From the NCBI GenBank assembly GCA_030704615.1, contig CM060734.1, forward strand, positions 26,908,001 to 26,972,000: DNA of 64,000 bases. The letters are read 5' to 3'. Below the pieces are notes generated by a model. It did not search any database and was not told where the DNA came from. It worked only from the letters and a program-made list of their open reading frames with translations. Made by a program: the position numbers and the translations under genes. The first letter of the stretch is position 1; the number at the start of each line of letters is the position of its first letter. This DNA is from Takakia lepidozioides (lineage: Eukaryota > Plantae > Bryophyta). This document shows, one piece after another, positions 1-64,000 of this stretch.

Positions 1-548
1 TGACTTCATCGGTTGACATTGTCAAAACCTTTGAAACTCACTACAGTATCCTTGGCAGAACTTCTAGGTCTAACAGTGAGGGGTCTTCTGCTGAATGGAG
101 GGACACAGTTGGAAAAACTGTTCCTATGATTCAAAACAGCCCTGATGAACTGGAGTATATTTCAATGGCTTATAATGCTCCCATTAGTTCTTCTGAGATT
201 GTGGAAGCAATTGAACATTTAAATGGATATAAAGCTGGTGGACCTGATGGTATTGTCAACGAGCTTATCAAGCACGGTGGCGATCCCATGATAGAGGCCC
301 TAGTTCTCCTCTTTAACCTTATCTGGAAGACTGAAATGATCCCCTTTCGCTGGCGACAGGGGGTCATTGTCAATCTATACAAGAAGGGTGACAGAGAAGA
401 ACCGGGGAACTACCGTGGCATCACGCTCCTCAATGCTGTTGGCAAGACATTCTGCAGAGTTATAAGTACTCGTCTCGAGGTTGATCTGGAGTCTAGAGGT
501 TGTTTCCACGAAGGCCAAGCTGGCTTTCGGCGAAACAGGGGCTGTGTG
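1..548 (+). mobile_element. Non-LTR retrotransposon (LINE) reverse transcriptase fragment, RTE/RTEX-like, 3'-truncated by the satellite array
   Basis: The frame is open from the window start. Motifs KAGGPDGIVNELIK, GVIVNLYKKGDREEPGNYRGITLL and HEGQAGFRRNRGC mark the early RT subdomains. The sequence switches to satellite at 549, before the YADD motif. The clade call rests on NYRGITLL only. Confidence 0.9.
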
Positions 549-3500
549 TTCAAACATTGCGAGTGTTTTGGACTTACCTTGTCAGAGGTACATGTCGAGT
601 ATCAGGTCAATCGAAATTGATTCAAAGGGTGAACCCATCGTTCCATGTTCAAATGAATTTTTGATTGCTTTCAATCTTTGCGAGTGTGTTGGACATACCT
701 TGTCACATGCTCCTCTCAAGTATGAAGTCAATCAAAATTGATGAAAAGGGAGAACCCATCGTTCGGTGTTCAAATGATTTTTGATTGCTTTCAAACATTG
801 CGAGTGTGTTGGACTTACCTTGTCAGAGGTACGTGTCGAGTATCAGGTCAGTCGAAATTGATTGAAAGGGTGAACCCATCATTCGTTGTTCAAATGAATT
901 TTTGATTGCTTTCAATCTTTGCATGTGTGTTGGACATACCTTGTCACATTCTACTCTCAAGTATGAAGTCAATCAAAATTGATTGAAAGAACCCATCGTT
1001 CGATGTTCAAATGAATTTTTGCTTGCTTTCAAACATTGCGAGTGTGTTGGACATACCTTGTCAGAGGTACGTGTGGAGTATCAGGTCCATCGAAATTGAT
1101 TGAAAGGGTGAACCCATCGTTCGATGTTCAAATGAATTTTTGATTGCTTTCAATCTTTGCATGTGTGTTGGACATACCTTGTGACATGCTCTTCTCAAGT
1201 ATGAAGTCAATCAAAATTGATTGAAAGGGTGAAGCCATCGTTCGATGTTCAAATGATTTTTGATTGCTTTCAAACATTGCGAGTGTGTTGGACATACCTT
1301 GTCAGAGGTACGTGTCGAGTATCACGTCAATCCAAATTGATTCAAAGGGTGAACCCATCGTTCGATGTTCAAATGAAATTTTGATTGCTTTCAATCTTTG
1401 CGAGTGTGTTGGACATACCTTGTCACATGCTCCTCTCAAGTATGAAGTCAATCAAAATTGATTGAAAGGGTGAACCCATCGTTCGATGTTCAAATGATCT
1501 TTGATTGCTTTCAATCTTTGCGAGTGTGTTGGACATACCTTGTCAGAGGTACGTGTGGAGTATCAGGTCAATCGAAATTGATTCATAGGGTGAACCCATC
1601 GTTCGATGTTCAACTGAATTTTGATTGATTTCAATCTTTGCATGTGTGTTGGACATACCTTGTCACATGCTCCCTCAAATATGAAGTCAATCAAAATTGA
1701 TTGAAAGGGTGAACCCATCGTTCGATGTTCAAATGATTTTTGATTGCTTTCAAACATTGCGAGTGTGTCGGACATACCTTGTCAGAGGTACGTGTGGAGT
1801 ATCAGGTCAATCGAAATAGTTTCAAAGGGTGAACCCAACGTTCGATGTTCAAATCAATTTTGGATTGCTTTCAATCTTTGCATGTGTGTTGGACATACCT
1901 TGTCACATGCTCGTCTCAAATACGAAGTCAATCAAAATTGATTGAAAGGGTGAACCCATCGTTCGATGTTCAAATGATCTTTGATTGCTTTCACACAATG
2001 CGAGTGTGTTGGACATACCTTGTCAGAGCTACGTGTGGAGTATCAGGTCAATCGAAATTGATTGAAAGGGTGAACCCATCGTTCCATGTTGAAATGAATT
2101 TTTGATTGCTTTCAATCTTTGCATGTGTGTTGGACATACCTTGTCACATGCTCCTCTCAAGTATGAAGTCAATCAAAATTGATTGAAAGGGTGAACCCAT
2201 CGTTCGATGTTCAAATGAATTTTTGATTGCTTTCAATCTTTGCATGTGTGTTGGACATACATTGTCACATGCTCCTCTCAAGTATGAAGTCAATAAAAAT
2301 TGATTGAAAGGGTGAACCCATCGTTCGATGTTCAAATGATCTTTGATTGCTTTCAAACATTGCGAGTGTGTTGGACATACCTTGTCAGAGGTACGTGTGG
2401 AGTATCAGGTCAATCGAAATTGATTGAAAGGGTGAACCCATCGTTCCATGTTGAAATGAATTTTTGATTGCTTTCAATCTTTGCATGTGTGTTGGACATA
2501 CCTTGTCACATGCTCCTCTCAAGTATGAAGTCAATCAAAATTGATTGAAAGGGTGAAGCCATCGTTCGATGTTCAAATGATTTTTGATTGCTTTCAAACA
2601 TTGCGAGTGTGTTGGACATACCTTGTCAGAGGTACGTGTGGAGTATCAGGTCAGTCGAAATTGTACGAAACGGTGAACCCAACGTTCGATGTTCAAATGA
2701 ATTTTTGATTGCTTTCAATCTTTGCGAGTGTGTTGGACATACCTTGTCAGAGGTACGTGTGGAGTATCAGGTCAATCTAAATTGATTCAAAGGGTGAACC
2801 CATCGTTCGATGTTCAAATGAATTTTTGATTGCTTTCAATCTTTGCGAGTGTGTTGGACATACCTTGTCACATGCTCCTCTCAAGTATGAAGTCAATCAA
2901 AATTGATTGAAAGGGTGAACCCATCGTTCGATGTTCAAATGATCTTTGATTGCTTTCAAACATTGCGAGTGTGTTGGACATACCTTGTCACATGCTCCTC
3001 TCAAGTATGAAGTCAATCAAAATTGATTGAAAGGGTGAACCCATCATTCGATGTTCAAATGATCTTTGATTGCTTTCAATCTTTGCAAGTGTGTTGGACA
3101 TACCTTGTCAGAGGTACGTGTGGAGTATCAGGTCAATCGAAATTGATTCATAGGGTGAACCCATCGTTCGATGTTCAACTGAATTTTGATTGATTTCAAT
3201 CTTTGCGAGTGTGTTGGACATACCTTGTCACATTCTCCTCTCAAGTATGAAGTCAATCAAAATTGATTCAAAGGTGAACCCATCGTTCGATGTTCAAATG
3301 ATTTTTGATTGCTTTCAATCTTTGCGTGTGTGTTGGACATACCTTGTCAAAGGTACGTCTCGAGTATCAGGTCAATCGAAATTGATTCAAAGGGTGAACC
3401 CATCGTTCGATGTTCAAATAAATTTTGATTAATTTCAATCTTTGCGAGTGTGTTGGACATACGTTGTCACATGCTCCTCTCAAGTATGAAGTCAATCAAA

Positions 3501-5066
3501 ATTGATTGAAAGGGTGAACCCATCGTTCGATGTTCAAACGATCTTTGATTGCTTTCAAACATTGCGAGTGTGTTGGACATACCTTGTCACATGCTCCTCT
3601 CAAGTATGAAGTCAATCAAAATTGATTGAAAGGGTGAACCCATCGTACGATGTTCAAATGAATTTTTGATTGCTTTCAAACATTGCGACTGTGTTGGACA
3701 TACCTTGTCAGAGGTACGTGTTGAGTATCACGTCAATCGAAATTGATTCAAAAGGTGAACCCATCGTTTGATGTTGAAATGAATTTTTCATTGCTTTCAA
3801 TATTTGCGAGTGTGTTGGACATACCTTGTCACATGCTCCTCTCAAGTATGAAGTCAATCAAAATTGATTGAAAGGGTGAACCCATCGTTCCATGTTCAAA
3901 AGATTTTTGATTGCTTTCAAACATTGCGAGTGTGTTGGACATACCTTGTCACATGCTCCTCTCAAGTATGAAGTCAATCAAAATTGATTGAAAGGGTGAA
4001 CCCATCGTACGATGTTCAAATGAATTTTTGATTGCTTTCAAACATTGCGAGTGTGTTGGACTTACCTTGTCAGAGGTACATGTTGAGTATCAGGTCAATC
4101 GAAATTGATTCAAAGGGTGAACCCATCGTTCCATGTTGAAATGAATTTTTGATTGCTTTCAATCTTTGCATGTGTGTTGGACATACCTTGTCACATGCTC
4201 CTCTCAAGTATGAAGTCAATCAAAATTGATTGAAAGGGTGAAGCCATCGTTCGATGTTCAAATGATTTTTGATTGCTTTCAAACATTGCGAGTGTGTTGG
4301 ACATACCTTGTCAGAGGTACGTGTGGAGTATCAGGTCAGTCGAAATTGTACGAAAGGGTGAACCCAACGTTCGATGTTCAAATGAATTTTTGATTGCTTT
4401 CAATCTTTGCGAGTGTGTTGGACATACCTTGTCACATGCTCCTCTCAAGTAAGAAGTCAATCAAAATTGATTGAAAGGGTGAAGCCATCGTTCGATGTTC
4501 AAATGATTTTTGATTGCTTTCAAACATTGCGAGTGTGTTGGACATACCTTGTCAGAGGTACGTGTGGAGTATCAGGTAAGTCGAAATTGTATGAAAGGGT
4601 GAACCCATCGTTCGATGTTCAAATGAATTTTTGATTGCTTTCAATCTTTGCATGTGTGTTGGACATACCTTGTCACATGCTCCTCTCAAGTATGAAGTCA
4701 ATCAAAATTGATTGAAAGGGTGAAGCCATCGTTCGATGTTCAAATGATTTTTTATTGCTTTCAAACATTGCGAGTGTGTTGGACATACCTTGTCAGAGGT
4801 ACGTGTGGAGTATCAGGTCAATCGAAATTGATTCAAAGGGTGAACCCATCGTTACATGTTCAAATGAATTTTTGATTGCTTCCAATCTTTGCATGTGTGT
4901 TGGACATACCTTGTCACATGCTCCTCTCAAGTATGAAGTCAATCAAAATTGATTGAAAGGGTGAACCCATCGTTCCATGTTCAAATGATTTTTGATTGCT
5001 TTCAAACATTGCGAGTGTGTTGGACATACCTTGTCACATGCTCCTCTCAAGTATGAAGTCAATCAA

Positions 5067-5924
5067 TTGACCTGATACTCCACACGTACCTCTGACAAGG
5101 TATGTCCAACACATTCGCAAAGATTGAAAGCAATCAAAAATCATTTGAACATCGAACGATGCGGTCACCCTTTCAATCAATTTTGATTGACGTGATACTC
5201 GACGCGTACCTCTTACAAGGTAAGTCCAACACACTCGCAATGTTTGAAAGCAATCAAAAATTCATTTGAACATCGAAGGATGGGTTCACCCTTTCAATCA
5301 ATTTTGATTGACTTCATACTTGAGATGAGCATGTGACAAGGTATGTCCAACACACATGCAAAGATTGAAAGCAATCAAAAATTCATTTCAACATGGAACG
5401 ATGGGTTCACCCTTTCAATCAATTTCGATTGACCTGATACTCCACACGTACCTCTGACAAGGTATGTCCAACACACTCGCAATGTTTGAAAGCAATCAAA
5501 GATCATTTGAACATCGAACGATGGGTTCACCCTTTCAATCAATTTTTATTGACTTCATACTTGAGAGGAGCATGTGACAATGTATGTCCAACACACATGC
5601 AAAGATTGAAAGCAATCAAAAATTCATTTGAACATCGAACGATGGGTTCACCCTTTCAATCAATTTTGATTGACTTCATACTTGAGAGGAGCATGTGACA
5701 AGGTATGTCCAACACACATGCAAAGATTGAAAGCAATCAAAAATTCATTTCAACATGGAACGATGGGTTCACCCTTTCAATCAATTTCGATTGACCTAAT
5801 ACTCCACACGTACCTCTGACAAGGTATGTCCAACACACTCGCAATGTTTGAAAGCAATCAAAGATCATTTGAACATCGAACGATGGGTTCATCCTTTCAA
5901 TCAATTTTTATTGACTTCATACTT
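5067..5924 (-). repeat. Inverted block of ~7 satellite monomers inside the array
   Basis: At ...AAGTCAATCAA|TTGACCTGATACTCC the monomers switch to reverse complement. They return to forward orientation at ...TTGACTTCATACTT|C|TTGAAAGGGTGAACC. Confidence 0.95.
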
Positions 5925-8900
5925 CTTGAAAGGGTGAACCCATCGTACGATGTTCAAATGAATTTTTGATTGCTTTGAAACATTGCAAGTGTGTTGGACT
6001 TACCTTGTCAGAGGTACATGTTGAGTATCAGGTCAATCGAAATTGATTCAAAGGGTGAACCCATCGTACGATGTTCAAATGAATTTTTGATTGCTTTCAA
6101 ACATTGCGAGTGTGTTGGACTTACCTTGTCAGAGGTACATGTTGAGTATCAGGTCAATCAAAATTGATTCATAGGGTGAACCCATCGTTCCATGTTGAAA
6201 TAAATTTTTGATTGCTTTCAATCTTTGCATGTGTGTTGGACATACCTTGTCACATGCTCGTCTCAAATACGAAGTCAATCAAAATTGATTGAAAGGGTGA
6301 ACCCATCGTTCGATGTTCAAATGATCTTTGATTGCTTTCAAACAATGCGAGTGTGTTGGACATACCTTGTCAGAGGTACGTGTGGAGTATCAGGTCAATC
6401 GAAATTGATTGAAAGGGTGAACCCATCGTTCCATGTTGAAATGAATTTTTGATTGCTTTCAATCTTTGCATGTGTGTTGGACATACCTTGTCACATGCTC
6501 CTCTCAAGTATGAAGTCAATCAAAATTGATTGAAAGGGTGAACCCATCGTTCGATGTTCAAATGAATTTTTGATTGCTTTCAATCTTTGCATGTGTGTTG
6601 GACATACATTGTCACATGCTCCTCTCAAGTATGAAGTCAATAAAAATTGATTGAAAGGGTGAACCCATCGTTCGATGTTCAAATGATCTTTGATTGCTTT
6701 CAAACATTGCGAATGTGTTGGACATACCTTGTCAGAGGTACGTGTGGAGTATCAGGTCAATCGAAATTGATTGAAAGGGTGATCCCATCGTTCCATGTTG
6801 AAATGATTTTTGATTGCTTTCAATCTTTGCATGTGTGTTGGACATACCTTGTCACATGCTCCTCTCAAGTATGAAGTCAATCAAAATTGATTGAAAGGGT
6901 GAAGCCATCGTTCGATGTTCAAATGATTTTTGATTGCTTTCAAACATTGCGAGTGTGTTGGACATACCTTGTCAGAGGTACGTGTGGAGTATCAGGTCAG
7001 TCGAAATTGTACGAAAGGGTGAACCCAACGTTCGATGTTCAAATGAATTTTGGATTGCTTTCAATCTTTGCGAGTGTGTTGGACATACCTTGTCAGAGGT
7101 ACGTGTGGAGTATCAGGTCAATCTAAATTGATTCAAAGGGTGAACCCATCGTTCGATGTTCAAATGAATTTTTGATTGCTTTCAATCTTTGCATGTGTGT
7201 TGGACATACCTTGTCACATGCTCGTCTCAAATACGAAGTCAATCAAAATTGATTGAAAGGGTGAACTCATCGTTCGATGTTCAAATGATCTTTGATTGCT
7301 TTCAAACAATGCGAGTGTGTTGGACATACCTTGTCAGAGGTACGTGTGGAGTATCAGGTCAATCGAAATTGATTGAAAGGGTGAACCCATCGTTCCATGT
7401 TGAAATGAATTTTTGATTGCTTTCAATCTTTGCATGTGTGTTGGACATACCTTGTCACATGCTCCTCTCAAGTATGAAGTCAATCAAAATTGATTGAAAG
7501 GGTGAACCCATCGTTCGATGTTCAAATGAATTTTTGATTGCTTTCAATCTTTGCAAGTGTGTTGGACATACCTTGTCACATGCTCCTCTCAAGTATGAAG
7601 TCAATCAAAATTGATTGAAAGGGTGAACCCATCGTTCGATGTTCAAATGATCTTTGATTGCTTTCAAACATTGCGAGTGTGTTGGACATACCTTGTCACA
7701 TGCTCCTCTCAAGTATGAAGTCAATCAAAATTGATTGAAAGGGTGAACGCATCATTCGATGTTCAAATGATCTTTGATTGCTTTCAATCTATGCAAGTGT
7801 GTTGGACATACCTTGTCAGAGGTACGTGTGGAGTATCAGGTCAATCGAAATTGATTCATAGGGTGAACCCATCGTTCGATGTTCAACTGAATTTTGATTG
7901 ATTTCAATCTTTGCGAGTGTGTTGGACATACCTTGTCACATTCTCCTCTCAAGTATGAAGTCAATCAAAATTGATTCAAAAGGTGAACCCATCGTTCGAT
8001 GTTCAAATGATTTTTGATTGCTTTCAATCTTTGCGTGTGTGTTGGACATACCTTGTCAGAGGTACGTCTCGAGTATCAGGTCAATCGAAATTGATTCAAA
8101 GGGTGAACCCATCGTTCGATGTTCAAATAAATTTTGATTAATTTCAATCTTTGCGAGTGTGTTGGACATACGTTGTCACATGCTCCTCTCAAGTATGAAG
8201 TCAATCAAAATTGATTGAAAGGGTGAACCCATCGTTCGATGTTCAAAGGATCTTTGATTGCTTTCAAACATTGCGAGTGTGTTGGACATACCTTGTCACA
8301 TGCTCCTCTCAAGTATGAAGTCAATCAAAATTGATTGAAAGGGTGAACCCATCGTACGATGTTCAAATGAATTTTTGATTGCTTTCAAACATTGCGAGTG
8401 TGTTGGACATACCTTGTCAGAGGTACGTGTTGAGTATCACGTCAATCGAAATTGATTCAAAGGTGAACCCATCGTTTGATGTTGAATGAATTTTTCATTG
8501 CTTTCAATTTTGCGGTGTGTTGGACATACCTTGTCACATGCTCCTCTCAAGTATGAAGTCAATCAAAATTGATTGAAAGGGTGAACCCATCGTTCGATGT
8601 TCAAATGATTTTTGATTGCTTTCAAACATTGCGAGTGTGTTGGACATACCTTGTCACATGCTCCTCTCAAGTATGAAGTCAATCAAAATTGATTGAAAGG
8701 GTGAACCCATCGTACGATGTTCAAATGAATTTTTGATTGCTTTCAAACATTGCGAGTGTGTTGGACTTACCTTGTCAGAGTACATGTCGAGTATCAGGTC
8801 AATCGAAATTGATTCAAAGGGTGAACCCATCGTTCGATGTTCAAATGAATTTTTGATTGCTTTCACAATCTTTGCATGTGTGTTGGACATACCTTGTCAC

Positions 8901-11900
8901 ATGCTCCTCTCAAGTATGAAGTCATCAAAATTGATTGAAAGGGTGAACCCATCGTCGATGTTCAAATGATCTTTGATTGCTTTCAATCTTTGCGAGTGTG
9001 TTGGACATACCTTGTCACATGCTCCTCTCAAGTATGAAGTCAATCAAAATTGATTGAAAGGGTGAACCCATCGTTCGATGTTCAAATGATTTTTTGATTG
9101 CTTTCAAACATTGCGAGTGTGTTGGACATACCTTGTCAGAGTACGTGTGGAGTATCAGGTCAATCGAAATTGATTGAAAGGGTGAACCCATCGTTCGATG
9201 TTCAAATGAATTTTTGATTGCTTTCAATCTTTGCAGTGTGTTGGACATACCTTGTCACATGCTCCTCTCAAGTATGAAGTCAATCAAAATTGATTGAAAG
9301 GGTGAACCCATCGTTCGATGTTCAAATGATTTTTGATTGCTTTCAAACATTGCGAGTGTGTTGGACATACCTTGTCACATGCTACTCTCAAGTATGAAGT
9401 CAATCAAATTGATTGAAAGGGTGAACCCATCGTTCGATGTTCAAATGATCTTTGATTGCTTTCAAACATTGCGAGTGTGTTGGACTTACCTTGTCAGAGG
9501 TACGTGTCGAGTATCACGTCAATCGAAATTGATTCAAAGGGTGAACCCATCGTTCGATGTTCAAATGAATTTTTGATTGCTTTCAATCTTTGCGAGTGTG
9601 TTGGACATACCTTGTCACATGCTCCTCTCAAGTATGAAGTCAATCAAAATTGATTGAAAGGGTGAACCCATCGTTCGATGTTCAAATGATTTTTGATTGC
9701 TCTCAACATTGCGAGTGTGTTGGACATACCTTGTCAGAGGTACGTGTGGAGTACAGGTCAATCGAAATTGATTGAAAGGGTGAACCCAACGTTCGATGTT
9801 CAAATGAATTTTTGATTGCTTTCAATCTTTGCGAGTGTGTTGGACATACCTTGTCAGAGGTACGTGAGAAGTATCAGGTCAATCAAATTGATTGCAAAGG
9901 GTGAACCCATTGTTCGATGTTCAAATGATTTTTGATTAATTTCAATCTTTGCGAGTGTGTTGGACATACCTTGTCACATGCTCTTCTCAAGGATGAAGTC
10001 AATCAAAATTGATTGAAAGGGTGAACCCATCGTTCGATGTTCAAATGATCTTTGATTGCTTTCAAACATTGCGAGTGTGTTGGACATACCTTGTCAGAGG
10101 TACTGTCGAGTATCAGGTCAATCGAAATTGATTCAAAGGGTGAACCCATCGTTCGATGTTCAAATGAATTCTTGATTGCTTTCAATCTTTGCGAGTGTGT
10201 TGGACATACCTGGTCACATGCTCCTCTCAAGTATGAAGTCAATCAAAATTGATTGAAAGGGTGAACCCATCGTTCGATGTTCAAATGAATTTTGATTGCT
10301 TTCAAACATTGCGAGTGTGTTGGACTTACCTTGTCAGAGGTACGTGTCGAGTATCACGTCAATCAAATTGATTGAAAGGGTGACCCATCGTTCGATGTTC
10401 AAATGATTTTTGATTGCTTTCATCTTTGCGAATGTGTTGGACATACCTTGTCAGAGGTACGTGTGGAGTATCAGGTCAATCTAAATTGATTCAAAGGGTG
10501 AACCCATCGTTCGATGTTCAAATGAATTTTTGATTGCTTTCAATCTTTGCGAGTGTGTTTGACATACCTTGTCACATGCTCCTCTCAAGTATGAAGTCAA
10601 TCAAATTGATTGAAAGGGTGAACCATCGTTCGATGTTCAAATGATCTTTGATTGCTTTCAAACATTGCGAGTGTGTTGGACATACCTTGTCACATGCTCC
10701 TCTCAAGTATGAAGTCAATCAAAATTGATTGAAAGGGTGAACCCATCGTTCGATGTTCAAATGATCTTTGATTGCTTTCAATCTTTGCGAGTGTGTTGGA
10801 CATACCTTGTCAGAGGTACGTGTGGAGTATCAGGTCAATCGAAATTGATTGAAAGGGTGAACCCATCGTTCGATGTTCAAATGAATTTTTGATTGCTTTC
10901 AATCTTTGCGAGTGTGTTGGACATACCTTGTCACATGCTCCTCTCAAGTATGAAGTCAATCAAAATTGATTGAAAGGGTGAACCCATCGTTCGATGTTCA
11001 AATGATTTTTGATTGCTTTCAAACATTGCGAGTGTGTTGGACATACCTTGTCAGAGGTACGTGTCGAGTATCAGGTCAATCGAAATTGATTCAAAGGGTG
11101 AACCCATCGTTCGATGTTCAAATGAATTTTTGATTGCTTTCAATCTTTGCGAGTGTGTTGGACATACCTTGTCACATGCTCCTCTCAAGTATGAAGTCAA
11201 TCAAAATTGATTGAAAGGGTGAACCCATCGTTCGATGTTCAAATGATTTTGATTGCTTTCAAACATTGCGAGTGTGTTGGACTTACCTTGTCAGAGTTAC
11301 GTGTCGAGTATCAGGTCAATCGAAATTGATTGAAAGGGTGAACCCATCGTTCGATGTTCAAATGAATTTTTGATTGCTTTCAATCTTTGCGAGTGTGTTG
11401 GACATACCTTGTCACATGCTACTCTCAAGTATGAAGTCAATCAAATTGATTGAAAGGGTGAACCCATCGTTCGATGTTCAAATGAATTTTGATTGCTTTC
11501 AAACATTTGCGAGTGTGTTGGACATACCTTGTCAGAGGTACGTGTGGAGTATCAGGTCAATCGAATTGATTGAAAGGGTGAACCCATCGTTCGATGTTCA
11601 AATGAATTTTTGATTGCTTTCAATCTTTGCGAGTGTGTTGGACATACCTTGTTCATGCTCCTCTCAAGTATGAAGTCAATCAAAATTGATTGAAAGGGTG
11701 AACCCATCGTTCGATGTTCAAATGATTTTTGATTGCTTTCAAACATTGCGAGTGTGTTGGACATACCTTGTCAGAGGTACGTGTCGAGTATCACGTCAAT
11801 CGAAATTGATTCAAAGGGTGAACCCATCGTTCGATGTTCAAATGAATTTTTGATTGCTTTCAATCTTTGCGAGTGTGTTGGACATACCTTGTCACATGCT

Positions 11901-14900
11901 CCTCTCAAGTATGAAGTCAATCAAATTGATTGAAAGGGTGAACCCATCGTTCGATGTTCAAATGATCTTTGATTGCTTTCAAACATTGCGAGTGTGTTGG
12001 ACATACCTTGTCAGAGGTACGTGTGGAGTATCAGGTCAATCGAAATTGATTCAAAGGGTGAACCCATCGTTCGATGTTCAAATGAATTTTGATTGCTTTC
12101 AATCTTTGCGAGTGTGTTGGACATACCTTGTCACATCTCCTCTCAAGTATGAAGTCAATCAAATTGATTGAAAGGGTGAACCCATCGTTCGATGTTCAAA
12201 TGATTTTTTGATTGCTTTCAAACATTGCGAGTGTGTTGGACATACCTTGTCAGAGGTACGTGTGAGTATCAGGTCAATCGAAATTGTTCAAAGGGTGAAC
12301 CCATCGTTCGATGTTCAAATGAATTTTGATTGCTTTCAATCTTTGCGAGTGTGTTGGACATACCTTGTCACATGCTCCTCTCAAGTATGAAGTCAATCAA
12401 ATTGATTGAAAGGGTGAACCCATCGTTCGATGTTCAAATGATCTTTGATTGCTTTCAAACATTGCGAGTGTGTTGGACATACCTTGTCAAGGTACGTGTG
12501 GAGTATCAGGTCAATCGAAATTGATTGAAAGGGTGAACCCATCGTTCGATGTTCAAATGAATTTTGATTGCTTTCAATCTTTGCGAGTGTGTTGACATAC
12601 CTTGTCACATGCTCCTCTCAAGTATGAAGTCAATCAAAATTGATTGAAAGGGTGAACCCATCGTTCGATGTTCAAATGAATTTTTGATTGCTTTCAATCT
12701 TTGCGAGTGTGTTGGACATACCTTGTCACATGCTCCTCTCAAGTATGAAGTCAATCAAAATTGATGAAAGGGTGAACCCATCGTTCGATGTTCAAATGAT
12801 TTTTTGATTGCTTTCAATCTTTGCGAATGTGTTGGACATACCTACCTTGTCAGAGGTACGTGTCAAGTATGAAGTCAATCGAAATTGATTCAAAGGGTGA
12901 ACCCATCGTTCGATGTTAAATGATTTTTGATTGCTTTCAATCTTTGCGAGTGTGTTGGACATACCTTGTCACATGCTCCTCTCAAGTATGAAGTCAATCA
13001 AAATTGATTGAAAGGGTGAACCCATCGTTCGATGTTCAAATGAATTTTTGATTGCTTTCAAACATTGCGAGTGTGTTGGACACCTTGTCACATGCTCCTC
13101 TCAAGTATGAAGTCAATCAAAATGATTGAAAGGTGAACCCATCGTTCGATGTTCAAATGATCTTTGATTGCTTTCAATCTATGCGAGTGTGTTGGACATA
13201 CCTTGTCAGAGGTACGTTGGAGTATCAGGTCAATCGAAATTGATTCAAAGGGTGAACCCATCGTTCGATGTTCAAATGAATTTTGATTGCTTTCATCTTT
13301 GCGAGTGTGTTGGACATACCTTGTCACATGCTCCTCTCAAGTATGAGTCAATCAAAATTGATTGAAAAGGTGAACCCATCGTTCGATGTTCAAATGATTT
13401 TTGATTGCTTTCAATCTTTGCGAGTGTGTTGGACATACCTTGTCAGAGGTACGTGTGGAGTATCAGGTCAATCGAAATTGATTCAAAGGGTGAACCCATC
13501 GTTCGATGTTCAAATGAATTTTTGATTGCTTTCAATCTTTGCGAGTGTGTTGGACATACCTTGTCACATGCTCCTCTCAAGTATGAAGTCAATCAAAATT
13601 GATTGAAAGGGTGAACCCATCGTTCGATGTTCAAATGATCTTTGATTGCTTTCAAACTTGCGAGTGTGTTGGACATACCTTGTCACATGCTCCTCTCAAG
13701 TATGAAGTCATCAAATTGATGAAAGGGTGAACCCATCGTTCGATGTTCAAATGATTTTTGATTGCTTTCAAACATTGCGAGTGTGTTGGACATACCTTGT
13801 CAGAGGTACGTGTCAAGTATCACGTCAATCGAAATTGATTCAAAGGTGAACCCATCGTTCGATGTTCAAATGAATTTTTGATTGCTTTCAATATTTGCGA
13901 GTGTGTTGGACATACCTTGTCACATGCTCCTCTCAAGTATGAAGTCAATCAAATTGATTGAAAGGGTGAACCCATCGTTCGATGTTCAAATGATTTTTGA
14001 TTGCTTTCAAACATTGCGAGTGTGTTGGACATACCTTGTCACATGCTCCTCTCAAGTATGAAGTCAATCAAAATTGATTGAAAGGGTGAACCCATCGTAC
14101 GATGTTCAAATGAATTTTTGATTGCTTTCAAACATTGCGAGTGTGTTGGACTTACCTTGTCAGAGGTACGTGTCGAGTATCAGGTCAATCGAAATTGATT
14201 CAAAGGGTGAACCCATCGTTCCATGTTCAAATGATTTTTGATTGCTTTCAATCTTTGCGAGTGTGTTGGACATACCTTGTCACATGCTCCTCTCAAGTAT
14301 GAAGTCAATCAAATTGATTGAAAGGAGAACCCATCGTTCGATGTTCAAATGATTTTGGATTGCTTTCAACATTGCGAGTGTGTTGGACATACCTTGTCAG
14401 AGGTACGTGTCGAGTATCAGGTCAGCGAATTGATTGAAAGGGTGAACCCATCGTTCGATGTTCAAATGAATTTTGATTGCTTTCAATCTTTGCAGTGTGT
14501 TGGACATACCTTGTCACATGCTACTCTCAAGTATGAAGTCAATCAAAATTGATTGAAAGGTGAACCCATCGTTCGATGTTCAATGAATTTTTGATTGCTT
14601 TCAAACATTGCGAGTGTGTTGGACATACCTTGTCAGAGGTACGTGTCGAGTATAAGGTCAATCGAAATTGATTGAAAGGGTGAACCCATCGTTCGATGTT
14701 CAAATGAATTTTTGATTGCTTTCAATCTTGCGAGTGTGTTGGACACCCTTGTCACATGCTCCTTCAAGTATGAAGTCAATCAAATTGATTGAAAGGGTGA
14801 ACCCATCGTTCGATGTTCAAATGATTTTTGATTGCTTTCAAACATTGCGAGTGTGTTGGACATACCTTGTCAGAGGTACGTGTCGAGTATCAGGTCAATC

Positions 14901-17900
14901 AAAATTGATTGAAAGGGTGAACCCATCGTTCGATGTTCAAATGATTTTTTGATTGCTTTCAATCTTTGCAGGTGTTTGGACATACCTTGTCACATGCTCC
15001 TCTCAAGTATGAAGTCAATCAAATTGATTGAAAGGGTGAACCCATCGTTCGATGTTCAAATGAATTTTTGATTGCTTTCAAACATTGCGAGTGTGTTGGA
15101 CATACCTTGTCAGGGTCGTGTGGAGTATCAGGTCCATCGAAATTGATTGAAAGGGTGAACCCATCGTTCGATGTTCAAATGTATTTTTGATTGCTTTCAA
15201 TCTTTGCATGTGTGTTGGACATACCTTGTACATGCTCTTCTCAAGTATGAGTCAATCAAATTGATTGAAGGGTGAAGCCATCGTTCGATGTTCAAATGAT
15301 TTTTATTGCTTTCACATTGCGAGTGTGTTGGACTACCTTGTCAGAGGTACGTGTCGTATACATCAATCAAATTGATTCAAAGGGTGATTCCATCGTTCGA
15401 TGTTCAAATGATTTTTGATTGCTTTCAATCTTTGCGAGTGTGTTGGACATACCTTGTCACATGCTCCTCTCTCAAGTATGAAGTCAATCAAATTGATTGA
15501 AAGGGTGAACCCATCGTTCGATGTTCAAATGAATTTTTGATTGCTTTCAATCTTTGCATGTGTTGGACATACCTTGTCACATGCTCCTCTCAAGTATGAA
15601 GTCAATCAAAATTGATTGAAAGGGTGAACCCATCGTTCGATGTTCAATGATCTTTGATTGCTTTCAAACATTGCGAGTGTGTTGGACATACCTTGTCAGA
15701 GGTACGTTGGAGTATCAGGTCAATCGAATTGATTGAAAGGGTGAACCCATCGTTCCATGTTGAAATGAATTTTTGATTGCTTTCAATCTTTGCAGTGTGT
15801 TGGACATACCTTGTCACATGCTCCTCTCAAGTATGAAGTCAATCAAAATTGATTGAAAGGGTGAAGCCATCGTTCGATGTTCAATGATTTTTGATTGCTT
15901 TCAAACATTGCGAGTGTGTGGACCTACCTTGTCAGAGGTACGTGTGGAGTATCAGGTCAGTCGAATTGTACGAAGGGGTGAACCCAACGTTCGATGTTCA
16001 AATGAATTTTTGATTGCTTTCAATCTTTGCGAGTGGTTGGACATACCTTGTCACATGCTCCTCTCAAGTAAGAAGTCAATCAAATTGATTGAAAGGTGAA
16101 GCCATCGTTCGATGTTCAAATGATTTTTTGATTGCTTTCAAACATTGCGAGTGTGTTGGACATACCTTGTCAGAGGTACGTGGTCGAGTACAACGTCAAT
16201 CCAATTGATTCAAGGGTGAACCCATCGTCGATGTTCAAATGAACTTTTGATGCTTTCATCTTTGCGAGTGTGTTGGACATACTTGTCACATGCTCCTCTC
16301 AAGTATGAAGTCAATCAAATTGATTGAAAGGGTGAACCCATCGTTCGATGTTCAAATGATCTTTGATTGCTTTCAATCTTTGCGAGTGTGTTGGACATAC
16401 CTTGTCAGAGGTACGTGTCAAGTATGCAGTCAATCGAATTGATTCAAAGGGTGAACCCATCGTTCGATGTTCAAATGAATTTTGATTGCTTTCAATCTTT
16501 GCATGTGTGTTGGACATACCTTGTCACATGCTCCGCTCAAGTATGAAGTCAATCAAATTGATTGAAAGGGTGAACCCATCGTTCGATGTTCAAATGATTT
16601 TTGATTGCTTTCAAACTTGCGAGTGTGTTGGACATACCTTGTCGAGGTACGTGTTGAGTATGACAGTCAATCGAAATGTTTTCAAAGGGTGAACCCATCG
16701 TTCGATGTTTCAAATCAATTTTGGATTGCTTTCATCTTTGCCTGTGTGTTGGACATACCTTGTCACATGCTCCTCTCAATACGAAGTCAACACAATTGAT
16801 TGAAAGGGTGAACCCATCGTTCGATGTTCAAATGATCTTTGATTGCTTTCAAACATTGCGAGTGTGTTGGACATACCTTGTCACATTCTCCTCTCAAGTA
16901 TGAAGTCAATCAAAATTGATTCAAAAGGTGAACCCATCGTTTGGATGTTCAAATGTGATTTTTATTTTTTTTTTGTTTTTTTTTTTGTTTTTTTTTTTTT
17001 TTTGATTGCTTTCACATCTTTGCGTGTGTGTTGGACATACCTTGCAGAGGTACGTCTTCGAGTATCAGGTCATTCGAAATTGATTCAAAGGGTGAACCCA
17101 TCGTTCGATGTTCAAATGATTTTTGATTGCTTTCAATCTTTCGAGTGGTGTTGACATACGTTGTCACATGCTTCCTCTCAAGTATGAAGTCAATCAAAAT
17201 TGATTGAAAGGGTGAACCCATCGTTCGAGTTCAAATGATCTTTGATTGCTTTCAACATGCGAGTGTGTTGGACATACCTTGTCACATGCTCCCTCTCAAG
17301 TATGAAGTCAATCAAAATTGATTGAAAGGGTGAACCCATCGTACGAGTTCAAATGAATTTTGATTGCTTTCAAACATTGCGAGTGTGTTGGACATAACCT
17401 TGTCAAGATACGTGTTGAGTATCACGTCAATCGAAATTGATTCCAAAAGTGAACCCATCGTTGATGTTGAATGAAATTTTTCATTGCTTTCAATATTTGC
17501 GAGTGTGTTGGAACCTAAAATACCTTGTCAGACTGCTCCTCTCAATTATGAATCATCAAACTTGATTGAAAGGGTGAACCCATCGTTGCATGTTCAAATG
17601 ATTTTTGATTGCTTTCAACACTTGCGATGTGTTGGACATACCTTGTCACATGCTCCTCTCCAGTATGAAGTCAATCAAAATTGATTGAAAGGTGAACCCA
17701 TCGTTCGATGTTCAAATGAATTTTTGCTTGCTTCCAACATTGCGAGTGTGTTGTCACTTACCTTGTCCAGAGGTACGTGTTGAGTATCACGTCCACTCGA
17801 AATTGATTGAAGGGTGACCCATCGTTTCATGTTCAAATGAATTTTTTTGATTGCTTTCAATCTTTGCGAGTGTGTTGGACATACCTTGTCACATGCTCCT

Positions 17901-18575
17901 CTCAAGTATGAAGTCAATCAAAATTGATTGAAAGGGTGAACCCATCGTTCGATGTTCAATGATTTTTGATTGCTTTCAACATTGCAGTGTGTTGGACTTA
18001 CCTCCTTGTCAAGGTAACGTGTCGATTATGAGGTCGCGAAATTGATTTGAAAGGGTGAACCCATCATTCGATGTTCAAATGAATTTTTGATTTTGCTTTT
18101 CAATCTTTGGCGAGTGTGTTGGACATCGTTGTCACATGCCCTCCTAAGTATGAGTCAACAAATTGATTGAAAGGGTGAACCCATCGTCGCTGTTCAAATG
18201 AATTTGATTGCTTTCAAACATTGCGAGTGTGTTTGGACATACTTGTCCATGCTCCCTCAGTATGAAGTCAATCAAATTGATTGAAAGGGGAACCCATCGT
18301 TCGATGTTCAAATGAATTTTTGTTGCTTCAACCATTGCGAGTGTGTTGGCGCCTTGTCAGAGGTACGTGTTGAGTATCACGTCAATCGAAATTGATTCAA
18401 AAGGTGAACCCGCATCGTTTGGATGTTGAAATGAAATTTTCATTTGGCTTTCAATATTTGCGGTGTGTTGGACATACCTTTTCACATGCTCCTCTCAAGT
18501 CATGAATCAATCAAAATTGATCTGAAAGGTGACCCCCTCGTTCCATGTTCAAGTATGATTTCAATCTAATTGATT

Positions 18576-19075
18576 NNNNNNNNNNNNNNNNNNNNNNNNN
18601 NNNNNNNNNNNNNNNNNNNNNNNNNNNNNNNNNNNNNNNNNNNNNNNNNNNNNNNNNNNNNNNNNNNNNNNNNNNNNNNNNNNNNNNNNNNNNNNNNNNN
18701 NNNNNNNNNNNNNNNNNNNNNNNNNNNNNNNNNNNNNNNNNNNNNNNNNNNNNNNNNNNNNNNNNNNNNNNNNNNNNNNNNNNNNNNNNNNNNNNNNNNN
18801 NNNNNNNNNNNNNNNNNNNNNNNNNNNNNNNNNNNNNNNNNNNNNNNNNNNNNNNNNNNNNNNNNNNNNNNNNNNNNNNNNNNNNNNNNNNNNNNNNNNN
18901 NNNNNNNNNNNNNNNNNNNNNNNNNNNNNNNNNNNNNNNNNNNNNNNNNNNNNNNNNNNNNNNNNNNNNNNNNNNNNNNNNNNNNNNNNNNNNNNNNNNN
19001 NNNNNNNNNNNNNNNNNNNNNNNNNNNNNNNNNNNNNNNNNNNNNNNNNNNNNNNNNNNNNNNNNNNNNNNNNNN
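18576..19075. other. Scaffold gap (500 N)
   Basis: A run of exactly 500 N. Monomers on both sides accumulate small indels toward the gap. Confidence 0.99.
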
Positions 19076-22000
19076 GTACGTGTGGAGTATCAGGTCAGTC
19101 GAAATTGTACGAAAGGGTGAACCCAACGTTCGATGTTCAAATGATTTTTGATTGCTTTCAATCTTTGCGAGTGTGTTGGACATACCTTGTCACATGTCCT
19201 CTCAAGTAAGAAGTCAATCAAAATTGATTGAAAGGGTGAGCCATCGTTCGATGTTCAAATTGATTTGATTGCTTTCAAACATTGCGAGTGTGTTGGACAT
19301 ACCTTGTCAGAGGTACGTGTGGAGTATCAGGTCAGTCGAAATTGATGAAAAGGGTGAAACCCATCGTTCGATGTTCAAATGAATTTTGATTGCTTTCAAT
19401 ATTTGCATGTGTGTTGGACATACCTTGTCACATGCTCCTCTCAAGTATGAAGTCAATCAAATTGATTGAAAGGGTGAAGCCATCGTTCGATGTTCAAATG
19501 ATTTTTATTGCTTTCAAACATTGCGAGTGTGTTGGACATACCTTGTCAGAGGTACGTGTGAGTATCAGGTCAATCGAAATTGATTGAAAGGGTGAACCCA
19601 TCGTTACATGTCAAATGAATTTTTGATTGCTTCCAATCTTTGATGTGTGTTGGACATACCTTGTCACATGCTCCTCTCAAGTATGAAGTCAATCAAAATT
19701 GATTGAAAGGGTGAACCCATCGTTCCATGTTCAAATGATTTTGATTGCTTTCAAACATTGCGAGTGTGTTGGACATACCTTGTCACATGCTCTCTCAAGT
19801 ATGAAGTCAATCAAAATTGATTGAAAGGTGAACCCATCGTACGATGTTCAAATGAATTTTTGATGCTTTCAAACATGCGAGTGTGTTGGACTACCTGTCA
19901 GAGGTACATGTCGAGTATCAGGTCAATCGAAATTGATTCAAAGGGTGAACCCATCGTTCCATGTTCAAAATGAATTTTTGATTGCTTTCAATCTTGCGAG
20001 TGTGTTGGACATACTTTGTCACATGCTCCTCTAAGTATGAAGTCAATCAAATTGATGTAAAGGGAGAACCCATCGTTCGGTGTTCAAATGATTTTTGATT
20101 GCTTTCAAACATTGCGAGTGTGTTGGACTACCTTGTCAGAGGTACGTGGCGAGTATCAGGTCAGTCGAAATGATTGTTGAAAGGGTGAAACCCATCATTC
20201 GATGTTCAAATGAATTTTTGATTGCTTTCAATCTTGCAGTGTGTTGGACATACCTTGTCACATTCTCTCCTCAAGTATGAAGTCAATCAAAATTGATTGA
20301 GAAGGGTGAACCCATCGTTCGATGTTCAAATGATTTTGCTTGCTTTCAAACATTGCGAGTGGTGTTGGACATACCTTGTCAGAGGTACGTGTGGAGTATC
20401 ATGTCCATCGAAATTGATTGAAAGGGTGTGAACCCATCGTTCGAGTTTCAAATGAATTTTCGATTGCTTTCATCTTTGCATGTGTGTTGGACATACCTTG
20501 TGACATGCTCTTCTCAAGTATGAAGTCAATCAAAATTGATTGAAAGGGTGAAGCCATCGTTCGATGTTCAAATGATTTTTATTGCTTTCAAACATGCGAG
20601 TGTGTTGGACATACCTTGTCAGAGGGTACGTGTCGAGTATCACGTCATCCAAATTGATTCAAAGGGTGAACCCATCGTTCGATGTTCAAATGAAATTTTG
20701 ATTGCTTTCAATCTTTGCGAGTGTGTTGGACATACCTTGTCACATGCTCCTCTCAAGTATGAAGTCAATAAAAATTGATTGAAAGGGTGAACCCATCGTT
20801 CGATGTTCAAATGATTTTGATTGCTTTCAACATTGCGAGTGTGGTTGGACATACCTTGTCAGATACGATGTGGAGTATCAGGTCAATCGAAATTGATTCA
20901 TAGGGTGAACCCATCGTTCGATGTTCAAAACTGAATTTTTGATTGATTTCAATCTTTGCGAGTGTGTTGGACATACCTTGTCACATGGCTCCGCTCAAGT
21001 ATGAAGTCAATCAAAATTGATTGAAAGGGTGAACCCATCGTTCGATGTTCAAATGATTTTTGATTGCTTTCAAACATTGCGAGTGTGTCGGACATACCTT
21101 GTCAGAGGTACGTGTGGAGTATCAGGTCAATCGAAATAGTTTCAAAGGGTGAACCCAACGTTCGATGTTCAAAATCATTTGGATTGCTTTTTCAATCTTT
21201 GCATGTGTGTTGGACATACCTTGTCACATGCTCGTCTCAAATATGAAGTCAATCAAAATTGATTGAAAGGGTGAACCCATCGTTCGATTTTCAAATGATC
21301 TTTGATTGCTTTCAAAACATGCGAGTGTGTTGGACATATACCTTGTCAGAGGTACGTGTGGAGTATCAGTCAATCGCGAAATTGATTGAAAGGGTGAACC
21401 CATCGTTCCATGTTGAAATGAATTTTTGATTGCTTTCAATCTTTGCATGTGTGTTGGACATACCTTGTCACATGCTCCTCTCAAGTATGAAGTCAATCAA
21501 AATTGATTGAAAGGGTGAACCCATCGTTCGATGTTCAAATGAATTTTTGATTGCTTTCAATCTTTGCATGTGTGTTGGACATAATTGTCACATGCTCCTC
21601 TCAAGTATGAAGTCAATAAAATTGATTGAAAGGGTGGACCATCGTTCGATGTTCAAATGATCTTTGATTGCTTTCAAACATTGCGAGTGTGTTGGACATA
21701 CCTTGTCAGAGGTACGTGTGGAGTATCAGGTCAATCCAAATTTATTGAAAGGGTGAACCCATCGTTCCATGTTGAAATGAATTTTTGATTGCTTTCAATC
21801 TTTGCATGTGTGTTGGACATACCTTGTCACATGCTCCTCTCAAGTATGAAGTCAATCAAAATTGATTGAAAGGGTGAAGCCATCGTTCGATGTTCAAATG
21901 AATTTTTGATTGCTTTCAAACATTGCGAGTGTGTTGGACATACCTTGTCAGAGGTACGTGTGGAGTATCAGGTCAGTCGAAATTGATTGAAAGGGTGAAC

Positions 22001-25000
22001 CCAACGTTCGATGTTCAAATGAATTTTTGATTGCTTTCAATCTTTGCGAGTGTGTTGGACATACCTTGTCACATGCTCCTCTCAAGTAAGAAGTCAATCA
22101 AAATTGATTGAAAGGGTGAAGCCATCGTTCGATGTTCAAATGATTTTGATTGCTTTCAAACATTGCGAGTGTGTTTGGACATACCTTGTCAGAGGTACGT
22201 GTGGAGTATCAGGTCAATCGAAATTGTATGAAAGGGTGAACCCATCGTTCGATGTTCAAATGAATTTTTGATTGCTTTCAATCTTTGCATGTGTGTTGGA
22301 CATACCTTGTCACATGCTCCTCTCAAGTATGAAGTCAATCAAAATTGATTGAAAGGGTGAACCCATCGTTCGATGTTCAAATGATTTTTGATTGCTTTCA
22401 AACATTGCGAGTGTGTTGGACATACCTTGTCAGAGGTACGTGTGGAGTATCAGGTCAATCGAAATTGATTCAAAGGGTGAACCCATCGTTCGATGTTCAA
22501 ATGAATTTTTGATTGCTTTCAATCTTTGCATGTGTGTTGGACATACCTTGTCACATGCTCCTCTCAAGTATGAAGTCAATCAAAATTGATTGAAAGGGTG
22601 AACCCATCGTTCGATGTTCAAATGATTTTTGATTGCTTTCAAACATTGCGAGTGTGTTGGACATACCTTGTCAGAGGTACGTGTGGAGTATCAGGTCAAT
22701 CGAAATTGATTCAAAGGGTGAACCCATCGTTACATGTTCAAATGAATTTTTGATTGCTTTCAATCTTTGCATGTGTGTTGGACATACCTTGTCACATGCT
22801 CCTCTCAAGTATGAAGTCAATCAAAATTGATTGAAAGGGTGAACCCATCGTTCGATGTTCAAATGATCTTTGATTGCTTTCAATCTTTGCGAGTGTGTTG
22901 GACATACCTTGTCACATGCTCCTCTCAAGTATGAAGTCAATCAAAATTGATTGAAAGGGTGAACCCATCGTTCGATGTTCAAATGATTTTTTGATTGCTT
23001 TCAAACATTGCGAGTGTGTTGGACATACCTTGTCAGAGGTACGTGTGGAATCGAAATTGATTGAAAGGGTGAACCCATCGTTCGATGTTCAAATGAATTT
23101 TTGATTGCTTTCAATCTTTGCATGTGTGTTGGACATACCTTGTCACATGCTCTTCTCAAGTATGAAGTCAATCAAAATTGATTGAAAGGGTGAACCCATC
23201 GTTCGATGTTCAAATGATTTTTGATTGCTTTCAAACATTGCGAGTGTGTTGGACATACCTTGTCAGAGGTACGTGTCGAGTATCAAGTCAATCCAAATTG
23301 ATTCAAAGGGTGAACCCATCGTTCGATGTTCAAATGATTTTTGATTGCTTTCAATCTTTGCGAGTGTGTTGGACATACCTTGTCACATGCTCCCTCAAGT
23401 ATGAAGTCAATCAAAATTGATTGAAAGGGTGAACCCATCGTTCGATGTTCAAATGATTTTTGATTGCTTTCAAACATTGCGAGTGTGTTGGACATACCTT
23501 GTCAGAGGTACGTGTGGAGTATCAGGTCAATCGAAATTGATTGAAAGGGTGAACCCATCGTTCGATGTTCAAATGAATTTTTGATTGCTTTCAATCTTTG
23601 CGAGTGTGTTGGACATACCTTGTCACATGCTCCTCTCAAGTATGAAGTCAATCAAAATTGATTGAAAGGGTGAACCCATCGTTCGATGTTCAAATGATTT
23701 TTGATTGCTTTCAAACATTGCGAGTGTGTTGGACATACCTTGTCACATGCTCCTCTCAAGTATGAAGTCAATCAAAATTGATTGAAAGGGTGAACCCATC
23801 GTTCGATGTTCAAATGAATTTTTGATTGCTTTCAAACATTGCGAGTGTGTTGGACATACCTTGTCAGAGGTACATGTCGAGTATCAGGTCAATCGAAATT
23901 GATTCAAAGGGTGAACCCATCGTTCGATGTTCAAATGAATTTTTGATTGCTTTCAATCTTTGCGAGTGTGTTGGACATACCTTGTCAGAGTACGTGTGGA
24001 GTATCAGGTCAATCGAAATTGATTGAAAGGGTGAACCCATCGTTCGATGTTCAAATGAATTTTTGATTGCTTTCAATCTTTGCAGTGTGTTGGACATACC
24101 TTGTCACATGCTCCTCTCAAGTATGAAGTCAATCAAAATTGATTGAAAGGGTGAAGCCATCGTTCGATGTTCAAATGATTTTTGATTGCTTTCAAACATT
24201 GCGAGTGTGTTGGACATACCTTGTCAGAGGTACGTGTGGAATCGAAATTGATTGAAAGGGTGAACCCATCGTTCGATGTTCAAATGAATTTTTGATTGCT
24301 TTCAATCTTTGCGAGTGTGTTGGACATACCTTGTCACATGCTCCTCTCAAGTATGAAGTCAATCAAAATTGATTGAAAGGGTGAACCCATCGTTCGATGT
24401 TCAAATGATTTTTGATTGCTTTCAAACATTGCGAGTGTGTTGGACATACCTTGTCAGAGGTACGTGTCGAGTATCACGTCAATCAAAATTGATTCAAAGG
24501 GTGAACCCATTGTTCGATGTTCAAATGATTTTTTGATTGCTTTCAATCTTTGCGAGTGTGTTGGACATACCTTGTCACATGCTCCTCTCAAGTATGAAGT
24601 CAATCAAAATTGATTGAAAGGGTGAACCCATCGTTCGATGTTCAAATGATTTTTGATTGCTTTCAAACATTGCGAGTGTGTTGGACATACCTTGTCAGAG
24701 GTACGTGTGGAATCGAAATTGATTGAAAGGGTGAACCCATCGTTCGATGTTCAAATGAATTTTTGATTGCTTTCAATCTTTGCGATGTGTGTTGGACATA
24801 CCTTGTCACATGCTCCTCTCAAGTATGAAGTCAATCAAAATTGATTGAAAGGGTGAACCCATCGTTCGATGTTCAAATGATTTTTGATTGCTTTCAAACA
24901 TTGCGAGTGTGTTGGACATACCTTGTCAGAGGTACGTGTGAGTATCAGGTCAATCGAAATTGATTCAAAGGGTGAACCCATCGTTCGATGTTCAAATGAA

Positions 25001-28000
25001 TTTTTGATTGCTTTCAATCTTTGCGAGTGTGTTGGACATACCTTGTCACATGCTCCTCTCAAGTATGAAGTCAATCAAAATTGATTGAAAGGGTGAACCC
25101 ATCGTTCGATGTTCAAATGATCATTGATTGCTTTCAATCTTTGCATGTGTGTTGGACATACCTTGTCACATGCTCCTCTCAAGTATGAAGTCAATCAAAA
25201 TTGATTGAAAGGGTGAACCCATCGTTCGATGTTCAAATGAATTTTTGATTGCTTTCAATCTTTGCATGTGTGTTGGACATACCTTGTCACATGCTCCTCT
25301 CAAGTATGAAGTCAATCAAAATTGATTGAAAGGGTGAACCCATCGTTCGATGTTCAAATGATCTTTGATTGCTTTCAAACATTGCGAGTGTGTTGGACAT
25401 ACCTTGTCAGAGGTACGTGTGGAGTATCAGGTCAATCGAAATTGATTGAAAGGGTGAACCCATCGTTCGATGTTCAAATGAATTTTGATTGCTTTCAATC
25501 TTTGCGAGTGTGTTGGACATACCTTGTCACATGCTCCTCTCAAGTATGAAGTCAATCAAAATTGATTGAAAGGGTGAACCCATCGTTCGATGTTCAAATG
25601 ATTTTTGATTGCTTTCAAACATTGCGAGTGTGTTGGACATACCTTGTCAGAGGTACGTGTGGAATCGAAATTGATTGAAAGGGTGAACCCATCGTTCGAT
25701 GTTCAAATGAATTTTTGATTGCTTTCAATCTTTGCATGTGTGTTGGACATACCTTGTCACATGCTCCTCTCAAGTATGAAGTCAATCAAAATTGATTGAA
25801 AGGGTGAACCCATCGTTCGATGTTCAAATGATTTTTTATTGCTTTCAAACATTGCGAGTGTGTTGGACATACCTTGTCAGAGGTACGTGTCGAGTATCAC
25901 GTCAATCCAAATTGATTCAAAGGGTGAACCCATCGTTCGATGTTCAAATGATTTTTGATTGCTTTCAATCTTTGCGAGTGTGTTGGACATACCTTGTCAC
26001 ATGCTCCGCTCAAGTATGAAGTCAATCAAAATTGATTGAAAGGGTGAACCCATCGTTCGATGTTCAAATGATTTTTGATTGCTTTCAAACATTGCGAGTG
26101 TGTTGGACATACCTTGTCAGAGGTACGTGTGGAGTATCAGGTCAATCGAAATTGATTGAAAGGGTGAACCCATCGTTCGATGTTCAAATGAATTTTTGAT
26201 TGCTTTCAATCTTTGCGAGTGTGTTGGACATACCTTGTCACATGCTCCTCTCAAGTATGAAGTCAATCAAAATTGATTGAAAGGGTGAACCCATCGTTCG
26301 ATGTTCAAATGATTTTTGATTGCTTTCAACATTGCGAGTGTGTTGGACATACCTTGTCACATGCTCCTCTCAAGTATGAAGTCAATCAAAATTGATTGAA
26401 AGGGTGAACCCATCGTTCGATGTTCAAATGAATTTTTGATTGCTTTCAAACATTGCGAGTGTGTTGGACATACCTTGTCAGAGGTACATGTCGAGTATCA
26501 GGTCAATCGAAATTGATTCAAAGGGTGAACCCATCGTTCGATGTTCAAATGAATTTTTGATTGCTTTCAATCTTTGCGAGTGTGTTGGACATACCTTGTC
26601 AGAGGTACGTGTGGAGTATCAGGTCAATCGAAATTGATTGAAAGGGTGAACCCATCGTTCGATGTTCAAATGAATTTTTGATTGCTTTCAATCTTTGCAT
26701 GTGTGTTGGACATACCTTGTCACATGCTCCTCTCAAGTATGAAGTCAATCAAAATTGATTGAAAGGGTGAACCCATCGTTCGATGTTCAAATGATTTTGA
26801 TTGCTTTCAAACATTGCGAGTGTGTTGGACATACCTTGTCAGAGGTACGTGTGGAATCGAAATTGATTGAAAGGGTGAACCCATCGTTCGATGTTCAAAT
26901 GAATTTTTGATTGCTTTCAATCTTTGCGAGTGTGTTGGACATACCTTGTCACATGCTCCTCTCAAGTATGAAGTCAATCAAAATTGATTGAAAGGGTGAA
27001 GCCATCGTTCGATGTTCAAATGATTTTTTATTGCTTTCAAACATTGCGAGTGTGTTGGACATACCTTGTCAGAGGTACGTGTCGAGTATCACGTCAATCC
27101 AAATTGATTCAAAGGGTGAACCCATCGTTCGATGTTCAAATGATTTTTTGATTGCTTTCAATATTTGCGAGTGTGTTGGACATACCTTGTCACATGCTCC
27201 GCTCAAGTATGAAGTCAATCAAAATTGATTGAAAGGGTGAACCCATCGTTCGATGTTCAAATGATTTTTGATTGCTTTCAAACATTGCGAGTGTGTTGGA
27301 CATACCTTGTCAGAGGTACGTGTGGAATCGAAATTGATTGAAAGGGTGAACCCATCGTTCGATGTTCAAATGAATTTTTGATTGCTTTCAATCTTTGCGA
27401 GTGTGTTGGACATACCTTGTCACATGCTCCTCTCAAGTATGAAGTCAATCAAAATTGATTGAAAGGGTGAAGCCATCGTTCGATGTTCAATGATTTTTTA
27501 TTGCTTTCAAACATTGCGAGTGTGTTGGACATACCTTGTCAGAGGTACGTGTCGAGTATCACGTCAATCCAAATTGATTCAAAGGGTGAACCCATCGTTC
27601 GATGTTCAAATGATTTTTTGAATGCTTTCAATATTTGCGAGTGTGTTGGACATACCTTGTCACATGCTCCGCTCAAGTATGAAGTCAATCAAAATTGTTT
27701 GAAAGGGTGAACCTATCGTTCGATGTTCAAATGATTTTTGATTGCTTTCAAACATTGCGAGTGTGTGTTGGACATACCTTGTCAGAGGTACGTGTGGAGT
27801 ATCAGGTCAATCGAAATTGATTGAAAGGGTGAACCCATCGTTCGATGTTCAAATGAATTTTTGATTGCTTTCAATCTTTGCAAGTGTGTTGGACATACCT
27901 TGTCACATGCTCCTCTCAAGTATGAAGTCAATCAAATTGATTGAAAGGGTGAAGCCATCGTTCGATGTTCAAATGATTTTTGATTGCTTTCAAACATTGC

Positions 28001-31000
28001 GAGTGTGTTGGACATACCTTGTCAGAGGTACGTGTGGAATCGAAATTGATTGAAAGGGTGAACCCATCGTTCGATGTTCAAATGAATTTTTGATTGCTTT
28101 CAATCTTTGCATGTGTGTTGGACATACCTTGTGACATGCTCTTCTCAAGTATGAAGTCAATCAAAATTGATTGAAAGGGTGAAGCCATCGTTCGATGTTC
28201 AAATGATTTTTTATTGCTTTCAAACATTGCGAGTGTGTTGGACATACCTTGTCAGAGGTACGTGTCGAGTATCAGTCAATCCAAATTGATTCAAAGGGTG
28301 AACCCATCGTTCGATGTTCAAATGATTTTTTGAATGCTTTCAATATTTGCGAGTGTCTTGGACATACCTTGTCACATGCTCCGCTCAAGTATGAAGTCAA
28401 TCAAAATTGATTGAAAGGGTGAACCCATCAATCGATGTTCGAATGATCTTTGATTGCTTTCAATCTTTGCAAGTGTGTTGGACATACCTTGTCACATGCT
28501 CCTCTGAAGTATGAAGTCAATCAAAAATGATTGAAAGGGTGAACCCATCGTTCGATGTTCCAATGAATTTTTGATTGCGTTCAATCTTTGCATGTGTGTT
28601 GGACATACCTTGTCACATGCTCCTCTCAAGTATGAAGTCAATCAAAATTGATTGAAAGGGTGAACCCATCGTTCGATGTTCAAATGATCTTTGATTGCTT
28701 TCAAACATTGCGAGTGTGTTGGACATACCTTGTCAGAGGTACGTGTGGAGTATCAGGTCAATCGAAATTGATTGAAAGGGTGAACCCATCGTTCCATGTT
28801 GAAATGAATTTTTGAATGCTTTCAATCTTTGCATGTGTGTTGGACATACCTTGTCACATGCTCCTCTCAAGTATGAAGTCAATCAAAATTGATTGAAAGG
28901 GTGAACCCATCGTTCGATGTTCAAATGATTTTTGATTGCTTTCAAACATTGCGAGTGTGTTGGACATACCTTGTCAGAGGTACGTGTGGAATCGAAATTG
29001 ATTGAAAGGGTGAACCCATCGTTCGATGTTCAAATGAATTTTTGATTGCTTTCAATCTTTGCATGTGTGTTGGACATACCTTGTGACATGCTCTTCTCAA
29101 GTATGAAGTCAATCAAAATTGATTGAAAGGGTGAAGCCATCGTTCGATGTTCAAATGATTTTTTATTGCTTTCAAACATTGCGAGTGTGTTGGACATACC
29201 TTGTCAGAGGTACGTGTCGAGTATCACGTCAATCCAAATTGATTCAAAGGGTGAACCCATTGTTCGATGTTCAAATGATTTTTTGAATGCTTTCAATATT
29301 TGCGAGTGTCTTGGACATACCTTGTCACATGCTCCGCTCAAGTATGAAGTCAATCAAATTGTTTGAAAGGGTGAACCCATCGTTCGATGTTCAAATGATT
29401 TTTGATTGCTTTCAAACATTGCGAGTGTGTTGGACATACCTCGTCAGAGGTACGTGTGGAGTATCAGGTCAATCGAAATTGATTGAAAGGGTGAACCCAT
29501 CGTTCGATGTTCAAATGAATTTTTGATTGCTTTCAATCTTTGCAAGTGTGTTGGACATACCTTGTCACATGCTCCTCTCAAGTATGAAGTCAATCAAAAT
29601 TGATTGAAAGGGTGAAGCCATCGTTCGATGTTCAAATGATTTTTGATTGCTTTCAAACATTGCGAGTGTGTTGGACATACCTTGTCACATGCTCCTGTCA
29701 AGTATGAAGTCAATCAAAATTGATTGAAAGGGTGAACCCATCGTACGATGTTCAAATGAATTTTTGATTGCTTTCAAACATTGCGAGTGTGTTGGACTTA
29801 CCTTGTCAGAGGTACATGTCGAGTATCAGGTCAATCGAAATTGATTCAAAGGGTGAACCCATCGTTCCATGTTCAAATGAATTTTTGATTGCTTTCAATC
29901 TTTGCGAGTGTGTTGGACATACCTTGTCACATGCTCCTCTCAAGTATGAAGTCAATCAAAATTGATGAAAGGGAGAACCCATCGTTCGGTGTTCAAATGA
30001 TTTTTGATTGCTTTCAAACATTGCAAGTGTGTTGGACTTACCTTGTCAGAGGTACGTGTCGAGTATCAGGTCAGTCGAAATTGATTGAAAGGGTGAACCC
30101 ATCGTTCGATGTTCAAATGAATTTTTGATTGCTTTCAATCTTTGCGAGTGTGTTGGACATACCTTGTCACATTCTACTCTCAAGTATGAAGTCAATCAAA
30201 ATTGATTGAAAGGGTGAACCCATCGTTCGATGTTCAAATGAATTTTTGCTTGCTTTCAAACATTGCGAGTGTGTTGGACTTACCTTGTCAGAGGTTTGTG
30301 TCGAGTATCACGTCAATCGAAATTGATTGAAAGGGTGAACCCATCGTTCGATGTTCAAATGAATTTTTGATTGCTTTCAATCTTTGCGAGTGTGTTGGAC
30401 ATACCTTGTCACATGCTCCTCTCAAGTATGAAGTCAATCAAAATTGATTGAAAGGGTGAACGCATCGTTCGATGTTCAAATGAATTTTTGATTGCTTTCA
30501 AACATTGCAAGTGTGTTGGACATACCTTGCCACAGGTACGTGTTGAGTATGAGGTCAATCGAAATTGATTCAAAGGGTGAACCCATCGTTCGATGTTCAA
30601 ATGAATTTTTGATTGATTTCAATCTTTGCGAGTGTGTTGGACATACCTTGTCACATGCTCCTCAAAGGGTGAATCCATCGTTCGATGTTCAAATAAATTT
30701 TTGATTGCTTTCAATCTTTGCATGTGTGTTGGACATACCTTGTCACATGCTCCTCTCAAGTATGAATTTAATCAAAATTGATTCAAAGGGTGAACCTATC
30801 GTTCGATGTTCAAATGATCTTTGATTGCTTTCAAACATTGCGAGTGTGTTGAAGATACCTCGTCACATGCTCCTCTCAAGTATGAAGTCAATCAAAATTG
30901 ATTGAAAGGGTGAACCTATCGTTCGATGTTCAAATGATCTTTGATTGCTTTCAAACATTGCGAGTGTGTTGGACTTACCTTGTCAGAGGTACGTGTCGAG

Positions 31001-31602
31001 TATCACGTCAATTGAAATTGATTCAAAGGGTGAACCCATTGTTCGATGTTCAAATGAATTTTTGATTGCTTTCAATCTTTGCGAGTGTGTTGGACATACC
31101 TTGTCACATGCTCCTCTCAAGTATGAAGTCAATCAAAATTGATTGAAAGGGTGAACCCATCGTTCGATGTTCAAATGATCTTTGATTGCTTTCAATCTTT
31201 GCGAGTGTGTTGGACATACCTTGTCACATGCTCCTCTCAAGTATGAAGTCAATCAAAATTGATTGAAAGGGTGAACCCATCGTTCGATGTTCAAATGATC
31301 TTTGATTGCTTTCAAACATATCTCATGTTGGTTTTTTTTTTTTTTTTTTTTAAAAACTTATTTAAATTTTTTCCGGCATCCATTTATTTCGTTTTTACCT
31401 TTATGTTCTCCCGCACAGCCTCCACCTTCGGCAGCCAAAGGTGGCGTGTCAGTACAATCCCGTGTCATTTTTCATTATTGTTTCTCACAAATCCAAGCAT
31501 ACAATTACGGGCAGCCCGAGAAAAAATATTATATTGCCACGTGGCCGCCATTTCCGCATCCACGTCACACTGATGGCTGATGACTGATAGCTGATAGAAT
31601 AG

Positions 31603-34600
31603 CAAATCCCCCGACAAGGGGGTCTCCACTACTCCTCCCTAAGCTTGCTTGATGGCTTTTACCTCAGATCTAGTAATGAAATCCCCACATATCTTCACAG
31701 CCATGTCCATATCAACAGTCTATGCAATTCCGATCACTACCCGATCTCTATCTCTATTCCCCCATCTATTATCCCCTTCCGACCCCTCCTGGATGTACAG
31801 ACCCCACCCCCTCAACCCAGAATTCTATCACCCATCCCACAAAACAATCTCAAGGCCTTCCAAGAACACTTCCACACCGCCTCCTTTACCTTCATACATA
31901 AAATCTCCTCTACCCTCTCAGACACTAATATACTCTTATCTCCCGAGGCCGCATGGACCGAGGCCGAGATTATCCTCTCATCTACGATGCTAGACATGAC
32001 CAAAAGTGTCTTAGCCACATGCTCAGCTCCTCCAGACCTCCCACAAACCGCCCGCTCAAAGCAAAACGGCGGATATCTCACTAGGACCCAGAAACGGGCA
32101 TGGTCCTCCCACCTCAATATCTACCACACCATCCGACGGGCCCTTGCCGTCATACCCCACTCCCCACCCCTGACATATAACAACTGGAGAACCGATCCCC
32201 GCATAACCTGTTTAAATACATTAGAAGTATGCCAACCGCTCCTACCTCCACCCACGGACACCCACTCCCTTCCCCAATGGCTTGCCTCCCTATCCAAAAT
32301 CCGGTCGTAATGCAAAAAAAGCGGCATACCTTATCACAAAAGAAAAAGCCATAGCCAATCACAAAAAATTTGTTGCCTCCTTTGGCAAACTATTACATGA
32401 GACAAAGCTATCTTCAATCCTGCAATTAACCCCCCCATCGACTGTCTCAAACAAAGACTAGGCCACCTATTAACCAAACCTGACGGCATTCGGGATGAAA
32501 TATGGTCGCAGGCATCGACTTCATACACACCCACAGTCTCTAACTGCCTGCATCCAAGCCAACACGCATCCACTTATTTATGCAAATTCAAGCACTACCC
32601 GTGGCATGACCTTGACGGCTTCTCCCTAGAAAAACGCGGCCCCCCTACAGACCGTATAATGAATCTCTTCACAATAGACCTATACGACTCATGCCTCAAA
32701 AACCTATCCAAGGCCAAGGCGCCAGGCCCAGACCTCATACCCAACGCCATCCTCCAAGCACTCGAACCCCAATTTCATGACCTCCTCTTAAAAATTTTCC
32801 AACTCTGCTACTAGCTCCACCGTATACCACACTCTTGGAAGCATAGCAGGACCATACTACTATTCAAAAAAGGTGATCCCACGGACCTTGGTAACTACAG
32901 GCCTATCGCACTAGCTAACACTATATACAAACTATTCACTAGCACCCTGACAACAATGCTGTCTACCTATGGGGAACAACACCGGATCCTCAGCGACCCA
33001 CGCAATATCTCTAGCCTTACCCAACTTACCACTGCCACGGGGACACGGCTCTTAACGCCCACGCAATTCACCCTAAGACATTCTCGAGCCACCATCAAAA
33101 CATGTAGATATGTATCACACCTCCGCTATCTATTTTGACACCCAACGATCTCCTGTACCCTGGATTGTGACTTCCCCTGTCTACTCTTCCCACACAACCA
33201 GCAAGACCTCCTCCCAGAATTCAGAACAGCTCTAGCCACCTCAATATTCCAGCAGTTAAAAAACTCCCATAACATGCATGAACGTCCCACACAGGACACC
33301 CCCACCACCACCTCCCCTCCACTCCCCACACCTACTCAATCCCAATCTACCCCCCCCAGCTCCCCAAATCATACCGCCCCGACACTTAACTCCTACCCAA
33401 CAAACCCAGAACACCCAGAAGCCTTCGTTATTGAGGCTATCCATGGCATCAAAACCCAAACTTCACTGGACGCCTTTGGCGCCACATGTGTCGATACATA
33501 CTATCTCTGTAAATGGGCCGACTATCCCATTGAAGATAACACATGGCAAATAGAAGATGACCTCTTTGGCAACCATGAAATTGCGACCCCGTTCACAACC
33601 TCACCCTCCTGACTAATTTCCACAAATCGACTAACACTAAATACCTCCACCGACAACATGTATCCCAAACCCAATCAAGGGATGACAGATACATCCACAC
33701 CCCACTTGCTGCCCCAAAATTACGGATAACAATCTCCAAATGTAACCCTGACAAAGACATTGACCAAATCCACCCTGTCCTCTGCCCAAGCCATTCCGTA
33801 ACTAACATATACACACTCCATGGACAATTTGTAGGAACAATCTCTCACACAAGGATCGCATGGCTCTGGGAGCGATATACTGCTTCCGCCATCTACACTA
33901 ACCAGCTTCAACCCCCTAGGCAAGACTTCGCCACTGAAGTATGCTGGCTAGTCGCCAGATACTTACGCAATACCCCCACTAAAAAACCTCGTACCCCTGA
34001 CAAATTAGCTCAAGCCTATGCCCATAGCACCGTCCCGGCGAATATCCTCAAATTTCTTAAAAGGCACCGCGACTCAACACACATGGTCAGGTCATGGCCT
34101 TGCCCACCCGCCACCTGGACACCTCACGCATGAAGCCCTCCAATGGGCTCGCCCTGCTGCCCGTTCCTCCCCCTCCTCTGCCACTATCCTAATTCTCACG
34201 GAACAAAAGTCACCTGCTCAACAACACCCCTTACTCCAACTCCCTCATGGGGTAACAACATTAGCCGCCATCAAACCAAACCAACTTTGCTACGCGCGAA
34301 ACCTACCCTTCCCTAAATACTTGCGACACAAAGAGCATACTCTGATATTAATTCTGCTTGTCCATAATAACCCCCACCCTTATACCCCCCGACTTCCCTA
34401 CGCACCTTAAACATCTTCTATCTGATACCCATGACATGCTACTCACCACTTACATACCCCAAGCGAGCCATTGTCCTCCCACCCGACCACCGTCTAAACA
34501 AAAAACTCACACAATCTGGGACAAAATCCCACCTCGTCCCCACAACCCCCCCTCATGTAACCCCTCACGACCCCCCGCCGGTCTACCTTGGGCCCACCTC

Positions 34601-35760
34601 CCCCAAATACCCCCCACTCCACTCACACTACACGGATGGCTCCCAGTCTGGCTCTCTCGCTGGATATGGCGTCTTTCATGCCGCCACCAACAAAGGGACG
34701 GCCCATAGGCTCCCTGGACCCGCCACATTCTCTGGGCCGAGCTAATGGGCATCTTTGAAGCCCTGTCACAACTCACCCTATTCCCCCCACCATACTACAT
34801 TTTTACGGACAGCCTCAACTCACTCTTTTTACTTAGAAACCACCTGGCCTGCCCCTCCTCCCACCTCCACCACCCCGACCACAACCTTATCTCTGCTATT
34901 GCCAACTTAGCAAAGATAAACCCATCCACTTTCTCAAAGTTTGTTCGCACACTGGTATTGCTGGCAACGAAGAGGCAGACCTCCTAGCACAACTAAGAGC
35001 CTCTAAACCCTCAGTTGAACCACCAGCCAGCCCCATTCACGTCGCCCATGCACATCCCTTCTGGATGATCTACCCGGTACCTAGCCCTCCAACAACCCGC
35101 CCAATCCGAAACCTCCTTAAAACCCTCACTAAGGAAGCCAACAAACAAGCTGCAGCCTCTCTCAGCCACACCAAACTTCATATCCAAAAATGGACCCTCT
35201 CCAATGTGTTGCACCATAAATTATCAAACCACTTATGGAACTCTAAAGCCGCCTCAGATGCTCAAATACGGCAAACACTCAAAATTTAGATATGCTCAAT
35301 ACATGGGCCACCAATGCAACACACCTTCTGGCCAACCCTATATCCATCCCCGCACTGCCCACTCTTTTCCCACCTCCATGCTAAACGTGACACCTGGCCT
35401 CATATTCTCAGCGAATGTCCGCACCCTGTCATCCACGGGTTGCGAATCGCTCGTCTTAACCACGCCGTATGACACATCCACAAGCTGTTCTTACAACGTC
35501 GTACAACCAAATGGTTTACACTCATCAATGCTGGCACCTACTAGGGCCGGCCCCCCGACCACACTGTACCTACTTGGCTCCTTCCATGTATCTGTCAACC
35601 TCACGTATCTTGCACATGCCCCGCTAGACTATGCCCGGACATTCTCCTAGTCCAGGGCCTACCCACTGACACCCCCCTCCCCCCCCCCCCCCTCTCTACA
35701 CCATCATCAGATATCACAATACATTTTATAGAATTCACATACTGTCATGACCGCTTCCTT
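31603..35760 (+). mobile_element. Degenerate Dualen/RandI-like non-LTR retrotransposon: APE C-terminus, partial RT, chromodomain, RNase H, CCHC, restriction-like endonuclease
   Basis: APE end: SLLDGFY...CNSDHYPISISI (~31640-31760). RT start: KAPGPDLIPNAIL...TILLFKKGDPTDLGNYRPIALANTIYKLF (~32715-32940), then an internal deletion near 32997. Chromodomain ~33418-33565. RNase H: YTDGS/AELMGI/IFTDSLNS/SHTGIAGNEEAD (~34630-34990). C-terminus: CPLF..DTWPHILSEC, RLNHAV, CPDILLV...IEFTYCHDRF (~35355-35757). Several stops and frameshifts. Confidence 0.8.
33418..33565 (+). other. Chromodomain-coding segment within the non-LTR element
   Basis: EAFVIEAIHGIK...YYLCKWADYPIEDNTWQIEDDL aligns by eye to the chromodomain consensus E-Y-EVEKIL...YLVKWKGY-EEENTWEPEENL. 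The cage aromatics F, W and Y are present. Confidence 0.8.
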
Positions 35761-35766
35761 GGGGGG

Positions 35767-37097
35767 GATGCCTCCGCGTGAGCCTGGTCGCTTGAACATG
35801 TGAGCACGTGAGCACAGTCAGGCTCACACCACGTCAGCAGTCCTCGCCAACGTGGTTGACGCCACGTCACGTCATGCCACGTCATTTCCATAGGCATGGA
35901 CCTATAACCGCGGACAGAACAGGCGGAAGGGGGGAATGCTAGATCGTGAGCCCAAAGGCGTGAGGTAGGTGCCTATTTCCGTGGAATGATTTACCTTTTC
36001 CAGTCATTGCAGACTACATCTTTAACATGAAAGGAAGAATGAGCGTGCTAGTTTCAACAAGCTTTTGCATCAGTCGATAACAAGGTGTAGTAGCAGTTCC
36101 CAGTATAGATCCCCAACCCTCAAAGTTAGTCGGAGTGGAATTGAGGCTTTCCTACGTAAAAATCGCCCAGATGGAATAGACTGATTTAGATATGGTCTAC
36201 ATACTAAGCCCTTGCAGGTTTGGAAATTAAGTATCAAGTATCTGCTCTGTTTTTTTTTTTTTTTTTTTTGGGAACAATACGGAAACACAGAAAAAAAAAA
36301 AAAAAAAAAAAAAAAACAGAGCAGAGCAGAAGTGATGATCCGCATCAATCATCACTTCTGATGATTGGTGCCGATCATCACTTCTGCTTTGTTTTGGCAT
36401 TTGGCGTGTGCCCTGTGTGGCAAGTTCTTAGACCTCATGCATCATGGCATCTTTGGACGTCAAGATGGGCTCTTGGCTTTGAGGGGAAACCATCTTCTGA
36501 TAAACTTGTAAGCTCAGTCCACTCAGACTTTTTGTCTTTGTCCCGTAAGGCGTTCCGCATGGTTGGGGAAGGTGTTTGCAGATGTGCCCTCTGGTTGGAT
36601 GCTATTTTTCTATTATTTGGTCTTCCATCTCAGTCTACCGTGTATCTCTGTTGTGTCGTTATGTATTGCCGGCTTCTTTTTGATACCATCATCCCTCTTC
36701 TCTTCGTTATTTGGGGAGGAAGCAGGGTCTTCCTGGGTTAGCCTCTATGAAGCTTTACGAGGTTATTTTGTCCTCTTTGTAATTGTTATTGTAAAACTTA
36801 CAATTGTAATTGCAGAATGTTGTGGAATGGATACCACAGTTTTAGGCTTATTTCCCATTTCGGGTATTTTGATGGTATTCTTGATGGTATTTTGGTTTCA
36901 TGTTGCCTAAGTTCATCCCACGGTCATAGGACCCTCGGGTATAGGCGCCGTATGTTTCTGTTGATGTGGCGGATGCTGACGTGGCGCCACGTCAACATTC
37001 GACACCATGGCAACCTGTTGGCATCACGCTCACGCCACGTCACCAGTGTGTGAGCGTACGCTCACACGCTCACACGCGAGGCTCACGCGGTTGCGTT
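35767..37097. mobile_element. Non-autonomous TIR DNA transposon (~1.3 kb)
   Basis: Perfect 12-bp inverted repeat CCGCGTGAGCCT (35774-35785) / AGGCTCACGCGG (37079-37090), with GTGAGC/GCTCAC and CACGTC subterminal motifs. No convincing coding capacity. No TSD identified. Confidence 0.6.
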
Positions 37098-37147
37098 GTT
37101 GCTTTCCTGGTGCCGCTATTCTAGAAAAACGTCAAAAATACGCACCA

Positions 37148-38520
37148 TTAATACTTGCCATCCGCAGACAATGATAGGGCACTGGCCCATTCACTGTCAT
37201 CACTGCTGGCACCAGAGGAAGTATTCATAATGACAACATCTCCGCCCTCCAAAACAATTTTCAAATCCCTGTCACATCTGTCCATAAGTGTTTCAAAGCC
37301 ATACACCTCATTGCGCTCTGCTCTCTCACTGCCATCATCACCAACAAGCGCCAACTAGAATCCAGCCTTCCTCCCGCTCCCTAGGAACCTTGTCCCATTC
37401 TATGACGAACGATGCGATCAGCCACAGAATCCCCCAAGATTGCAGCTCTGAACTGAAGTGAGTTTGTGATGCCCAATCGCCGAAGCTCTTCCTGCGAAAG
37501 GGTGACATCTGTCCGAAGTCTGCGGGAAGTGGATGGACCCTCAACAAGGGTATGAGGCCAAGATGACCTTGCGTGCCTCCGAGTCTCATTGTAAAATGTC
37601 TCCAAGACCTCATTGTCGTCATGGTCTGACTTAGCCTCAACAAAAGGAGGGATGTCTCCATGGTGTGATAACCGAGTCTCTTGTAAAATGTCTCCAAGAC
37701 CTCATTGTCGTCATCGTATGACTCAGCGTCAACAGGAGGAGGGGTGTCTCCATGATGTGATAACTACTTCATCTGATCTCCAACAGTATCGTCACTCTCA
37801 TGAAAATCCTCTACAACTTCATCATCCTCTGCATCTTCGTCGTCATCAGTATCCTCCACATCCTCATCGTCCTCACCATCCTCTCCATCCTCATGACTGC
37901 CATCATCCTCCCCATCATCATTGTTCTCATCATCTTCATCATCATCGCTCTCCGCCACTCCTTTGATCAACCTGTATTCGCGGGCTTTCACCTTGCATTG
38001 TTCAATGCGCTCGCCATCTTTCGCAAACCAATTGGACATGGCATTGTCAACGAACTCGGTGATGAACTCATCTTGCTGTCTACACCATTGTCAAAGCCAA
38101 AAAAATTATAAGTCTAAATGAACAAAGTACATCAAGTATAGCAAAAGAAGAACAAAATACTTAAGAGAGAATCATGATAAGTACCTCCCCAAGCTCTGCA
38201 GATTGTTGGGATCATTCTTCCATATTGTTTTCACTTTCTTCGTGTACTTGGCAATTGCTTTGGAACGCAACAAATTATACCGTACATGCCATGAACGCAT
38301 CATTTGGAGGCTACGGGCCTTAGACATCGCTCCATCATAAGCAATTGCAACGGTTCGTGGACGACCAGACTCTCCATGTGGCAACGGAGGTTGTCCGCAT
38401 GGACCCATGTGGTTGTTCAGGCTACTTTTGGCTCCATAGTCTTTTGTGCACTTTAGACATATCCACCTTCTAGTCTCAAGATCAAAAGAGTAATGCTCTC
38501 CCCCTTTAGCATACTCCATG
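37148..38520 (-). pseudogene. Probable TE-associated spliced gene remnant: C2H2/C2HC-like zinc finger plus acidic domain
   Basis: WICLKCTKDYGAKSSLNNHMGPC in the 38172-38567 ORF. A probable GT-AG intron at ~38197-38084 leads into an Asp/Glu-rich ORF (37764-38039). An internal ~93-bp duplication lies at ~37581-37765. Downstream frames are broken. Confidence 0.4.
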
Positions 38521-38557
38521 TAGAATCCTATCACAAACAACCAAATGTGTACAAGTT

Positions 38558-39065
38558 GGAAACTCAACCGATATTTCCTCCAAACATATTAAGCTTCATT
38601 CTGCGCTAGAAAAACCTCGACCGGGCTTTCCTATTAAAGCCATTATGTCAGGGAAACCTCAACCGAGATTTCCTCCAAACATATGAAGCTATATCATTCA
38701 ACTGATATGCCAGGGAAACCTCGACCGGGCTTTCCTCCAGACAGTATACATTTCAGGGAAACCTCGACCGCGGTTTCCTGTAAACATATCTTTTGATATG
38801 CCAGGGAAACCTCGACCGATATTTCTTCCTAACATACAAGCTATATCATACAAGTAATATATGTCAGGGAAACCTCGACCGGACTTTCCTCCAGACATAT
38901 TAAGGTATATATTGGATGTCAGGGAAACCTTGACCGCGGTTTCTTCTAACATATCATCACTTAAGTGCCAGGGAAACCTCGACTGATCTTTCCTCCAGAC
39001 ATATTATATCATTCAAGTGGTATGCCAGAGAAACCTCGACCCCGCTTTCCTCCAAACATATTAAG
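38558..39065. repeat. ~10 copies of a partly palindromic motif CAGGGAAACCTCGACCGnnnTTTCCTCCAAACATAT with variable AT-rich spacers
   Basis: Copies start near 38558, 38608, 38649, 38711, 38754, 38801, 38865, 38920, 38968 and 39025. The period is ~40-65 bp. Confidence 0.85.
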
Positions 39066-39884
39066 GTATTAAGTGATATATCAGTGAGATTATCTAGACT
39101 AAGTCCAAACAAAAGCATGAAAATATGGAATCCATGGTGGAAACCCCATGTGTGCATTTACACCAAAAATTGGGAGCCATGGAAAGCACAAGTGTGCTTT
39201 GCTTGTTGATTGAGCAAATGGTCATGTTCACTTTCTAAGCCATGCCAAAAAGCACAACTAAGCTTTCCCTGTTCATTGAGCAAGTGACCATGTTCATTTT
39301 TCAAGCCAAGGCAGAAAGCACAAGTGTGCTTTCCTTAGTAATGTGTGAAAGAAGAGAAAACAAAAACATGAAAATGCTTCAAAGAATGAGCTCTTACCTA
39401 CTTGATTGTTTGAATGCTTGAATGCTTGAATGCTGCAATGCCTGCGATCTGCATCCACCATTCATGCTCATTAATCCATTCACACTCACATGTGATACAT
39501 TCACAATGCAAACATAATCAAAGGAACTCACCTAGTTTGCAAAGAACTCACAAACCAACCGTCGCCCCAAACAAACAAAACCCTAAACCAGCCGCCGCTC
39601 TAAAAGACCCTAACCTCATCCATTTTAAAGTCATCCCCCAAATTCATCCATGGATGCCAAACATGCCATGGAGCCTGCAGGATGGGGCCTCGCATGGAGC
39701 ATGGGGGAGGGCTCATAGAGCATGGTAGGGCCCGCATGCATGGTGAGGAGTATGGCGAGCAGCGAGGGAAATGGCATGGGCCGGGCATGGGGCTGGCTCT
39801 TGGCATTAATGGAAGAATCCCATTAATGACACATATTAATGTGCCTTGCCTGGTAGGGACAAGGCCTCTCAAGAGGCTAATCCT

Positions 39885-42730
39885 AGATTATGTATGGGGT
39901 AAGTCCCCCACCCGAGGGTGTACCGCGGTGTGAGGGGAGTGACCGAGGGCGTAGCCCGAGGTCACGACACAAATACCAAGGTACCTCCCGAGGGTGGGGA
40001 CTTACACTGCGTAAGGACATAGGGTTTCTTTTCGCTGTGATCGACGGCTTAGATCGTTTAACATTCAACGGGTGAGATTTCTTTGGCGCCGTTGTAGTTC
40101 TTTCCAGGGTCGATCTCCATTTGTTTTTTATTTCACGCAGGTTTTTGGACGCAGCTTTTGCTCTAGCTTGTCGTCAGATGTTGATGTAGCAATGTGATTA
40201 GATGCTAATAGCTTGCTTAGAGCTTTCTATTTCTGTTAAGCACCATCTGTTTTCCATGAAGAATATCACTAATGTGCGCGAGTCCTTTGAGCGGACAAAA
40301 GCTCGGAAGCGGAAGTCTGTTGAGAAAGCCGAGGTGGATTGTTCTGATCCATTTGATCTCGGGATTTCACAATACACGTCAAAGATCCCACTACCCGAGC
40401 GATCAGTCCATAAGCAACCAATCTGTGAGGTTCCTAATGTTCCAGACATTTCTGTAGATATTTCCAGTGCAGATGACAAATTCTATGAGGATTTTTTTGA
40501 TGATTTGTTTGACGATCCCAACTTAGAGGATGCAAAAGATGATGATGCACATGGAGCGTATCCAGGCAACTCTGAACGCTTCCGGCCAGTTGATCCTAAG
40601 GAGTTGCACAATATCAGTATTGGTGGAAGGCGACGCAGTAAACATGTAGAACATGTACCTGTCCGAAGCCAGTGATCTTAAACCGCTCGTTGACATGCTG
40701 TGTCTGTTTATCTTACAAGTTGCTAAAGAAGAACGGGGATCTATACCCTCCTACAACGTAAGTGTAATTTGATTGAATTCATATTTAGCTTTGATAATAT
40801 ATGTTTCAATTAATTGGTCTACTACTTCTGGATCTTTTGATTTGCAGTATACAAGATCTTGTAAGGGCTATCGGACGCCTTATTCGCGCCAGGCAAGAAC
40901 AACGCATTGTTGAGACTAGTATCAAGCCAGCCATGCCCTTCAATATCCTTTCAGATGTGCGCTTTCATCGTTTTAAGTTGGCTGCAGACAATCACTGTTA
41001 CGATCTAGCAGCGCAGGACTTGGACGCAGTGTAAAGAAGAGCGATGTTCTATCACAAGATGAAGAAGCTCTTATGCCTACTTCCAAAGAAGCACTGAAGG
41101 ATACTCCTTCCAGCCTCAACAATCGTTTTGTGTACATGTGCACTCGTAACTTCTTTATCAGAGGCGGATTTGAATTGTTGAATGTAGATGCCAGTGATTT
41201 CACGCTCTTGTCGGTGGATGTGGTCCTTTCTTAAGGTACCTAATGATATTAAACGCTATATTGTTTGAATATTTAACCTCAGAGTCTGTTTTCTTTATCT
41301 TTTTGGCTTCATACCATCTTACCTGTCTTTTTTTGTATAGGTATAATCCATCACCTTCCAAAAACTGGAAGATTGACGTCAAACGATGTGGCATGGAGAA
41401 CCAGCGGAAGGCTGTAGACTGCCCGATTCAAGATGTCATCGAAACTTACCAACTCATCATCAGTCACCACCCAGTGTGAAGTGATGGTGCAAAGGGACCT
41501 CACCCTTTTTTTCTCAGTCCAAAAATGAGGTGGAAGCCTTCTGACCCTATATGGTTTTCAAAGAGTCCAATCAGTAAGAACACTAGAGCGCTATCACGAA
41601 GAAGATGAGCAATCATATTGGCTTGACTGGAAAGACGATTACGAATAAAAGTGGTCGTGGAGTTGGAATTACAAGAATGGAGGAGGCCTTGGTACCTGTC
41701 GAGTACGGTATGCAAATTACAGGTCACCGAGATGCGAAGTCTTACGCCAAATACAACCAAAGTGATAAGGTGGCGATCGATCGAGCGATTCAGCGCATAA
41801 TTTCTGGTGAATTAATTCATGGCCGGCCATTGACATACGATGAAGCTCTACTAATGGAAAAAAGAGAAACGCCGAGCTCTTGGGCATGAAGAGATCCGTG
41901 CTACCGAATGTATTCTCGCAAAAGAAGTGTCCAAAGAGCTTACCGTCGTTCAATCTAAGACTCGCGGAGACCATCCTATTATCAGAGTCAGCTGAATTCT
42001 GGCAAAGCGAAACTGGAAAGAATATCTTGCTGGATGTCACGAGGCAACATGAGGTGTCTGAGCGGCCTGAGCGAGCGAATGAAATTGAGTTGAATGAGTT
42101 GGAGAAGTCGAAATTGTCGATAGTTGTTTCGGGTGCCACCTCGTCCACCAGTTTCACAATTTGACCAACTGCAACATTCATTTGAGCTTCACGGGTCCGG
42201 CAGATGCTACTAGTCATCTGGAAGACGTGCATGCTCCATCTATCAAAGATGTCACGAAGCCTGCATTTTCTGGAGGATCCGATTGATTATCACATGATGA
42301 AGATCTTAGTCAGCTAATGAGTCATGAAGTGTATAGGATCTCTGACGTATTTGTTAGCAAGCTATGATTTTCAGTGTGGCTTGTAGTTTTACTGTAGAAG
42401 TGTGATAGTTTTCACATTCTTGTATCCCATAACATTGATATAACATTGAACCTCAAATGTAAGCTCTGTTGGCTCTGAATTCAACCAGACTCTGGCATAT
42501 GTGGACCTAACATAAAAGATGGCAGTGTAAAGAAAAGATGGTGTGCGTAATATCCCACGGGACATTACGCGTAATATCCCTGGCCCTAAGGTCCTGTGCA
42601 CTGTTGACGTGACATTCCGCCAAGTAAGCTCCCTGAAAATACAAAGAGAAAAAACCCGTAGGTTTTTACGAATAACGCTGGGCGCATATATATGGGTGAC
42701 CTTACCCCTCAATACTGGTACATACACACA
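39885..42730 (+). mobile_element. Crypton-like tyrosine-recombinase DNA transposon (DUF3504-type YR), degenerate, two introns
   Basis: Spliced coding remnant from ATG 40256, with GT-AG introns at 40758-40847 and 41236-41340. Motifs: LCLFILQVAK-KNGDLYPPT; FFIRGGFEL (R); PSKNWK (K); CPIQDVIETY...FFLSP...WFSKSP; ITNKSGR; ITGHRDAKSYAKY (H, Y). There is no RT. The left end is structured (39899-40005). Boundaries are approximate. Confidence 0.8.
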
Positions 42731-43186
42731 AAAATGATGGTGAATGGACTCTATGCCGTAAGTTTGTAGAACCAGAATAGGTGATGAATACGTGTCCCCA
42801 TTCCTGGATGAATTTGAATTCCATGGAAATATTGGTCAGCAGCAGCATCCATGCCTGCGTGGCACCGCTGATGTGGAATGCACATGCACGGTGCCACTTG
42901 TCAAGATTCGGATTCGCTCTATTTACTGATTTAAGTTGGATTGGCCTGGTAGGGCGACAGTTGTGGTCTGCTGACTCGTCGAAGTTAAGGAGTGCGAGAG
43001 TTTGGGGACCTGGATTGTTCGGACCTTGACAAGTGTCTGCGAGCAGAGGAGTGGCGTCACTGAGTCTGGGTAGGCAGTAGTCTACAAGAGATCAGTGCTC
43101 GATTGGAACATAAAATGTTGCTCCGCAAGGTGAAAGAGTACATTTTGTTGAAGCGAGTGCAAGAAAGATCGTTCCGTCTCGGAGCG

Positions 43187-44845
43187 ATGGTGAAATTGGC
43201 TTCGGTACGCGAAACTCGCATGTATGGGCCTCCGGGCATCAGGGACGCCTGTGAAATCATCAACGCGTTGGTGTTTGTGATCGCTGCGCTGTTGTTGCTA
43301 GCCGGCTGTTCCCTGTTGCTTCCAGGCTACAAAACATCTGTCGGGCTCTGGCTGGTCCTCATTGCACTAGCTCTCGTAGTGCTAGTTAATCTTCACGACT
43401 TGTATGCTCAGCTCGCTGGTTTCGATTTTCGTCTACCTCTACTCACGTTGGATCCCCAGCTTGCACTCATCGAGGTGGCGGCGCCTTTTGTCCAGGCCAT
43501 TGGTGGTATCCTGTTCTTCATTGGGGTCCTCTTGCTTCTGCGGGTAAGAACTCCCACCCCAACTTACCCAGTCACAGATCTGTCCCGAAGTTAGTCATTC
43601 AATATCGAGTCGAGCTCTGCTTCCCCTTGGCATGTACCTTTTGCGAACAGACAGACAGTTCGTCGATCATGTCGCAAAGTCAAGCGCGGGCTGGACCATC
43701 AGCTATCTCCCGAATAATTGGGGCTTAAGTATGTACCACCTGTGGTATTCTGCGATGATGTAGTCCAAGCGTTTGGACAATTAGTGTCGAACCTTTCAAG
43801 ACCAAGTTGATTAATATATATGGCAAGGAATCTCATACATATATATAGTTCCCTGATAGTTATCTGTCTGACCGTCATATATATATGGTGGAGTGCCTAT
43901 TGTTCCATTCTGCACCCTTGGTGGCAAGGTGTTACTTCGGCTTCTTCGCTGCATTCAAAATAATTAGATTCTAATGCCATGAGCCTCTTGGGGTTTGTCG
44001 AATTTATCTCACATCAACTACTAGACTACAGACCTGCCATTTGTGAAAGCGGTGGGGTTATACACTGGAGGTGCAGAACATGTATATGGCTTAGTCGGTA
44101 GTTACAGGATACTACGACCGCAAACAGTTTTGAGGGTTTATGGGTTGTTGTATGTAGGTGGAACGTGGTGCGTACTCCTTGGACGACAAGGAAACTGTAG
44201 AGGACCATGCCTACAGGCTGTTTATTGCAGGCCCTGCACTATGGCTCCTGGGGTCCATTCACAATGCCTTCCAAGTATATGAGAAAGTGGATACGGAGGT
44301 GCAGGCGCTTCAGAAAACTGTGTCTCTTCCCTTTGTAATTGGTAGTACTCTGCTGCTTGTGAGTGGAATTCTCTGCGCAGAGACCTGGCCCACCCCAGCT
44401 TCTAAGCGCAAAGGACGGGTATGATTTCCTAGCCTGGCCGCGATTCCAGTTGTGTCTCGATGGTAGTTGACGATTAATCCCCAGGTGTTTGAGCTTATGA
44501 TACATGATATTGCATGCTACTCTGACACTTCCCGTCCTTTCTTTATTCCATCCCACGCAGGCTACGGAAGTTTGGTTCGCAATTGTGGGAAGTGCGGTAC
44601 TTGTGCTTGGTGCTGTCATGAACGCAGTACGCATCGCGCGCCTCCAGCAAATTGATCGTTTGGGGGGTCACTTGGAGCCATTGCGGGGGGGTGCTCAGGA
44701 GAGATTAGAACATGAGCGTGAGCACGAAGAGCCCTTAATTCGTTCAGAAGATAAGTACCGTGACATTGAAAGCGACCAGGGCCCTGCCTCTTCATACAAG
44801 GCAGCAGTCCTTCCAGCAGAAGGGAATGTAGCCCACGAGCGCTAA
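43187..44845 (+). CDS. Conserved plant multi-pass membrane protein of unknown function, 3 exons (43187-43543, 44158-44418, 44561-44845), 300 aa
   Basis: Canonical GT-AG phase-0 introns join three ORFs into an uninterrupted 903-nt CDS. The N-terminus MVKLASVRETRMYGP resembles a land-plant family I recognise but cannot name. There are about six hydrophobic helices. Confidence 0.85.
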
Positions 44846-45342
44846 AAATGAGACCGTCTTACTTTGGGGTGTAGTATCGAATGTAAACATGCGGCCTTCG
44901 TACAGTTTAACAGCCCGATATTACGGCCGGAAGTGACGCTATATACTAGCTTGGCGATGGCAAAACACCTTACACAAGAAAAAATATCCTACAAATGTCG
45001 GAATTACTGATTGCAACCGAATGTGATATGTAAAAATTGTAGAACAGGTCTAAAAATGAGGAAGAATAGCTTCAAAGTATCGAAAAATATTTCGATGAAA
45101 ACTTCTCAGTTCATTTGAAATGTGAAATATATACCTGCAGAATAGAACATTGTCTAGTACAAATGTATGATGTAATGTAGCACACCGATTTCCTAATATC
45201 ATCTCCATCTCCAATAATGGAATTAAAACTTGTTCAAATAAATAGCACACTTTTTTGTAACTAAGTCGCAAAAGCTGACAAAAAAAATGAGACATACGAC
45301 TTAAAAATGTGCAATAAAATATTGCGGCCTCAACCCCTTTAT

Positions 45343-45345
<3 letters not shown>

Positions 45346-45375
<30 letters not shown>
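45346..45375. repeat. (AT)n microsatellite
   Basis: About 15 perfect AT units. Confidence 0.95.
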
Positions 45376-45377
<2 letters not shown>

Positions 45378-46197
45378 TCCCATTTTGTCATTTATAATGG
45401 AGTATGAAAAAAAAAGAAAAAGAAAAGGGCATGTTATCTATGTTTTAACTATTGATAATGTAGGTTAAGATTTGAATATACTGCAAAACGCTCCAGCTCC
45501 GCAAACTGCGGAAGGAGAGGATGTGAGTAAGCTCAACGGTCTCGAGACCTCGGGAACTTTAACAACGAAGCTTCACTAAGCTTCAGATAAAGCTTCAACA
45601 TCAAGTTTTAATATGCTGGCCTTCTTTCAACCACAAAATAACCATATCATCCACTGCGCCAGGTTGTTGACGATGCTTATCACTCCCTGTTAGGAACGTA
45701 CCCAATACCTCTATCCATCTACCTTCATCCCCGACTGCCCCGCCCAACTCCCAAGACACCACCACCCAAATGAATGGCCGCAGCCGGGCATAACTACTAA
45801 CTTCGGGCATTGAAGCCACTCCAAGCTTACCGGTTTAGAATTGTTCAGATTCCTTCTTTTTTTCTGTATACACCCCTAATCTTTTGCTTGTCAATACCTA
45901 TGCTGCACAACACTTGGACATAATGTACGTAATAAACTGTCTTCCTGGAACAGTTCAGAGTCCAGACATGATATTGACAGACGACCTTTCACACGTGTAT
46001 AGTCATTCTTTTCTCTTTGAACACATGCTTGAGTTGAATTTGTAGATATATACACATCCAAGACGAAACTCCAGGTTTTCAATCATGGACTCAGAATGAT
46101 TCTTGAGTAACATAATTATAGATAATTTGGTATATAATATCATCCAGGCTGCCAGCATTGGATTCAGGTGACTAACGCAATGATGGATTGTGACCAG

Positions 46198-47366
46198 GCA
46201 ATCAGTGAAAGATTATGTGAAGTATTTGGTGAGGACGCAGGATACTCTGCTGGCGCATCTCTTTGAGAGAGGCACATACAGAAAGCTTTACAGCTATCAT
46301 CATCTCATCAATGGATTTGCTGTCCACATCTCCCCCCAGCAGGTATAAATGATGATCCTTGGTAAATAACCCTTGGCCTCAAAAAGCCAATATCGCATGC
46401 CGATTGGGTGCAGATTGGAAGACTTAAAAATGTACCTAGTCCTACGAACAGCATCCCCATTTTCTCATGTAAAATTGCACTTGTAGACCTATTTTCATAC
46501 GCTAAGTTTGGTCAACACGGTTTTGAAGTTGCTGTTCACTTTGGTTCCTTTTCCTGGTTGTAGACCTCTGGGGTTTAGGCTTTAAAACAACTAATGGAAG
46601 AGCCCAAAGGACTGACCCACACTTTATGTAGGCTGAGGTTCTCAGGAAGGCTCCGGAAGTTGCATATCTCGAAAAGGACAGTCTACTGAAAACCATGACA
46701 ACTCATACTCCGGATTACCTTGAGCTACCCCAGATTGCATGGTGCCAGCTAGGGGGTTTTGAAAATGCGGGTGAAGGCATCACAGTTGGGTTTGTGGACA
46801 TAGGCATTGATCCAACCCATTCCAGTTTTTCTAACCTAGGGACAAAGCCCTATGGAGCAGCTCCAGCAAGTTATACTGGAACGTGTGAAGTTGCAAGCGA
46901 GTTTCCGATGGGGTCTTGCAATGGCAAGATTGTTGGTGCACAACATTTTGCTCAGGCTGCAATTTTGTCAGGGCAATTCAACGCGTCTTTTCATTTTGCC
47001 TCTCCTCTTGATGGAGATGGGCATGGCACGTAAGCTCAGCCTTCCTAAATGTCCACGCTTGGGAGTTTGTGTAGATTAACGTGTATATCTCCTGTTAGCC
47101 CAGGTCCTTAGCTATGAGACATAGGGTTGGTTAGAACCTTGCATATGGGTGGTAGATTGACTCTGGGTTGACCCTTTTCAGATGGCCTCTACTCCTGCTT
47201 GTCTCAGGGTAGACAGGTAATGGATGACCACAAGCTCACAAATTCCCTGTCTTTCCAGATGTCACAAGGTTCATCCCTCCCTCTGGTCTCTCCTAAATTT
47301 TCCTCATCTTATGCAGACTGTAATTTGATTGTGTCTAATCTCAGGCACACAACATCCACAGCAGCA
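46198..47366 (+). pseudogene. Truncated subtilisin-like serine protease (plant SBT2 subfamily-like)
   Basis: Exon ~46198-46342 encodes the I9 prodomain (LFERGTYRKLYSYHHLINGFAVHISPQQ). Exon 46632-47029 encodes TTHTPDYL, GFVDIGIDP, CNGKIVGA and DGDGHG. Exon 47345-47366 gives (T)HTTSTAA and is then replaced by gypsy-associated sequence. No catalytic Ser region or PA domain was found downstream. Confidence 0.85.
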
Positions 47367-47455
47367 AAGGGAACTCACCTTCTTGGCGCCAAGTTGAGAG
47401 CTCTTTATCACTTCACCTCTTGGCATTTCACTTGGAGAAGTTAGCTAAGTCAAGT

Positions 47456-47692
47456 AGCTAAGGCAACCAAGCTCTGGCTTTCGGTGAGGAGGTAGTTGCC
47501 CAACCAAGGGTAGTGGGGGCCCATCATTCTCAAAAGCCAAAGGGTCCTAGCTCGCCAGCTCATTCAATTTCTAGCCAAAACTCATGAGTATAGGTGACTG
47601 AGGCTCTGGAGGACACAACATCCATTCAAGAGGCCATGGGTAAAGACCCATTCTCCATCAATGTGGACATCACCAACCTTAATCAAAGGTTG
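47456..47692. repeat. ~237-bp direct repeat, copy 1 (possible LTR fragment)
   Basis: AGCTAAGGCAACCAAGCTCTGGCT...CCTTAATCAAAGGTTG is repeated, with scattered substitutions, at 48828-49064. Confidence 0.85.
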
Positions 47693-48827
47693 TTAAGCTC
47701 GTTCCTGCTCATCTTCCCACTGCCACTCTTGGTCCACCTTGGTCAGCTTGGTTAGAGCCTTTGCAATGGCACTAAATCCTTTGAAACCGTCTATAATAGT
47801 TTGCCAACCCCATGAAAGCTCAAACTCGGCTGCTCACATCTGTGGGGCGTGGAATTTGTGCAATGGCCTCTACCTTACTCTGCTGTACCCCCAATCCTCC
47901 AGGATATATCATGTGACCCAGATACTCAATCTGGTTGTGGAAAAACTTGCACTTCCCCGGATGCAACTTCAATCCGTGCGCTCTCAAGCGCTCCAATACC
48001 ACCTGAAGGTGTCTCTCATGCTCCTCCACCGTAGCACTAAAGATGATGATGTCATCTATGTAGCACCGAGCAAAATCCACCCCTACTAGAATCCTATCCA
48101 TGACTCTCTGAAACTCTGCAGGAGCATTCTTAAGCCCAAATGGTAAGAAACGCCACTGATATAGGCAATCCTTGCCGTGCTCATTGATCCTCCAGAATGT
48201 CGTCTTCTGCTTGTCCGCCTCCTTGATCGGCAACTGGTGATATCCGGATCGTAAATCCAAAGTGCTAAAGACCTTAGCATGCCCGATGGCATCAAAGATC
48301 TCCTCTGGTGTTGGCATGGCATACTTATCGGACTTGGTCTGACGATTTACAGGCCGGTAATCACCGCACATACGTCTCTCCGTCCAATTGCCATAGACAT
48401 CCTTCTTGGCTGGCATCACTGTGGCTGAAGCATACTCTCCATCAGAGAGCTCCACCAAACCAGCCTCCCAGAGATCTTGAGTCCTCATCTGAATCAAAGA
48501 CCTCTCCATGTCACTGTATCTATAGGGTCTCCGAAAGATTGGCGTGTCAGTGGCCAACTCAATACGGATATCTTGACCCTTCAGTGCTCCCAAGTCCTTC
48601 AAACTGAAGGCAAATCATCCTGTAAGCCCTCAGGAACCGCCGTATACGTCATCTCTCTCCTCTGGTGACAATGGGTCCAATGAGGCTCCCAATTGTCCTC
48701 CGTAACTGCAACCTTAAGTCTAGTGGGCTTAGAGATAGAGGACGCGTCCAGTGGTTGCTATGTTGCAACCTCTTGAGCAGTACTCCCTACCTGCTCAGTC
48801 AATGACAAGGCCTCATCCTGCCCCAGC
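47693..48827 (-). mobile_element. Ty3/gypsy pol fragment (RT and start of the connection/RNase H region)
   Basis: ORF 47820-48602: [51 protein letters not shown]. After a frameshift it continues RAFMGLANYYRRF...EWQW. Confidence 0.95.
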
Positions 48828-49064
48828 AGCTAAGGCAACCAAGCTCTGGCTCTCGGTGAGGAGGGATTTGCCCAACCAAGGGTAGTGGGGGCCATCATTC
48901 TCAGAAGCCAGAGGGTTCCAGATCGCCAACTCATTCGAATTCTAGCCAAAACTCACAAGTACAGGTGACTGAGGCTCTGGAGGACACAACATCCATTCAA
49001 GAGGCCATGGGTAAAGACCCATTCTCCATCAAGGTGGACATCACCAGCCTTAATCAAAAGGTTG
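48828..49064. repeat. ~237-bp direct repeat, copy 2
   Basis: Matches 47456-47692. Confidence 0.85.
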
Positions 49065-49079
49065 CTGATATGCAGGACG

Positions 49080-50760
49080 GAGTATCGTCATTCATTCTCT
49101 AGGGAAGAGGGTTGAGCGCTCATTTGTTAGAGAATGGGTCATATCACATCTGGGAGGGCAGGGTGATTTGCAGCAGCATTTCTACCATGCTAAGGGGAGG
49201 GGGTTCTTTTCCATTCTCTTTGAAAGCAGGGAGGCAGCGCAAAAGGCCTTACATTTCAATCCTCATCTCAAAGGGTATAATGTAAATATATTCCCATGGT
49301 CACCAATGATGGGCAACAAAAATGGCAAGATTTGGGCTCCTAGGATTGTGGTGGTTTCACAAATTCCAGACCAGTACCTCTTCTTCCTGCCTGACATTGG
49401 GAACTCCTTTGGCTGTTATCTAGGATGTTTGGAAGTTTTCGATCCTAACATGTCCATGGATTCACTGAGAAATGACCCTGCATGGAAGGATGCCACAATT
49501 GCCTCAAAAATCAAGGAGAATGGGGCTCCAAAAATCGTCATCATGATGCCAAGTGAGGACTCAATCCCAAAATATGTTTTCTTTGGAAACCCTCCTCTGA
49601 AGGTACCAGAGGAGGGACGACAATCCTTCTTTCACCCTCGCTCAAAAAATTCTTGGTTAAAGATGAAGTTTGGGAACTTGGAAGAGTTCAGTACTCATCC
49701 TTATTGCTCCCTGGCGACTCTGAAACAATTGGCTTCCTTAATATCTATGCTCCCAACTCTCCCTCGGAAAGAATGGCACTGTGGGATAAGTTAAACTCTA
49801 GAATGATCAACGAGACTAGCACTCACAAATGGGTGTTAGCGGGAGATTTCAACATGGTGGAAAATGAAATAGACAGACGGGGGCGTGGCTCGCAGCATCT
49901 CGACCATGAGGAAGAGCGTATGTGGCAAGTCCTGCTTCAGACCCATAGCCTGTCCGAAATCGATGCTCTCCCACTCGATCCATTAGGGATTAATCCTTTC
50001 TTTACCTGGTCCAACAACAGAGACCTGGTGGACCTCAGCATGACACAATTTCAATGAGTTGTTCAAATCTGACCCCTCTCAGCCAGACAGCCAAACCAAT
50101 TTGCTTAACTGTCTTGCAGCTGTTCCTCTTAAACTCAATCCCGAGGAGGCTTTGGCCCTCGAGGGACATTTCACGCCTCAAGAGCTGGGGGATGCCCTTG
50201 ACCTCATGAACACCAACAAAGCGCCAGGAATCGATGGGATGCCGGTGGAGTTCTACAAGGCCATCTGGACTGAGATCTCCGATGATTTCTGTGACATAGC
50301 CAATAAAATCAAATCGACTGGCCTTATGCCAGCCTCCATGTCTCAGGGGGTGATCTCCTTGTTTTTCAAGAAGGGGGCTTTCCAAATTCTCCTTTTCCAA
50401 TCTTCTAGCAGGGTAACGATCAACGACCATCTGTCTAAACCATTTCAGCTACAAAGGTCTGTCAGACAAGTATGTCACTTAGCACCCTTCCTCTTCATCT
50501 TTGTGGCAGACACCATGGGTCATATGTTGGATAGTAATCTGCAGGTCAAAGGGCTGCAGTTGAAAAACCCCAATCGCAGCTATGGACACAAGTCAAGGAT
50601 TCTATGTTCATTTCTGCCTTTGGACGCCACCCCGTTGTCTCTCACAGCTGCGGAGAATACCTTAAAAGACTTTTGTCAGACCTGTCTCCGGCTTCAGGGT
50701 CAATTGGTCAAACACCAAAGTAATATTGGTTGGAGACCGGGCTATTTCAACGTGCCATGG
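49080..50760 (+). mobile_element. Internally deleted plant L1-type LINE (ORF1 RRM/DUF4283-like, APE and RT fragments)
   Basis: ORF1-like: GRGFFSILFESREAAQKAL...IFPWSP. APE: NIYAPNSPSER, WVLAGDFNMVE, FTWSNNR. RT: NKAPGIDGMPVEFYK, GVISLFFKKG, SVRQVCHLAPFLFIFVAD. The intervening segments are deleted. Confidence 0.85.
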
Positions 50761-50799
50761 ACACTATCCTACATGGAGATCAGAGAGCGTGCCAAAGTT

Positions 50800-51850
50800 T
50801 TGGTTGATCAGGTGAAGGTTTTAGAAAGGCTGAAAGCAACCAACTTACACCTAAACCCTAATAAATGTCATTCCCAAGAACCCTACTGGGGTGAGAGTCT
50901 TTGTTGGCATGTCTGGGTGTTACCGTATATATGTTCAAGGGTTTGCTCTTATATTTGTTTCCTTGTTCAATTTGACCAAAAAGGATGTGCCTTTCAAATG
51001 GTTTGCTGATGCACAGAATGCTTTTGAGGCACTTCGCCTAAAACTGATGATTGATGTTTTAGCTAGGCCAGATTTCCCCAAGCCCTTCAATATTTTAGAT
51101 GTAGACTGGTCATGAAAGGGCGTGGGAGCCATTCTATCTCAGAAACATCAGCGGCGTGAGCATATGATTGCGTATGCAAGTGAGGTCTTGTCTGACGCCC
51201 AGCAGAAGTACCATCCGATAGAAGGTGAGTGTTATGCCCTTGTGTGGGGAGTTGTTCACTTTTGGCAGTATCTTTATGGTACATCCTTCATTATCAAAAC
51301 TGATCATAAGCCCTTGGAGTGGCTAGCTACAGTAAGTGATGCCTAAGTAGGCGTGGGAGATGGATAATGATGCTTCAAGATTTTGATTTTAAGATCGTCC
51401 ATAGGGCATGATCCAAGCACTCCAACGTTGATGCGTTGAGTAGGTACCCTATGGGACTAGCTGAAGAGACTGAGGAGTTGGAAGAGAATAGTGCTGCTCT
51501 ATGCAGGTCAGTGGGGAGTGAGAAAGGTAACAAGGGTTTCTTTCTTCTTGAAATTGTGAACAATGGTGGGATTGCCCATGCTATCTTGTATTGGTGTGAG
51601 AATGAAAAGAAAAGACTGGAGTCTCAAGCATGTCGAGAGGTGTCATGTCTCTTGGACCCTGGTAGTCTTGCATTCAAGAGAGAGGAATATTACATATGTG
51701 TGTGGGCGTTTTGGCATTTGATCAGAAATCAGCTGGTGGGGCAACATTTCTTTGTACTAACAGATTTGGATCCTTTCTGGTGGCTCTAGTCTGAGCACCA
51801 CACAGGCAGAAAATGTCTGGAAGATTTCTCCTTTGAGTACATAGAGTCAA
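50800..51850 (+). mobile_element. Ty3/gypsy connection plus RNase H fragment, followed by a second degenerate RNase H-like segment
   Basis: LFNLTKKDVPFKW, RPDFPKPFNILDVDWS*KGVGAILSQ, IAYASEVL..AQQKYHPIEGECYALVWGV..F..YLYG..F...TDHKPLEWL, LQDFDFKIVHR, NVDALSR. Confidence 0.9.
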
Positions 51851-51889
51851 GCTTGAGTGATAGGCATCTTAAAAAAGGTGTCATTCTAA

Positions 51890-52500
51890 AGCCTAGTTAT
51901 CGTTCCTGATGTGACGTGGTGCTGACACGTCGGACGTGCGTCACGTCACGTCGAAACCAGACGTTTATCCATGTATTTTTTCTTACATTTAATTTTTACG
52001 ATTTACTTCTACCCTTTCTAATGACATGGCAGCCACGGTGTAAAACATATGTGGCAAATTATTAATATTTAGTAATTTCTTTTAAAAAAAAATGACCACT
52101 CATGTTGGCGGTTGCTTGCAATTTATTATTTTTTAAATGAAGCGACCGCCATTGGCGGTCGCTTCTAATAGTTTTAAAAAAAAATGAACCGTTTGTTATT
52201 TAGAAAATTTAGCGACTGTCGTGTGGCGGTCGCTCTTATTTCTTAATTTGGGTTTTTTTAAGAAATAACGCGACCGCCACAAGGGCAGTCGCTCCTTTCT
52301 GTATATTAAAAATATTACTCGATCGCCAAGTGGCGGTCGCTTCTATTTATTTATTTATTAAATAAAACGAGTCGCTTCTTTAATAAATTTTTTAAAAATA
52401 TAGCGACCGCCAAGAGGCAATTGCTATTTTTGGTTTTTTTTAAATATAGCGATCGCCATGCGGTGGTCGCGTCATTTTTTTTTGGGTTTTTTTTACGCGT
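51890..52500. mobile_element. One end of a DNA transposon with palindromic GCGACCGCC/GGCGGTCGC subterminal repeats
   Basis: An ACGT-rich terminus at 51905-51965 is followed by about 7-8 GCGACCGCC-n-GGCGGTCGC units separated by A/T tracts. They resemble the hAT subterminal repeats downstream. Confidence 0.6.
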
Positions 52501-52519
52501 TGAGAGGCACAAACTATTT

Positions 52520-53085
52520 TTTCATGAGTTCCTTGAACCCACTCCAGCTCAAGGCCTATCGGTTTGGCCCTTGGTCCTGAAGGCGTTTTTGCCACCATTG
52601 TTGAGCGTAGCCCTCAAGTAGGTGGGTGCCACTTCTACCCGATCCTCGTCACTCAACTTGGCCGCCCGGAAGTACTGTATTAGCTCCAGGAGCTAGGTAT
52701 TGAGTGCATTCCGATTTCGGACGCCCTTGAAGGTGTTGGGTTCCTTAGGCTTCACCTTAAACTTCGCCTTAGTGGAAGTGACGTTGGCCGCTTTCATCAC
52801 GTCCTTCAGTGTCCCGCCAAACTGCGCCAAAAACCCTTCCCAAAAAGCTGCTAGCATTGAAGGCATCTGTTGGCTTGGCGGAGCCTTTGGAAAGTCATCG
52901 GGATCCGACTCCCCAGACGCCTCTGGCTCCCGAGCGGCCTCACCTTCAGAAGCATAACTTGTCTCCTCAAGTTGCCGCTCCAGTGACGCGTCACCCCCAC
53001 CGGGCTCACTAGGTTCATCGGCTTTCGGGTCATTCCGCTTTCGCTTAGCCCTGCCCGACGCCATGGTGAGGCCAATCTCAATGAC
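52520..53085 (-). mobile_element. Ty3/gypsy gag N-terminal fragment (same family as 61230-61700)
   Basis: MASGRAKRKRNDPKADEPSEPG...KVKPKEPNTFKGVRNRNALNT*LLEL..YFRAAKLSDEDR, a retrotransposon gag P..F.G motif. Closely similar to the 61.2-61.7 kb copy. Confidence 0.8.
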
Positions 53086-53447
53086 TTATGTCGGCGTTGA
53101 GAATGGCCAGGCTCTACTGAGAGAAACCCCAGTTCTCGACCACGGCGCCAACTAAAACCTTTATACTACGGGCCGTGACCAACGTCTCGCATGGCCAAAC
53201 TGAAGCTACAGCAGGAGATTCCCTGGTCTTACTCACAGCCCGCGCCAATTGAAGTCGAGCAGTCTCAAGTGAGCCCCTGCTTCTTCCACGTTGCATAGTA
53301 TTTGTCGTCGTTTTGTTTGCTTTGTGGGTTTGCCTCCACAATCGCGGGTGTTCGTGGGTCTTGATGTAGCAATGTTCTCCTTCTCTATGTGGTTCTACGT
53401 GTTATTGGTAGGGAGTAGTTACTTGTGCTATCAGCGATTTACGCTCG

Positions 53448-53663
53448 GGTTACCACCAAATCCGAGTGGCGGAAGGAGATGAGGAGAAGACAGCGTGTAG
53501 GACAAGATATGGTTCATATGAGTTCTTGGTGATGCCTTTTGGGCTCACCAATGCACCTGCGACCTTTAGCACGCTAATGAACAGCCTTTTCCAGGAGTGG
53601 TTAGATGACTTCATGATCGTGTACATCGACAACATCTTGGTATACTCGAAAACAAAGGAAGAC
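53448..53663 (+). mobile_element. Ty3/gypsy RT fragment interrupted by the hAT element
   Basis: [40 protein letters not shown]...[12 protein letters not shown]. It ends at CAGGGTTGCA. Confidence 0.9.
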
Positions 53664-56600
53664 CAGGGTTGCACACGTCACGTCGGACCTGACGCTAACG
53701 CGACCAACGTCACGTCAGTTTTGCCGAAAAATCAGTAAAACATGAGTTAGGTGAAAAATATGCCACATAGGTGGACACGTTGTATTCCAAGCGACACCTT
53801 GGTAAGTGAATGAATTGTTTTATAAATTACTCCATCCGCCAATAGTTGAGGTCATTTTTAAATCATAATTCTTAAATTGGTGCGACCTCCAAATGATGGT
53901 GGTCGCAAAATTTATCTTATTTTTTAATAGTTGCGACCACTAGCAGAGGGGTTGTCGCAGCATTTTTTGTTTTTTTAAAATAGATGCGACCACCAGCAGG
54001 GTGGTCGCATTTTTTTCTTTTCTTAAACAGTTGTGACCACCGCTACTGGTGGTCGCACAATTTTTATTTTATTGCGGACTTTTTGCTGTTGTGGCTTCCA
54101 CCAGAGCCACTGCAACAAATTGTCGAAAAGCACAATACTACATGGTGCATTGATCCACTTGGATTGATGCCGTAGTGTTGGGCCATCACATTATGTTCTA
54201 ACTTCAATTGCTCTTGACAAATCTACCAAGTACACTAGTGTTCTTCGTTCAACCTTAAGTCTGTGGTTAGGGTTTTGGGTGTGAGGATGAGGGAGGAGTG
54301 GATCCCTTGGTTCACCATAGACCCGCACAAAAAAGACGGTGTTCAATGCAATCTTTGTGTATTGAAGCTGGCGGGTCGCAAAGATCGCATGTTATATCAC
54401 CTCGGCTACAGAGATGGGAAGAATGCAGGGGTTAGTTTGTGCCCAAAAACCTCCATGCGAGTGAAAGCCCACTTTGCTCAATGTGGAGGCAATATCCCAC
54501 CGTCTCTTGATGTGGCTGCGGCTTCTGAGCCAAACACTCCAAGTTCGAATCAAACTATCCCTCAGAGTTGTACCCAGGGGGATTCTTGCGAGGCGTCTAC
54601 TGTTCGTGGAGAAGTCGGTGGGTTAGGAGCAACACCCGATTGTACACCAGCACTTGTACGGACCAGACCATTGAGGCAACAATCAATGCAAGAAGGCTTA
54701 AATTTGTCGCACATGAGGACTCTGGATAAGAAGTGGGTCAATTTTTCTACGAGGCCAATATTCCGTTCAATGTCTCGAGGCTTCCTGCGTTTGTGGCTGT
54801 TATCAAAGCCACGTCCGATTCCAAGTCCACATACACACCTCCGAGTTATCGCGATCTCCGTACATGATTGCTAGAAGAGGCTATGTCTGATCTCACCCAA
54901 AAGGTGAATGAAAAGACAGGTGATTCTCTCCAGAAATATAGAAGCACTATATGTGCGGATGGTTGGAGTTCTGTTACTAATCGACCACTGTTCAATGTCA
55001 TTCTGCTCTGTCCTGCGGGGGAACAATTTTTGGGATCCGTTGACACAAGCGGGGAGAAAAAAGATGCACGTTATCAAGCAGGGTTGTTAACGAGTTACAT
55101 CGATAAAATTGGAGCTGATAAAATTGTCCAAGTGTCCATGGACAATGCATCTAACATGGATAATATGGCTGATATTTTGATGGTACGATATCCCCATCTA
55201 TATTACCAAGGGTGTGCTGCTCATATCTTTGATCTCCTTTTGGAGGATTTTCCCTCTGGCATTGTTTAGAAAGCATGAACCCAAATACAGCCTTAGGAAC
55301 CCGGGTGAAACCCGCTTTGCCACAAACTTTTTGATGGTGGAGCGACTGGTGACTGTGAGGGCGGGTCTGGAGCACGTGATCATTGACCTACAATGGGATG
55401 CGTATGTGGGCACTTTACGCGACCCTCATAAGTCCAAGTCTTTGAGCAAAATTCGGAGGGTCCGCGCAATCATTCGCTCCGACGATTTCTGGGCGAAATG
55501 TGCAAATTTTGTGTACATGGTGAAGCCGGTGTTGATTGCTTTGCGGGAGTTTGATGGAAAACAACCAATAATGGGTAAAACATGGTTGATATTGAAAAAC
55601 CTTGAGAAGCACGTGCAATCCTTGAGGCGTCCTCCATTTTCTATGGACGATGATTTGGCGGCAAGGACTGAGGATGCATTTTACGACCGCAAACGGATGG
55701 TTCGCACGGACTTGCATTATGCGGGGGGCTTGCTGAATCCATTCTTGCTAGACAATACGGATTTGAGAGATGATGTGGATGCCAAAGCCGGGCTTGTACG
55801 GGTCATCATGCAACTTGCGCCCTTGAACATGGCAGAGCGAGCGTTGTCCGAGTACCAGTGCTTCTCGGATCGGCAGAATCCTTTCCACATACCGGATCCA
55901 AAAGCAATGAACATGTTGCCACATGAATGGTGGGATCTGATTGGAGCTGGAGCAAAAACGTTAGCTCCCATTGCAAAGCGTATTCTTGCTTAAGTGTGCT
56001 CTACCTCGTCCTGTGAGCGGAACTGGAGCAGTTACTCGTTTATTCACAACAAGATTCGCAACATGTTGAATCCTGCCAGGCTGACAAATTGGTTTATGTC
56101 TACACGAATTGTAGGCTACTGCGAGAGATGAGAGCAAGTGGCGCATCTGCATGGTACGAGAAGAATTTGTTGTATGAAGAATCTGCCTCAGAGGTCCAAT
56201 CTAGCAGCAATGATGACACTGACGCCGCGAGGGACTCCGACTCCGACGGTTGGGATGGGTCCGATGATATGGGCAATCCTCCACATGACAATGATGCTGC
56301 AATGCATCCATCCTTCGATGACCTTGTTGTTGATGAACTGCGACATGGTGTCATCCCAATTGCGGACCCCCTTCCCCCAGTGGAGCACACTTTCAACAAT
56401 AAAGTTGAGGTCAACTCTCCCCCACCACGAGTTCCACGGACTGCGGGAGTTGTGCAGGTCGAATCGTCGGATGATGACAACCGACCGTTGTCATTCTTTC
56501 ACCGACATCGTGCCCTTGTGAACCGTGCTCCATCTCACCCCGCTCCATCTCATGTTTCTCTTTCTCAAGCCGGTCCATCCCATGCTGGTCCATCTAGTCT

Positions 56601-58320
56601 CTCTCCTCCTCATGTAATTCCTTCCATCGCTACTCCGATCCTGGGAGATGTTTTTTCTACTGCGGGACTTCTGCAAGTCGAACCATCGGATGACGACGAC
56701 CGGCCATTGTCGTTTCATCTGGCCTGACGACGTCCGCATGTGAACCGTGCTCCCTCGACCCTCGCTGGTCCATCTCATGCCCCTTCCTCTCATGTCGGCC
56801 CCTCTGATGTACGTGCGAGTAGCCTTCCTCATACGAGACCTGCTCCAAGGCCACCACGAAATCCGGGACAAGCCCAGAAACGGCAAAGAATTGTGCAACC
56901 TTTTGTTGGTGACCGACTTGTGAACAGGCCTGATACCCTAGATGGTATTCATGATAGGAGTGGAAATCGACCAAAGAGACAACTGAGCGTACTCCGAGGA
57001 CGACTACAGGTCCAACGGCCAGTTGCCTCTGGAAACGAAAGAACAGATGGAGATCATGATTCTAGCACTGATCATGGGAACGGGGGTGAAGTGAGTGGGG
57101 ACGAAGATTTTGTACTAGGCGTGAGATCATACCATCGTCGTCGTGCCAGACGGAATTAGGTACAACTATAACTTTTGTCACATGATGTGTAGTATGTTTC
57201 CATGGATATCCATGTTTCAGTTTTGGTACATGTATAATAAAAATGGTGGAATATGTGTACCCAAGAAAGGGTTTGGTGGTTGTGCGTGTGTTTGTGTTTC
57301 GTCATTACCTTTACATTGTTGATTTCCTATTATGGTTTCGAAAGCCACAAAGGCCAAGTGCAGCTCCCAACATCCATCTTCCCCTTCACAAATCCATGGG
57401 GAGTCGATACATGTGCTTTTCATCTGCCTCTCCAAGCATACATACAGGTGCAAGGGGACCAACCTCCTGGTGGTCACATTTAAAAAAAAAAAAACAATTG
57501 TGTGACCACCAGTAGCGGTCGTCGCAACTGTTAAAATAAAAGAAAAATGTTGCGACCACCCCCCTGCTGGTAGTTGCACCTATTTACTGATTTACTGATT
57601 ACCCCTGCTGGTGGTCGCAGATTTTATTTTTATTTTTATTTTTTATTTTTTTGGAAAACACCTGGAAGCGACAGCTCACTAATCAGGCCCCTTAGTAGTG
57701 AGAGGAGAAAATAACCTCTTTCATTTATGCGCCAAAAGGCGTAGGAATGGGGCACCACACACGAACCATACCACACCCATCAAGTAGCGAGATTTGACCC
57801 CAGAATCGTCCGGGTCGCACTCAGTGCACTTAACCAACTGAGCTACTGACTGATGGTAGATATTAAAAAATCGGAAAATTATGCGACCACCCCCCTACGA
57901 CCGCCCCCCTGCTGGTGGTCGCATCTATTAAAGAAAAGGAAAATAGTGCGACCACCAGCAGGTGGTGGTCGCGCCTATTTGTTTTAAACAAAATTTCTGC
58001 GACCACCCCTCTGCTGGTGGTCGCGCCTATTAAAAATAAAATAAAATTATGCGACCACCTCCCTGCTGATTTTTAAAAAAAAAAATCTGCGACCACTCCC
58101 CTGCTGGTGGTCGCACCCATTAAAAAAAATAAAAAAATCTGCGACCACCCTCCTGCTGGTGGTCGCACCCATTAAAAAAAATAAAATAATCTGCGACCAC
58201 CCCTCTGCTGGTGGTCGCACCCATTAAAAAACATAAACAAATCTGCGACCACCCCCCTGCTGGTGGTCGCACATAATAAAGAAAAGAAAAAATGATGCGA
58301 CCCCCCCTCTGGCGGTCGCA
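53664..58320 (+). mobile_element. hAT-superfamily DNA transposon with a pseudogenised transposase (DUF659 plus hAT dimerisation domain)
   Basis: Left end CAGGGTTGCA. TGCGACCACC/GGTGGTCGCA subterminal repeats at ~53880-54060 and ~57460-58320. Transposase from ATG 54287: BED-like CNLC..HL..C, TICADGWS, MDNASNM, GCAAHIFDLLLED, PGETRFATNF, WWDLIG..LAPIAKRILA*VCSTSSCERNWS. It has stops and frameshifts. The right TIR was not found. Confidence 0.9.
57627..57857 (-). mobile_element. tRNA-derived SINE (~230 bp) inserted in the hAT subterminal repeats
   Basis: Minus strand: A-box TAGCTCAGTTGG (57845-57834), B-box-like GGGTCAAATCTC (57800-57789) and an (AAAAAT)n tail. Candidate TSD AGATTTTA (57619-57626) / AGATATTA (57858-57865). 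Confidence 0.8.
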
Positions 58321-58747
58321 GCTTTACTAGCGTGCGCAGTCATGATGACAGCGCGCGCCCCGAGTGTGGAAGGGGGGCTTATAAGGCCTTGGAGGCCATT
58401 CTCTCCCTCACTTTTCTCCACACCAGGACTTGGTGGGCGTTGGGATGTTGCATTCCTTGTCATTGAGTCCAAGTGGAGAGGGGTGCTATTGGTTGGGTGG
58501 GGGGTATTTTGGGCCGTTGGATTCTACGAAATCGATGCTGAGTACCTCCCGGGAAGCCCTCCTCTAGCACCCACATTTTTTTCATTGCACATTGCGTCAT
58601 ATCACTTAGAACTGCCGAGGGAGTGACACGTGCCTCTAGTACTTGGGGAGGATTAATTAGGGAGTAGGATTAGGTACGATTTAGGAGGGTTGGGAGAACA
58701 TTTTTCTTAGCAAACACCTGTCGAGTAGGGGTAAGCCAAAGCCATAA

Positions 58748-60020
58748 ATGGCGAAGGAGGAAGACAGAGGAGGTCATCCCAGGGATGATGATAATGAACC
58801 TGGACCTCCCAAAAAAAACCCAAAAAAGGCCAGGTGCGAACTTCGTTGGGACATATACAATGACCCCAACATTCTTGCGGAACCACATTGGAAAGTTTGG
58901 AAGTTAGGGCAGCGGTGGTCGCTTGGTGACTGCAGGAAATTTGTGGACTGGTATCACATAAATCATTTGTGGCCCAGAGATAGGCATGATTCACAAACCA
59001 AACAAAATCAAGCTAGCTTGCATTTCTGCGCCAACCCGCATTTCCGCCACAGGGCAGAGGAGGTACATACAACATTGTGGGGTCAACCGCTCGTCAACAA
59101 CAAGGTCCCGTATTTATTTGCGGCCATGTCGTACACAAAGTTGATTTTATTGCGACCGGTGGATTGGCAAACTGCCACTGCGAGATAGCGTACTAGACTA
59201 TACATGTTCTCTGATATCCCAGACTTGTATATACGTCAAAGGTAGGACATCATACGGTTCGATGGAAACGACGAGGTGGAAGAAGGAGGAAAGGCGGATG
59301 GAAATGACGATGTGGAAGAAGGAGGAAATGCAGACCAATCTCCGGATTATACGCCGCAACAGGTCTCCGCAGCCGGGCCTTCAATGTCTGAGGTGGAGGG
59401 GGGCGAGGTACGCTTTCCGTTGGAGGAACAGTTGGCCGCACATGAATAGCACATCAAAGACCTGCAGGACATTGTTTATTTGCAACGGTGGCAAATAGCG
59501 AAGTTGCTGGAAAGAATGGGGTTGGGGACTCTCGACAGCGTACGCGGTGTGCTTCAGGACCCGAGGCCAATCACCATCGAGCAAGACATATTGGCGCGTT
59601 TGAATATGCCACCAATGGACATTGACCGCGTCATCGACGGGGTTGACTCAATCGGGCATGGGAATGAAGTGCAAACGTCTGAACTGGACCCGGCGAGGGT
59701 TGAGGAAGAAAGACTTGCGGCGGAGAGGGCAAGAAAAGGGAAGGACCCCATAGTGGAAACTAGGGAATGTTCAGCCGTGCAAATTACATCGGCCCAAGAA
59801 TAGGAATTAGAACAGCTTGTGGGGGAACGCGAGTAAGCTAGGACTGTTGCATATCGGTACTCAAATGTCATGCAAATCCGATCGTGGCCATGATTGAAGG
59901 GGAATTGGCGAAATTGGGTGACATGGGCGGGTCATCTAGCATCGCGGGAAACATGGATAGAAGAAGCGTTGTCCTCCCTCCAACGTGCAGCACGTTTGTC
60001 AAATCGAAGCGTAGATAGCA
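58748..60020 (+). pseudogene. Degenerate coding remnant of unknown function, probably TE-borne
   Basis: Broken ORFs 58748-59188 (GPPKKNPKKARCELRWDIYNDP...RPVDWQT), an acidic stretch, and 59480-59803 (RARKGKDPIVE). They lie directly after the subterminal repeat array. No family recognised. Confidence 0.35.
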
Positions 60021-60049
60021 TCTATGCTAATTTGCAAAGGCACGACAGA

Positions 60050-60310
60050 TTTGGATAGAGCTCTTAAGCAAGAGCCATACAAGTCTATTGTAGAGGTCAA
60101 TAATGCGATCAGAAGGGGAGCCTCGCTGATCAAGTGAGAAGCCATCAAGATCATGCCGTGGATAGTGTTTGACTTTACATATGCAATTAGATGTGCAATG
60201 GTTAGGATGCATATAGTTAACTATAGTAGGTGAGTAGGATGATGAGGCCTGAATCCAAATTTTGTTGTTGATGTCGTCGGGTTTGGTTAACAGGTGGCCT
60301 AGTATGGGCA
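60050..60310 (-). mobile_element. Second, more diverged fragment of the Dualen/RandI-like family (pre-RT linker)
   Basis: LGHLLTKPDDINNKIWIQASSSYSPT...HYPRHDLDGFSLDQRGSPSDRI matches LGHLLTKPDGIRDEIWSQASTSYTPT...HYPWHDLDGFSLEKRGPPTDRI encoded at ~32458-32660. Confidence 0.8.
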
Positions 60311-61229
60311 GTTGCAGCCTACGGTGGACCAAAAATGCTGTCACAACACTGTTTTTTTGGGACCTTGTGTAGAATAATAGAAATTTCTTTGTGGAATAGC
60401 ATTTAGAATTGGAGTGCAAATGAACAAAAATTGGATGTGAAATTGCACTATGGGGTTCGATAATTTGATAGAATTGGGTAGGATGCTAGAACGGAAATAA
60501 ATTCAGATAATGGGGATGATAATTGGTAGGAATGGGGTTATTAGGATAGATGTTAGCCCATAGAATTAGTGCTAGGTAGTTATGGTAGTTAGAATAGGAC
60601 ACTATGAGTTCCGCTGAATCGATGTATTCATGGTCATTCAAGCGAGAGTGCTGAGGCCCTAGCACAGGAGATGCTAGTTTGTTGTTTTCAGTAGCTTAAG
60701 TAAGATATAAGAAGAATATGAGTAGTGTGATGAGACAAAGATCTGATGAAAGACTCTGTAAGCTTCATGTTAATGTGATGAGATGTTGGAGTTTAATGGG
60801 AAGAATTTTGTATGAAAGAAAAAGATGAGGATTATTTGATGAAGTGTGCAGATCAATACGAGAGGAATTTAATTGAGATGAATATTAAGACATTTATTGT
60901 TGGGAGACAATTAGAAGTAGATATAGTGTTCTAATCACGACATAACAATTCAATTGTGTGCTTTCCCCAGCGAACGAACCTTAGAACTAATTGATCATCT
61001 TTTAGGATTGATTATAGTTTTATTCTACACCTTGATTAGTAAATCATCATACTCCTAAATGGCAATGCTGATAGTAAAAAGGGACTAAGCTATGAAGGCT
61101 CAACTACATATATTTCCCCTATTCCAAGAAAACTTTAATGTAGACAAATTAGTTGCAAATGAAATGAAAAATCTCCAAACAAATGTAAAATACATTTAAA
61201 CTATATTACATATTATAAAATAATTACGA

Positions 61230-62775
61230 CGTGTTGAGCATAGCCCCTCAAATAGGTGGGAGCCGCTTCCATCCGATCCTCGTCACTCAACTTGGCCGCC
61301 CGGAAGTATTGTTCCAGCTCCAAGAGCCAGGTGTTGAGTGCCTTCCGATTTTGGATACCCTCGAAGGTGCCGGGTTCCTTAGGCTTCACCTTAAACTTCA
61401 CCTTAGTGGAAGTGGCATTAGCCGCCCTCATCACGTCTTTTAGCGTCCTGCCAAACTGCGCCAGAAGACCTTCCCAGAAAGCTGGCGGCATGGGAGGAAT
61501 CTGTTGGTCTGGCGGAGCCTTTGGGAAGTCCTCGGGCTCTCAAAGGCTCCGACTCCTCAAATCCCTCTCGCTCTCGAGCGGTCTCGCTTTCAGAAGCATA
61601 GATTGCCTCTTCCAGTTGCCGCTCCGGTGACGCACCGGGCTCACTAGGATCATCGGCTTTCGGGCCATTCCGCTTTCGTTTGGTCTTGCCCGACCCTATG
61701 GTAAGGCCGATCTCAAGGATGATCACGTACTGAACTCTAGGCTCTGATACCAAGTGTTGCGCACTTCAAGTTTCGGTAAACTCCCCTTCAAGTCATAGTT
61801 AATCGCTTTGATGCACGCGCCTAACTCCCAAACTGGCCGCCGGGCCAACTCGGAGCTTTGGCTGCTCACCGGGGCATAACGGTCCCCCTCACACTCCCAC
61901 TCGACCCTCAACCTATGGGGCTTAGTGGAAATTGCCTTTGATAGTTGGCAGTCCGGAACAGCTCCCCACACCTTGGTCGCTTTCCGGCTCGCACACTTAC
62001 TCACTAGCATTTTGTCACCAACGGGCTTGCACCGTTCTCAGGGATACTACTCCTTATATATACTTCTGTAGGTGTCCGCAGGGGTTCCACAAACAGCCAA
62101 GTCCAAATCTGGTGCACCACCACCTAGACCCTCGACTCCTTGTGATGAGTCGCGGTGAGTCTTGGCCCATCCACCACGGCCCCAATGGACCGTGGTGAGT
62201 CCCAAGACTCCCCATGACTCCCACCACAAGGCCTAAGCCTCATGGTGAGTCCTATGCCACCCCCACTACGACTCCCTACGCTACCACCACCCCACACGGA
62301 GCCCCCCCACCGCAACCCGGCCGGTTGGCGGGGCTCCACCTAGTGAGCGCATCCGCCTCCTTGAGTGCCGAAGGCACTCAAGGGTGCTTCAGCCCCTATC
62401 CCAATTTGCTGCCACTGCCCCCACCACAGGGGCAGCCCCTCTTATGTCCCGACCCCTCGCCCTCAAGGCAAAGGGCCGCGACAAGTAACCCCGAGAACGG
62501 TGCAAGCCCGTTGGTGACCAAAAGCTAGTGAGTAAGCAAGCGAGCCGGAAAGTGACCAAGGTGTGGGGAGCTATTCCAGACTGCCAGTAACCAAAGGAAA
62601 TTTTGACTAGGCCTGATTAGCTCGAGGGTCTCGTGGAGGAGCAAGGGGGACCGTTATGCCCCGGTGAGCAGCCGAAGCTCCGAGTTGGCCCGACGGCCAG
62701 TTTGGGAGTTAGGCGCGCGCATCAAAGCAAATAACTATGACTTAAGGGGGAGTTACCAAGGTGAGGTGCGCGACA
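61230..62775 (-). mobile_element. 5' part of a Ty3/gypsy element: LTR (62775-61755), tRNA-iMet PBS, start of gag; 3'-truncated
   Basis: The LTR is bounded by TG...CA (TGTTGCGCAC at 61755, GTGCGCGACA ending at 62775). PBS TGGTATCAGAGC lies on the minus strand 2 nt from the LTR. Gag: KPKEPGTFEGIQNRKALNTWLLELEQYF. Confidence 0.9.
61741..61752 (-). promoter_or_regulatory. Primer-binding site complementary to the initiator tRNA-Met 3' end
   Basis: Plus-strand GCTCTGATACCA is TGGTATCAGAGC on the minus strand, the canonical plant LTR PBS. Confidence 0.9.
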
Positions 62776-62799
62776 GGCAACCCTTCTCTTTGCTTGCCC

Positions 62800-63800
62800 C
62801 TTGAGCTCCTCCAGAGACTTACTGTGTGCCACCTTCCTCGCCCTGGCAGCCAGAGCGTCAAGGAAGCTCTCGTTGACACATTGTGGGTACCAACTTGGGC
62901 CTATCTGGAAATGTCACTACCGAATATCGGCGTGTAGGCTCGCCATCAAACAACGCCTTATTGGCAGAGCCACTCCTACTCCGGTTGGACTTTGGAACAT
63001 GGGCTACCGGTGACTTTGCAGCAGCAGCACCAGGGGCCAAGGCCTTGGACAAAGTCGTCGTCCGAGTCACCCCCCTTGGCCCCCTCCTGCACCACCTCTC
63101 GAGCCTTGTTGGTTTTCTACTTCTCTGGGGTTGGTGCATTCCCCTATTTCCTGGTCCTTTTCTTCGGCCCCTTTGCCTTCTCATTTAGCTTGGAGTGGAT
63201 ACCTGCATGAGCATGCTCAGCCGCTTTTCGGGACTTGGTAAGTGCCTTCGCCTCCTGAGGGCCCACCGGAACCAGCGAAGCTCGATTTTGGCAGGCCTCT
63301 GCATCCAGCTTCAATTGAAACTCCGATTGGTCAAGCATGTCGGCCATAAGGTCCAGATACCAAGGGCAGTTGCGCAAATGCTCCAAGTGCCACTCCTTCA
63401 CCATATCGGCAGTGTGCATGGAGTCAGGGCCAGGAGTACGCCATGCTAGGAAAAATGAAGGCTCTCTGGCAATCGCACCTTTGTCCAACAGGTTGGACTT
63501 CATGCACATGCATTAAAAAAAAACAAAAGAGAATGAGGTCGAGGGAATGTGGCTCCCGTTTCGGCCCCAAAAATGGAAATGTGGCACCAAATTTTCAGTT
63601 TTGGTGCCACATTTCTGGGCCCCAAAACTGGAAATATGGCGTCAAATTTCGTGGGACTTCCCCTAGGTTCTGCGCCCCACAACTAGAAATATGGCGCCGA
63701 ATTTCCAATTTTGGGTGCCCAGAACCTAGGGGAAGTCACTCGGCATGAATTCCAAACCATGCGCAATAAAACATAGGGTCCACCAAATTCTGGAAAAACA
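62800..63800 (-). other. Unidentified degenerate ORF region plus short subterminal-like repeats, probably another TE
   Basis: Overlapping minus-strand ORFs at 63144-63509 and 62858-63184, basic and frameshifted. Repeated GAAATATGGCG/TGGCACCAAATTT motifs at ~63570-63790. Confidence 0.3.
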
Positions 63801-64000
63801 AAAATTCTAAACGATTTATTTTTAACAAAGGGTTGTGGTATTATTATTATTTTAAAATAGGGGTACTTCTTTGCCTTTGTGTTACAGATTTTTTTAAAAG
63901 AATATGTGGGAAGAAAAAAAAACGGGGGGGTTGTGGAGCTAGGATTCCCCTTCACCATTATGATTCCTGATTCATGAGCTAGGATTTCCTTCACTATTAA

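Follow-up and report, generated by a model that had tools for sequence, protein, structure and literature searches.

The window, by which we mean the whole 64,000-nucleotide stretch of DNA analysed, very probably contains a dead member of a high-copy family of non-LTR retrotransposons of the rare Dualen (RandI) type; this copy occupies positions 31603-35762 and 37103-37384 and carries a chromodomain native to its lineage. The Dualen assignment is a prediction that rests on the architecture of the copy and on the proximity of its reverse transcriptase (RT) to that of R2. The copy is a single collinear remnant on the + strand, in which an endonuclease (APE) tail, the RT N-terminus, the chromodomain, a PCIF1_WW-like region, RNase H, a CCHC knuckle and an R2-type restriction-like endonuclease (RLE) follow one another. 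All the modules claimed in an earlier note on this DNA were found on this strand and in the order it gave; the PCIF1_WW-like region had been overlooked. The end that the note set at 35760 was wrong, since the RLE goes on at 37103-37384, past a 1340-bp insertion.

Other assemblies contain better-preserved relatives, with which the window copy is collinear from end to end: the window pieces map in order onto one of them (L001), and the ORFs of the relatives map in order onto the window (tblastn, E 1e-9 to 7e-55). None of their DNA matches the window at 85% identity or above, so that these relatives represent independent genomes. According to them, an intact element has an APE and an RT, then the chromodomain and the PCIF1_WW-like domain, RNase H, the CCHC knuckle and the R2-type RLE, and probably ends in a microsatellite-type 3' tail. 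In this genome the family is high-copy, 1712 contigs having aligned to the region of the window copy; the same contigs are the basis for calling the insertion private. Protein searches were run with stop-free pieces, in the frames as they stand and without a consensus.

Endonucleases, reverse transcriptase and RNase H

The window copy is 5'-truncated inside the APE. The SDH motif claimed in the earlier note was found (31729-31737), yet what the copy keeps of this domain is the C-terminal tail alone (31603-31790). The tail has no Pfam match of its own and was recognised by homology to the APE ORF of a relative (L007:8501-9502), residues 126-315 of which match 31612-32217 (tblastn, E 3e-17). The APE ORFs of the relatives score Exo_endo_phos_2 at E 4.2e-8 (this same ORF) and 1.4e-7. 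An APE-RT linker at 31791-32400 gives collinear tblastn matches to L001 and L007.

The RT follows at 32401-33072 with its N-terminal part, motifs 0 to 2a (KAPGPD, FKKGDP, NYRPIAL), to which residues 46-272 of the L007 RT ORF align at 48% identity (tblastn, E 7e-55). The Pfam RVT_1 profile scores E 0.017 on the window copy, at 32815-33135, and the best solved relative of this piece is the R2 RT (E 0.008). In the relatives RVT_1 reaches E 5e-12 and 9e-14, and among solved structures their RT is nearer to R2 (E 2e-12 and 3e-11) than to L1 ORF2p (E 1.6e-7 or no match). The earlier claim of an RT therefore stands for the N-terminal third of the domain, but the catalytic core is absent from the window copy. 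In its place there is a Pro/Thr-rich, unalignable remainder (33073-33415). Here about 1.2 kb net has been lost, comprising the motifs through YxDD plus the thumb, so that the window copy has 0.52 kb versus about 1.73 kb in the relatives. The segment 33040-33432 showed no significant similarity to the RT of the relatives, and YxDD is absent from every frame of the window copy. The truncation of the APE, the loss of the RT core including YxDD, the split RLE and several stops and frameshifts together make the copy incapable of retrotransposition.

The RT loss can also be read in another way, namely that the block is what remains of a non-autonomous derivative which had lost its RT and was spread in trans, and not a decayed autonomous copy. 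A contig 82% alike, its source copy thus being about 18% diverged, covers 33117-33522 with 2 gaps and without the missing 1.2 kb, so that the RT deletion would be older than the split of at least two copies. However, this is one spanning contig among those listed, a segmental duplication gives the same picture, and the depth in bin 33250-33449 is below that of the neighbouring bins. We consider such a derivative entirely possible, if slightly improbable.

RNase H lies between RT and RLE, at 34572-34980. All the D, E, D, H and D motif residues described in the earlier note were found (YTDGS at 34629, ELMGI at 34739, FTDSL at 34802 and SHTGIAGNEEAD at 34945), in a domain that is split over three frames. 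The Pfam RNase_H profile scores E 0.0012 in the window copy and 3.6e-14 in L011, an ORF of which matches the window from RNase H to RLE (tblastn, E 3e-42). The next segment, 34981-35463, was delimited by alignment to the relatives and tblastn; it consists of a conserved linker followed by a degenerate CCHC knuckle (35356-35420, with CPLFS..H..C at 35356) and an RHN-like motif (35449-35463). The knuckle is still recognisable, as had been claimed, although its second Cys is lost in the window copy.

The first part of the RLE (35545-35762) contains PD at 35635 and IEFTY at 35728, and residues 3-99 of the L012 RLE ORF align to it at 40% identity (tblastn, E 3e-16). The second part, which includes the ORF end (37103-37384; EKRQKY at 37124, ITAGTRG), matches residues 99-186 of the same ORF (E 1e-9) and L001 6210-6395 (E 5e-10). 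Whether the C-terminus is an RLE had been set beforehand as a test, and the answer was positive: in the predicted structure of the L001 CCHC-RLE region (pLDDT 68, pTM 0.70), the top six Foldseek matches in the PDB were R2 proteins (E 5e-6 to 1.6e-4, TM 0.49-0.56). The CCHC and RLE pieces of the window align to L001 at 36-52% identity, with the PD, IEFTY and K..KY motifs. PDB sequence searches with the CCHC piece, the RLE of a relative and an RLE profile gave no relevant match, and a search of the ESM Atlas gave no usable match, or generic RNase H alone. APE and RLE are collinear in one element, in the same order in the window, in L001 and L012 and in the overlapping parts of L007 and L011. With the Exo_endo_phos_2 scores and the R2-like fold of the C-terminus, this bears out the earlier proposal that both endonucleases belong to a single LINE.

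Chromodomain and PCIF1_WW-like region

The chromodomain is located at 33436-33573 and passes the Pfam gathering threshold (Chromo PF00385, 27.8 bits, E 2.5e-6; gathering score 25.1). By alignment, its putative aromatic-cage positions are F (AFVIE), W (CKW) and Y (ADYP), and it has the NTW motif too. It shares its frame with the upstream RT part, and one extra base after 33579 in other copies brings the downstream ORF into frame as well. A homologous module is found at the same position within single ORFs of 601, 455 and 250 aa in the relatives, and the diverged copies in this genome have common chromodomain junctions. The chromodomain thus belongs to the reading frame of the element itself, in agreement with the earlier note, and it is native to the lineage and not a nested fragment, because a chromo-fold module holds the same place inside the single long ORFs of the relatives.

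The module of the relatives is predicted to form a three-stranded sheet plus a helix, and with few exceptions the structures that match it are chromo or chromo-shadow domains (50-59 residues aligned at 2.5-3.9 A, Z up to 5.1), with modest Foldseek scores (E 0.1 or worse). Pfam makes no Chromo call in the relatives, and when these alone were compared by profile with canonical chromodomains the result was weak (P 0.01). Since their sequences are without the third cage aromatic, methyl-lysine reading by the chromodomain may not be general in the lineage. It could be proposed that the element is the same but that its chromo-fold module no longer reads histone marks and only separates the RT thumb from the PCIF1-like domain, as a spacer with a structural or nucleic-acid-binding role and no chromatin targeting. 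This would fit the missing cage residue, NTW motif and Pfam call in the relatives, the chromo-shadow domain that is the best structural match, and the loci fetched for the relatives (up to 10 kb of flank each), at which there is no long satellite array and the largest tandem repeats are of about 0.5 kb. Against it, the subfamily in this genome keeps the F, W and Y cage residues plus NTW and exceeds the Pfam threshold, and few parts of the element are as well covered as the chromodomain bin in copies at least 80% alike. A spacer of this kind appears to us possible, but rather doubtful.

That the architecture is an accident, with a chromodomain fragment from a chromovirus (Ty3/gypsy integrase) or a host gene nested in an ordinary LINE, is very improbable and already largely refuted: chromodomains are a hallmark of chromoviruses, a gypsy RT is present in the window (47820-48602), and the RT core missing beside the chromodomain means that a rearrangement did happen there, but no integrase, LTR or gypsy domain is adjacent, the flanks being LINE RT and the PCIF1-like region, one G-poor skew runs across the block, the frame, the junctions common to diverged copies and the place of the module in single ORFs of other genomes are those of a resident domain, and no close chromovirus donor was found among 1.8 billion representative proteins. 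In that last search the chromodomain piece matched multi-chromodomain proteins only, and a word-indexed protein search with it gave no match. Pfam found no integrase or other gypsy domain in any piece of the window copy.

Downstream of this native chromodomain, the region 33594-34371 is homologous to a domain of the relatives that resembles PCIF1_WW. Residues 118-276 and 306-354 of the 601-aa ORF of L012 align onto 33594-34082 and 34063-34209, respectively (tblastn, E 5e-23). PCIF1_WW scores in the range 33.0-34.0 bits in L012 and L001 (gathering score 31.1), in a partial match that covers profile positions 8-106 of 176; the corresponding region of the window copy has no Pfam match of its own. 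The likeness to PCIF1 (CAPAM), the cap-adenosine N6-methyltransferase, is therefore that the relatives exceed the PCIF1_WW threshold and that the window copy is homologous to the region concerned, with the difference that the putative domain sits here inside a LINE polyprotein. A candidate NPPF-type position reads HPPPGH in the window copy, NPND in L001 and HNEKD in L012. The PCIF1-like pieces gave no match in the protein search and no relevant match in the PDB sequence search. We also considered that the chromodomain might interrupt the RT palm between its motifs B and C, with 'SRDD' and 'RITISKC' read as motifs C and D, and rejected this, since the downstream region matches the PCIF1-like domain of the relatives and not RT.

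Comparison with known elements and possible mode of action

The presence of APE plus RLE is the stated hallmark of Dualen elements (PMC9977147, PMC5029228, PMC4640811). Like Dualen and RandI elements (those of Chlamydomonas and Dualen-1_GCr), the element described here has an APE ahead of the RT and, behind it, RNase H, CCHC and a PD-(D/E)xK endonuclease, but it differs in the chromodomain and PCIF1_WW-like domain between RT and RNase H and in its host, apparently a land plant. Accessory domains have been described in the clade, namely a SET methyltransferase and a C48 peptidase in the cryptophyte Dualen-1_GCr (PMC5029228), and the Dualens of Chlamydomonas contribute to putative centromeric regions (PMC8226300). 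None of the 18 searchable papers in which Dualen and retrotransposons both appear is about land plants, and in the searchable literature 'Dualen' and 'chromodomain' co-occur in one paper only, through a reference title about a gypsy element; a chromodomain in a Dualen-class element is unreported in that literature. R2 (Bombyx, Taeniopygia and Platysternon; 8GH6, 9DOU, 9NL2) provides the best structural match of the CCHC-RLE of a relative and the nearest solved RT, but R2 is rDNA-specific and lacks the APE, the RNase H, the chromodomain and the PCIF1-like domain. Chromoviruses (Ty3/gypsy with an integrase chromodomain), as well as Chronos and CoDi-I, also encode a chromodomain-bearing retroelement polyprotein, but they have LTRs and bear the domain C-terminally on the integrase, whereas here it comes after the RT thumb of a non-LTR element.

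Among LTR retrotransposons, the chromodomain is the textbook case of a means of reaching a safe landing site. Judging from the protein families involved, active members of the lineage described here would copy themselves by target-primed reverse transcription, in which one or both nucleases would nick the target DNA, the RT would extend from the nick on the element RNA, and RNase H would clear the RNA template. By analogy with the chromovirus integrase chromodomain, which targets insertion to heterochromatin (Gao et al. 2008, as cited in PMC5348765), the chromodomain within the same polyprotein would most likely tether the RNA-protein particle to chromatin marked by methyl-lysine and bias insertion towards silent regions. 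In its strongest form, the proposal is that active members of this plant Dualen lineage are the first chromatin-mark-guided LINEs, in which the chromodomain reads H3K9 or H3K27 methylation and directs target-primed reverse transcription to heterochromatin such as that around satellite arrays, and the PCIF1-like domain acts on the element RNA; taken as a whole, we consider it unlikely. If true, a chromodomain-guided non-LTR element would be an independent, convergent solution under a quite different integration mechanism, and a chromodomain in a LINE would offer a testable handle on LINE target choice. The findings would extend the little-known Dualen clade, which the searchable papers place in green algae and cryptophytes, to an apparent land plant and add two accessory domains, a chromodomain and a PCIF1_WW-like one, to its repertoire. 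For genome annotation, a high-copy repeat family of this genome would be a Dualen-type LINE with many defective copies.

Insertion, flanking satellite and base composition

The insertion at 35763-37102 (1340 bp), private to the window copy, splits the RLE. The inserted repeat has a very high copy number and a 12-bp subterminal inverted repeat, is flanked by an imperfect 8-bp direct repeat (TTCCTTGG / TTTCCTGG), and is probably a non-autonomous DNA transposon. Contigs of other copies connect 35755 to 37120 with 14-16 nt between, that is, without the insertion. As to the order of the damage, the arrival of this 1.34-kb repeat in the RLE would be later than the 5' truncation. No recognisable 3' tail follows 37384 in the window copy; in the relatives, (GA)n after the L012 ORF and (AAT)n after the L010 ORF are candidate tails of the microsatellite type.

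Upstream, Tandem Repeats Finder delimited a 120-bp satellite array at 549-31319 (about 256 monomers, with a 241-bp higher-order period). The array stops 283 bp before the window copy, which lies outside it, in other repeat DNA. The earlier note had proposed that the element may target methylated heterochromatin such as this satellite; at the fetched loci of the relatives, too, no long array was seen. The spacer between satellite and LINE (31320-31602) contains a T20 run and is not LINE sequence; according to depth in bin 31450-31649, its 3' part is itself a high-copy repeat. Kinship of this spacer with the 1340-bp insertion was considered and rejected, the two being unrelated. Elsewhere in the window, the gypsy RT at 47820-48602 was observed.

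A single strong G-poor skew extends over the entire element block and breaks at the insertion. A private G-to-A or T-to-C hypermutation behind the C-rich, G-poor strand was rejected, as the C content of other copies is no lower at the sites that differ. It is also ruled out by the G-poor relatives in other genomes (G 11.7% in L001), so that the poverty in G is a trait of the lineage.

Domain order of the family and its probable Dualen assignment

The copy under study, on the plus strand at 31603-35762 and 37103-37384, had been described in the earlier note as a Dualen-like LINE with a chromodomain, and a three-frame translation makes all the modules listed there visible. A single frame with just four stops, 31603-33609, holds the tail of the apurinic-type endonuclease (APE), the start of the reverse transcriptase (RT) and the chromodomain. 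Pfam scored the chromodomain (33436-33573) at 27.8 bits (E 2.5e-6), which exceeds the gathering score of 25.1, and gave weak matches at the correct positions for RVT_1 (E 0.017) and RNase_H (E 0.0012). The solved structures nearest to the RT piece were R2 RTs (E 0.008), and the RNase H tail could be aligned to RNase H1.

With the RT piece as query, 30 proteins were found at 51-76% identity. Better-preserved relatives were fetched as contigs L001-L006 and L013-L019 (JGI metagenomes) and L007-L012 (ENA assembly ERZ25073694); they share no DNA with the window at 85% identity or more and therefore represent independent genomes. The pieces of the studied copy all fall on L001 in the same order as in the window, from the APE tail through the tail of the R2-type restriction-like endonuclease (RLE). 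In the reverse comparison, the ORFs of the relatives matched the window at E values of 1e-9 to 7e-55. In the relatives, Pfam recognized Exo_endo_phos_2 (E 4.2e-8), RVT_1 (E 5e-12 and 9e-14), PCIF1_WW (34.0 and 33.0 bits; gathering score 31.1) and RNase_H (E 3.6e-14). This collinearity, together with the Pfam scores, gives the family the order APE, RT, chromo module, PCIF1_WW-like domain, RNase H, CCHC zinc knuckle and RLE. In L012, one ORF of 601 aa runs from the end of the thumb to RNase H.

Sequence searches of the PDB with the RLE region gave no match. We modelled the CCHC-RLE region of L001 with AlphaFold on an alignment that included the pieces of the studied copy (pLDDT 68, pTM 0.70). 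The six best Foldseek matches were R2 retrotransposon proteins (E 5e-6 to 1.6e-4, TM 0.49-0.56), followed by other PD-(D/E)xK nucleases, which bears out the earlier reading of the C-terminus as an RLE. The RT of the relatives matched R2 better (E 2e-12 and 3e-11) than L1 ORF2p (E 1.6e-7, or no match). According to the literature, only Dualen combines APE with RLE (PMC9977147; also PMC5029228, PMC4640811), and both this architecture and the affinities of the RT point to a Dualen family.

Upstream of the APE, L012 (1794-8472) and L007 (1935-8291) carry about 6.5 kb of same-strand ORFs, for which Pfam returned no match; the full element may exceed 13 kb, a giant LINE whose N-terminal region would comprise these ORFs. 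At the 3' ends of relatives, a microsatellite rather than poly(A) soon follows the RLE ORF, as (GA)n in L012 (14904-15070) and (AAT)n in L010 (15042-15244). The sense strand is markedly G-poor (G 13.7% and C 36.7% at 31603-35762; G 11.7% at 600-6400 of L001, which has long open frames), so that the proteins of this LINE lineage are rich in P, T, H, S and L. Since several genomes have this bias in common, it is a trait of the lineage.

Origin of the chromodomain

Four lines of evidence, from sequence and structure prediction, indicate that the chromodomain is native to the element, as the earlier note had proposed. It lies in frame with both neighbours, an extra base after 33579 in other copies bringing its frame into register with the next ORF, and a second copy in the source organism, with about 18% divergence, has its upstream junction too. 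The equivalent position in the relatives is taken by a module with the pattern YxIxxILDHK ... YLC(Q/K)W ... KWxPQ, whose predicted fold in L012 is a three-stranded sheet plus a helix. This model matched hardly anything but chromo and chromo-shadow domains; the scores were modest (Foldseek E no better than 0.1; VIA Z at most 5.1, over 50-59 aligned residues at 2.5-3.9 Å). Pfam made no call on the relatives' module. In a comparison of profiles, the relatives alone gave a weak result (P 0.01), which improved when the sequence of the studied copy was added (P 1.3e-4). The most canonical version is that of the source genome's subfamily, which keeps the F/W/Y cage and NTW. Among 1.8 billion representative proteins, no close chromovirus donor was found.

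In reviews, the chromodomain figures among the accessory domains of LTR elements (PMC6338049, PMC5348765). Of the papers searched, a single one contains both 'Dualen' and 'chromodomain', the second word occurring there in the title of a cited work on a gypsy element, and none of those that name both Dualen and retrotransposons concerns land plants.

Insertion and decay of the studied copy

Contigs from one run of the source organism were aligned to 31450-37440, and 1712 of them had at least 80% identity to it, which makes this a high-copy family. In several contigs of other copies, an intervening 14-16 nt is all that separates 35755 from about 37120; the 1340 bp at 35763-37102 are therefore an insertion private to the studied copy. 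As the RLE picks up again at 37103-37384, the element is longer than the 31603-35760 first assigned to it. The insertion is a repeat of very high copy number in the source genome. It has a T20/A20 hairpin core (36241-36396) and, in subterminal position, a 12-bp inverted repeat (CCGCGTGAGCCT); an imperfect 8-bp duplication flanks it. It is probably a non-autonomous DNA transposon.

The studied copy begins within the APE, at a point that corresponds to about residue 126 of this ORF in the relatives. Its RT homology ends at 33072 and homology to the relatives returns only past the chromodomain, from 33594, an interval of 0.52 kb as against about 1.73 kb in the relatives; the YxDD core and the thumb are missing. 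Because of the APE truncation, the loss of the RT core, the insertion in the RLE, the loss of the second Cys of the CCHC knuckle, and stops and frameshifts, this copy is inert. One contig of another copy, diverged by about 18%, crosses the junction of the RT-core deletion (33117-33522). Since the two copies have this junction in common, an RT-less derivative may have multiplied, by trans mobilisation or duplication.

Genomic site and possible targeting

Given what is known of the biochemistry of LINEs of the APE and RLE types, intact elements would retrotranspose as these do, and by analogy with chromoviruses the chromodomain could tether them to chromatin. In Chlamydomonas, Dualens contribute to putative centromeric regions (PMC8226300). 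The studied copy adjoins, but does not lie within, an array of a 120-bp satellite (549-31319, Tandem Repeats Finder), from which 283 bp separate it. At the relatives' fetched loci, each with up to 10 kb of flank, there was no long satellite array, the largest tandem repeats being of about 0.5 kb. The LINE block is strongly strand-biased, with a GC skew of about -0.4 to -0.7 over 31600-35760 and again at about 37100-37400.

On the other side of the array, positions 3-548 (plus strand) hold the N-terminal part of a LINE RT, open and well preserved over about 180 aa (motifs GGPDGI, KKGD, NYRGITLL and QAGFR), that breaks off exactly where the satellite starts, at 549. Its identity to the Dualen-type RT is just 31%, so it represents a different LINE family; both flanks of the satellite thus hold LINE fragments in the same orientation. 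A second, short fragment of the studied Dualen-type family, from the region just before the RT, lies at 60051-60303 (minus strand, ORF 60030-60485); its identity to 32457-32711 is 70% at the DNA level and 62% at the protein level. ORF translation alone further disclosed a Ty3/gypsy-type RT at 47820-48602 (minus strand), a decayed L1-like LINE with APE and RT at 49168-51009 (plus strand) and, by its look, a hAT-type transposase at 54263-55993 (plus strand).
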